From Cenococcum geophilum (lineage: Eukaryota): a stretch of DNA of 64,000 bases. The notes below the pieces were generated by a model that worked only from the letters and a program-made list of their open reading frames with translations, had not been told where the DNA came from and did not search any database. Of this stretch, positions 1 through 64,000 are shown in pieces. Position numbers and translations under genes: made by a program. The DNA lies in assembly GCA_050273025.1 (NCBI GenBank), contig CP158635.1, positions 6,324,001 through 6,388,000 of the forward strand. Direction: 5' to 3'. Every line of letters starts with the position of its first letter. Position 1 is the first letter of the stretch.

Positions 1-2296
1 CAGTAGAGAGCAAAAGGACAGGGACAGGGGTTAGGATTTCTTACAGTTTTTCTTACCATCTTCTCTTTCCCTAGTAGTTGTAGTATCTTAGTATTTTTAC
101 TAGGAAACTATAAACTCCTAATTTAGGGGTTTATAAACTACTAGGACATAGCTACTAGTATATATTAAGCTGCCTAAAAAAGGATTTATGTATATAGAAC
201 TATAGCGCCATAGCCCAGAGGCTGCATGCGCAGTATTGTACGTAGTATAATATAATGGATAAAAAATAAAAATAAAAATAAAAAGGGGGAGGTGATTAAA
301 CCCCTAAAACTATTAAGTATACTATAGTAGAGCTATATACACTCTTAGTGCGAGTATACCTATAAAATGTATATCGGCTGTACCCCTCTCTCTACTAGCT
401 CCTAGAAGCACACTACTACGCAATAGTTACTTTAATCTTTATAGCCCCTAGCCTACCAGATATATATAAGGAGGAAATTAATATCTTCTTTAATAAGCTA
501 GTAAGTATACTCCCGCAGAACTCTAAGTATAACTATATAATTAACCTAGAAGAAGGCAAAACGCTACCGTAAATGCCCCTTTATAACCTCTTATAGAAAG
601 AGTTACAGATCTTATAAGAGTACCTAAACAGTGCTCTTAAAAAGGGCTGGATTAGGCCTAGCAAGTCGCCTACTAGAGCGCCTATCCTCTTTATACTAAA
701 AGCAGATAGTATAATATAGCTATACGTTAACTATAGACGCCTAAATAAGATTACAATTAAAAATCAGTACCCCCTACCGCTAGTTAGCAAACTCTTTAAT
801 AGGCTTAGCTATATAAAGATATTTATAAAGCTAAATCTTTATAATACATATTATAGGATTTATATTAAAAAGGGAGATAAATAGAAGACCGTATTTAAAA
901 CACGCTATGGTCACTTTAAGTACCTAGTAATGCCCTTTAGTCTTATTAACGCCCCTATAACTTTCTAGAGCTACATTTATAAAGCTCTAAAAACCTTAGT
1001 AGATACTATCTATATAGTTTACCTAGATAATATTCTTATTTACTTAAATAATAAGGATAAGTATGTTAAGCACGTTAAGTAGGTACTGCGATAGCTTTAC
1101 GCTTAGGGCCTATACGCTAAACTATTAAAATATATCTTTTATACTAAGAACATTAAGTTTTTAGGCTTTATTATTACCCCTAGGGGTATTATAATAGACC
1201 CTAACCGCGTAAAAGCTATTAAGGAATAGCCTAAGCCTAAGTCCTATAGGGACATCTAGGTCTTCCTTAGCTTTGCTAACTTCTATAGGCGATTTATCTA
1301 GAACTACTTAGATACTATATACCCCCTATACGTATATCTTATATAGGCATATCGCAACCTAATATTAGATAGAGAGAAGAAGTAAAAGCGTAAGTTAAAA
1401 GGGCCTACTAAATAGTATTAACCTTGGTCCTGGCCTAATAACGCATAGTAAGCGTTTTGTAAGCTACGCGCTATATTTATATAGGCTCCTCTACTTTACT
1501 ACTTTAACCCTAATCTACCCCTAATAGTAATTACTAACGCTTCTAATTATACCTATAGCGGTATACTTCTACAGCCTTTAGGGTAAGGAGATTAACTCCA
1601 CTAGCACCTAATCGCTTATTATAATTAGAAGCTTACTAGCCTAGAAGTATAATATAATACGTATAATAAAGAACTACTCGCTATAGTGCAATACTTTAAG
1701 ACGTGGCGCTATTACCTTAAATACGCCGCGTATATAACGCGCGTGCTCTATAATTATAATAATCTTAAGTACTTTATAACTACTAAGAGCTTATTTACTT
1801 ACTAGGCCTAGTATATTAAGGAACTAGCTAAGTTTAATTTTAAGATTAAATATAAGCTAGGTAAAGTAAATCCCACTAATATACTACTCTAGCGCCCGGA
1901 TTATACTAACGGCTTTAAAAATAGCAGTAAGAGGATAATCCTTAATGCTATACTGCCTATATTATAGCAAAAGTTGCGGGTTATAGGCCTTATAGGCGGC
2001 CCTAGTGCTACTATACCACACTAATAAGTAGTATACGTGTAGTATATAAGCGACCCTTATAAACTTAGCGCCGGCGGATTAGAGCGTCCTACTATTCTCT
2101 TTAAGACTACTTTAATTAACCTAATGGCGCTTAACCCTAAGGAAGACCCCTTAGCCTAGGTTATAGTCCCCTATAATAACCTGGCGAGTTACCTATATAT
2201 TATATATTACTTTATTAGCACTAACTTCGCGTAGAGTCTCGTGCCACGGTAAGAGGTAGTAGTAGCTACTTTAGCTAAAACAGCGTTTACGGAATA

Positions 2297-2713
2297 ACGT
2301 AATTCACAAGCAAGTGGCCAGCACAAGCATGTGGCCACCCCACCAAAATCACCAAAAACCCAAAAAATCGTTCTTTAATATTTTAACAACGGCTTAATAA
2401 TAAATTATAAAAATTTATAATTAGACTCTTGTACTTGCTTTAAGACCTCTATTAAAGTTTTAGAGTAATTAGTTTAGCCGTTCTTAATATATTACGATTT
2501 AGCTTTTCAATTTAAGCCTAATTATTATATCTTAAGAACCACTTTTTAAATTACTTCAAAACTTTAATAGAGGCCTTTAAATAAGTATAAGAGTCTAATT
2601 ATAAAATTTTATAATTTATTATTAAGCCGTTGTTGAAATATTAAAGAACGATTTTTTGGTTTTTTAGTGAGGTGGCCACATGCTTGTGCTGGCCACTTGC
2701 TTATAGATTACGT
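2297..2713. mobile_element. Foldback MITE with Fot1/pogo-like ACGT termini, inserted in the Gypsy pol
   Basis: Begins ACGTAATTCACAAGCAAGTGGCCAGCACAAGCATGTGGCCACC and ends with the near reverse complement. Arms pair over ~170-190 bp. TA on both sides (2295-2296, 2714-2715). Confidence 0.9.
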
Positions 2714-5250
2714 TAACCCCCTAAGTCACTAGTTAATTTTATTTATAGAGTATAAAAAAGGGACGCCTTTACACGCTTTATATATAATTAGTTAACCTAA
2801 AAATAAGTTCCTACTAGTAATAAGGACTATACCCTTAATAATTAAGGACTCCTAAGGTAAAATAATAAGGTCTAGGTGCTAAATTATATACTACTATAAT
2901 AGGAGATCCTTAAGCGGAATTATAACGATCCTATAGGCGGCCACTATGGTTTTAACTATGCCTTTAAGGTAATTACGCGAAAGTATACTTAGAACGGCCT
3001 TACCTAGAACCTCTATAAATACCTAGATAATTATAATACCTACTAACGCTCTAAATCGCGCCGCTATAAACCCTATAGTAAGCTATAGCCTCTCTAGGTC
3101 CCTACCTAAGCCTAATAATATTATTTACTTAACTTTATTATAGATCTCCTAGAGTCTAAGACTCCTAATAGCGTAGAGTATAACTCCGTTCTTATCCTTA
3201 TAGACCGTTTTATAAAGCTAGTACACTACTATTTAGTGCGTAAGATAATTAATGCTACGCAACTCGTAGAACTCTTATTTAGAGTCTTTATGTAAATAGG
3301 GTCTTTAGATAATATTGTCTCTAATAGGGGTAGTATATTTATAAGCGAGTACTAAAGTACTATATGCTACTATCTCCGCATTTAACGTAAACTTAGTACT
3401 ATATTCTACCCGTAAATAGATAGTTAGATAAAGCGTTAGAACTAGGAGCTTAAGGTATACTTACGCATATTTACAAACTAGGAACAGTTTAATTAGGCCT
3501 CCCTACTTAAAGAAACAGCCTTTACCTATAACTCTAAGGTCTATACTATAATAAAGCGTTCCCCTATTAAGCTTACCTATAGCTAGCTACTAAATATTCT
3601 AGATAAAGTTCTAGATAGCGTCTAAGACGCCTAGTAAGGTAGGGAGAGGTCTAAGTTAACAAATATCTAACTTACAGAGATATATTTATAACGCCTACGC
3701 CTTATATATAAGGTAGCGGCAGCGTCAATAATACACACCTAAAAGCTTTAGGTAAAATACTATAATCGTCACTACCTAGCTAAGCACTTCGCCGTCGGTA
3801 AATAAGTCCTACTCTCCTTTAAGAACATCCGCATAAAACGTCTCTATAAAAAGCTTAACTATAAGTTTATAGGACCGTTTTAGATCCTAGAGTGTATAGG
3901 GCAGTAAGTATATAAGCTAGAGCTCTTATTTACTATAGTACGGCTCTACCTAGTCTTCTATATCTCCCTACTAGAGCCTTATAGATTACGCCCTAGGTTT
4001 TAACCCTTAGTAGTAAAAGAGCTTAAGGAAAGTAGCTAGGAAGTAGAAGCAATTATTACCTACTAAGATCGTGCTAGATAACTGTAGTACCTTATTAAAT
4101 AGCTAGGATAGCTAAATAAGTATAATAAATAGAAATATAAGACAGAACTTAATAATTATTAATAACTGCTAGATAAGTACCGTAAGTAAAATACCCTAGC
4201 CTTATAGCTAAAGCGTAGGCAAAAAGCAAGCGCCGCTATTAAAATATAACCTATATTAAAGCGGAGCAGAGGACGTCCTAAGGGATTAGAGAATAAGTAA
4301 CAATTACTATAAGAACTGCGGCATATATACGGGGTAAAGTTTTAATTTATTAATATCCTATATAAGCCACACTCTAACGCAACCTAGTAATGCTAGTAAC
4401 TTATAGGCGACTTATAGGCGAGGCTATAGTGTATACCGGCAATAAAGCTTAATTTAAAAAGCACCCTTTCTAGACCTAATCTGTTACTCTATACTAGCTA
4501 AGCAGATTATTTATATATTAGAGAATAGGCCCGTTTATAACTAGGGTCTATTTAACTAGGGTCTATAACCTATTAGTGACCTACTAGTAGTAACCTATAC
4601 TAATAACTTATACTATTTTACGCATATGCTATATAGATAACGCGTACAGCTAAAGTATAGGTTAGCGGCGAATTTAACGGGTATATAGCCTTGCCGTCCT
4701 AAACCTAGCTATATATAAGTAACCTATAACCTACCTACAAAGTATATACGGCGCTACGCCAGTATAATATAAGGCTAAAGTAGGGTTAGCGGCGGATTTA
4801 ATAGGTATATAACCTTACCGTTTATAAATTTAGCTATATATAAATAACCTACAACCTACCCGTAAGGTACTAGCGACCTATATATATAAGCGAGCTTTTA
4901 GAATATTTCTAGTCTACTAAATTTAGGTGACGGTCTTAAGCCCTACTAGCTCTACCTGTTAAATAGACCAATTAGAATTTTCTATACTAGGTATAGAAAA
5001 TTACTATTAGCTTAGTTAAATGCGGGGGAGTCTTAATAAGGCAAATCTAACTAATTAGACAACTTTAACCGCTAGTTAAAGTTCCTTAACATCTTCGCGC
5101 CGCGTATATATACTACCCGTCTCTTTATATACAAAATTAAAACGCTCTTTCCCTTCTAAATTTTTTCCTTATTAAGGTTTTTTATAGGGTTTTATTAAGG
5201 CTTAAGTATATAAAGGATTAGGGATAACCCTTTTTAAAGGGGGGGGGCAT

Positions 5251-5475
5251 TGTTAGGTAAAATCTAAGTAGATAGCTATATAGCTATAAGGTATGGGCGA
5301 CCCTAGGGCAACCTAGGGGTAACTCGCCCGTAAGGTATGTACTCTATATATGCCTAGGGAAAACCCTTCCTACCTCGCACATAGACTCCTCCTTTTCCCT
5401 TAAGGATTCGTCTCTATCTATACAATATACCTATTGTTCTATTATTAGACTTTCTATCTACATCCTTACCTCACA
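5251..5475 (+). repeat. 3' LTR of the first Gypsy element
   Basis: Follows the PPT. Termini TGTTAGGTAA ... TTACCTCACA are near-perfect inverted ends (TG...CA). Confidence 0.75.
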
Positions 5476-7176
5476 CGCCTACTACCTAAATTACCCCCAC
5501 CTATTATAAAACTAGCTTACTTAATAGGCTACTAACTTCTTCCATCGTAAATTTAATTAATTGTTAATATTAGAAATACTTAGCAATAAGTTTAAGCACC
5601 TTAATATAGCTAAACTACTACGTAGGCAAGGCAGGTAAGAGCGTAAGAGAGACGCTAAACAGCCTCTTTTAGAGGAAGCTCTCTTTAAGTGGCACTAACA
5701 CCTATAGAACTCTCGCATTCCTATTTCTGGCGAGCTTATATATATTACCGCCGCTTAGTTATAGTAATGGATACCTATATTAGCTAATACACTAGAGCTA
5801 AAGTAGTCTATTAGCTAGTTAGAAGGCTTTAAATCTCGCAATAATATTCGTAAAAGAAAGTAGCACGGTAAGGCTGCTTTAGTTAATATAGAGGGGGTAA
5901 AGGATCGCATAATAGAGCTTTAAGCAATTATTGCACCTTATTTACTAAATAATATTTATAATATAGATAAGATAAGGCTATTTTGGAAGGCTATACTAGA
6001 TACTATATTAGCTACTAAGGCTTAATTAGGAATAAAGAAATAGAAGGCATAAATCTCTCTAGGAAATTATATAAATATAAATAGCTCTAATAAGCTTCCT
6101 CTTCTTATAATTAGCTTAACACAACGGCTACGTTGCTTTACGGCTAATAAAGTTAGTATAACCTTATTAGATATTATCTAGAGGTATAATAAAAAGGCCT
6201 AGATAATAACAGTTATTATACTTAACTAGCTTACCTAGTTTAACAAAAGGATGTCTAGTAAGAAGGTGCTCCTCTTAATTAATAGCTATAGCGCCTATAA
6301 AGCAGCCGTTTAAACAATCTTTAAGAACAGCTCTCTTAAGAATACGCGCGTTAAGTTCCTTCCTCTAAATTGCACCTTTGTATACCAGCCTCTTAACTAA
6401 GGAATAATTATAAACTTTAAGCTTTTCTACCGAAGATATTAGATGCAGTTTATAGTAAAGTAATTACTTAAAAACTAAGATCTAATTAAGCAGATGCATA
6501 TCCTATAGGCGATTTAATGGATAATTATAGCTTAGTAGGAAGTTATACTAGAGATAATTAAGAACTACTTTATTAAATCTACGTTATTTGGCTCTTGTAT
6601 AGGCCTATAGCCTCGCCCTTAGGGTTATATAGATCCTCCTATTGTTAATAAGCTGCAGGCAATAGTAGAAGAGCTATAAGCAGTAGGAATAATCCATGCT
6701 ATAGTAAATATTTAGGATTTTATTAAGCTACTGGGTAAGAAAATAGAGGATTTAACGAAGGATCTTATTAAGTATATAGCAGAGCTCTATATAGGGCCCG
6801 ACCGCAATGCAGAGACGGATAAGAAAGTCATTAAGCAACCTTAAATTAAGCTTAACGAGGCGCTTAACGCCTTATAAAAGCTTTATCTTTATAAGGAATA
6901 GTAGGAAGATTATAATAAAGACGTAATTATAACTCTATTAAGGCACGAGCGACGACTTTAAAATCGACGAGGTCGGAACGCCAAACAGCAATCAATTACG
7001 ACGTATTTTAGTGTAGCCAATCGCTCAATTGCGGCTTCACGGGCGTAGATATATAATATCATTACCTAATTTTAATTTTGAGTGCATTTTACATACAAAT
7101 ACGGAATATAACGATACCCTTGGTATTACGATACGGTCGGCTAAATAAGTCGTATCGTTATAAGGGGTTTTAACTG
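5476..7176 (+). mobile_element. pogo/Tigger (CENP-B-like DDE) DNA transposon relic, interrupted by the Gypsy
   Basis: De-RIPed motifs WLEGFKSRNNI..HGEAASVD (~5815), IYNMDETGLFWK (~5955), VLLLID..SAH (~6265), FLPPNCTSVYQPLDQGII (~6355). Right TIR ...ATAAGGGGTTTTAACTG followed by TA. Confidence 0.85.
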
Positions 7177-7178
7177 TA

Positions 7179-8121
7179 TACTATAACAGACGGTTAAATA
7201 TAAGCAATACGCGGGTATAAGTACTTACAGCTTACTAAAATATAATATTCTATAGGATCGTCTAATTAATATAGGCCTATATATAGCTGGCTACCTAAAA
7301 TAGCTAGTGTTTACTACTGCTGGGTATAGAAAAGACTTAAGTATTTAGTTTGGATAGTGTTTATAAAGTACTACTATAGCTATTATAATTAAGAATAAGA
7401 CTATATTTTAATTTTAAATAGCTAATAATATAGCTAGTCTTTAAGCTAGATAGCAAATTTTATATAACTAAAGTCTCTTCCTACCTTCTAGGCCGTCCTA
7501 GAATAGATCTACTCTATACTTTTATACTATTAATATAACGGGGTTCTTTAAAAGGAACCGCTTATTAATAATTTGGTATCTATATTTACTAATAAGCTTA
7601 CTATACTTACCTAGGTAAAGATTATCCTAGTTAATAGGGAAGATATAGCTATAGTTTTAGCTAATTAATAGAGGCTCTTATAATGTAGAGTTATTCTACT
7701 TATTTAATTTAGGCGTGTCTTTAATTGCGAGGGGAGTAGAAGTAGTAGATCTATAACGCCTATAGGATACTAAAGAGCTTAATTAACGCATAGATTGTAA
7801 ACTTAATAAAAAAGGACTAGAGGAAGAAGCTCTACTAGTCGGTTAGCTGGTAAAATGTAAGGTATATTATATTTTCCGTAGTAATAAAAAGGTTAATATA
7901 AACGCGTTTATATACGCGACGGGGAATTTGGAGAAAACTGTACTATTTTATATAAATATCCCAGGGTTTTCCCGCCCGAATTTTAGCCAAAGACTCTTAG
8001 ATCCTTAACCTCTACTAAAAGCTTTAAAACACCACCAAATTGATCCTTTCTTACCACCTATGCAGCGAGCTGACGGCTCGCTGCAGTCTTACCGCTGACT
8101 GACTGCTTATATAAGCAGCTG
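7179..8121 (-). mobile_element. Probable hAT transposon 5' portion (BED-finger relic)
   Basis: Minus-strand de-RIPed reading resembles a BED finger (VWKH...LWLCKICH, ~7450-7540). Candidate terminus CAGCTGCTTATATAAGCAGTCAGTCAG at 8121, with a subterminal hairpin TGCAGCGAGC-TGACG-GCTCGCTGCA. Confidence 0.5.
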
Positions 8122-11100
8122 GCTGCCAGCGACGCTGCCTGTTAGTGTCAATCCAGATCGGGTTTTCTTACCACCGTCTTACTACCGTCTTACTACCGTC
8201 TTACTACTGTCTTTAATGCCTAGTGCCCTAGGTCTTACCACCCGTTTCTATTACCTATTTTGACTTAGTTGCCTGGACCTACCTTATGTATAAATAGCTT
8301 CTTTTCTTCATAGTTTAAATAGACAGAGAGTCCTTATTCTTTACTTACTTATCAGTGCACGGACTACCGATCGACAGTTATAAGCCCGGGTGACTTGCCG
8401 TATTACACCTATTGATTTAATTAATCCTATCCCTCATTAAATACTTTATTTATCTTTGCAAGCACCTCTTAATATAACCTCTTAAACTACCCAAGCTGTT
8501 ACTATAACGGTAATATTATCAAACCAAGCTAATTGGGACGAATGGATCGACCTTATTAGGCTTTGAGCTTAAATAGGAGATGTATAGGAATACGTCGACC
8601 CCTTAACCAAATAGGATTAGTTGCCCTATTTGCTTAAACCAGTCTTTCCTAGGCCTTAAGATGTAAAGATAGGAATAACCTTATATGTAGCTCTCTCTAA
8701 GGATGAGAAGGACAAGCTTTAAATTCTCCGTAAGAGGTATAAGACAGTAGAGAAGGAATATAAGAAGTAGAAGGCAGCTTTAACCTCCCTACGAAGCTAT
8801 ATCACTGGTGTAGTGGCTAGGAACCTTAACACCTATATATTAGGTATTAACTCGGTATATAACACCCTGGTAGCTCTTAAGGAGAGGGTTACCCCTACCG
8901 ATACAGCATATAAGCTATACCTATCCACTTAATATGCTAAGGTTAAAAAGGGTCTAAAGAACTAGAACTTTAAGGCCTAGTTATAGTAGTGGGAGAAGAT
9001 ATATAACGACTGCAAAAAGATTAAATTGCCAGACGTATACGGCGACCGTGCGATTAGAGACTTTTTGATGGCGGTAAAGCTAGTATTACTAAACTAGGCT
9101 TTAACGTGGAGGGTTAAATTTAATAAACATAACTGGGCTAGTGACCAGATAATATCTATAGATCGACTAGTCGAAATATATTGGAATTATTGACGAATAG
9201 AGACTGCCCAAAAGAGAAGGGATTAGCTTAGCGCCAATGCAGTAGGCTTTTAGGGCAAGTTGATTAACAAAGCTCCTAAGGACAAGGCTCCTAAGGATAA
9301 GGCTTCTAAGGATAAGACCTCTACTATTACATCGTCTAGGACGTTATAGAAGAAAGACGCCCCACCGTGCTACTGTGGAGATGTTTACTGGTTTCTGGAG
9401 TGTCCTTATATTAACAAATCGGTTTAATTAAAGAATTGGAAATCTGATAAAGCCACGGCTATAAAAGTTGAGGAAAGGATTGTAAGCGCATTAGATTGGA
9501 CTAAGTTAAAGATTAAGAAGATAAGGAAGGAGGCTTTAGGTAAGGAAGCTCTATAAAAGGAAGCCATACGGAACCCAGACGGAAGTTAAAAGGAAGATAA
9601 CCACGGTATCTTCGCCGTATACTAAGTAGGCGCCTATAACGTAGGTTCTAACTATAAGCTGTGTAATAGCGTAATTCTTAATAACGGAACCACGATACAT
9701 ATTATTAACGATTAATTGAGATTCGTTAACGAGCTCTAACTAAGTAATGACTTCGTATATGCCGGAACGGGCCTAGATCTAGTTAAGGGTATAGGGATAG
9801 CAGTAGTTACGATCCAGACGCTAGCAGGCCCTAAGAGGATCCTACTGGCTAATGTAGCATATGTACTAGCGTTCTATACGAATTTGGCCTATCTAGATAG
9901 GTTTAATAATAAGAACATATGGTGGGATAATAAAAAGAACCTACTATATTATAAAGACGATTATAAGACATTTGCCTATTACGGGCGATATTATAACTAA
10001 AATATGCTTAAATATAATGAGCTAAAAGCCTTATTTGCAATCTAATCGCGAGACCCCCTTCCTAATTAAGAAGTAGTAGGAAGGCTCTGGTATAAGAGAC
10101 TAGGCTATATAGGACCGAAGGTAATTAAGCATCTGCCTTAGGAGGTAGGAGGTGCGAAGCTTTGAGGACCGGCGACGATTGACTGTGAATCCTGTGCTGT
10201 CAGCAAGGCTCATGAAATTGTATTAAGAAGAGCACCTACCGATAAGGCAATGAGGCCCTTCTACCGTATGCATATCGACCTATTTTAAGAGATCGTGGCG
10301 TATAACGGTCACAAATGGACGATACATTTCTATGATGAATTTCTGCGAATGAACGAGGTAGAGACCTTTGCCTAAAAGTCGTTGTTAACGCAAGTAATTA
10401 TATGATATTCGAACAGGGTGAAGCGTCGATATAATTAGAAGATTGCGGTCATCTAAGTCAATGGCGAGACCTCCCTTGGTGGCGACTTCTATAGTTGGAC
10501 GAACTAAGAAGGAATTATAGTAGAGCAATCGGCCCTATATACGAAGTCTTAGAACGGTTCTACTGAACGTTCTGGGGGGGTAATTATTATTAAGTCTCGC
10601 TATATGCGAATCAAAGCTCGATTACTAGAAGAGCTTTAGCTAGAGATTATTAGAGTTATAGTATATTTAATTAATCGGACACCGAACGCCCAGCTCAGCT
10701 AGATAACACCTTTTGAAAAGCTTTAGTTAGCACTAGGGCTCTTACCATTAAAGCCAAATATAGCCCATCTACGTGTATACGGCTGTAGAGCCTACCTACT
10801 TAAATATAACCTCCCGCGCACTTAAAAGCTTAAGCTAAGAGCTTATATTAGATACCTAGTTGGGTACCAGTTAACGAATATCTTTAGGGTCTATATACCC
10901 AGTAAAAAAAAGGTAATTTAAATAAGAGACGTTATATTTAATAAGCAATTGCTCTATAACGATAATTAGCTAGATCTCGCGAATCTGCTTTAAAAACGCG
11001 CTGATTAAATTTTGGAGGTAATTAATGTGTCATATATTAATAGGACGCTTTAGGAAGAGCTTGACGAAACGTTAGATAAGGATAATAAGACTTTAGATAA

Positions 11101-12988
11101 GATTTAAGTGGAAAATAGTGGAAATTAATAGGTAGATTTTAGTAGAAATTAAAACCAAGTGACTAATTAAGATAATAACGTAGTAAACTTATAAACCTTA
11201 AAGGACGATTTCCTACCTGCCCTTCCTACCCTAGATAAGACGCTAGAACCTCAGTTAATTCCTACTAAAGAATCCTTAAGCTCCTTAGCTCCCTCTACCC
11301 GTTAACAACCGTATTACGAATACGTACCTATAAAGGATAACTCAAAGGATAAAGATGGCGCAGCTATTAAGGAAGACAATATTATAAAAGGTAAATAATT
11401 AAGGAGGCTACCTAAATAATATATGGCTTATTTAACTTACCTTAAGGAGGTAGATAGCTTTAAAGCGCTTTAGGCAGCCTTTTACGTAGGCCTAAAATAT
11501 TATAGGAAAATCTATCGCGATAAGTTACCACCTCCGCCTAAGAACTGGAAGGAGCTTATAAGATACTAGTATAGGGAAGATTTCCTTACTGCTGCTATAA
11601 AAGAATACACTAACCTAGAAGGTTGTGGAACGTTTAAGGTTATAGATAAGTCACTATTAGTCAAAACAGTGCCTATAACCTGGAGATTTACCTATAAAAC
11701 GGACACCAATAGATATCTAACGAAGTTTAAAGCATAACTCTGTGTAAGAGGTAATCTATAAGAGTTAATTTATAAGGACACCTATACGGCAACTCTGGCA
11801 GCTAAAGTCTTTAGAGCTCTCGCAGTAGTTATTATAGCATTTAATTTAGACGTTTGGTAGGGCGACACTGTTAACGCGTTCGCGAATAGCTTAATTAACG
11901 AAATAGTCTATATTAAGTATCCGGATGGATTTACTATTAAGGGCAAATGTTTATTACTACGTAGAGCTCTCTACGGACTTCAATAATCGCCATGTCTTTA
12001 GTATAACAACTTAAGTTAGGAACTAACTAAATTAGGGTTAAAGCCTGTTAGCGGAGAGCTGTGTCTCTACTATAACAATTAGCTAATTGTGTTCTTCTAT
12101 ATAGACGATATCTATGCCGTAAGTACTAAGGGGAACTAGTTAGAGCTTCTAAGCTTTAAAACTGCGCTTATAAAGAAATATAAGATAAAGGACCTAGGTA
12201 AACTGTTGTTAGGAAAACGGGAGGGTAGTAGGGGCTAGCTAGGGGCTAGCCCGGGGCTAGCCCGGGGTCATTTTAGCTGGATCCGCTAATCTACTTATAT
12301 ATACTTATTTACACTAGCCCAGGGCTAGCCCGGGGCTATATTAGCAATATTAGCACATTTTATATATTTTATACGTTTTATATATTTTATACGTTTTATA
12401 TATTTTATACGTTTTATATATTTTATATAATATTTCCTATAGCTATAATATATATAATTATAATAAAATTTAAAATTTAAAATTAATAGTAGCTATAAGG
12501 GATATCTCTCGCAGAGTCTCTAAATTATTAATTAGCGGCGTTCCTGATAATCCGCTAGCTATATACTAATTTCCTAACTAGGCCTAGTGCCTATTCTACC
12601 TGTCCTGCCTATCCTGCCTATCTTCCCTATCCTACCTATCTTACCTATCCTACCGTCTGACCGTCCTACTTGTTTATGCCTACCTATCTATACCTGCCGG
12701 TTGTGCCTACTTATCTATGCCTACCTGTCTATATCTATAATTTAGGGGAGAGATTGGCCAGATTAAAGGCTCTGCTTAATTTAATTGCGATTAATTATAT
12801 TAATTCGAATCGTTCTCTCTGGGCGTTTGCTGGCTATATGTTTAAACGGTAGTCGTCTAGGGTGCCTCCCTAAGAGGCCTTAATTTGATTTAATTTGGTA
12901 ATGGGATGATATTAAGGCTCTAGTTTGATTTAATCGATTGATTGAATTGATCGTGGTGTTTGCTGGCTGGTCGTTTAAACGATTATCG

Positions 12989-13080
12989 TCTGGCTCTGGC
13001 GACGGTCGTCTGGTTCTGGCGACGGTCGTCTGGTTCTGGCGACGGTCGTCTGGTTCTGGCGATGGTCGTCTGGTTCTGGT
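12989..13080 (+). repeat. 20-bp minisatellite (GACGGTCGTCTGGTTCTGGC) x~4.5
   Basis: Direct head-to-tail copies with no spacers. Confidence 0.9.
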
Positions 13081-13414
13081 CACAGTCCTCTAGCTACCGT
13101 TCTGGTGCCTCCCTAAGTAGGGAGGATGTAAGGAAGGAAGGAAGGAAGGGTAAAGGTGGCATTTAGGTGTATAAGGGGTATGTAAAGGCACGTGTAGAGG
13201 CTATTGGGAATATAGTGGGGACCCGATGGTACTTCGGACGATTTAGATAATAAGGAAAATTAAAGTCCTGCTAGGAGCCTGCTAGGAAGCCTACTAGGAG
13301 CCTGCCTGGAGGCCTTTAGGATTTTAATACCCTAATAGTAATAAATATAATAATAGTAATAATATTTATTTTATAGCTATAAGCTAGTATAGTGCTAGCG
13401 TATAGCTCTAAGGC

Positions 13415-13568
13415 TTAGCTAATATGGCTAAAAGCTAGCCCTAGGCTAGGGGGGGTTAGCTAATATAGCTAAAAGCTAGCCTTAGGCTAGGGGGGGTTAG
13501 TTAATATGGCTAAAAGCTGGCCCTGGGCTAGGGGGGGTTGGCTAATATGGCGGAAAGCTAGCCCCGGG
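13415..13568 (+). repeat. 40-bp subterminal tandem repeat x~3.5
   Basis: Unit GCTAATATGGCTAAAAGCTAGCCCTAGGCTAGGGGGGGTT; copies differ by transitions. Confidence 0.85.
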
Positions 13569-16500
13569 CCCTAAAAACACTTTTAGCGAAACCAAATTTC
13601 CTGCGCCACTTCCCGTTTTCCTGACGGTCCTAGTTCCTAGGAATTTAAGTCTTAAGAGATAGGAGTTAGAGGAAGCTGTGGCTCTGTCAAGACTCCTATA
13701 TTAAAAAGATTGCTAATAACTTTCATTTAACTAACATACGCTTAATTAGTACACCTATAAGCACCGACGAGCTCCTACTAAATCCGGAGGAAGCTTTAAA
13801 ACAAGACATCTACGTCTACTAGAGGATGATCGGCTTACTCCTCTATGCGACCTATATTATAAGACCTAATGCAGCGAGAGCTTTAAGCAAGTTATCGGAA
13901 TTCCTATAAAACCCCTTACCCCTACACGACGCCGCAGCTCGTCAAGCAATTGCCTACCTATATCAGAAAAGGACCCTCGCGATTAAATACTTAGGACATA
14001 ATGTAGGGAGTTAGGTCTTTACGGGAGCAAGTGACGCAGCGTTTGGAGACGACTTAATAAGTAGACGTAGTACGGAAGGATATCTGTTCACCCTATTCGG
14101 GGGACTAATTAACTGGCGCTTTACTAAGCAGACGTTAGTAACAAAGTTAAGTATAGAGGTAGAGCTTATGGCTCTATTATACGCAGGAACAGAATTAATC
14201 TAGTGGGGTTGCTTCTTTAAAGAAATCGGATTAACCTTAGATAACAGGCAGACGATTAACTGCGACAATCTACAGACAATTCGACTGCTTATAAAAGACG
14301 GGCCAGAGCTATCTACGAAGCTCCAACACGTCGACATACACTACCACTGGTTACGTTAGGAAGTACGTAACGATCGAATTAGGATTAACTGGACGCCTAC
14401 TGCAGCAATGGTAGCAGACGGCTTAACAAAAGCTCTGCCAAGGCAGAAGCACGAGACATTTATTTATTAATTGAATTTGGTTAATATCAAGGAAAGGATC
14501 TAAATTGAAAAAGGTAAGCAAGGAGGAAGATATAGGGTATATTCGACTCAACACCATGCCAAGACCCGCGATACAGCTTTGACCCGTAGGGGCTCAAAGC
14601 TAGGGGGGTGTGTCGATCCAGATCGGGTTTTCTTACCACCGTCTTACTACCGTCTTACTACCGTCTTACTACTGTCTTTGATGCCTAGTGCCCTAGGTCT
14701 CACCACCCGTTTCTATTACCTATTTTGACTCAGTTGCCTGGACCTACCTCATGTATAAATAGCTTCTTTTCTTCATAGTTTGAATAGACAGAGAGTCCTC
14801 ATTCTTTACTTACTCATCGGTGCACGGACTACCGATCGACAGTTGGCCACACTGGCAAAAACTCCACCCTAAATTCAAGTGAGAATAGGGTCCTGAAATA
14901 TATGATTCTCTTGGCTGACTCTGTCGCTAACCGGCAGAATGTAACGGATTCCCATTCTTCTCTAGCCCAGGATGAGTCAAATCAACAGAGGAAACTTTGG
15001 CTTTAGCCATACGCCAATATTTACTAAGGTGGAGCGAAGTGGACAGTAGAAGCGTTGACGAGATGTCAAGCATCAATTCACAAATCTTCACAAATCTCCA
15101 CACAATCCTGTTTAGTACCAGGCCATATATGAACCACATCCTACACTATTGCCCCATACTACACAAAATAATGCTCCAAAATGCTGAGAAGCATGCTGAT
15201 ACTATGAGAATCTCATCGCCCTAGCCTTTTCCTTAGCCCGAGTTACCTCGTACAACGATGTTCACAGTCTTCTATTCAGCCTCTGCTGACACTTGACCAG
15301 ACCCACTTCCGAGATGGACAACTATTTGTTTCTCAAGGGGATACTGCAATGGATTTGTTACGTATCAGCACCTTAAGCATCCGTAATCTCTAGACTTTAG
15401 TCAATTAGCGAGTCCTCACTAGCATATCCGAATCGCGCCTCTTCATAGTATTCCCTATAGAACCCCAGTCTAAAGTCCACGCCGTGGCACACGAATCCCC
15501 AAAACCTGCTCAATTCACTGTGAGTTATTAGGCGACCAAGGAGAAGATGCCGGGGTATATCTGCTCGCATCGCGAACACCTGCCCACGAGTCAGTTCTCA
15601 ATTACTTCAAACCGGAGCAGCCCCTCCTCACTAGCACCACTCCGCCATGCAGTCCGACTTCCCCGTATTACGTCCTCTGCAGTTAAAGCATGTCGTCCCA
15701 ACGCTCACGTACGGCATGGTAACCCTCGCCTTCTACCACCTAAATAACGATAACAGCTACCAAGCATAGTTTCTGATGGGTGGAATACTGGTAGCAACAG
15801 TAATGGGCCTGTCGAGCGCAACAAATGTCCAAGGAGTAGTACTTAGTTTCGCATCGTGGTGTATTACCACCTGATTCTGAGTTCGTGTGCCCATCACATA
15901 ACGGGACGGTATCGCATGCAGGAGGTTATTGATGAAGAGACGCAAGACGAGAAAGACTATTCGCCGAGGTGGTCAGTGTTCGGCTTGCGAGAAAGATCCA
16001 ATCCCCAATCGAACCCCTCGTCGAATCCATCAATGGATCCCGACCTCTTCTTGCAAATGATGTCTATTACCTAACGTCCTCTCCAGTCTACTTAAATGCT
16101 AGCCAAACCCGTATATTTTCGCTTTGGCCTTTCTGAAGACGTAGAAAAATCGAGCAGGATACGCTGGAGGTTGTGCAATTTTCTATCGTATTTTTCTTAC
16201 ATTGAGCCCAGTCGTTTTTGGCGATGCTATCCTTTTTATCTCCTCCTTTCGTATATTTTCGATATTTCCCTACCTTATATAGTTCGAACATTTATAGGAG
16301 CTGCGTGTGCTGTTTTAGATTTCTGTTTGTCTTGCTGAGTAGGCACCTCAGGAGATTTGGGCCTTTTGGAGTAAACATTCAATCAATGATAATCCCATGC
16401 GATTCTCATCGAAATCATAGGCACTATTTTTAATACGTTTGAAATACCTAAGACATCATTTAGAGTAAGCATACTGACGTGGAACATATAGAATATCTGA

Positions 16501-18550
16501 TTCTCTTGACTTTTCCCTTGATAAGTCCGTGGAACGTAACAGATTCTTACTTTCTTTAATCAAGAGTAACCTAAAGACAGGGCAGCTGTACCTTTAACAA
16601 TGTACTGATCCTGAAAGCGGAGCCAAAGTGTCGATCGAGTGGCGATTGCGAACTGTCGTCGTCAGCCTCGTCGTCAGCCTTTCGCCACCTACCTCGTGTA
16701 TATAATGAGACTCTAAAGCCTCTTGCAATAAGACAGAGTCCTCATTCTTGATCGCCCGTTCGACACGAAGTACTAAGTAAGATATGTGCAAACCTTTCGT
16801 TACAAAGTGGTATTGTAGATTACGCACTAAAAATGAGTTCGAAGTTCTTCAAATCCTCTACATTGGATTATATATGAACTGCAGCGTTACGTTGTAAAGC
16901 TACCATGCAATAAAAAGAATTCCTCGAAAAAGTTTTGGAGCGAGCTCATACACACCGGACTCCGTTCACACTGACCCTTGTTTCGATCTGTCAACACTAG
17001 ACCACGCCAGCCCTTTCAAGTAAGAAGAATGAGTATTTGTTTCTTGAAGTAGTATCGTAATGGTTTGGTGGCTTACAGAGGTTTCGGCAAATTAGCGAAT
17101 GCTCATTAGCATCGCAGGCCTAGCACTCCCTTTACAGAGTCCCCCCTCCACGATCGAAGTCGGAAGTCGGCACGCAAATTTCCAGAGACTCGAACTACCC
17201 TCTCAATTTCCTCTAAGCCGCCAGCCTGGCTCTTGAGCAGAAGCCGAGGAATTTCTCACTGCTGCTCTGCCTACGAGTCAGTTCTCAACTACTTTAACCC
17301 GGAGCAGTCCCTCCTCACTAGCACCGCTCCACCATGCAGTTAGGCTTCCCCGTATTACATTCTCTGCAGTTAAGGCATGGGGTGATGCATCCCCACCAGC
17401 GCTGCCTCCATCCTTGCTCTCCACCAGAACCCTTGATGCTCTTCATTTCGCCGTAAACCACAGCCTCAGTCGGAGTTTGTCCCCGCCAATCCACACTATC
17501 CGTGCCCTGCATAAGAGCCTCGGACATGTGCAAGCCAGGATAAACCCGCAAATATATTAATCGGGCACCCTTCTAGAAACCACCTTGTTTTCTACCGAGC
17601 TGCTTGATTGGATTTAGAGCAGCCCCACCACAGCCTGGAGGGCCGGCAGCCACTCGCTAGCATCCGAAACCATCCGCCGCCTCCGCAAACGGTTCATCCC
17701 GTCGCACTCCACATTCCCGCTACCCCACCTCCCCTCCGATCGACGCTGATACTAAGGTCATTCCACGCTACGCTACACGAGTAAGCAGACTGAGGCCTTG
17801 GGGAGCAACCTAAATCTTCGGTATTTTTTTGGTCTGAGTGTAGGGGGACATAGGGTGGCTCGAGCTCGAGCTTGCGTGTTGGAGATTTACGAGTACACGA
17901 TTTTGACTTTGGGCTCGCCCAAGTAACTTAATAGTAGTTCCACAGAAAAAAAGAGAAAGAAAAAAACGCCATCTCCGGTTTTTTTCCAAGCCGTTTTCCC
18001 CTCCTGCTCTCGCTGAGGATGGGGGTTTTCCCATCCCGCCGCACCGTTTCGTGTGGTTTCATCCTCCTAGCCCGTCGTTAACAAAAAGGTTAGATAAAAG
18101 GTCAAATATTTAGAGGGTATAAGCAGAAGTGAAAAAAAAACCGAAAGCACGGTAAGCAAGCGCGCAGCTAGTGCGCAGCTCGCTTCTTGTGGAGATAGGG
18201 GGAAATGTATAGATACAGGGAATAAAGGTGGTGCAAGCGCATGACAGCGCAAGGGTTAAGATGAACATTGTGCGATACAATCCAATCTAGACAAGCGAGG
18301 AGTCATCCTCTGTTTCCTTTTATTGACGGCTCAGCTACCGGACTGTTGTGAAACTTAGGTATTCTTTGACTGAGCAGTCGTATATAGTGGATGTGGCCGT
18401 CCAGGCATGTGTTGCGCAAGTGTTAACAAAAGTAGTCATTCACTCCGAAATGAGGGCGCTAAGGCAGGCCAAATTAACTTTCCACGTGTCGGGATCGAGC
18501 CTAATTTCTGTGGCGTTGACTAGGGTGCGCACAGGCGTCCGACTCAACTC

Positions 18551-21082
18551 TCAGCCGAGAGAGCTCATGAAACCATCTTTAACCAGGGCGGTCGGGTCAT
18601 AGGACTGTGCGGCGGAGTTCTGCAGTTGCTTTTGGGCAGCAGCAGCAGTTGCCTGAGCTACTGCAGCCTCACTAGCAGCGGCAACAGCTGCTGTGACGTC
18701 ATTCTTGGTTTCCGTCGGGGCACCATTACCGCCGCTGCTGGCTGGACGACCTGCGTCCGCGCCCTCACGTTCACCAACGGCCGCTGCAGCCAGATGTTGA
18801 AGACCTGCCATATTTGGTTGAGTTCCAGAACCTTGCTGCTCTGTTGAAGGGGCTTTCTTCTGGTGCAGCAGGTCTCGAATTGCAGCATCCCATCCTGGTC
18901 CTTCCACGCCCCTGTGAACTATACTGCCATTGGCGATAGCGTCATCCATTTCAGCAATCGCATTTAGAGCCTCAAGCTGAGTCTCGGGGCGATCTGCAAG
19001 CTCGGTTAGAGAAGTGGCAACAAGACTACCCAGTATATGGTTAAGGGGAGAAATCGGAGGATGGATGAGATTAGCCATGAGCTCCTTTGTTAGAGCAAGA
19101 ATATCACTAGGTGCAGTGAATAGAGAAAGGCGTGCAACAATGATGCGCAAGTACTGGTAGGCCAAATGGGGAGGAGAATTGCTCAAGAGATTGGTCAAAT
19201 CTAGGGACTCCTTGAAACGAGCTAGTTGGCCATTCAGATACAAGGATGGCGCAGACGTCGAAGTCATAGTGGCAAAGGCGTGCGGGGATTGAGGTTCAAT
19301 GTTTGGAATACTGTTCGTCCGAATTAAATAGGCGATCTGACCCACTATGTCTGAAGCGCCTTTACGATGTTAGTATGCATGAGAAAAGGAGGGATACTGC
19401 TTACGGGCAAGATGATAGCCGATTTCGCCAAGCGCGTTAAAGTCATCACGGGATACACTGCCGCAGAATAAGGGCATGAGCAAATCCTTGGACATGCTGG
19501 AGGCGTGGAAACGGTCTAGAATGAACACAGTCCAAAATAGTCGACGGGCAACGTCTACCGCCTCTGGGTCCTGCTCCCGAACGCTTTGGATCATTTTCGC
19601 ATCGTTTAGACCTAACTGGGAAATTCGACCGGCCGTCCGGCCAAGCAGTTCAGCTGAACTATTCATCGCCCCGGGGCCGGACTTGTCGGACGCAAACGCC
19701 AAGAAAGCGAGGGATTGCGTGTATACGAGATGGTTATAGAACCGACGGGCTGAATCGCCATCATCCAGAGTATGTTGAGCTTTCTCTACTAGGTCTAGAG
19801 TGCGGTGCAAAAGCTGTACAATACTAACTTCAGCCTGCGGGAGGCCTGAAGCGGAAAAAGAACGGACCGCACATTCCAAAGCCTGAAAGAAAGCGTCTCG
19901 TAGCCCCGCCGGGCAACCTGTCAAGCGATTCAGTGATGAAGAGTCTGCCGCTAAGATTGGTAGCGTAGGATGGATCAAGTGGTAGTAACTTAAGGCTATT
20001 AGCAATCAGCTGAATCGTGTGGAAGAATGCTTACGCTTTGAGAACACCCTCGTTCGAACCTTGTATCAAGCTGCCTGCTAATGCAATATCTCCGAAAGAA
20101 TTACTCATCCGCCTATATCCACCTTGAGCGGCACCATTGGGAGAATATTGGTCTCCGACAAGTGCTAGATCAATATTAGAAAAGGCGTTAGGGATTGGCG
20201 GGAAGTCATATATACCACGCTGAGTTGAGTCCTGGCCAGACCATCCCATAGCGGGACGGTGTCCTGGGCCATAGGGGTCCGGTAAGCCTTCTGATATTGA
20301 GTGAGTACGTTTCCTTGAATACTGAGTTGGTGTTTGCATGTCTGGCAAGCCGGATAAACCCTGATCCCCCATGCCAACGTAAGGAATGTCATATCCAGGC
20401 TGGGGAGGAGGGTGCGGATTTGCGATTTGGCTTTCAAGTGTATTTAGCCGGTCTGCTAACTCTTTGATATATCTGCGGATAGGATTAGCGATTCAAGTTG
20501 TATACAAGACTAAATTTAGCGCACCCTTTGCTAGGTCCTCGCTTCATTGGTTGGCGACTGAATTGACATCGTGCGCCGGTACGCTTGCAGCTCGAACACG
20601 CTTCGGGTCCATTCTCAGAGGTGGCATCGCACCGAATCTACAGAAATTCAGCAAGGATTGCGCATTTAGGATGAACAAATCCGTCTCACTTTCTTCCTTC
20701 GGCATTCGTCACAGGCTCTTGATACCTTTGAACGCTTTCGTTGGCTGGAGGATACGTCCGGGTGTTCGCCATAAGGAGCATGGTCTTCAAGGTTCATGAC
20801 AGTTTGCGCCATTTGCTGTGGTGAGTGCGTGGGCCGATTCGGAGTTTGGAGGTGATGATGAGACGCGTTCATAGGGTTTTCCTGCGGGGGGCCAGCTGAC
20901 ATCATGGCACTGCGTGATAGATGCTGCGAGAGGTTTTCCTGCAGCTGCAACTCCGGATCTACTTGCTGGTGTTGTGGTTGGGGAGGCGACATTCCTCCGT
21001 TCTGATTGTTCACGTAGAGGCCAGCAGAGGCACCTCCTGCTTGCGCGGCGTCAGGATCGGGGTATGATCCGCCAGACGCCAT
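18551..21082 (-). CDS. RGT1: Rgt1-like glucose-responsive Zn(II)2Cys6 transcription factor
   Basis: ATG at 21082. Spliced domain RKRSKVSRACDECRRKK|IRCDATSENGPEACSSCKRTGARCQFSRQPMKRGPSKG|YIKEL matches the Rgt1 KRGPSKGY signature. Introns 20689-20638, 20524-20473, probable 20215-20165, 20034-19989, 19404-19360. C-terminal fungal TF domain (RRLFWTVFILDRFHA). Confidence 0.85.
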
Positions 21083-23400
21083 GGTTTTGTCGCGGGGAAC
21101 GAGTTTAAAGGGCACTGGCAGACAATAGATGGGGTGGACCGGGTGGAAGCTTTTCCGCGCGGATAGAGATGATGGCGCTTCGAGATGTGCGGGCGGTGGT
21201 GGAGGAGGAAGAAAGTGAGCAACGGAGACCGAGGCGCGTGTGGTTTTTCACCTTGAGCGAGGTCGCGCTTTACGCCATCTGTACTAGCGCATTAGAGGAT
21301 GAAGGCAGCCGCATCATGAAAGCGCGGCGACCAAAAATAAGAGGTTAACGCAGCAATGGATTCATTTCGAAGCCGCCATGATTGCATCCAAGTGTTCCTC
21401 TTTCGAGTATGCACGTTTGTTGTTGGTGATCGCGCCGGGTCGGGAGAACCTGTGCTCCTCATCGGTCCTGAAACGGAGCGAGCGGAAGGAGGCTGCTCCC
21501 GTCACGGTGAGAAGGGCTTTGGGCAAGCTGACTGGATTGCGAGTATGGAATTTCTATTTAATGCCCGAGCCTTCCTCTCGCCGTCTGCATGCTTCTATTT
21601 CCCGTCATCTAAACACGTATAAAGAGGTACATGGGAATGTGTACGGCGATGCTGCGGCGATGCTGTCAACCGTTCCACTCTCCTTCGGCGTCTTGTGGTC
21701 CATTTTATCCGAAGGGCGGGGGAGTTTTCCTGAAGAGGTACGCTGTGCAAGACGGAATAACTGCGCCCTTGTGCTCCGAGCTGCCCAGCGTTGAAGCCCG
21801 CCGCGTCGAATTGGTGAAAGCCATGGCATGCACTCCTGCTTGAAACGTCCAACTGCAGAAACCGCTGCCATGCTGGACCGTGAAATGTTATACACGTACC
21901 TGGTTGTTTCAGGCTGGGCTGGCCAGCCCCAGATCCCGCAGTTTGCTCATATTGATGCCATTGCTCCATGGCTGCATGGCTACATGGCTCCATCTGGAGC
22001 ATGTGCCTCGGCACTGCATTGATTCGCACAAAGATACCTCGGGGATGTAGCTACTGTTATTGTACAATCTCTGGTCTCACGGATCACCTGCATGGAGCCC
22101 CGAAGCTGGGCGCAATATAGCAGCCCACAATGTTCCTGAAAGTAGTGGCACAACTAGTAAGGAACATGCCGGCTGCCATTCGCTGCAGAGAATTCACTAA
22201 GAACACACTCTGTGGATCACCGGCTTGGCAACCGTCCCCCATCAACGCCAATCAATAGCGTCACCAACAGGCGGAGGAAAAAAACACTTTTCAGTTAAAG
22301 CATTGCTTATACCAAACCGATGGAATCGTGGCCTGCGTTGTCAAGGCGCTGTAGTGCTCACGACGTCGCGTGATGCTGGCGGTTGCGCAAGCTCATCTTC
22401 AGATCACAAAAGAAACGTTGTCAGAGTGCCCGTCACGTTCGCTGTTGTCCCAGCGAGGACTGGCTTAGTCGTAGGCTGGAGCGGGTTAGGTCCTCAGTAA
22501 GCGCGGGTGCGACTGCAAGTCATCGGTCTGGGGGAGTGCGAGTACGGTGGCAATCAAAACCCACGGTGGGTGCGGTCGCACGGGCAGTAGCAGAAAGCAT
22601 GGGGTTCGAAGGGGTCGAGGGGGGTTGAGGCGGGCGGAGGGTCGTGCCTGGAGAATGCTGGTGACAGGCATTGCGAAAGCGACAGCGCTGGGGCGATGGA
22701 GACGCAGCGATGCAGCGATGCAGCTGGAGGCACCGTCTTCAGTCTGGGGGGGGGCTGGCTGGGCTGCAGGCCTCATGAATCTGCGCAAGGCAGCCGGCAG
22801 GGTCCAAGTGCCGTGCTCGCTCACGATGCCTGATCTCAGCAGCGGTGGGTGAAGAAAAAGAATCGGGGTCGTGCTTGTCAGTGTCAAATGGCGATTGACT
22901 AGCCCTGTTGCGTCGCTGCAACTAAAACCCGGCCATCCTCCATCTTCGAGCCCTCTACTCTCGTTCTTGCCTTCTCCTCAACAACCTCCCATCACCGGAT
23001 TTACCACATAGCTTGTCGTTTTGGTCGCTCCAAAGCGTTCCTGGTCCAACGCGTTACGGCCAGCGCCTTCTGGTGCACGGCTTGGCCTCATCTGCCCTCT
23101 ACCTCCATTCCACTCCACTCTTGGCTCTACCCGGTGTCGTCGGCGGCGTTTGACGGTCCTCTGCTGCTCTGCAAGGCGTTTTTACTGTCCCATACATAGA
23201 TACCCGACTCGTTTATTTGGATCTTCTTTGCTCGGTTGCTTGCGACTTATCTATTCTTCCTCTCCCGCCGGCTTGCAGCGATCAGCGACTTCGCCTGTCG
23301 TTGAACCCATACGTTTTTTTCTCATTTAGCCTCACATACAGATCATCCGACCGACCGCGTCCAGTCTGCCTCGACCGCTCTCGGCCGTAATCTTCCAAGC

Positions 23401-25130
23401 ATGCCTGTTATCGATGGAGAGAAGTTTGCCTGTGCCTCTTGCATTAAGGGCCATCGTGTTAGCGGTTGCACGCATTCGGGTATATCTCCTCGACCACGTT
23501 TGCTGACGCAATGATGTTTTTGCTGGAAAACAAATCATAGGCTGAACTTTATATCTTAGATCGGGAGCTTCACCACATAAACCCCAAGGGCCGTCCTGTT
23601 AAACAATGCGAGCATTGTCGTGGTGCTCGCAAGTCCAAGTCCCACCACGCCAAATGCGATTGTGGTGACAAAAAGGACAAGGCCAAAGACAAGGGCGATT
23701 TGAAGGGTGAGAATCTAGATGATACTGGTGTCGATGGGGTCTCTAATCATGCTGCAGTCGATGAAACTAGCTGCTGCTGTCACCACGGCACTAAATGCAT
23801 CTGCGGCTTGAAGAAGGACAGTCTCGACCTGAAGCTAGACACTAGCTCTTTGAAGCTCGCTCAGCACGGAGCGAAGGCTAAGCCTAGACTTACTACAACA
23901 CACTCAGAAAGCACTTTAACAGTCTTCGCGAACGGCCATCACAAGCGTTGTCACAGGTTGAACAACGCTGCTCACGTTTCCGGCGCTCCATACAAGATTC
24001 CACGGGCTCATACTTTGCACGGTTCGTCTGCTCTTGGCCACCACTCGCACGACAGCATAGAGCGATTTTATGGACGGTCAGACGTCCCCGCTCAACGCTC
24101 GGTCGATACTCTCCCGCTGTCGGACAATAGTTTTTACGGCATTTTTGGCTCTGCTCAACGCTCAGTCGACAGCCTCCCTCTTACTCCCTTGACTGGGACA
24201 CTTGAGGTCAATGGCACTAAATATGACCCGCCGAAGTCCGTGTACAACAGCCAGCCTATCAATGCGGTTGCTAGTCAAGATTGCAGCTCCCCTAGCGACA
24301 GCCATCTCAGTGACACTTTTTCTCAGCAGTGGCCTTGGATGAACTCAATCATTCCGAGTAATGGCCAATTCGGGTTGGATAGCTTGTCGACTTCTCCATC
24401 GCAGGAATTTCTCCCAAATTCAGAGAATGATTGGGCTATTCCTTCTGCCGGGCTGAACAATCCTTTGTGGTCGGCTGGGGACCTTCCTCTGGACCCCAGC
24501 AAGCTTATCAACAATGGCACCCAGCCCACCTCCCACAGCGGAGAATCCAATCGACACAGCCTTCCAGGCTTGACTGTGTCTTCTTCCGGTGCACAGTCTG
24601 AGATTGGTGAACCCGCACTCTTTGGAGATGTGGATGTCAGGAATCCAACCTCTGCGGCCAACGATCCGATTTACTGGGATGATACCGTGCAATTGCGTGA
24701 CCCTCCAGCATACCGCATGAGCTCCACATCCATGGTTAACGACCTTGGCCCGGCTCCTACGTCGATGCCTACCAATGACTCCCGTAGTTCTCTTGACTCG
24801 GCGTATTTGAGGCGTTCGAACGACAATCTTTTCTTTGAGCAGGAGCCTAGGTTTGATTCAGACGCGACCTCTTATCAATCCCCTACCGTCGAGGATATCC
24901 AATCATCAAAGGCACTCTCAAGCCCTTCGACCTATGCAGCTGCCACCACGCGATCCGATAGCTCTACAGCTTACTCGGCAGTCGATTACAGTGCACCTCG
25001 GTCTATTGCTATTCCGAACAGCATTGATGATATTGTCACTAGCAACCCCTGGAGCTTTTGCCTCCCATCTCTAGAGGCGCCTATTGACGGTGGTCTTGAG
25101 ATGACAAACTCATACCCGATATGGTTATGA
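23401..25130 (+). CDS. Copper-fist transcription factor (Ace1/Cup2/Haa1 family, AceA-like)
   Basis: MPVIDGEKFACASCIKGHRVSGCTHS|DRELHHINPKGRPVKQCEHCRGARKSKSHHAKCDC copper fist, CCCHHGTKCIC cluster, LTVFANGHHK motif. Introns 23480-23559 and probable 23707-23757. Confidence 0.9.
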
Positions 25131-26045
25131 CAAATGGCCCAAATAGAATGCCCGTTCAGACTCGTCACACCCCACCCCTTCGTCACAAATTCACGACGCC
25201 ATGACTCATGACGATGTTGATCCGAATGATATCTGTCACTACCGGAAACCATTTAAACCTTTAAGTGTCGAGTGTCTCCGACTACCCTTGCACATTTGCA
25301 CCCTTTGTAGCCCCGGCTCGCCTGTGTATATTTCCTGATCCGAGCCTATCTACCTGACCCCTGTGTCATTTTTACTCCTTTTACAACTGCTTCTTTTCTT
25401 CCCTTTCTAGCGTATCCGCGTGCAAACAAATGGAAAGCAAGCGTGCGTTTATGTCATATTGCGGTCGGCGGACAAGTGATATCAGAAGGCGGCGGCATAT
25501 GTGGGGGTTTCTAAAATAATAGACTGGGAATACCGGAGTTACATGTCTTTGTGTTTATTAGCTAGGTCGGAATCAGATGAAAATTCGTTTGCTATCTAGA
25601 ACATGCTGCTAACGTGTGCACCTTTGAGATGCCGTTGTGAAAGAAGGCAATCGGTTTTAATGCGGGTGGGTGGGTGCAGTTGCTCAGCCTCGATACAGCT
25701 GACGTTGCAAAGCAGTCGTGTAAGGCTGAACCCCCACAAACGCCTTCCATACAGAGTTTTCAAAGCACCTATCACAGGAGCTGATTCGCACTGTGACCAT
25801 TGCTACCTCCACACTCTCCCACGCCCAGATATCCTGTGGCCCGTATCGCTCACGAATCCTTCAAGCCGAGCCTCCAAAGTCAAACCATCACGAATAGCTT
25901 CTCCTAGAGTCCCAAGCAGCAGGTTCCTCACTGACAACGCGACCAGCGCGACCCCTGCCCCAAGTCACGGACGCGGGCCTTCCTCAAATTTCCAACTAGA
26001 AAATTTTCTCACGCGTAGCTCCATCTAGCTATATGTGTAATTATA

Positions 26046-26110
26046 TGTCGAGAGTTGTTCCAAAAGAAATACGGAAGGTGTCGAGAGTCGTTCCAAAAGA
26101 AACACGGAAA
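26046..26110 (+). repeat. 33-bp tandem duplication
   Basis: TGTCGAGAGTTGTTCCAAAAGAAATACGGAAGG followed by TGTCGAGAGTCGTTCCAAAAGAAACACGGAAA. Confidence 0.9.
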
Positions 26111-27713
26111 GAGCAAGAACTAACAGTTAGCTGTTTCCGCTTCTTTCCCCTCGCTTCATCCCCCGCTTCAACCCCCGCTTTAACCCCCGCTTCACCCCCC
26201 GCCCTTCCCCCATCGCCCCCACCCTCCCGAACGCACGCTCCCCAAGCAAAAACCCCGTCTCCCGCGCCCTGCGCTCTGCACACGTGCGCTTTTGCTCCAT
26301 TCCCATGCGCCTCTGCAGCGAGTTCCTAGCGTGCCGAACGGGTTGCCGCGAAAGTCGGCATCTTCCCACATCGGACACTTGTCGTCAACAGCCGTGAAAT
26401 CAAGTTCGATCTGACTTTTGATTTTCTTTTCGGGCTCGCGGTACGGCCAGCACACAGGGGACCGGGGGCGACAACCCAGGCGTCCGACTACCACAGCCGC
26501 ACCAAAACTCACAGTTTTGCGCAATCGGGTGAGGAGGAAAAGAGCCTCCACGCGTACAAAGAAAAAGCTGAGCCTCCGCGCCCCAACGGTTCGTCCTACC
26601 CGAGCCCGGCGACCAGCTTATTTTACTGTGCAGTGCCTCCCTGAACCTAGCCACTAAGTTTGCCTGCTCAGCCTCCTCGCTGAATTAACCCACCACAGCA
26701 CGGTTTGTTTCAAGGCGGCTATGGATAAACCGGGAGCCGGCAGTTTCGTTGCTACTGTTTCGCGCTAAGTCGCTTTTGCACCATGATCAGAGCCGCTAAC
26801 TGCTTTCTTTCAAACGCCGCGGCGCCGGCGGCGTCCGTGCGACGTCGTTCTGCACCGGCGAGCCAGGCCCGGCCCCGTCATGCCGGCTCGGTAGGCTGCG
26901 ATGACCGCTCGCTAGTCAGCCCCATTTTCTGCTCGGCTTCGCTTTCTGTTCGGCTTCGCTTTGTGCTCGGCTTCGCTTTTGTTGTGGGGCGCGGTGGGCC
27001 TTCGGTAATTGGGTGTCAGGGGCAAATGAGGCTGCGTGCAGCAGAGTGGAACGTGGAATGAAACTTAATGGGAGACACGTCAACTGGGTTAGGCCTGGGT
27101 TCCTTGAGAGCGGCGCTTGCTGAGGTGAGAGGGTTCTAGATGACTGACGAGCAATAAGCAACGGTAGAATTGGGAAGTTGTAAGTGGGTCATCGGGAATG
27201 GAGGGGCATTGGCGTTTCGGACTTTCAAAGAAAAATTCCACTGTTAGGCGCTGGGATAACTTCAGGATACGTTGGAATTGATGAATATTTCGGCTGCGCA
27301 GGAAGGATGCAACGGGGAGAAATTGTGAAGGTGCGATGGGTAAGACTTTCGGAAAGTTTAAATTCAGGATTTTCTATGCAGATATGACCCGTGTTAAGGT
27401 GATGTCGTATCTTGTGACATGCCCAGAAATTCAAAGTATGGTCAAAGTGAAGTGTTAACTATATACAAAGCTAGGATGGTATTTTAACAAGCAGTAAACT
27501 ACTCGTGACAAAGTAAAACATCCACTTCCAGAGCAATTCAGGGCCGCCGTGAGATCCCAGAGCAAATAAGATATATCGAATAATGAATGCATGGATAACT
27601 CTTCAGTGTACATGGCGAAACCTTTTAGCTCAGCAAGCGGCACCATTTTTTACGCGCACAGGTAGTCAGATCAGATCAGATCAAACCAATGTCATATTTG
27701 AAACATTACGCTT

Positions 27714-29645
27714 TCATAACCCCAAGCCAATTCTCTGCCAACACCCCCAAACATCCTGACATAACGTCAAGAAGTCATCATCTTCAATGTGCTGCATCAT
27801 CCAGTCATTTATCACCGTTCTTCTCTCGTCAGCTGGCAGAGTCGTATAGGCTGCGAGATTCTCAGCATCGCCTGGAGTTGCTTCGGCTGAGATACGTGTG
27901 ATGATTCGGTCGAGGTATGCCATCTCGGATAGATCGGCCGTCGCATTAGAAGTGCTAGGTCTTACTATGGAAGAATATTGCAGATCAGAATGCGCAGAGA
28001 GACGTTCCTTGGTCGAGCCTCTTGAATTGTCCGAAGCAGGCGGATGGGTTTGTTGGCCATTCAGATCACCCCGCTGCTGGCCATCATAACCATTGCAGCT
28101 TTGATAATGCGTCATGGTTGGTCGTGTCGTCGTTCTTGCAAAATCCTTAACAAAATTTGGCTTAGGTAAGGGAGGAAGGTCAGCGGTCGAACTTGATGGC
28201 CTACTTGAGTTCTCAATTGGGCATATTCCAGTAGCCTTTTGCAGAGTGGAGGTTCTTTGAAACGGTAACTCGCGTCTTGGAGGAACGAGCCAGGTAAGAG
28301 TATCTTCTACCTGAGAGACAGGAGCTGTCCACGGTCTCTGGCTAGATGCAGCTTCATTTTCAGTGATAGTCTGCAGATGAGAGCAGTGAGGTCTTGTCGT
28401 CGAGGTTATAGGGTCAATAGCTCTTTCAACGAAGCCCGATTCTAAAGACGGCGATGCCAACAGCAAGCCTGCAGTGCTCACTACGTTCTCATAGTGCTGA
28501 TCATGACCCTGAATGAAGCGCATAGAGCCAGCCTTCTCTCTAGCGTCTGAAGACGCAGAGGGTTGAATGCTATGGTGAGCTTCCGTTGTTGTGTGAGAAG
28601 GAAGAGTGGAGGACCGGTGGACATGTAAGGGAGGTGGGCCACGAGAAGCATTTTGGTGAACTATTGAAGAATAGACGGGCTGTTCAGAGTCGAGTGGGCG
28701 TGGATTTTGTACCAGATGCTGGGCCGAAGTCACATTGGGATAGGGCTCGGATTGATTCGTACAACGTTCATACGCAGTCGATTGTGAAATCTGCGATGGA
28801 AGTAGTGTTTGCATTGTTTGAGGTCGCACAACCTCTACCGAAGACATTGCATCCAAGCCTTGAGAGAAAGATGGCTGAATAGAAGTTGTTTGGTTGTTTA
28901 ATCCGACAACATGCGTAGGAGGAAGTGCCGAGTGGCTGCTAAGTGAGGCTAAAGATGACGGTGGACAGGATGGCCCCGCATTTTCACTTTTAGTAGACGC
29001 TGTGCAGTTAGACGCTGGAATACTGTGAGTGATTCGACAACCCATGCTGATAAGTAGATCGTAGACAGTGGTGAAGTCACTTTCAGAAGTAAATTTTAGT
29101 TGGAGTCTGCGGATCTGGCCAAAGTAAGAGAAGTAGTCAAAACAAAGAGAATACATCACTTATACTTTACTGTCAGGTAAATTATACCTGATGGCCAACA
29201 AGGGGCATCGGACAAGAGCTGATACAGGAAGTTGCTCGTTACGAATTTCGATACCGTATTTCCGCATTGATTCGACAACATTAAGTGCACTCTTGACTTT
29301 TTCTTCAATATCAACAGATTCCTAAGAGTGAAAGAGATGAGGTTAGGGAAGTGAAGGAAAGGAAAATAATCATTAGGGTAGGAGATGAATTCATAAGGAC
29401 GTTTTGGCAACGGTATGCAATGATCATACCAATGTTTGACTCCCCTGCACGATCTTCATCATTTTAGAGCGCAAACCTGGACCGTTGCGGAAAGAATCAA
29501 AGACAACAAAGAGATTTTGTACTGTATGCTTCCATGAAAACTTGTCAGTCTCAGTAGATGCATCAAGGGCATAAGAAAACTTCAATAATGGAAGACTGAT
29601 AAGACTTGTTGACATGTCCTCTGGGACTATGGGAGGTCTTCGCAT
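27714..29645 (-). CDS. REC114: Rec114/Rec7-like meiotic double-strand-break protein
   Basis: Exons 29645-29430, 29321-29166, 29114-27714. N-terminal LLKFSY..W.H and IRRLQLKFTSESDF motifs, long S/P/T-rich linker, C-terminal LAAY...ERR..I.......DDDFLTLCQDVWGCWQRIG helix resembling the Rec114 C-terminal motif. Recognised from memory of the family, not searched. Confidence 0.7.
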
Positions 29646-30039
29646 GGCCAATATCCTAGTAGAGCGGCTAATTAGTATCGTGAGCAAAGTGTTGTAATAG
29701 ATAAACTAATTCTACACAGTCAGAGCTGTTGGAACAGTCTACTCTGAGGTGGAGTGGTATTATGCAGCGAGAGATGGTTGGAGGTGAAGAGGAGAAGTTC
29801 GTGCAAGACATAACGGTGCCAAGACCCTCGGAGGCTGGCTTAATCCGGGTGTGAAATGAAGCTGGGCGCGTCGAGGATGCGACGAATACAGGCCTCAAAA
29901 CTGTAGACGCTGGTCCATCACATCTTGAATCCCTCTGTTACGCTTCAAATCCCGAATGCGGCTTGTGCAGGTCCTTTGCTTCTCCGTGCCTGTGCTTGTG
30001 TCTCCTTTCTTCCTGTTGTGATCGCGCATTGCGTCTGCA

Positions 30040-33000
30040 ATGGCTCCTGCTCGTCAACGCGAACCCTCAATCGAACGCACCGCAGAATACGATGAATTTA
30101 TAGAGAAACTGGAAAAGTACCACGAAAAGCGAGGGTGGGTAATGTATCTGAGCATGGCGGGGAATTAGGCGTTGACTTGGCTGGCAGAACTCATTTCGAA
30201 CGCGAACCCAAAGTCGGCACTAGGCATATTGACCTCCTGCGATTATACAAGCGGGTATGCGAGGAAGGTGGATATGATAAAGTCTCGGATACAAAGGGCA
30301 ATAAGTTAGCTTGGAGGAGAATTGCTGCCGAATTTCTTCCAGGCAGCTCAAACGTGACAACTCAGGCATTTATTGTGAAAAGCGCATTCTACAAGAACCT
30401 CGCGTATGACCATTCATTCAACCACTACACAGTAATCACAAGCTGACACTAGCATAATATGCCTAGCGCCTACGAGATATCAGACGTCCACAAGCGCGAA
30501 CCTCCTCCCAAGGAAATATTAGAAGATGTGTCGGCAAAGGGTGGCGATCTTTTAAATCGAACTGTTGAGAATTATTTTCGGCCAGTGAGTCGCGAAGCTG
30601 AAAGTCTAGCAAACGGCCAGGACAAAGATAGCGACGACTCGGACCAAGATACACATAAGACCCCAAAGGAAGACAAGATGGACATTGATGAGCCTGGGAG
30701 TACAGGTGGCAGAATCACTCGAGGTGAGACGTCACTCTACTTGCAATTCATGCGCAATGCTTCAACGATGAAAGATTCGTTGTATCGCAACTTCCTCTCC
30801 CAAGCCACATCTTCACACTGTTTCGAGCGAACCTTCACTAACTTACTTTTTCCAGCCCTTCGCCACGCACCACCACAGCGAGTCCTCTTTCAACCAGACC
30901 TCTCCTATACTAGGCAAACACGTCAGTCTTCTGGCAATATGAACTCTCCAACACCAGGCTCAGGCAGTGCACATGCACAAACCAATGGCACATATGGTTC
31001 CACTGGCGCTGCAATGACTATTGCAAACTACGAACCACGTCCGCCTCTACCTTCTGCTGTAAAACCGGTTGCTACTCCTGGGAATAATCCAGAGCACTTT
31101 AGGAACATTCGCAATAGGCTTGCAGCAGCCAGTAGGGCTTCGAGAGGGGTACAGCAGCACAAGGGCATGATGCTTCCAGGCAGTAAGTAGTGCCGTCATT
31201 TTTAGTTGAGGTAAATTATGCTCATCGCCAATGCGCAGCTGGCTTCATGGGCCCAAATATCTACATACGCGCTCTTCTTGCTCTTCAGTCCAATAATGTA
31301 GAAGAAGAAGCATACGCCCTTCACCATTTAGTCAAGATTTCTCATGAACGAGGCGACAAGTACCGTTTCGATGGTTTTCCTGGACTTGCTGAAGCCCTGA
31401 TCGTGAAGGTCGTCGAAGTAGCCTCCCTATTCTATGACGTCAAGTGGGAGATATCTTACCGAGATGACGAGATGAACCAAGAGAAGAATGTGCTAAACGG
31501 CCTGACCGGCACACCAGACTTACTACAGAGGATACGATCACTCGCGGTTATTGACATGCAAGATGATCTGCTACCTGAGGACGTCACAGCGGCATTAGGC
31601 AGAGTCCACGAAGCAGGTCTGATCCTTCGCAATATGGCCATGCTCGAAGAAAATGCGCAGTATGTTTCCAGGCTACCTCTCGTTCGGGACTTAATTGTTA
31701 TTGCCTTGAACCTTCCACGACATTCTACTATTATCGAGCTACAGCACTACTCACTCGAGATTGCTGAGCAGCTGACAAAGTACTGGACACTGGACTCACA
31801 GGATCCTCTATACCGGTCACTACTTGCGCAAGTAGACTCTACCGACCGTGGTCGGATCATAACCTCACTAAGAGCACTTGGTCGAATATCCATGAACCTG
31901 GAGGCAAATAATCGGCTAACTGATGTACCAATCGCAACTCTACAACACATTTGTGATTGGCTGTTGATCGAGGACGAAGAACTAAGAAATGCTTGTCTCG
32001 ACTTCCTCTACCAATATACTGCTGTAATTGATAACGTGGAAATTCTCATTCACAGTGTCAATCTAGAAGGCTTGGTAAATCAGCTCGTCCGGTTGCTTCT
32101 CTACAATGCAAACACCGAGGAGCTTCGAGGGAGGACGAAGCCTCCCACTAAGTCAGCTCTGACCCCAGAGACTGCACCAAAGCTATCATCCGCAATTATT
32201 GAGCAGCTTGTAGCCCTCGAAGAACCGGAGCGTAGTTCACAATGGTATGAAGAACCTCTTACGCTTATTTTCATGCTTTTCTAACTTGCCTTTTAGGCTG
32301 CGGACCTGTTTTGAAGAAGACCCAGCAGGCGAAATCACGCAGATTAACCTGTGGGGCGCCTACAACCAGGCGTTTAACGACGTAATGCAAGCGCAGCCTC
32401 ATCACAAAATGCTTATGCCAGCCAAGGACTTCATCACAAACGTATCTTCAACCTTCCCTGGAGCCACGGCCCAGGTCCTTCAGATTAGCACTACCCAGCA
32501 AAAATACACTATTCGCGGCATTCGACCGCGCTCCATTCCAGTTGACCCCATTGGTCGCCGCCCCTACATGCGATGCCAATGGCAGGCTCCAGCTCTCCTG
32601 AACGGCCATGCCGACACAAAACATTCCGCTGCCATCGCGGAATGCGGCGAATACGCTCCCACCGCTAAGCAGATGTGGGAACACGTGCTCTCCGCCCATC
32701 TCAAAGTGCCACGTGACGACACGGGCAAATGGCTCCTAGAAACCAAACCAGACATCAGCATGACAAATGGCGAAGCGACGTCGCCAACCCTCCGCTACAA
32801 CTGCCACTGGGGTGGCTGCACACATTTCGATCCCGTGACCGGCTCGGCTTCCGCGTACGAGGTCGGCCAGCACGTCAAGACGCATCTTCCGGATGCGTCC
32901 AGCAAGAGCGCCCAGCGCCAGAAGCACAACCGCACCCCGTCCAACTCGACGCTCCTGACAAGCTCGGCGCAGCTGAACTACGCGCAGATGCAGTCCATGG

Positions 33001-33338
33001 GCATGGGCCCCGGGTTGTCGAACCCGCAGCCATCGCTCAAGTGGATGAACACGGCGACGGATGAGCGGAGCGATGCTGCTGGCTTGCCGCTCGCGAGTGT
33101 GCTTGTGCTGAGGAACTTGGCCAGGCAAATGGCGAAGCTGGAGGGCCCTGGTGAGCCTGTGGATCGGAGGGTCAGCACTAGCAGCGATGGGAGTATTCAG
33201 AGTGAGGAAAGCGACGGCTGGGTTAAGAGAGTATTCGCGCCAGTCAAGGACCAGTTGTATTTTGTTATGGCACATAACATTACGCTGAGGGAGTATATGG
33301 TTAGTCTGAACAAGGCGATCGCAGCTGGTGGCGGATGA
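30040..33338 (+). CDS. RSC9: RSC chromatin remodelling subunit Rsc9 (ARID, ARM, RFX-like and C2H2-like regions)
   Basis: ARID (IDLLRLYKRVCEEGGYDKVS...WRRIA), GPNIYIRALLALQS, WLRTCFEED..GEITQINLW. Introns 30135-30187, 30404-30466, 30724-30855, 31183-31238, 32245-32296. Confidence 0.9.
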
Positions 33339-33789
33339 GGTTTTTCAAGGCAGGGGATTTAATGAGGGCGATGTATTGGCTAGTTTTCCGGGGTTCTAGG
33401 CTTCGGCAAATTTATTCGAGAGTTTCCGGGCTGTACGATATAGTTGGCTCGGCGTTTCGGAGCTGGCGTCCTAGAAGGGAATGGGACGGGACAGTTTCTC
33501 GTCCGGTTGTAGAGATACCTAAAGGTGTTTGGCTGGTATTTCGAGGCTGGGTTCGAGCGACAGTCTTTTTATTCCTTCATAAAAAGTTCCCAGTTTTACC
33601 GAAACGGTGATATATATATTAATTAAAGTCGGACTTGAAATACGATGAAAGCTGCCTTTTCACTAGTCTCGCCTCTACATTTCAATGTAGGTTCTATGGT
33701 TGTTTTCAATTCTCCTTCGTATACATTTATATAATCTATATAATCTATAACTATGTGGGGCGAGGTTTGTTCTCATCTCCCTTATCTAA

Positions 33790-36700
33790 TCTACTATAGG
33801 GTCTTATATTTAATCTAAGGCGTCCTATATTAAGGATAAACTTACTACTACTCTTACTAAAGTATAAAAGCTTCGCGATAATAGGGAGCGGAAAGTATTT
33901 AAGGCTTAAAAGACTGCTTACGCTCAGTTAGTCCGTCTTAAAAAGGGTTATAAAAAGGTACGCTTTAAGGAGTAGTATTTTACTAAGTAAGGTCTCTATA
34001 AGCTTAAGGCTAAGAAGGCGAAAAGGATTCTAATTATAAAGAGACGGAAACAGTTTATATACTAGTAGTAGACTCCTTAGGTAATCCGGCTCGTTTATTA
34101 CCTTTAACTAATCCCTTTATCTTTAGCTCCTTCTTAATATTACCTAACCTATTCTCCTTTAATACTTCTATACCTTTTCTATAGAGTTCTTTAGGTTCTA
34201 TAGTAGCTCCTAGGTAGTCTTATTATAGCCTATCTACTTTACTTTATGCTATATTTTATTATTAATATCCTTATAATTTACGACTTTTAAAATCTAATAT
34301 TTGTCTTCTTCTTATTCTCTATACGTCTATTTTATAGACTAATAGCTCTGCGTCTCTATACGCTAGCTTTAGTATTATAATATACTATATAGAGTAGATC
34401 TTTATTTTCGCTAGTAAGTTAAGTCTATATATAACTTCTAAAATCTTAGCTGCAATTTTAAATAGTCCTAGTTTAATATAGTCTAACTTCTTACTTATTA
34501 ACTTGTAAAATTTTTATATAATAGCTATACTTTATCCCCCCCCTTTAGATCTAGTTCCTTAGATCTCTTAGTATTATAGTACTTCTTAATTTTTTTAATA
34601 CTATTTTTGCTATAAAATAGAGGTCCTTATAAAGATTTATTAATATCTTCATTTTTTCTTTTACTATACTACTTATTTTCTTTACTTATTATAGTAATAA
34701 CAATATTCTAGGCCTATATCTATAATTCGCCTAAAATAGTAATATCTCTATACCTTTCCATAGTGTTATATTATATGCAAACTATATAACTAGTAATAAC
34801 AATACCTAATTATTCTATGTATAATTAATATAATACCTTAGATACTACTCTAGCGTCTAATTTAACCTTTCCGTTTATCTATCTATTTGTGGATAATATA
34901 TAATAGAAGTTACTACTCTAGCTTCTTATTCCGCTAAGAATACTTCCTAAAATACTACTATAAATCTTAGATCTCTATCTAATATAATTTTACTTAGTAC
35001 CCTATATCTTATAAACACTTCCTTAATATAGATTCTAGTAATATCTTCTATTAAGATTTCTTCTATACATGCTATAAAGTAGCCCTATTTAGTTAATTTA
35101 TCTACTATTATAAGAATTATATTATACTTCTATCTGGTAATAGGATCTTTTAACTTTAGTAACTTTATAATAAAGTCCTATAATATAACTTCCTATAGTC
35201 TTTCTAGTGTCTTAATAGGCTGTAACTTTCTATACGGCTTATACCTTATTAGTTTATTTCTCTAGTAATTTAGATGTCATAGTACGTGCCGACTGTCAAG
35301 GTACGATGTACGAGGTGACTGTATATGATTGACAAACGATGTCGTGTGAGGATCTATGTAGGAAGTGAGGCGGTATATATACACGTCGCTCAGGGGTCAG
35401 GTCTGTGCTCAATTAATGCTCCTTTAATATAACTTATACGTTTCTCCGTAATTACTTAGTCTTAAATAACTTTTTTATCTAGCTATATATAAAAGTCTTC
35501 CTACTTATTATTATATTGCTGCTTATACCACTTTTAATATAGCTCTATAAGTGTATATAATCTATCTATAAGGAAATATCTCGTTATTACTACATTTTTG
35601 CAACCTTTAGTGTGCCTTTCTTTAAATCTAGTTAGAACCCCTAAGTCCTCTTCTTATTCTAGTTCTTTAAGCTATTTTACTCTTAGCGTGCCTGCTCTTA
35701 GCCTATTAGTAATTTTTTGTGTAAATACTTTAACCCTTAGTCTACCTAGTATTCTTAACCCTTAGTAGCCTCTTTATTCTTACTATACTTTAATTTAATT
35801 ATTAAATACTTTCTAATCTTCTTTTGGTTTGTGTTTAGCTATAGAATCCTTTAGATCTATAAACTTTATAATTATAGTATTAACTATTTAACTCTAAGGC
35901 TAAATACTTTGTTTACCTATTATAGGATACTTCCCCTTTATTACAGAAGTCTCGCCTTCTTAATTTTCTACTTTAATTTATCTTTATAAATAACTAGCTT
36001 ATACTCTTATCCTTTCTTTAAAGTCTTAAGCCTTAGGCCTTTTACCTTTATTAAGTACTAAAGTAGTTTACTATCTTACTTCTCTTACGTCTTATAAAGC
36101 GATAGACATTATATCTAATAGAGTTTTAATCCCCATTACTAATTCGTCCTTTATAGTGGATTTAACTTCTATCTCTATTATAACTTCTTTAAGGTTTATA
36201 TGCTTCTAGTAAGCTGCCTTTATTACCTTATCGTCGCTAAATATTTCGCCTATATTAAATTTATTATCTTTAATGTCTAATTTACGTAATAGTTTATTGG
36301 TTCCTCTAAACTCTATTAACTTTAGCTCTTATGGCTAATAGCTTACGCTATACTTAGCGTCCTTATAAATTTAGTATACATTATTATAACAAAATGCAAA
36401 ACTTTTAATTAAACACTCTTTGGTTCCTTATAGTATACTATCGTCCCTCTATATATATATGTTGTCTACTAGCCTAGTTCCCCTTACCGTATAGTTATTC
36501 TAACTATCTTTATAGTCTCTAGCGAGATAACCCTATTTTCTATAATTTATATAAGCTCCTTCTTTAAACCATTTCTCTTATTATAGAGTCCGCCTAAACG
36601 TCTTCTACTACTAAGATCCCTAGTTTAACCTCTACTATTTAGTCCTATAATTGCTTAATCCTTAGCCTCTAGGTTTCTATAATTTCTTATTTTACTTTCT

Positions 36701-37900
36701 AGATTCTTTAGTACCGCTTAGGTCTATTAGCTCTAGTCTACTATTTTATAGTTTCTAATTTTAACTATATTGTTGCGTGCTCTACGCCTTATACAACTAT
36801 AGAACTCTATATTATCCTTTCTTAGGTTGTTCTTTTTAATAGATCCTATTATTAATCTTAATTACTTAATTTATAAGTTCCCTAAGTATATCCACATCTT
36901 CTATTAGGATAATTACATCCTAGACTCTTACCTTAAGTCTCTGTTTATACTGTGCCATAAGCGCCTTATTATTCCACTTAACCTACGTAGCTAGTGTTTA
37001 AAACTATATTATATACTTAATTACTAAGGTTCGTTATACTAGGTTTTAGAGCTCCCATTCTACCGTAGTTGTTACCTTTAGGTCTCCAAATATCTATATA
37101 AGTTATTCTATAAATCCTCCCTAACTTAAGAATATAAACTTTACTTCTAGGTTTATAGTCGTATTCCCATTCTTTTATATCTTAGTAAAGTAAAGTTTAA
37201 ACCACTTAAGCGCTCTTCCAATTAGGAATAATCCTGCGTAGACCACTTGGTCTATTAGCGTAGCGAGCGTTATACCCTCCTATATTACCTTAAAACGCAT
37301 TTATACTAAAAAACCCTTAAGCTTTAACTTCTTCCCTAAGAATCGCTTAACTAACGGTAACTTAACCTTTACTACTCCAATGCTGTTAATTCGTTCTTTA
37401 AGTATTCGATTATTGTCTATTAATTAATTAACTATTTCTTATAATTAACCTACTGTAATAAGATGTAAGTCGGTGTCTTATATGCTGGTATCTCTACTTA
37501 CTCCTAAAGTAGTTAATGCTATTAATAGCGTTATAACTAGTGCTTTTAGTAGTATATTATTTGACTTATTAATACCGTAACTAGGTAGTAAATATATAAC
37601 GAAGCCTTATAGGAAATACTATGATGGACTTATTAATGGGCTAGATATATAGGTAACTAATAAGTTAATAACAGTAATATAACTAGTGGAGTAGTTACCT
37701 AACAGATTAACTCTAATTATATTCTAAAATTTACTATAAAGAAGAGAATTATCTAAGTAGGGACTATAGTCCTTTAAATATACAATACTGCGCCTAAGAA
37801 ATGTACTAAGTATATTAGTACGCCCCACGTTCCTATATTCCTATATTCTTACGTTTTAAACTTATAATATAACTGGCTATATAACTTAGCTACCTTTTAT
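33790..37900 (-). mobile_element. Internally deleted Gypsy relic related to the 42166-50113 element
   Basis: 34160-35274 parallels 43340-44450 (chromodomain and integrase). 35412-37590 parallels 47195-49688 (gag). LTR start TATAACGAAGCC near 37595 parallels 49689. The PR-RT-RH region is missing. Confidence 0.8.
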
Positions 37901-40080
37901 CCTATAGCTTAATCGGCTCTAGCGCCTTCTATACTATCTTAACTAACCCATTTATATCTCTTTTTAGTAGTTATACTACTGCTGATATAAAGTCCATAAC
38001 AAAGGGTAATAGGTAGCAATTCTTTACAGTAATTTTATTTAGCGCTTAATAGTTAATATATAAATATAGGCCACTGTCCTTCTTTAGTATAAATAGGATT
38101 AGTGCTCCTGCTAGGCTTATAGAAGGCTAAATCTATCCTTTCTAAAGATTGTCCACTATATACTAACGTAATATTGCTAACTTATTTTCTAATAGGTTAT
38201 ATAGTAGTCTAAAAAAAGGTAACTTATCCCCTATATCTATCTCGTGTTTAACTAATATAGGATTAGGTAAGGTTTCTATATTTTCCTTACTAAAAACTTC
38301 TACTAAGTCTATATATTCCTGTAGAATCTCTAGTGCCTTAACTACGTATAGCTAAATATCTAAAAGTAAATACTCTGTGTCCCTATTCTTAGGATTAAAA
38401 GTGGTATATATAGTATGCGCCTATCCTTCTTTTTGTATATAGTTTACAAAAGTCTCCTAATTCTTAACTATAATACGCGGTTAAGACTTCCGGTATTAAT
38501 ATAAGGCTAAGGGCCAATTAATATCTAAATTAACTTATTAAAGCTATAGGTATCCCAAGGCAAGGTTATACCCCTTAATTTCTACGGTATAAAAGCATAT
38601 CTCCTACGTGTCCTATAGACTATCGCGGTCCTAGCTAGCCACTAAAAAAGTCTATTCCCTGTAGTATAGAATCCGGTAGCCTCTAATACTTTAAATAGTG
38701 CGCACCTATAAGCCGCTTAGGTCTAAATCCAATTCTTTTATTAGTAATTAAGAAATAAACCCTATAGTTACGCCGCTGTCTATAAGGCAGTCTTACGTTA
38801 CCTATTTATTTAACTTAAATAGAGACAGGAATAACTATATAGCAGATTACTCCCTCTTTCTTCTAATTACCTAGTATTAGAAAGTAAAGATCTACTAGGC
38901 TTCCTCTTTTTCTAGCTAAGCCAATTTTTACTTCTTTTTCTAGCAGAAGCGGCTTATATAGCCCTTCTTACTGCAGTTATAACAGACGCGTATCTCTTAG
39001 TTCTACTTATTTAGATTAGGTTTCTGTCTATTATTATACTAGAGTTAGCCAGCGTTACTCTAGGGCTGTAAAGCCTGCTTATATTATCCTTCTATAGAGT
39101 AGTTAGGTTGGAACCTACCCCTATTATTAAAGCTAGGTCTAGTCCTACACTCTTTATTATTGGCGTCTCGTTCCTTTCGCTTCCCTAAATAATCTCTTTT
39201 AGCATTCTTAATCTAAGCAGCTTTAGAGATAAGCTTTTCTTAAAAGGTAGAAATCTCGCCTTTCTCCTATATAGCCTATTAAATCTTAGGTTATAGCTTA
39301 GCGAGTAGCTGGTAAAGTTATATAGCGTTATCCTATGGATCTAAATAGGGTATATTATCTTCTAGCTCTTCTAAGTAGTTTATAAATTAGGTTACGTTCT
39401 GGCCTTCTTGCTACTTAGCATTATAGTATCACTAGTTATAATTCATCCCTTAATTAGTAGGGTCTTAGACCTAATTAACTAACTAAGACTTAAATTCGCT
39501 AAATTTAAGGAGTATAGTAAGTTTCTTCTTATAGCGTATCCATAAACCCCTAATAGTACTATGTAGGAAGGTAGAAGCAATTAGTGTTTAATTATACTTA
39601 TTAGAGTAATGTTTCGGTTCTAGCCAAAATATAGTTTCGCATTAATGGATAAAACGATTATAGTTTTAGAGACTATTACCCTTATACTTATTAAGGTCCT
39701 TTATACGAAACTTAGTCTTTTCTAATACTATAGTATAGTATAGCGTTGCCCCTTCTAGTCCGCTTTACGTCTAGGATGTCTATACTTCTCCTATTTGTCC
39801 TTACAATTATTCTTAGTAATCTTAATATACTTATCTTAATTATATCTCTAACTCCTTTATTTTTTATAAGGTCTTACATAGCAACCGCTTTAATAACTCC
39901 CCAGCGGTAATTATTCCTAAGGGTCTCGCAAGGTTAGACGGACTAGCTGTGGCTTCTTTATAGGAAGAGGGAATACGCTCCTCTAGGGAGACTCTATTAG
40001 TCTCTTAGGGTAAGGGCGCTATTTTAGGGGGTATAGGAGTATGGCCCATTATCTTTAATTAATAGCTATACGTCCCTTCC
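37900..40080 (-). mobile_element. Truncated Gypsy relic (gag, protease, RT N-terminus)
   Basis: Minus-strand de-RIPed GWIQPSISPAGAPILFIPKKD...IDYRALNKITVKNCYPLP at ~38000-38140 and protease LIDSG at ~38770-38785. Confidence 0.75.
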
Positions 40081-40253
40081 GTAACGGATTATAAGCAATT
40101 AGAATTATAAAAGGCCAGTTTAACCAGAACATATAATTATCTAATCAACAGTATTATAGGTAAGTAGAATATAAATTAAAGGTTAGTTAAAGATAAGTTA
40201 AAGATAGAATAGGTTTCACGTATTAAAGGACAATTGCTTTCTAACCTCTTCTA

Positions 40254-40426
40254 TTTAGAGACTAATTGCTAGCTCTTCTCTAGAGGAGATTTTATTAATG
40301 TCCTACTAATATCTTAAAGAAGATATAGTTAGATAGATAAGGGGCGGAGGGTTTTACTAATAACTTAAAAGGATTATAAAGGGAGCTGGTTCTCCCCTAA
40401 AGAAGAACTAATAATTAGTCTCTAAA
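40254..40426. mobile_element. Small MITE-like element with 36-bp inverted ends
   Basis: TTTAGAGACTAATTGCTAGCTCTTCTCTAGAGGAGA versus the reverse complement of 40391-40426 differs only by 5 transitions. Confidence 0.65.
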
Positions 40427-41330
40427 GTTTTTATAATAAAGAATATTAGTAGCTTCTACGTAAATAGCTTTATATATTTATAAGAGGGTAATTAGTATAT
40501 TTAAGAATAAAAAGTGGTTAATAGCTCTTATTTAAATTAAACTGACTTATTTAAAGCAGAATTAGTAAGCGAAGTTTGGAAGGGAGGTTAAGAATATAGT
40601 AGGGCTGTTTATCGCTATAGGCTAAGCAAATTATTTTCGCAATAAGAAAAGAAGGATAGTATGCCACCTCAGCTTTATATTAATCGCTGGTGCGGGGCTG
40701 GGTTTTCCTTAGCATATTTTATTATATATATCCTCTATAGTCTTTAGTGAAAAACTCCCCTTACTAGGATCTATTTCCGTCTGTGGACTCAGCTAAGGGT
40801 GAGTAGCCCTAAGCAACCTTAAGCACGCCCTAAGCACGTAAGGACGGCCCCGTTCTAGGCACTTAGTATTAGAGCTGCGCACACGCTGCAAATTTGCAAG
40901 CAAACTAGGCCCATATAGGAAATCAGCATGCAATTTTTAAAACCCGACGGAAACCGACAAATTGGGCCTGTTTTGGGGGCGCAGAGCTGGAGGACCTCTA
41001 CGTGGCTGACGGGCGGAGCGATTTCTTGAAGCAATTAGAGCCAGACTTACAGTCACGTGACTATATCTGGCGATGCAGCAATGCAACTCTGCAGCTGATA
41101 CGGACCCAGTTCCAGCCCTGTGTAATAGATGCAAATTTACCGCAGCGCTAAGCTTATATAGGAAATTAGTATGCGACTTCAAAATAACGGAAGTTTTGAC
41201 TGCAATTGGGGTGCAGAGCCTTGCTAAGGGCATTGTTCCAAGGCCGCGCGTGCAGCCAATTGTCGTGCGTCAAAAACTTCAACTTATAATTATATATATA
41301 CAAGTTAATTATGATATTATGATAATTTAT

Positions 41331-41544
41331 GGCAAGATGGCCGAGCGGTCCAAGGCGTGCGGTAGGGTGATAAGTCTTGATTTCTATGCAAGTGTTAATC
41401 ATTCTATATTAGACTCAAGCGTTAAGCTTCCTATTAGTGATATTAGGTTATTCTCATGGGTATGCTTACTTTAAGTCTCTTGGTATCTATTAAATTAACA
41501 TTACAAGGCTTTTGCCCGCGGGGGTTCGAATCCCTCTCTTGTCA
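41331..41544 (+). tRNA. tRNA-Leu(CAA) with three intervening sequences (two GT-AG, one canonical)
   Basis: Acceptor GGCAAGA/TCTTGTC-A, D arm GCCGAGCGGTCCAAGGC, CT-CAA-G at 41414-41419, T loop GGTTCGAATCC, T-run terminator at ~41549. Exons 41331-41361, 41413-41419, 41451-41459, 41508-41544 give 84 nt. One C:T mismatch in the anticodon stem. Confidence 0.85.
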
Positions 41545-41639
41545 ATTATTTTTTTCCTTTTTCTTATTTAACTAGTAGCTATCATCGGGAAAATATTCGC
41601 AGGATGAGATTCAAGTAGACTTTGTTTTTCGCGTTTCGC

Positions 41640-41940
41640 GTAATTGATATGCAATTTAACCAACTCGATACGCAATTGACCAACTTAACACGTAATTGAC
41701 CAACTTGATATACAACTTAACTAACTTAATATATAACTTAACTAACTTAATACGCAATTAACTAACTTAATATATTTAAAAGTTAAATAATATATAGTTA
41801 ACCTACTTAATAACTTTAAAAGCTAACTATATATTCCTTAATATGCAATTAACTAACTTAAAATTTAAATAATATATAGTTAACTAACTTAATAACTTTA
41901 AAAGCTAACTGCATATTCCTTAATATATAATTAAGGTAAT
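41640..41940 (+). repeat. Degenerate 20-bp tandem array (GCAATTGACCAACTTGATAC-like), probable transposon subterminal repeats
   Basis: Repeated CAATTGACCAACTT / CAATTAACTAACTT units, increasingly AT-rich rightwards. Confidence 0.7.
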
Positions 41941-42165
41941 ATAATATATTATTTTAAAGTTGTATGCTAATTACGCAAATAAATTTTTACTATTTTCTTA
42001 GCCTATAGTATGCTAGCTTATAATATATATTAGGATTAAAATAATTTTATATAATTTTATATAATCTTATATAATCTTATATAGTCCTATATAGTCTTAT
42101 ATAGGTTCTATACTAGCTTAGCTACTTTTACTATTTATCCTAGCTTCTATATAATAACGCAATAC

Positions 42166-45100
42166 TATAACGGAACCTTGTAGTAAGAACTACGATGGGT
42201 TCGTTAATAGGCTAGGTGTATAGGAAATGTAAGTATAAAAGTTAACAACGTAATAACAACTGGTGGAGTAGTTGCCTAACAGATTAACTCTAATTGTATT
42301 CTAAGAATTACTATAAGGAAGGAACTATCTAGGTAGGGACTAAGGGTCCTTAAATATACAACCGTACTTCTAAGAAAGTTATTACTCTATCTGCTCTATC
42401 TACTTTATTTACTCTGCGATAGATCTTATAGATTATACAGATTATACAGATCACATCACGTAACTCTGCTTACTATTCCTCGTTATATGGTTCTATGGGT
42501 TCCATCCTAAACCGTGCTTGTATTAACTAACTAGCTTCTTCTAACTCCTCTCTAAGTAGTCGTAATATTGTACTTAAAGCGTCCGTAACACCATCTCCCT
42601 TCTCTCTATCTTTGTCCTTAAAGATACCTAGCATCTCTAGGTCGTTTACTAAAGGTATAATATCCGTCTAATTAATTTAGTTAATATCGTTACTTATAAT
42701 ACCTAAAGCACCTTCTTCTTCCTCTATAGCCCGTCGGTCTTATACCGTTGCTATAATATTGTCTCTTAGTGAGATAATACCATCTCTATGTTCTTGTTAT
42801 ATAAAAGAGGGGCTGGTTTACGTTATATTAGTAAGTCCTTTATCCTAGCAACCTTTCTCTTATTTAGAGTGCACTAAAGCGAATATTCAGTTATCCTATA
42901 ATGTTCGCTCTATCTCTAATGTTAAATATACGTAACCTATTACTCTTAATAGTTATCTAGTTCCCTAATTAATTTGTTTTAGGGTCTTGTGTTTAATCTA
43001 AGGCAGAAAAACTTAAGGGTAATCTTGCCGTAGCGCTAGCGGAAGCCTATTATTAATCTAAAGAATTTACTTATACCCTTAAGGCTTAGCAGTCTGCCTT
43101 TATAAAAGTTTAGCGTCTTTAACGCGTTTGTAAGAAGGTCCGTTTTAAAGAGTAGAAACTTATAAAATAAGGTCTATAGGAACTAGGTAATAAAAGAACG
43201 GATTCTCTTCTAATAAAGAAGGAAATAAATCTGAGTAGTTCGGTAACTGCTCTTTTTAGGTCCCCCTTAGGTGACTTATTCTTTAGCGATCCTTTTTTAT
43301 TAATACTACCTAACCTAATCTCTTCCGATACTCCTATACCTTTCCTATAGCGTTCTTTAAATTCTCTAGTAGCTCCTAGGTAGTCTTAGTATAGCCTATC
43401 TACTTAACCTCGTACTATATTTCGTCGTTAATATTCTTATAATTAACGATCTTTGATACTTGCCATTTGTCTTCTTCTTATCCTCTATATATATCTGCTT
43501 TATAAACCGGTGGCTTAATATTCCTATATGCTAGCTCTAGCATTGCGATATACTGTATAGGGTAGATCTTTATTTTGGCTAGTAGGTTTAACTTAAACGT
43601 AACTAATAAAATCCTCTATGTAATTTCGAAAGGTCCTAGTCTGACGTAGTCCAATTTCTTACTTAGTCGTCAACTCTTGAAATTTTTGTGTAGTAGCTAT
43701 ACTTTATCTCCCTCCTTAAGATCTGGTCCCTTAGATCTTTTAGTATTATAGTACTTTTTTATTCTCTCTTATACTTTCTTTACTAATTCCGTAAGGTCTA
43801 TATAAAGATTCATTAATATCTTTATTCTTTCTTTAGCTGTACTACTTATTTTCTTCGCTTGCTGTAGTAATAATAATATTCTTAGCTCGTATCCATAATT
43901 TACCTTAAATAGTAATATGCCTATTCCTTCTTAAGGTATTGTATTGTATGTAAATTGTATAACTAGTAATAGTAATACCTAATTATTCTGTGCATGATTG
44001 ATATAATATCTTAAATACTACTCTAGCGTCTAATTTAATCTTTCTGTTTAACCGTCTGTCTATAAATAATATGCGGTAGAAGTTGCTGCTTAAACTCCTT
44101 GCTCCGCTAAGAACACTTCCTAGAATACTACTACGAATCTTAGATCTCTATCCGATATGATTTTGCTTAGTGCTCCATATCTTATAAATACTTCTTTAAC
44201 GTAGATTCTAGCAATATCTTCTACTGAGATTTCTTCTGTGCATACTATAAAGTATCCCCACTTTGTAAGCTTATCTACTATTACTAAGATCGCGTTATGA
44301 TCTTATCCGGTAATAGGATCTTTTAATTTTGGCAACTTAATAATAAAGTCCCATAATATGACCTCCTATGGTCTCTCTAGTATTTTAACAGGTTGTAGCC
44401 CTTTATATAGCTTATGCCTTATTAGTTTATTTCTTTAGTAATCTAAATATTCCTTTATAACTCTTCTAGCTATCCTCTAGATTCCATTAATAACGTACTC
44501 CTCCTGTAGTCTTAACACTAAGCCCGTAGCTCTATTGTGTCCTTAGGTTAGTCCCTTATAGAAGTCTTCCACAAATTACTCTGCTATGCTTTTTAGGATG
44601 TACTTTACTTCTCGATTTTCGTATATATCCGTCTATAGATCTTCTAGCTATGCTTCTAGAATTCTTTGTGCCTAAAAGCTTTCTAATATCTCGTAGACTT
44701 TCTCTAGTTCGTCTTCTTAAGTTACTATAATTTTTGGATAATTATACCTAATTAATCTGTCTGTATCTTTTCGCAATAAAGCCCCTAATAGCTTTTCCTT
44801 ATTTTGTAGTTTAGCTTTATGGCTTAGAGCATCTGCCCGCGTGTTGTCTGTACCTTTAGTATACTAAATCTTAAAATAGTATTCCGTAAGCATCTCTGCC
44901 TATCTAACCTATCTTTAGTTAAGTTCCTTTGTTATTAGGAATCCTATTAGGTTCTTATAATCTGTCTTAACTATAAATAGTTTCTCTATGCCTTATAAGA
45001 ATACTCTCTATTTCTTTAATACTGCAACTATACCTAACAACTCTTTGTTATAGATGTTATAGTTTAACTCTGGTAGTATTATTTTCCGACTATAGTATAT

Positions 45101-48100
45101 TACTGGGTGCTATCTATCTTAATACCTTTACATAAAGCACGCCCCTAGTGTATAGTTTAATGTATCTGTTTTTATAACTATCTCTAGTTCTAGTTAATAG
45201 ATCTTAAGAATTAGCTCCTAGGTAAATAACTCTTTAACTTTTTTAAAGAGTTTTCTTTACTCTTCCCCCTATACCTATAGTTCTTCTTTCTTTATTAACC
45301 ACGTAAATGGCTTAATATCCTTTAACCACTACGCTATAAACCTTTTATAGTAATTGCAAAACCCTAGAAACGATCTTAACTATATAACGTTCTCTAGTTC
45401 CTACTAATTCACTATAGCCTTAATCTTTTTTAGATCTATACTAAGTTGGCCTAGTTTAATAATAAATTTAACAAAATTGGTCTTCCTAGTAAAGAACTTG
45501 TATTTCTTAATTACTACTAGCATCTGTTCTTTTTATAGTCTCTTTAAGACCTATTTAACGTATTCCCTATATTCTTCCTTAGTTATTAAGTAGATAATAA
45601 TATTGTTAAGATATACTATAATAAATTTATCTAAGTGTTCTCCTAATATATTATTAATACGCTTCTGGAACGTTGCTAGTGCGTTTATAAGCCCAAATTA
45701 TATAACTAATAGTTTATATAGTCCTTCCTTTAACCTAAAGGCTGCCTTCTATTTGTTGCCTTCCTTAATCCTGATTTAATAGTACGCCTATCTTAGATCT
45801 ATCTTTATAAAGATTTGCGTATTGCCTATTCTATCTTAGATTTCGCTAATTAAGGGTAAAGGATACCTATCCTTTCTAGTAATGCTGTTTAACTGTCTAT
45901 AGTCGATACACAGCCTTAGTTTGCCATTTTTCTTCGGTATAAATAGTACTAGATAACCCGCTAATAACTGCGATGGTTTAATGTATCCCTTTTATAAATT
46001 TTCCTAGATAAACTCTTTTAACGCTTTACCCTCTTCTTTAGTAAGCTTATAGATTAGAAAGAACTTTAAACTTATTCCTAGTTCTAACTCTATTTTATAG
46101 TCCCATACTGCATATTCTAATAGCTTTTTACTTTCTGGTAACTATAGTTTCTTACCGTACTTATGGTATCTCTTTAGTATATAGCTTAGTCCTTTTTCTG
46201 TTTCTTTATAGGTTGCTCCTACTTAGTACTATACTAACTTAGCTTATTATTGCATCTTATAGCGTTAAGTATCTCTAATATTAATCTAACTTGTAATCCA
46301 ATTAATTCTTAGATTATATTCCTATAACTAAGGTATGCCTAATACTGCCTCGTCCCGTCCCAATAGTAGGATATTAAAAGACATCTTAATTTATTTTCCT
46401 TTAATAGTTATCTAAATAGGCCCTATTTTAAGATTAATGATCCCTCCTCTATAGGTTATTAGATCTCCTAAAATTGTAGCTAATAGGTAAGGTTACTCTT
46501 TTTATCTATAAGGTAGCCCTATTCTCTTAACTGCTACTAGTGAGATATAGTTTCGCGTTGCTCTACTATCTATTAGCGCTTTAAACTGCTAATCTTGCCA
46601 ATTAATCCGTAAATTTAGGTATTATCCTTAAATTCCTTTAAGGGTCTGAAGCTCTACTACTGGCTCCCTTTAGTCCTATAGGCCTCTACTTTTCTTAACT
46701 ATTAGCCACTTAATCCTAGTGCACTTGGCTTATTTTTTAGCTAATACCTAGTTTACTTTTTATCTTTAATATGCTATAGACACGTGTTTTCTGGGCATTC
46801 CCACTACTGTTATCCGTCTAAGTATTCTTCTGTAAGGAATCTTCCTAGTTAAAGTACTAAACTTTCTTCCTCTTAGATTTCTATTAGATGCTATCCATGC
46901 ATATATTTAGTATTCCTATACTATTGCTTATCTATTATCCAGTATATCCTTATAGGGTATTTCTGATTCTTTTCTTTTAGATTCTTATATATTTTGTATA
47001 TATTGTCTACGTACGCAATTTATAATAACATATAGTGTGCTAGGTGCTTTAGGTTAACTTTTAGCTTATTTTTATCCTTAAGTTTAAACCTTTATCGTAC
47101 TAATCTAAACGTTATGACTTTATTTATAGGTACTAAGATGCGCCTCTTACTTTTTTAGTCCTCTAAACGTTCCTCTAGATCCTTTAACGTTATAATTAAG
47201 GCTCCTTTAATATACGTTATGGCCTTCTCTATAATTAGGTAGTCCTAAATAACTTTTTTATCTAACTATATATAGAAATTTTCCCACTTATTATTGCGTT
47301 GTTGCCTATACCACTTTTAGTACAGCTACTAGAGTATATATGGTCTATCCGTAAGAAAATATCTCTTTATTACTACATTATAATAGCTTTTAGTATATTA
47401 TTCTTTGAACCTAGTAGGAATCCCTAAATCCTCTTCTTGTTCCAGTTTGGTAAGCCACTTAGCTCTTAATATACCTTCTCTCGGCCTATTAGTAATTCTT
47501 TATACTAGTGCTCTGTCCTTTATACGTCCCAATATGCTAGATTTTTTATCTAGTTTCTGTTTTTACTACGCGATAATTCTTTATCTAAATTCTTTTATAG
47601 TTTTTTTTAGTTTGCGCCTTGCGCTCTAATCCTTAAAGTTATCTTACTTCTTAATCCTAGTATTAATTTTTCGATCTTTAGTCCGAATACTTTATTTAAC
47701 TAGTAAATCCTCTAGGTCCATATATTTGTCTCCTAGTTTAATTACTATTTATACTGCAGATTCTCTAATTTATAAAGAAGCTCCTAGCCTCTTATCTATA
47801 GGTGTCCTAATTTATACCCCGAATTCTTGACCCCTTAGGTTCTTTAATCCTGAGCTTACTTCTAACCTAAGCTTAGCTCCTACCTTAGTCTAACTAGGCT
47901 TAACTAGTGTCCTTATCTCGTCTTAAGAATCTTAGATCTTACTTATCTTATCTTAAGAATCTTATACTATTAGGAATTCTTGTCCTAAGCTTATTTATAT
48001 ATCTTTAAACTAAGCCGCTGCTCTGCTCTATTAGTTTCTATCTATTATAGATTCTTAAGCTTGCCTTATCTCGTCTTAAGAATCTTAGTCGTCTCTTATC

Positions 48101-50113
48101 TTATCTTAAGAATCTTAAGCCTTTGGCTTTTTGCCTTTATTAAGTGCCAAAGTGGTTTACTGTCCTACTTCTCTTATATCTCGCGAAGCGATAAACATTA
48201 TATTTAGTGGGGTTTTAATCCCTACTAATATTCCTTATTCTGTAATAGAATTATCCTCTACCTTTAGTATAACATTTTTAAGGTCTACTCGCTCCTAATA
48301 AGCGGCCCTTGTTACCTTATTGTTACTAAATGTTTTACCTAGGTTAAATTTATCGTCTTTAATATCCGATCTGTGAACTAGTTCGTTAGTTCCTTTATAT
48401 TCTATAGGTACTAGCTCTTATAGCTAATAGCTTGCGCCGTACTTAGCGTCCTTATAAATTTAGTATACGTTATTATAATAAAACGCAAAACTTCTAATTA
48501 AATACTCTTTTGTTCCTTACAGTATATTATTATCCCTTTATACATATATGTCGTCTACTAATCTTATACCTTTTACTACGTGGTAACTCTGCCTACTTCT
48601 ATAGTCTCTAATATAATAACCCTATTTTCCGCAATTTATATAAGCTCCTTCTTTAAACTATTTCTCTTATTATAGAGTCCGCCTAAATGTCTTCTGCTAT
48701 TAAAATCCCTAATTCGGCCTCTGCTCCTTAGACCTTTAATTACTTAATTCTTATCCTCTAGGTTTCTATAGTTTGCTCCCTCTCTTATAGGCTTCTTTGG
48801 TACTACTTAGGTCTATTAGCTCTATACCATACTATAGTTTCTAACTTAGCTTTTATTATTGCGTACTTTATGCCTTATATAACTATAGAACTCTATCCTA
48901 GCCTCTTTTAGCCTATTCCCTTTAGTAGATCTAATTGTTAATCTTAATTGCCTAATCTATTAGTCCCTTTAAGGTATCCGCATCTTCTATTAGGATAATC
49001 GCGTCCTAGACTTTAGCCTTAAGTCCCTGTTTATATTATACTATAAGCGCCCTATTATTCCACTCTACTTATATTGCTAGTATCTAGAACTATATTATAT
49101 ACTTAATTGCTAAAGTTTATTACATGAGGTTCTGGAGTTTTCTTTCCACTATAGTTGTTTCTTCCGGGTCTCTAAATATCTGCGTTAGTTATTCTATAAA
49201 TCCTTCCTAACTTAAGAACATAAATTACATGTCTTAGTTAGTAGTCGTCATTCCGTTTACCTATATCTCCATAAGGTAAAGTTTAAACCACTTAAGTACT
49301 TTTCCTAATAAGAATAGTTCTGTATAGGCTATCCAATCCACAGGTATAGGTAACTTTGCTCCCTTCTATAAGACCTTAAAATATATCTATATAAGGAATT
49401 CTTTAAGCTTTAACTTCTCTCCTATAAATCTCTTAATTGATAGTAGCTTAATCTTTACTGCTTCTATCCCATTAAGTCTTTCTTCTAATACTATATTATT
49501 AGCTGTTAGCTAGTTAACTATTTCTTATAGCTATCTAACCGTCACAGGTTGCTGTAAGTTAGTATCCGCTATACTAGTGTTACCTCCTATCCTTAAAGTA
49601 GTTGCTACCGTTAATAGCGTTATGGTGGCTGCTTTTGGTGGCATGTTGTTCGACTTCTTATATTAATACTATAACTGGGTAGTAATTGTGTAACGGAACC
49701 TTGTAGTAAGAACTATAATGGGTTTGTTAATAGGCTAGGTATATAGGAAATGCAAGTATAAAAGTTAATAACGTAATAATAACTAGTGGAGTGGTTGCCT
49801 AATAGATTAACTCTAATTATATTCTAAGAATTACTACGAGGAAGGAACTATCTAGGTAGGGACTAAGGGTCCTTAAATACATAACCGTACTTCTAAGAAA
49901 GTTGTTGCTCTATCTGCTCTATCTGCTCTGTTTACTCTGCGATAGATCTTATAGATTATATAGATTATATAGATTATATTACGTGACTCTACTTACCATT
50001 CCTTGTTATATGGTTCCACGGGTTTTATCCTAGACTGTGCTTATATTAACTAACTAGCTTCTTCCGACTCCTCTCTAAGTAGTTATAATATTGTACTTAA
50101 AGCGTCCGTAACA
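42166..50113 (-). mobile_element. Full-length Ty3/Gypsy chromovirus, RIP-inactivated
   Basis: 425-bp LTRs 42166-42590 and 49689-50113. TSD AATAC. PPT complement CCATCTCCCTTCTCTC at 42591. Gag, protease IDSRA ~46560, RT YL(D)(D)IIIY ~45590, integrase, chromodomain KWQVSKIV..(W)YEVK(W)IGY ~43350-43475. Confidence 0.95.
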
Positions 50114-52642
50114 AATACAGGTTCCTTCTTTAAGAAAGTTATCCGAGTATAGAGTATTGTATTAGTCCTAATTAATATAATTATTGATATAGTATAAATC
50201 TGGATAAGAAGTAGCGGCTAAAACAATATGCGCGCTTTATAGAATAGATGGCATTAAATAAAAGCGACTACCTCTAAGTACTTGCCTAGTATTTACGCTT
50301 AAGCGCGGCTACCTTTTTACCTTAACTATGCCGTGTATTAGATGCGGTAGTCCATAATTTAATAGCTAAAGCAGCTCTACTATAGCTCTAGTATACTATA
50401 TGTATACACCGTACTTATCTAACCTTTTAATATCTAGAATAGTAATAATTAGCTGAAGCTGGCCTATAAGTCTTCCACCTAACGGTGTGCGGCCCTTTCT
50501 AATACGGTCGTCGTTATCTATATACTCTTAAACCTATACGTAATTACGCCTCTACTGGTTAGAATATTGCCAATCTGGTGTATAACGTACTACCTCACTA
50601 ATTTAGGCCTTAAGGTTGGTTGTATTTTTTCCGTCTTGTTTCTAATAGCGGATAGATAGATATATTTTAATAAGTAGGCGCTTAACCTATAAAGGATCCT
50701 TCTCTTTCTGGTCTATATCGGAGTTCTAGGCACATTCGCCTTATAGTTTTTGCCTGCACTCTTGGATAAATACTGTAATGCCGTCTAGAAACCCTAGGAT
50801 TTTGTAGTAGTTTGCTATATAAGATATATAAAGCCACGTCTTTAACCCAAGACACCTTTGGATAAGATCCGTTGCCCTATCTATGTCTTCTAAAGGCTAC
50901 TAAAGCTTTGCAACTGCTAAATGCTATATTAGTTAAGTAACCTATACCTCTAGACGCTGGGAAGACTGTAGTATAGAATTACTATTTGTGAAAGCTATTT
51001 TGTCTTCTATTGCTAGTACTGCTACCTATCTTAAATTATAAGAGCAGATTTAAAATAGCGAATCCTATTTATTTGTTAAGTTATAAAACGCCTTAATAAT
51101 GTAACGGTGTCCAGCTTCGCTATTTACGCTAGTGTAGTACCTATCTGCGCATCCGTATAGGCGGATATTTTCCTTAAAATATATAAGGGCATGGAATTTT
51201 AGTATATTAAAATGGCCTATATTAGAATCCTTTGCCTTTAAATAGAAACTTTAAAACACGCCTTTAAGCATATTAATTCGATATAGGGCGTGGTATATAT
51301 ATTATAGTGTTTTCTTATTATAGGTGCGATACTGAGCTATAATAACAAAGTTGTATACGGCTCTTGTAAAATGCATAGTATATAGTTCCCTAGATGACAG
51401 CAGTAGGGCTAGCACAGCGACAAGTTGACGAACTATGGCTTTTTGTTCATTACCTATCTATTAAGTAACTTTACTAAATAACAGATTATTAAACCATTTT
51501 AGCCCCGTAAAAGCCAGGACTTATCTAAAACGCTAATTAAGCTAAGCCTCCGCAGATATATTTATTATAGTTGTCTTTATCCCTCTTCTCTTTCTTTTTA
51601 GCTAGATAACATTACCTACTAGTTTCTATACCTATTTAATAAGTCGTATAATAATACCCTTTAGAAGCTAATATAGAACATCTACTATTATACCCTTATG
51701 GATGTTAAATAGGCGATAGTGCCACGCGAAATATTCTACTGGGTATACCCAGTTGTCTAAGGATGGAAGAATGTTCTCTAGTTGCTGGCGTTTAATCTGT
51801 CTTCTCGTCTCCTCATGGGTGCGTGGCGGGTATTATTTCTCGGTTAAGTTCTTGCGCTTTAAAGGGGGGACCTAGCACATAGTGTAGTGCTATCGGCTTT
51901 TAACACCTATAAGCAGCACTTATTCTTTATAGTCTGCTATTATTCCATATATAATTAGATAACATTATTGCACAAAATTATCCGCACATTAAAGGTCTAT
52001 GCCGCTTTCTGCAAGATGCTTAATTGCTATTATATTTTAGTTTATGGAATATAGCGTTAGAATACTAAAGCAGGACTTATGTTTAAGTATAGTTCTTATC
52101 GCCTTATAATATGCTTTACTTTTTATATTGTTATCCTTTTCTTTAATAACTGGCATAAAACTAATAAGAATATTTGCGGGGGATGTCTATTGGCGTTAAA
52201 CTTGTCGGTTAAGATTACCGATGGTAAGATATACCGGCTAGGCCGATTTATTGCTATAGTATATTATTAGCTAGGTCTTATTAACTGCTATAAGTATAGG
52301 AACTACTGTAGCACCGCTAGGAACCTTGCCTTATGTCTTTTACTACTAGTTACTACTATATAGCTTATTATAGACTTGGTAGTTATTAGCATTATAGAGT
52401 CTCTTTAGTGTATATACTAGTGTATCTTTAAAGGGTTAATGGCCAATTAGAAAGGTAATTACATTTATAACATCCTGGTAAAGAATATAGTATTTCCTCT
52501 GCTTAGAGCCTTTAATGTTTAATTCTACCTTATACTCTAATTGGAGCTATTATTTATCTTATATACTAAATAGAATAGCGGTAATTAGTTCCTCCTATTA
52601 ATTTGCAGATTGGAAGCTAAGTAGGCTATGAAGTGGGCTAAG

Positions 52643-55600
52643 TGTTAGCGACTTAGTCAATCGAGACATAAGTACGGCAAAATGGTCGCGCAAGCCTGTA
52701 CGATTGGATTGTCTATAAACGAGAATCTAAAGCTAAAGAAAGGGAAGGAGAAGAAGGGGAGCGCCGCTCGAAGCTATATACGATCTTTACGTCACGTGAC
52801 CGCAATATGCGGCAATCTGTGGCAACTTGCCGGTGCGTAGTTCTGCCAAGTTCTGCCAGTGCCGTAACATTACCCCCCCCTCTAAAAAAGCCTGCCCTCA
52901 GGCTTTGCCGCTAAAAGTCTTAGCAAGAGAATCTAACTAATTAGATAACTTTAACCGCCGGTTAAAGTTCCTAAATATCTTAACACCTTACGTAACTAAG
53001 AAATTTCTGGGGCGTTTTTGTCCTTATGTTCTTCTAGTAGCTTATTGTCTTTATTATGCCAGCACTCTATCTACTTATCTAGGTACTTTAGCGGTCTGGG
53101 TTTATTAGGGTAATAGCTATAGAACTCCTAAAGCTTATAGGGGCTATCTATAAAGTTCCATGTAGGGTACTAAGTAGGGTCTAGGTTATATCCTTTCTAA
53201 CTAACCTAATACTTTAACGTTCCCTTTACAAGTTTATAGGCCAGTATTTCTTTAATTTCCTATTTATTATTATTGTTAACTTAAATTGGTAGGGGAGGTT
53301 TATTCTTTTATCCGGGCAGTGGGTTATTTATAGCTTTCTGTAGCTTATCTGGTAAGAAGATAGGGTGGACTTTAATTAAGTCTGGGAGCTTAACCTTATA
53401 CGAGTTGCCTACTTTATTAAGAATCTTATATGGTCCTGCTATCTTATAGTCTAGCTTACGGCTAGGCCGTTCTGTCTTCTAGTTCTTTATTATAACCTAG
53501 ACTATATCGCCTACAGTAAAGTTAGGCTCGCGCCTATGCTTATTTACCTGCTGTTTTATTAATTTCTAGGCCTTTTTTAGGTTTGTACGGGCTACTTTCT
53601 AGGCTTCTTCTAAGCGCTTAGCGTACTGCTGGGCTTCCTTATGAGATAGTTTTTCGCGTATGGTCTGGGGCCCTTTTAGTCTTTCCCAGTTAAAGCTTAT
53701 GTGGGGTAGGTAACCTATTTCTAGTTAAATAGGGGCAAATCCGGTAGAGTTGTGGGGTAGGGTTGCTTAGGCGTAGTTTATTAAGGGCAATAGTTTGGCC
53801 TAGTTATCCTAGAAGTAGTTAATGAAAGGCCGGAGTCTCTAGTCTAAGTATTGGTTCACAATCTCTGTTTAACCGTCTGTCTGGGGGTAATATGCTATAA
53901 AAAGCTTTAGCTTAATGCCTAGAATCTAGGTGAACTTATTCCAAAAGGCTGATATAAACTGCGGCCCGCGGTTAGATATAATAGTGTCTAGTAGTCCGTA
54001 AATTTAGTAGATGTAGTGGATATATAGTTGGGCTGCCTCTTTAGCATTAATATTCTTATGACAGGGAATTAAGAACGGGCGCTTGCTAAAGCGGTTAACT
54101 AGGATTATAACTATATTATATCCGTCACGGTCTGGAGGTAGCTTATAAAAGTCTATAGAGATATGTTACTAGGGGTAGTCGGGTATTAGGAGGGGTTTTA
54201 ATAGTCCTAGGGTCTTATCTTGTGGGATTATAGACCTATAGCAGTCGTTGCAGTTCCGTATATAGTGGTTAATATCTATAACCATTCCGGGCTAGTAGTA
54301 GCGGTCGCTAATAATCCTACGGGTTTTATTCTTTTTGGGGTAGGCCGTAGAGACCTAGGTATGTACTTTAGCAATAAGCTAAGTCCGTAAGTTCTATTCC
54401 TCTGCTACTACCAGCCGTTCCTAATACTTAAGTAATCCATTTTTGAGGGACTATAGGCTGGTAACGTTCTTTGCCTTTTTACAGTACTCCTATAGAGAAG
54501 GGGCCGTACGGTTTATCTACAGTAATTTATTAATTAAGTTAAGTCCTAAAGGGTTAATAGGATACATCTCGGCGCCTAAGGGGTCTGTACTTAGTTCTGC
54601 CTATATCTAGGGGTTAAGGTACTCTAGTTGTAGTAGCGTTTAGGTCCGTAATAAGATCTTTACAGCCGTATAGTCACCTAAGTCTTATTTACGCCTAGTA
54701 AGAGCATCCGCACGGTTCGCAGCGCCTGGTCTATATATAATTAAGAAGTTAAACTAAGATAGGACGTCTGCCTAGCGTACCTGCCGGGCCGTAAGGGCCT
54801 TAGTTGTTATAAAGTATTCTAGGGCCTTATAATCTAATACTACTTTAATAGGTTTAGGGGTCCCCTCTAGCTATACACGCTAGTGCTAAAAGCTAGAGAT
54901 AATAGCTAGCATTTCTTTATTATAGATATGGTAGTTTAGTTTAGCATTTATTATAGTCTTTAAATAGTATATAATAGGGTGCTATTCTCCATCCAATTGC
55001 TTTTAGGAAAAAACACCGGCTATCGCGCTGTTTAAGGTATTAGTTTCTAGTATTAAAGGCCATTCTGGGTTAAAGTAGGCAAGTAGGGGGGCCAACACTA
55101 GCCGTTTTTTAAGCTTATTAAAGGCCTGCATATATATGGCGTTAAAGTAAAAGGGCTAGTCTTTCCTAGTAAGGCGGTTAAGAGGCCAGGCGATTCTGCT
55201 ATAGTTCTTAATAAAGTATTAGTAGAAGTTACAGAAACCTAAAAACAATTATACCCCCTTTATGGTCTAAAGGGGCGTCTACTAGTTAATTACGGTCGTT
55301 TTCTCTGGGTTAGCCTTAATTCCGTCTATACTAATAATAAAACCTAGGTACTTTATACGCTTAACACTAAATTCCAACTTCTTAATATTGGCCTGGAGGC
55401 CAGTTTCGCGGAGCCGTTGTAGAACTTTATAGATGTGCTCCTTATATTCTAGTTCGTTCTCTAAATAGATTATAATATTATCTAGATAGGCCGTATAGAA
55501 GTTGTTAAGGTAGTTAAAGAGTATATCGTTTATATACCGCTGGTACGTAGCTAGTCCGTTAGTTAGTCTAAAAGGAAGTACCTTATATTTATACGTCCCG

Positions 55601-58600
55601 TAATAGGTCTAGAATATAGTAAAATCCTTAGACCTGGGGTTTATCCTAATTTAGTAAAAGGCTTAGCGGATATTAAGCTTTATAAAAACCTTAGCTCTAC
55701 TTATTTAGGTAAGAGTTTTATTAAGTAAGGGCAGCGGGTAGCGGTCCTTGGGGTTATATTATTTAGCTTACGGTAGTTAATATAGAAGCGCAGTCCTTTA
55801 TTTAGCTTTTTAATAAAGAGAATAGGTAAGTTAAAAGGGGCTTAGCTAGGCTTAATAAAGCCCTTATTTAGGTTGTTAATAAGGTACTACTTTATAGCCT
55901 ATAATTTGGCAATAAACTATAGGTAGAGAGGGCTAAAGCTAAGGGTGCTTCCCTTGTCTTACTTAATCTCAATCTTATAGTTATATAGTCAGTAGGGTGG
56001 AAGCATATTAGACGCTACCTTAGAGAATACGTCCTTGAATTTCCGGTGTTAATTAGGCAGTTTTTACTCTATTAGTTCTTTATCTATAAGCCCGCTTTCC
56101 TATCCGCTAAGCTTACTTTCCTTTTCCTTAATTATTCGGTTAATTTTGTATAGGCTAGTTATAAAGGCAACGGTATTAGGCTAAACTAGGTTCCGGTAGA
56201 ATCCTATAGCGCTAATATAGCAGATATTAACTGGTGGGAGGTCCGTAGGTTTCTTTAGCGTCCGTTAGGCCGTGGTTTGCGGTATAGGGTTTATAGTCTT
56301 CCTTAGCTCACGTTCCATTTTCTGTAAGTTATCCTTCCTATTTATTAGTTTAGTATAGCGTCCGATATCCCTAGCTTTCCTTTATAGCTTCGTAGGGTTC
56401 TCTATAGGGAACTTAGCTAGGTCACTACCGACTTCCTAGGTCTTTAGTGCGGGTAGCGTAATATAGGTAGTCTAGAGGCGGCGTAGTATACGGATCCGTT
56501 GCGGGTTAAGCTGTACGTCCTTCTTAAAGGCCTAGTCTCTGCGCATAGTATTAGCCTAATAAATGGTATTGATCTAGGGCCGTATAAGGTTTTCTATTAT
56601 AATACTAATTTCTTTTATAAAGGAAGGGGTTGGGGGTAGAGTTTTGGGCCAGATAAGCCGTCTACTCCGTACTTTAAGCTGTAAGCCTAAATAGGCTAGC
56701 TATTTTCTTCCTAAGATTATATTGTGGCTTCCTAAGTCCGTAATAAGAAAGGGGATATTATACTGCCTTTATCCGTTAACGCGGAGGTAAATCCGCAAGA
56801 TAGTTATAATAGGTGGCCCTATCCGTCCGTTATAACCATAAATAGGGATTAATTTAGGCAGTTTTTTAAGGGGTGCATTTAAAAAGTCAGCCAGTTTTAT
56901 AGCGCACTTTATATTAATTAAGGTAAAGGCATTTACTCCTAAGTTAGCTAAAGTAGAGGTTAAAACTTAATATCTATTATGAAATAAAGTATAAGGGATA
57001 GTGTAGCTTTTTCTACTAACTAGCTGACCTAGATTAATATGTAATATATTAATCCCTTTTAACCCTAGAGAGGAGTCTTCCTCTAGGGTTCCTCTTTTTC
57101 TGGCTTTATACTATCCTCCTAAATTAACAAGACCTTATTTGTCCTTGCCTTTATTGGGCAGTTTCTTATAGGGTGGCCTATTTAACCGCACGAGAAGTAA
57201 GCTCCTTAATCGCTAAAGGCCTGTATACGGGGGTCGCTGTATATAGGCTAGGTGTATACTAGGCCCGTAGTAGGGGTAGCTATACGGCTAGCTGCTGGGT
57301 TGGCTGTAGGAGTTGCCGATTGTGCTAGGGCACTACGGGCCGTACTTGTAGTACTTGCGGCCTAGTTTATAAGGTTTCTAGTTTTTAGCCAGTTAGCACG
57401 TGCCTTAATTTAATAAAGGCCTTGGTTAATAGCTAGGTAATGGTCTATAAGTTCCTTTAACGTCTATGCCGTAGTATAAGCTAGTAATACGGCCCGCTAT
57501 AGGTCTAGGGTAAGCTTATTAAAGAGGTCTGGTAGTAGGTCTTCCTAGGGGATTTAGGCCTGTCCGGCCAGGTATAGAAAGCGGGTTTGGAAGGCTAAAA
57601 AGGTCTTTATTATTTTTATGTTTAGGCTTTTATAGCTAAGGCGGGCGTTCTATACTTTAAAAGGGTCCTTATACATTAAAGATAAGTATTTAATTATTTC
57701 TTCTTTAGAGATGAAGGGGTTTGCTAAGTCTTTAGTGTATCGCGGGCGTAAATGCGTCTAGGTGTCTCCGCCAGTACGGCTAAAGACGTAGGCCATTCTG
57801 GCTTGGGCGTTAGGGAAGTGGTCTATATTAACTTTAAGCTTATCCTATAATTAGAGCTTTTAATTGTTAAATATAGGGTCGGTTCCGTCTGTGAGTAGTA
57901 GGGGGTCCGCGACCTTTGCTGACTGCTTCGGTGCTGTATGGGCCTTGGTGGATCCACTAAGGCGCTAGGATAGGGCCTAAAGGACTATAGTAAGTCTTTG
58001 GTTGTCTAATGATAACTCATTATTAGATATAGGGGTATCTCTGGCTTCAAGCAGCTCTCGCAATTGTTTAATTTCGGCATTGGCAGCCGCAAGCTCCGCC
58101 TAAGGGGTTGAAACGTTAATTATTTCTTCGTCTGAAGTATTTAAGGGTCCTGTAGCTGCTTTACCTGCTACTATAGTTCGTGGTATGGTAGTAGGGGTAT
58201 TGGGTAATTCCGGGTAATTTCTTTAGGGGTTCTGGTCTGTGTGTATCTTATAGGTCCTTTCCTTAGGGTTCTATTCTTTTCTTTTAGGTCCTGTCCTTGT
58301 GGTCCTGGTGATGTCCTTAGGGTCCTATTCTGTATTCTCGTAGATATATTTAAGTTCCTTCTTAGGAAGAAAGAGTAGAGTAAGCTTTAGATAATGTTAG
58401 CGACTTAGTTAATCGAGACATAAGTACGGCAAAATGGTCGCGCAAGCCTGTATGATTGGATTGTCTATAAACGAGAATCTAAAGCTAAAGAAAGGGAAGG
58501 AGAAGAAGGGGAGCGCCGCTCGAAGCTATATACGATCTTCGCGTCACGTGACCGCAATATGCGGCAATCTGTGGCAACTTGCCGGTGCGTAGTTCTGCCA

Positions 58601-58621
58601 AGTTCTGCCAGTGCCGTAACA
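52643..58621 (-). mobile_element. Full-length Ty3/Gypsy chromovirus, RIP-inactivated
   Basis: 227-bp LTRs 52643-52869 and 58395-58621. TSD CTAAG. PPT complement CCCCCCCCTC at ~52873. RT YLDNIIIY ~55465-55488, integrase, chromodomain (W)EI(E)EILA..VS(W)KGY ~53140-53270. Confidence 0.95.
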
Positions 58622-60849
58622 CTAAGGCGGGTGTCTTTAAGCAGTGTGTTGACGTCTCCCTTTATGCAGCAAATGTAGTGCAGCTATATTAAAAAGGCGT
58701 AATTAAACTCTAAATGAAAAGGATTATATAGTATACTTTGGCTATTATTGTGTTATTATATAGTAATATCTAAAATTGTCTGGTTAACTTACTATATATT
58801 ATTATTGGTTTTGCACAAAATTGGTTTACCTGCCTTTATATTCTTAGTTGCTTTAAATATTTCTACTCTAAGTAATGATAATAATAATAGGACGCTTTTC
58901 TAATGTGGTATACCGTATAGAGGCACTAGGTGGGCATTCTGCTTATATTTTACCGCTACTAGAGCATACTTATTAGTATCCATGTTTATACTATTTGGTT
59001 ACAATTACGCGTTATCTAACTAGTTAGAGTGGTGGAATTAATCGCGAATTATAAGTAGTTGGGCCGCAATAAATGTGTAAGTGTTATATCTCTCTTTACG
59101 TGTTTTTTTGTAAACGTATTAGTGGCTAGGTAGCCGCCTTTTATAGCACTATAAGTGTCGGTAAAGGCCGCCGTAACTCTTAGGGGTATAAGAATACCAT
59201 AGACAGCTCTACTATATTGTCGCTAATTGTATATTAAATAATGTGGTATTATTTCTAGGCGTAAAGAGTGCGTATTATAGTACTAACGGTTAATTGCCGG
59301 TATTTAATCTAAGTGGCTTGGCTTTGTAGCTGCTAAGAGTATACCTCTTATTTTCTTGTTAGAACTAGTTATGCTAAAGCGTAAGTATAACTAGCTTGAT
59401 ACTGAGTTTAAGGACTTAAGAGTTTAAGGTAACTAAACTAGATACTAAAGTGTAAGTATAACCAGCTTAACACTAAGCTTAATACTAAGTTTAAGGACTT
59501 AAAAGAGTTTAAAGTAGCCGAACTGTAAACTAAAGACTTAATGGTACCTAAAAAACTTTTATCTATCTAAATAACAATATATAGTATTCTTAGGCGATGG
59601 CTATAGGACTATAGCTACGGCGAAGATATTATTTACCACTGATATTATAGAGCCTGATGATGTTAGCTATCCAGATCTACGATTCCGTTATTTCTATATA
59701 AGCCGTAGTAAGAAAAAAGGGAGGATTAAGGGTAGTGCTAGTTAAGTTGAGATAACTAAATAAGTTAGTATTTGGAACTATAATATCTAGTCTTAGGTAT
59801 ATAGAGTTCTAACTAATATTTAACTTAAGCTGCTGCCCGGAAGTCTTATATTCGTCGTTAGGGTAACGCTAAAGGGTTAGGCTAAACAATAGGTATTAGC
59901 AATAATATAGATGATTTAAAGCCCGCGAAGTAACTAAATAGAAAGCCCGTATCTTGTAGGCTAACTGTTTATTTTTAATAGCTTTTAAAAGTTTATTTCT
60001 AGAATTCCTTTTAATACCTCTAGTTTCCTATTAAACAGATATATTAGTATAAGCCTATATACTACTAGGGTGCGGAGAGCTAAAATATAGTTGGAGCTCT
60101 TTAAATGATTTGGCAGAAAAGAACGGGTTATTTAGGTTAGTCTATAGATTGGCTAGCTTAACCTTAATATCCTACCCTAGCTTGTGAAGATTAGGGCCAT
60201 CTCTACCTAGTATACTACCGTCGATCTGCATATTGGCATCTTCCTTATTCGCAGCGGCTGAAGAAGCTTTAGGTGTCTAGTCTTTAGAAAGCATTGTGAT
60301 GCGGCTTTTAAGAGAGCCCGCTCCGCACTAGGGCACTAAACGCTATATTGTAGGTAGAGCTTATAGTAGTTGTGTAAGGCGGGATATATTTCTAGGTAGT
60401 ATACGTTTAGAGAAATTGAGGCCGAGGTAAGCTTGACGTAGCCGTGTTTTTAAAGAGAAATTGAGGCTAAGCTAAGCTTAACGTAGTTGTGTTTTTGAAG
60501 ATAAAGAGGCTGTAGTATTGGTTTAGGCGGCTATAGAAGTTTAAAAGATTAAGCGGATAATGGTAGGAAATAGAAGAAAAAGGCGTATAAATGAGAGTAC
60601 GGTGTTATAGGGCTAGAGTGACAATAGCTATGTTGTGGATAGCTTGATATGTAATTTGGACTACGGGACCTATATATAAATAAGTCTAGCGAATATCTTT
60701 AATATAAGGCGTAGTAGCTATAAGTGGGATCTAGGATACTAGTTTTAGGTTGCCTATATAGTAAACGTAACAGCTTACCTAAAAAAAAGTTGCTTTATTA
60801 GTAACATAGCTTAAAAATAGGTTATACTTTAGGTAAAAGGGTATCCTAA

Positions 60850-61175
60850 AGCCTTATCTTGCGCTTATGGGATAAAATACCATATTATATTTTACTTTGT
60901 TTTGTACAATCTTAGACTTTTTATAATGTCTTAGATTATCTCCCTACCTTTTTTTACTATGCACTTTACCTTATCTTGCGCTTATGGGATAAAATACTAT
61001 ATTATATTTCACTTTTTTTTATATAATCTTGGACCTTTTATAATGTCTTAGATTATCCCCCTACCTTTCTCTACTATATATTTTGCCTTACCTTACACTT
61101 GTGGAATAAAATGCTATATTGTATTTCACTTTTTCGTATAATCTTAGACATTTTTTAATATCTTAGATTGTCTTA
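60850..61175 (+). repeat. ~118-bp tandem repeat x~2.7
   Basis: Unit begins CCTTATCTTGCGCTTATGGGATAAAATAC near 60852, 60970 and 61086. Confidence 0.85.
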
Positions 61176-61641
61176 AACTTATTTCCCTACCTCTCTAGAG
61201 CTGCTTTACTAACTAGTTATAATATAAAGAATAGAATTATTAGCTCTCTTATTGTTATTCACTTAATTAGCAGCGCAAATCTTATATCTTATCTTGCTAT
61301 ACACCTTTTATTCTATTTCTTACTCTAAGTTTTATATTTTATTTTACTACCTATATTAAAGCTTATATCTTATCCTACTTCTTACGTTAAGACTCGTATT
61401 CTATTCTATTTCTTATATTACTCTTAAATCGCTCTTATTAGTATCTGCTATTATCTTAAGTTAATACTATTAGCACACCTTTTTATTATAACTGTTAGGA
61501 TTATCTTATTATATTATTACTGTATAATTACAGCACCTGTTATACTAAACGCGTGCTTACGCGTTTACGCGTTTAGTGTATTAACTACTTGCTTACGCGT
61601 CTGGTGCACTTATAAAGCACTGACTAATTAGGGGGGAGGTG

Positions 61642-64000
61642 TATTAGTATATAGACCACGTAGTCTGCTTTATACAATTAATAGTCACCATCTAAACAAG
61701 TATACGATACTACATGTATTTTGTGCCCGTGGATACGACTTACTCATACTATTAAGTTAGTATGAACACTGATTAGTAAGCGCGCACAGATTAGCAATTA
61801 CTTGATACCTCCCCCTAAGCGATACTTAACAGCAACCACCTGTTTAGACTCCTAGTACGACCTGCTGGAAGGTCGGAAGTTGGGGATTACGGACTTATCT
61901 CTAACTCTGTATACTTATTTAAGTCTTAGTACGGTTTATTGAAAGTATAATAGATGTGAATACAGACCTGTACGGAACCCCCTACCCTTAAACCTTGAAC
62001 CCCTATCCCTACTACACCCTCTTTCAATACCTCCAACGTTTTTTTAGACCCCTTATGGAGACCCCCTACCCCTTTGCAAACTACTACGGACCTGTTGAGA
62101 CCCCTTATGGACACTTTTACCCTTCTACGAACCGCTACGGACATTAACCGCCTTTACGGACTACTATAAGACCTCTTTTACCTACTGCGTACTACACTAT
62201 ACTATATAGTATAGCAGACCTAAGGAAGCAAGTCAATAAAGGCTAGGAAAAGTGGAGGCAGGGAGCTAACCTTACGTCTATACCTGATGTTAACAACTAT
62301 ATTAAATTTAAAGTTCTTAAATATAAATATTTTAAGCTTATGAACGTCGACCTATAGGAGTAATACTAAGAAGACTTCGCGGATTTTATGGAAGCTATCT
62401 TTAAAGTATGTAACCCTACTACCATCTATAACCTATGGACCCTCTTACATAACTAAGGTATATGGGTTAAAAGGAATAAACAAGTTACTATTACACAGTC
62501 CTTATATAATATAATACACGAGAAGGACCAAACGGAATGGACTAAAGAGGAAATCCTAGACTAGTTCTAAGAAACTAAGGAACTCTTTACTTCTTCTAAA
62601 CTTAATATAATCGCTAGCCTTATACCTAACCTACTTAACTAAATTCGTCCTATAAACCTAAGTAGTTTCGGAATTAATTTTATGGGCTAAAGCACACCTA
62701 GTACTCAAGTTACGGACCGCAATACCCCCGCAAACCAAAATACGGACTAAATTACCCCTGTTATTTAAGTCACAGATCCGTAAGCCACATATCCGCAAAC
62801 CACAAATTTATAAGTTATAGATCCGTAACCTACCTAATTAAAGACCTACGGTAAGGAGCTAGCTAACCTAGCTAAGCTCTATACCGATGAATCTAAGTAT
62901 AGCGGCGAAAATAATAACTTTAACTTTAAACTAACCATCTTTACGGACCTCTGTTAGAAGGCTGATATTCCTAAACAAGAGTTTAGCCAAGCCTACTCTA
63001 CTATGCTGCGCGGCCTAGCACTTGACCACTACTATACTAACCTTAAGAGTAACCCCCTTGGTGTTTCTTTTAATAAGCTATGTGAAGCTACACGTAACTA
63101 CTTTAAAGGACCGGAATATAAGCGTAATATCCTTACCTAATGGAATGCGACTAAGCTACGGACCGTAATGGATAAGAACACTGAAAAATCGACTATAGAG
63201 TGCCTGCAAATCCTTATTAAAGACCTCCGCCACCTATAGCACGGTTTTAATATTAAGCTTTAAATGGACGACTTCCTGTATAATAAACTTATTACGGCCT
63301 GCTAGGAAGTAGAGCCCTGTAAGTACGCCTACTACAAGCCTATAGATACCTTAGCTGGCCTCATTAATAATCTACGCTCCTCTATTGTAACGTACAAAGT
63401 CTTAAACCCACTAGGCAGCACTTAAGCCTTTATTACAGATATTTAATATCCGCAAATAGACTTAAACGTCTACTTTATGGACCGCCGCTATTGCCAGCAG
63501 CACCCGTACCGACTAAGTCCTACCCATAACCCCTGCAGCAACCCCCGTACGAAAACATACCTCCGTAGACAAATTAGCCAGAAGTGCTTTATGTGCGGTA
63601 AGGAAGAATGTTAGTCTATAAGGTATACCTAGGAAGAACGTAACAAGTCTAGGAAGAGACTTAATAGCTGTATTAATTAGTTTATTTTAGAATACGAAGG
63701 AGAGGAAGTAGAAGAGCCCCCTAATAAGTTAATAGAAGCCCTTATAATTAACTTTAACTCAGATATTTAGGAACAAGAGACCTTAGAAACATTCCTAACT
63801 ACTTTCAGACCTTTTACGGACAGCTAAGCCTTTAATATTATGACCGTATTAGCCGACCGTTCCTTTATACACTTAGTTGCGCCTAAAAACCATTCCGCAA
63901 GCACCCTCGTTATAGACGTTATAGATTATAAGCAGGACCCATTTATATATATCACCACAGAACGCTATACCCCTAAGGAATTCTACGGTGTTATAATCGA
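61642..64000 (+). mobile_element. Copia retrotransposon (GalEa-like gag), 5' part, RIP-degenerated
   Basis: Candidate LTR 61642-61831 (TATTAGTAT...ATACTTAACA). Gag LYTDESKYSGEN..F.FKL, AYSTMLRGLALDHYY, knuckle CFMCGKEEC ~63584. Protease start FYGVII at the window end. Confidence 0.8.

Follow-up and report, generated by a model that had tools for sequence, protein, structure and literature searches.

Structure and identity of a split tRNA gene

Introns of eukaryotic tRNA genes are taught as one class, with one site of insertion and one endonuclease that removes them. A locus within the 64-kb stretch of fungal DNA analysed here (hereafter, the window) raises the question of whether introns of the mRNA type can also interrupt a tRNA gene that remains functional. 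The tRNA-Leu(CAA) gene concerned occupies 214 bp on the forward strand (41331–41544), which three inserts of 51, 31, and 48 nt divide into four exons measuring 31, 7, 9, and 37 nt. Exon 1 (41331–41361) supplies the 5' acceptor strand, the D-arm, and the first four bases of the anticodon stem, and is followed by insert 1 (41362–41412, 51 nt), which lies between tRNA positions 30 and 31, begins with GTAGGG, and ends with TAG. Exon 2 (ACTCAAG, 41413–41419, 7 nt) contributes position 31 and anticodon-loop positions 32–37, with the anticodon CAA at 41416–41418. Insert 2 (41420–41450, 31 nt) is placed by the ARAGORN cloverleaf at 37/38, the canonical location of eukaryotic tRNA introns, and is the only one of the three inserts found there. 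Exon 3 (TTCTCATGG, 41451–41459, 9 nt) carries position 38, the 3' strand of the anticodon stem, and the start of the variable arm. Insert 3 (41460–41507, 48 nt; GTATGC at its 5' end and AAG at its 3' end) falls within the variable-arm stem, and exon 4 (41508–41544, 37 nt) holds the remaining variable arm, the T-arm, the 3' acceptor strand, and A73.

The genomic locus yielded no tRNA with ARAGORN, either when the whole window was searched or when the locus was searched with introns allowed, and no Rfam tRNA match at gathering scores or at E ≤10. Once joined in silico, the 84-nt product was identified by ARAGORN as tRNA-Leu(caa), with a 7-bp acceptor stem (one G-U pair), a long variable arm (GGGC-TTTT-GCCC), A73, and one mismatch in the anticodon stem (C29:U41). 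A preliminary description of the sequence had set out the same four exons and three inserts, which matched exactly on re-reading, and its Leu-type cloverleaf and restored variable-arm hairpin were likewise recovered in the joined product.

Promoter-like elements are also present. An A-box-like sequence (TGGCCGAGCGG, 41338–41348) lies inside exon 1 and a B box (GGTTCGAATCC, 41523–41533) inside exon 4, such that the two are now 185 nt apart in the genomic locus; the latter is the sole B-box match in the window, where 0.18 would be expected by chance. A TATATATATA run at 41291–41300 (–40 to –31 from the tRNA start) may serve as an upstream TATA element, and runs of seven and five Ts directly 3' of the gene (41549–41562) resemble an RNA polymerase III terminator and may act as one. 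The features of a functional tRNA-Leu gene were all found at this locus: a cloverleaf whose variable arm is long, the CAA anticodon, A73, both promoter boxes (A and B), and the T run, C29:U41 being the one mismatch.

Conservation in related fungi

A metagenome scan, in which the query was a D-arm followed 36–66 nt later by CTCAAG, returned 64 loci. By our own reading of the sequences, six of these are split Leu(CAA) genes (L007, L025, L036, L027, L055, and L058), two of which (L055 and L058) have the same sequence. Four others (L024, L050, L064, and L047) are ordinary Leu(CAA) genes with a second CTCAAG inside the canonical intron, and in the remaining 54, CTCAAG occurs by chance in coding DNA or in tRNAs of other kinds. 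We regard L007, L025, and L036 as orthologues of the window locus because approximately 300 nt of upstream sequence align (identities with the window of 300/300, 275/309, and 264/320, respectively). The possible TATA element is kept in all three.

An unforced MAFFT alignment showed that all 84 exon bases, beginning with the whole of exon 1, are identical in the window and its orthologues (84/84 each for L007, L025, and L036). Non-exon columns are approximately 82%–87% identical for L025 and L036, and L007 is near-identical throughout; in the 40 nt downstream of the gene, for example, the window and L036 share 35 positions. At the approximately 82% non-exon identity of L036, the probability that 84 exon bases would remain unchanged is about 5e-8 (our own arithmetic). 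The contrast between identical exons and diverged non-exon columns therefore shows that the exons, C29:U41 included, evolve under purifying selection. The preliminary description had cautioned that this mismatch could indicate a pseudogene, a concern that is not upheld, as the mismatch is kept in all four orthologous genes along with every exon base. We reject a decaying pseudogene in view of the exon conservation across orthologues.

The inserts have changed to differing extents. Identity with the window is 51/53 (L007), 43/53 (L025), and 41/59 (L036) for insert 1, and 47/48 (L007) and 38/50 (L025) for insert 3, which is absent from L036; for these two inserts, this amounts to 69%–81% in the more distant orthologues. 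Their interiors vary by substitutions and indels, while the GT, the branch motif, and the AG stay in place. Insert 1 keeps GTAGG, the branch motif TTAAT (CTAAT in L036), and TATATTAG in the orthologues, and insert 3 keeps GTATGC, AATTAAC, and AAG in L007 and L025. Splice signals retained around diverged interiors, with identical exons, are the pattern that the preliminary description had proposed looking for in relatives. In L036, exon 3 runs into exon 4 precisely at the predicted GT|..AG| junction. Insert 3 looks like a gain that postdates the divergence of the L036 lineage, the alternative being a loss in L036. Insert 2 is the best kept of the three (31/31 in L007, 29/32 in L025, and 28/31 in L036) and measures 29–32 nt in the orthologues. 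It also contains a direct repeat, TAYTAG-TGA-TAYTAG, in which the two Y positions read T/T (window and L007), C/C (L025), or T/C (L036).

The other split genes are more distantly related. L027 has a different exon sequence and a perfect anticodon stem, and is interrupted at 30/31, where insert 1 also lies, by 57 nt of unrelated sequence (GTAATT..CTGAC..ACAG). L058, found on the reverse strand in environmental DNA, also differs from the window in exon sequence and has a perfect anticodon stem; it carries three inserts, namely, GTAAGT..CTAAT..TAG at 25/26, the canonical intron, and a T-loop insert (GTGAGT..GACTAAC..ATAG) that divides the B box into two halves. The joined products of the window gene and these five related genes were all identified by ARAGORN as tRNA-Leu(caa) (6/6). 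An A box, a B box, and T runs behind the gene are common to all six, the T runs being located 3' of L007, L025, L036, L027, and L058 as in the window.

Splice signals and comparison with local mRNA introns

Junctions of the non-canonical inserts can be placed in more than one way without altering the product. Insert 1 has two equivalent registers (a one-base slide) and insert 3 has three (one base either way), and in each case only one register is GT..AG. Neither end of insert 2 gives GT..AG. The putative branch motif of insert 1, TTAAT (41395–41399), places the branch A at 41398, 14 nt from the end of the insert, and that of insert 3, TTAAC (41495–41499), places it at 41498, 9 nt from the end. 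We compared 10 non-canonical insert sequences, which represent five distinct inserts (inserts 1 and 3 of the window clade, insert 1 of L027, and inserts 1 and 3 of L058). A GT..AG register was present in 10/10 (5/5 distinct), as was a single YTRAY 9–14 nt from the 3' end, and every sequence terminates at the earliest AG that lies 7 nt or more past the branch A. Among random 45- to 60-nt pieces of the AT-rich surroundings, GT..AG occurred in 0.40% of draws, and GT..AG together with YTRAY 6–30 nt from the end in 0.115%. It is not credible that five independent inserts would have these features by chance.

For comparison with the mRNA introns of the same organism, we used six introns in the window that were placed by alignment to homologues; a seventh, the third intron of the zinc-cluster gene, was omitted because no placement was obtained for it (score 24). 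These six are 52, 52, 53, 56, 52, and 80 nt long and begin with GTGAGA, GTGCGC, GTGGGT, GTAAGT, GTATGA, and GTATAT, i.e., a variable GTNNGN-type 5' site, with G at +5 in five of the six and in both tRNA inserts. A branch motif occurs at 12 nt in three of the six. The GTAGGG of insert 1 is a weak 5' site. In length and 5' site, inserts 1 and 3 agree with the organism's own mRNA introns, and the likeness in length that had been claimed for them holds (48–59 nt for the tRNA inserts, 52–56 nt for the mRNA introns, plus one of 80 nt), as does the presence of a GTTGAC branch in RSC9 intron 1. The statement that two RGT1 introns end in AAG, as insert 3 does, was not confirmed among the homology-placed introns, whose acceptors are TAG (three) and CAG (three), with AAG in 0/6.

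Some further comparisons were made among the inserts themselves. The longest T run is 3 in nine of the 10 non-canonical inserts and 4 in the other, and runs of 5, 4, and 5 occur in three of the six mRNA introns; depletion of T runs was set aside as a sign of polymerase III transcription, as it is not significant by our own arithmetic for so few short sequences. Similarity between inserts 1 and 3 was also not significant, the score being reached by 217 of 2,000 shuffles. Group I or II self-splicing was set aside, because 48–59 nt is far too short.

Genomic setting

The window derives from a Dothideomycete: its copper-fist protein is 81% identical to a Glonium stellatum protein, and its RSC9 shares 80% identity with the Lepidopterella palustris protein. 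The tRNA gene itself sits in an AT-rich stretch (31%–34% GC) with short broken ORFs only. Between 34000 and 50000, the window is AT-rich with no ORF of at least 150 aa, and the short ORFs resemble pieces of retroelements; one of them (45836–45991, reverse strand) has a weak reverse-transcriptase match (RVT_1, E 0.003) that falls below the cut-off.

Directly upstream of the tRNA gene lies a GC-richer island (40855–41270) that is 82%–100% identical in L007, L025, and L036. Its ORFs gave no Pfam match, and the idea that it is the end of a protein gene was rejected on this basis; a relic of a gene, a promoter, and a further RNA are conceivable. On the downstream side, alignment of the window with L007, L025, and L036 breaks off at approximately 41575, beyond which these three still align with one another; this suggests that the present strain carries an insertion or a rearrangement immediately 3' of the gene. 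Tandem arrays with units of 20, 41, and 82 nt (consensus, e.g., ATACGCAATTAACCAACTTA) occupy 41647–41934, starting approximately 100 nt behind the tRNA gene. They reach depths of 200–500 in runs X13 and X18, and hence represent a multi-copy family.

Sequencing runs over the locus

A search of sequencing runs found part of the window in 20 of the 24 runs listed, and four runs (X13, X18, X19, and X21) were aligned to it. No joint at insert 1 or insert 3 was seen in any of the four, none of which is a tRNA or small-RNA library; only the unspliced form was present. In X21 (raw RNA-seq, of which approximately 12% was read), five reads matched with 90%–95% likeness, about one of them unspliced over 41374–41475. 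Contigs from X18 and X19, which are labelled as RNA, contain the unspliced locus from tRNA position 8–11 to approximately 150 nt past the T run. Given that X18, X19, and X21 were not prepared as libraries of tRNA or small RNA, and that DNA may be present in them, they are uninformative on the mature form. X13, a DNA run, contains an identical 190-nt contig over 41226–41415.

The X18 and X19 fragment (41338–41697) has peculiarities of its own. Contig depth is 106 and 131 in approximately 90 million letters, and Illumina adapter letters occur directly at 41338 and 41690. Such depth exceeds what stray genomic DNA would give, and the ends of the fragment are unlike those of a normal pre-tRNA. All six RNA-labelled runs that match the window share the same fraction of words with it (0.24–0.26). 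An apparent joint in X18 (41358>41522, with 36 other letters between) was rejected: by our own reading, it belongs to a different long-arm tRNA (anticodon GGA) of an organism in the X18 sample. The contig behind it has its D-arm and T-arm in common with the gene described here.

Weighing of alternative explanations

On the sequence evidence, we consider it probable that the locus is a functional nuclear Dothideomycete tRNA-Leu(CAA) gene that contains the 37/38 intron and two U2-type GT-AG spliceosomal introns, one at 30/31 and one in the variable-arm stem. Inserts 1 and 3 could instead be non-canonical introns that the tRNA endonuclease cuts by way of a fold resembling a bulge-helix-bulge, a mode known from archaea and some algae, in which case the GT..AG ends would be incidental. 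The eukaryotic tRNA endonuclease is not known to cut at 30/31 or in the variable arm. We scored the five distinct non-canonical inserts against the archaeal/algal-type arrangement (two 3-nt bulges with the cut sites, a 4-bp helix between them, and flanking helices). In its GT..AG register, insert 1 shows three of four central pairs and flanking helices of two and four pairs if G-U is allowed, a level reached at 0.37% of randomly chosen positions in the window; all four orthologous genes share this geometry because the insert ends are kept. However, its central helix includes only one Watson-Crick pair, as reaching three of four needs two G-U pairs, and insert 3 has one of four central pairs with no flanking helix. 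The 30/31 insert of L027 likewise has one of four, and the L058 inserts have two and one. With every equivalent register scored, a strict bulge-helix-bulge (four pairs and both flanking helices) was found in 0/5 distinct inserts, and since approximately 11 registers were scored, one weak match at the 0.37% level is not unexpected. Such a fold would also leave unexplained the GT..AG ends, the branch at 9–14 nt, and the use of the first AG in 5/5 inserts, for which the joint chance is <1e-10 (our own arithmetic). We rate this explanation as very improbable.

It is also conceivable that the inserts are never removed, in which case the tRNA gene would be disabled or the locus would have another role (e.g., a polymerase III/TFIIIC site, a chromatin boundary, or a different RNA) for which the tRNA-like exons are kept. 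The RNA-labelled data contain unspliced sequence only, the locus lies in a repeat-rich and AT-rich region, the anticodon stem has the C29:U41 mismatch, and the A and B boxes could be selected on their own as a TFIIIC site. Nonetheless, the identity of 84/84 exon bases across orthologues extends beyond these boxes to the anticodon, the short pieces of 7 and 9 nt, and each stem on both of its strands, and the splice signals are kept while the insert interiors drift. L036, moreover, lost or never gained insert 3 with every exon base intact, and the distant L027 and L058 are built in the same way from other exon sequences, with no mismatch in the anticodon stem. Retention of the locus for another purpose is hard to square with the conservation of all exon bases and splice signals, and we judge it unlikely. 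A further possibility accepts the introns as spliceosomal but derives the tRNA from an RNA polymerase II transcript, for example by read-through from the upstream island, from which RNase P and RNase Z would release it. The 415-nt island directly upstream is 82%–100% kept in the orthologues, and the RNA-labelled contigs extend approximately 150 nt past the T7 run, which polymerase III does not normally cross. These contigs, however, begin inside the tRNA (position 8–11) rather than upstream and may not be RNA, and no gene can be assigned to the island, which has no Pfam match. All six genes, furthermore, have an A box, a B box, and T runs directly behind them, and their inserts lack T runs longer than 4, although the latter is not significant for so few short sequences. 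We judge a polymerase II origin unlikely, and retain as the probable reading a tRNA gene with its own internal promoter and two spliceosomal introns.

Proposed maturation pathway

Because the same layout is kept in related fungi, the mRNA-splicing machinery is probably needed for the maturation of this tRNA. Transcription would probably be carried out by RNA polymerase III from the internal A and B boxes and end at the T7 run. The spliceosome would then take out inserts 1 and 3. Should this happen ahead of cleavage by the tRNA endonuclease, the middle exon seen by the spliceosome would be 47 nt long (7 + 31 + 9), with the tRNA intron still inside. The cloverleaf, including the anticodon stem and the variable arm, could form only after inserts 1 and 3 are gone, and the tRNA splicing endonuclease and ligase would therefore remove insert 2 at 37/38 afterwards. 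End processing and CCA addition would come last. This order, spliceosome before endonuclease, is our own inference. The preliminary description had held that both the spliceosome and the tRNA endonuclease would be required, with micro-exons of 7 and 9 nt. The involvement of two systems is supported at the sequence level by the joined 84-mer and by the splice signals in orthologues; the micro-exons need not be seen as such by the spliceosome, given the 47-nt middle exon of the predicted order. The minimum-free-energy structure computed for the 214-nt precursor retains the acceptor and T stems and pairs insert 1 with insert 3, a result from which we draw nothing, since L036 has no insert 3.

Relation to known introns and implications

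Introner-like elements in Dothideomycetes are a source of recent intron gain and are recognised by many near-identical copies in unrelated genes of one genome. The locus described here shares with them the fungal class and the presence or absence of an insert (insert 3) among close relatives. No second copy of either insert was found in the 64 kb or the 64 scan loci. A match to transposon fragments, which the preliminary description had named as a point against splicing, was found for none of the inserts elsewhere in the window or the fetched loci, and within this range no sequence pointed to a transposon fragment or an introner copy as their source.

Spliceosomal introns in non-coding RNA genes have been described in fungi. 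Hosts listed in the account drawn on here are U6 in Schizosaccharomyces pombe, U1, U2, and U5 in Rhodotorula hasegawae, and rRNA genes, with tRNA absent from that list (PMC5855946). As in these cases, a short GT..AG intron with a branch motif is found here inside the gene of a structured non-coding RNA, and the host is comparable to U6, which RNA polymerase III transcribes with the aid of internal promoter elements, polymerase III being probable for the present gene (PMC5855946). The difference lies in the tRNA host and in the combination of two such introns with an endonuclease-type intron in one 84-nt RNA, such that two splicing systems would act in turn. The reverse-splicing origin proposed for the U6 intron, based in that account on its nearness to the catalytic centre, is not obviously applicable to a tRNA (PMC5855946).

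Multiple introns per se are not new to tRNA genes. Those of archaea and some algae have, according to the literature cited here, up to three introns, at sites beyond 37/38 and with a bulge-helix-bulge (PMC8450103, PMC3978253), and non-canonical introns are described for tRNAscan-SE 2.0 as being searched only with archaeal bulge-helix-bulge models (PMC8450103). The present gene resembles these multi-intron genes in having sites beyond 37/38 and in being missed by standard eukaryotic tRNA finders. It differs from those with endonuclease-cut introns in that its inserts form no strict bulge-helix-bulge and have the GT, branch motif, and AG of local mRNA introns. In Metazoa, the 37/38 intron of tRNA-Leu(CAA) is stated to be conserved (PMC12530127). 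Insert 2 corresponds to this canonical intron in position, unlike inserts 1 and 3 at 30/31 and in the variable arm. No description of spliceosomal introns in tRNA genes was found in a search of full-text papers drawn largely from outside subscription journals.

If the proposed reading is correct, a single 84-nt RNA depends on two splicing systems that are unrelated and must act in a set order, the reach of the spliceosome extends to a second class of probable polymerase III transcripts, and intron gain reaches even the most constrained small RNAs. The presence or absence of insert 3 among close relatives would offer a natural system in which to date the gain or loss of an intron. Split genes of this kind are missed by standard tRNA finders and may account for isoacceptors that are apparently missing from fungal genomes. 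From the sequences compared here, we lean towards a broader view, held with less confidence than our reading of the gene itself, that in this Dothideomycete lineage and in other fungi represented in environmental DNA, the spliceosome may be a regular step in tRNA maturation, acting before the endonuclease on what would probably be uncapped transcripts of polymerase III. tRNA genes in these fungi would then gain and lose introns of the mRNA type, and, such genes being invisible to tRNAscan-SE, ARAGORN, and Rfam, fungal tRNA sets would be undercounted.
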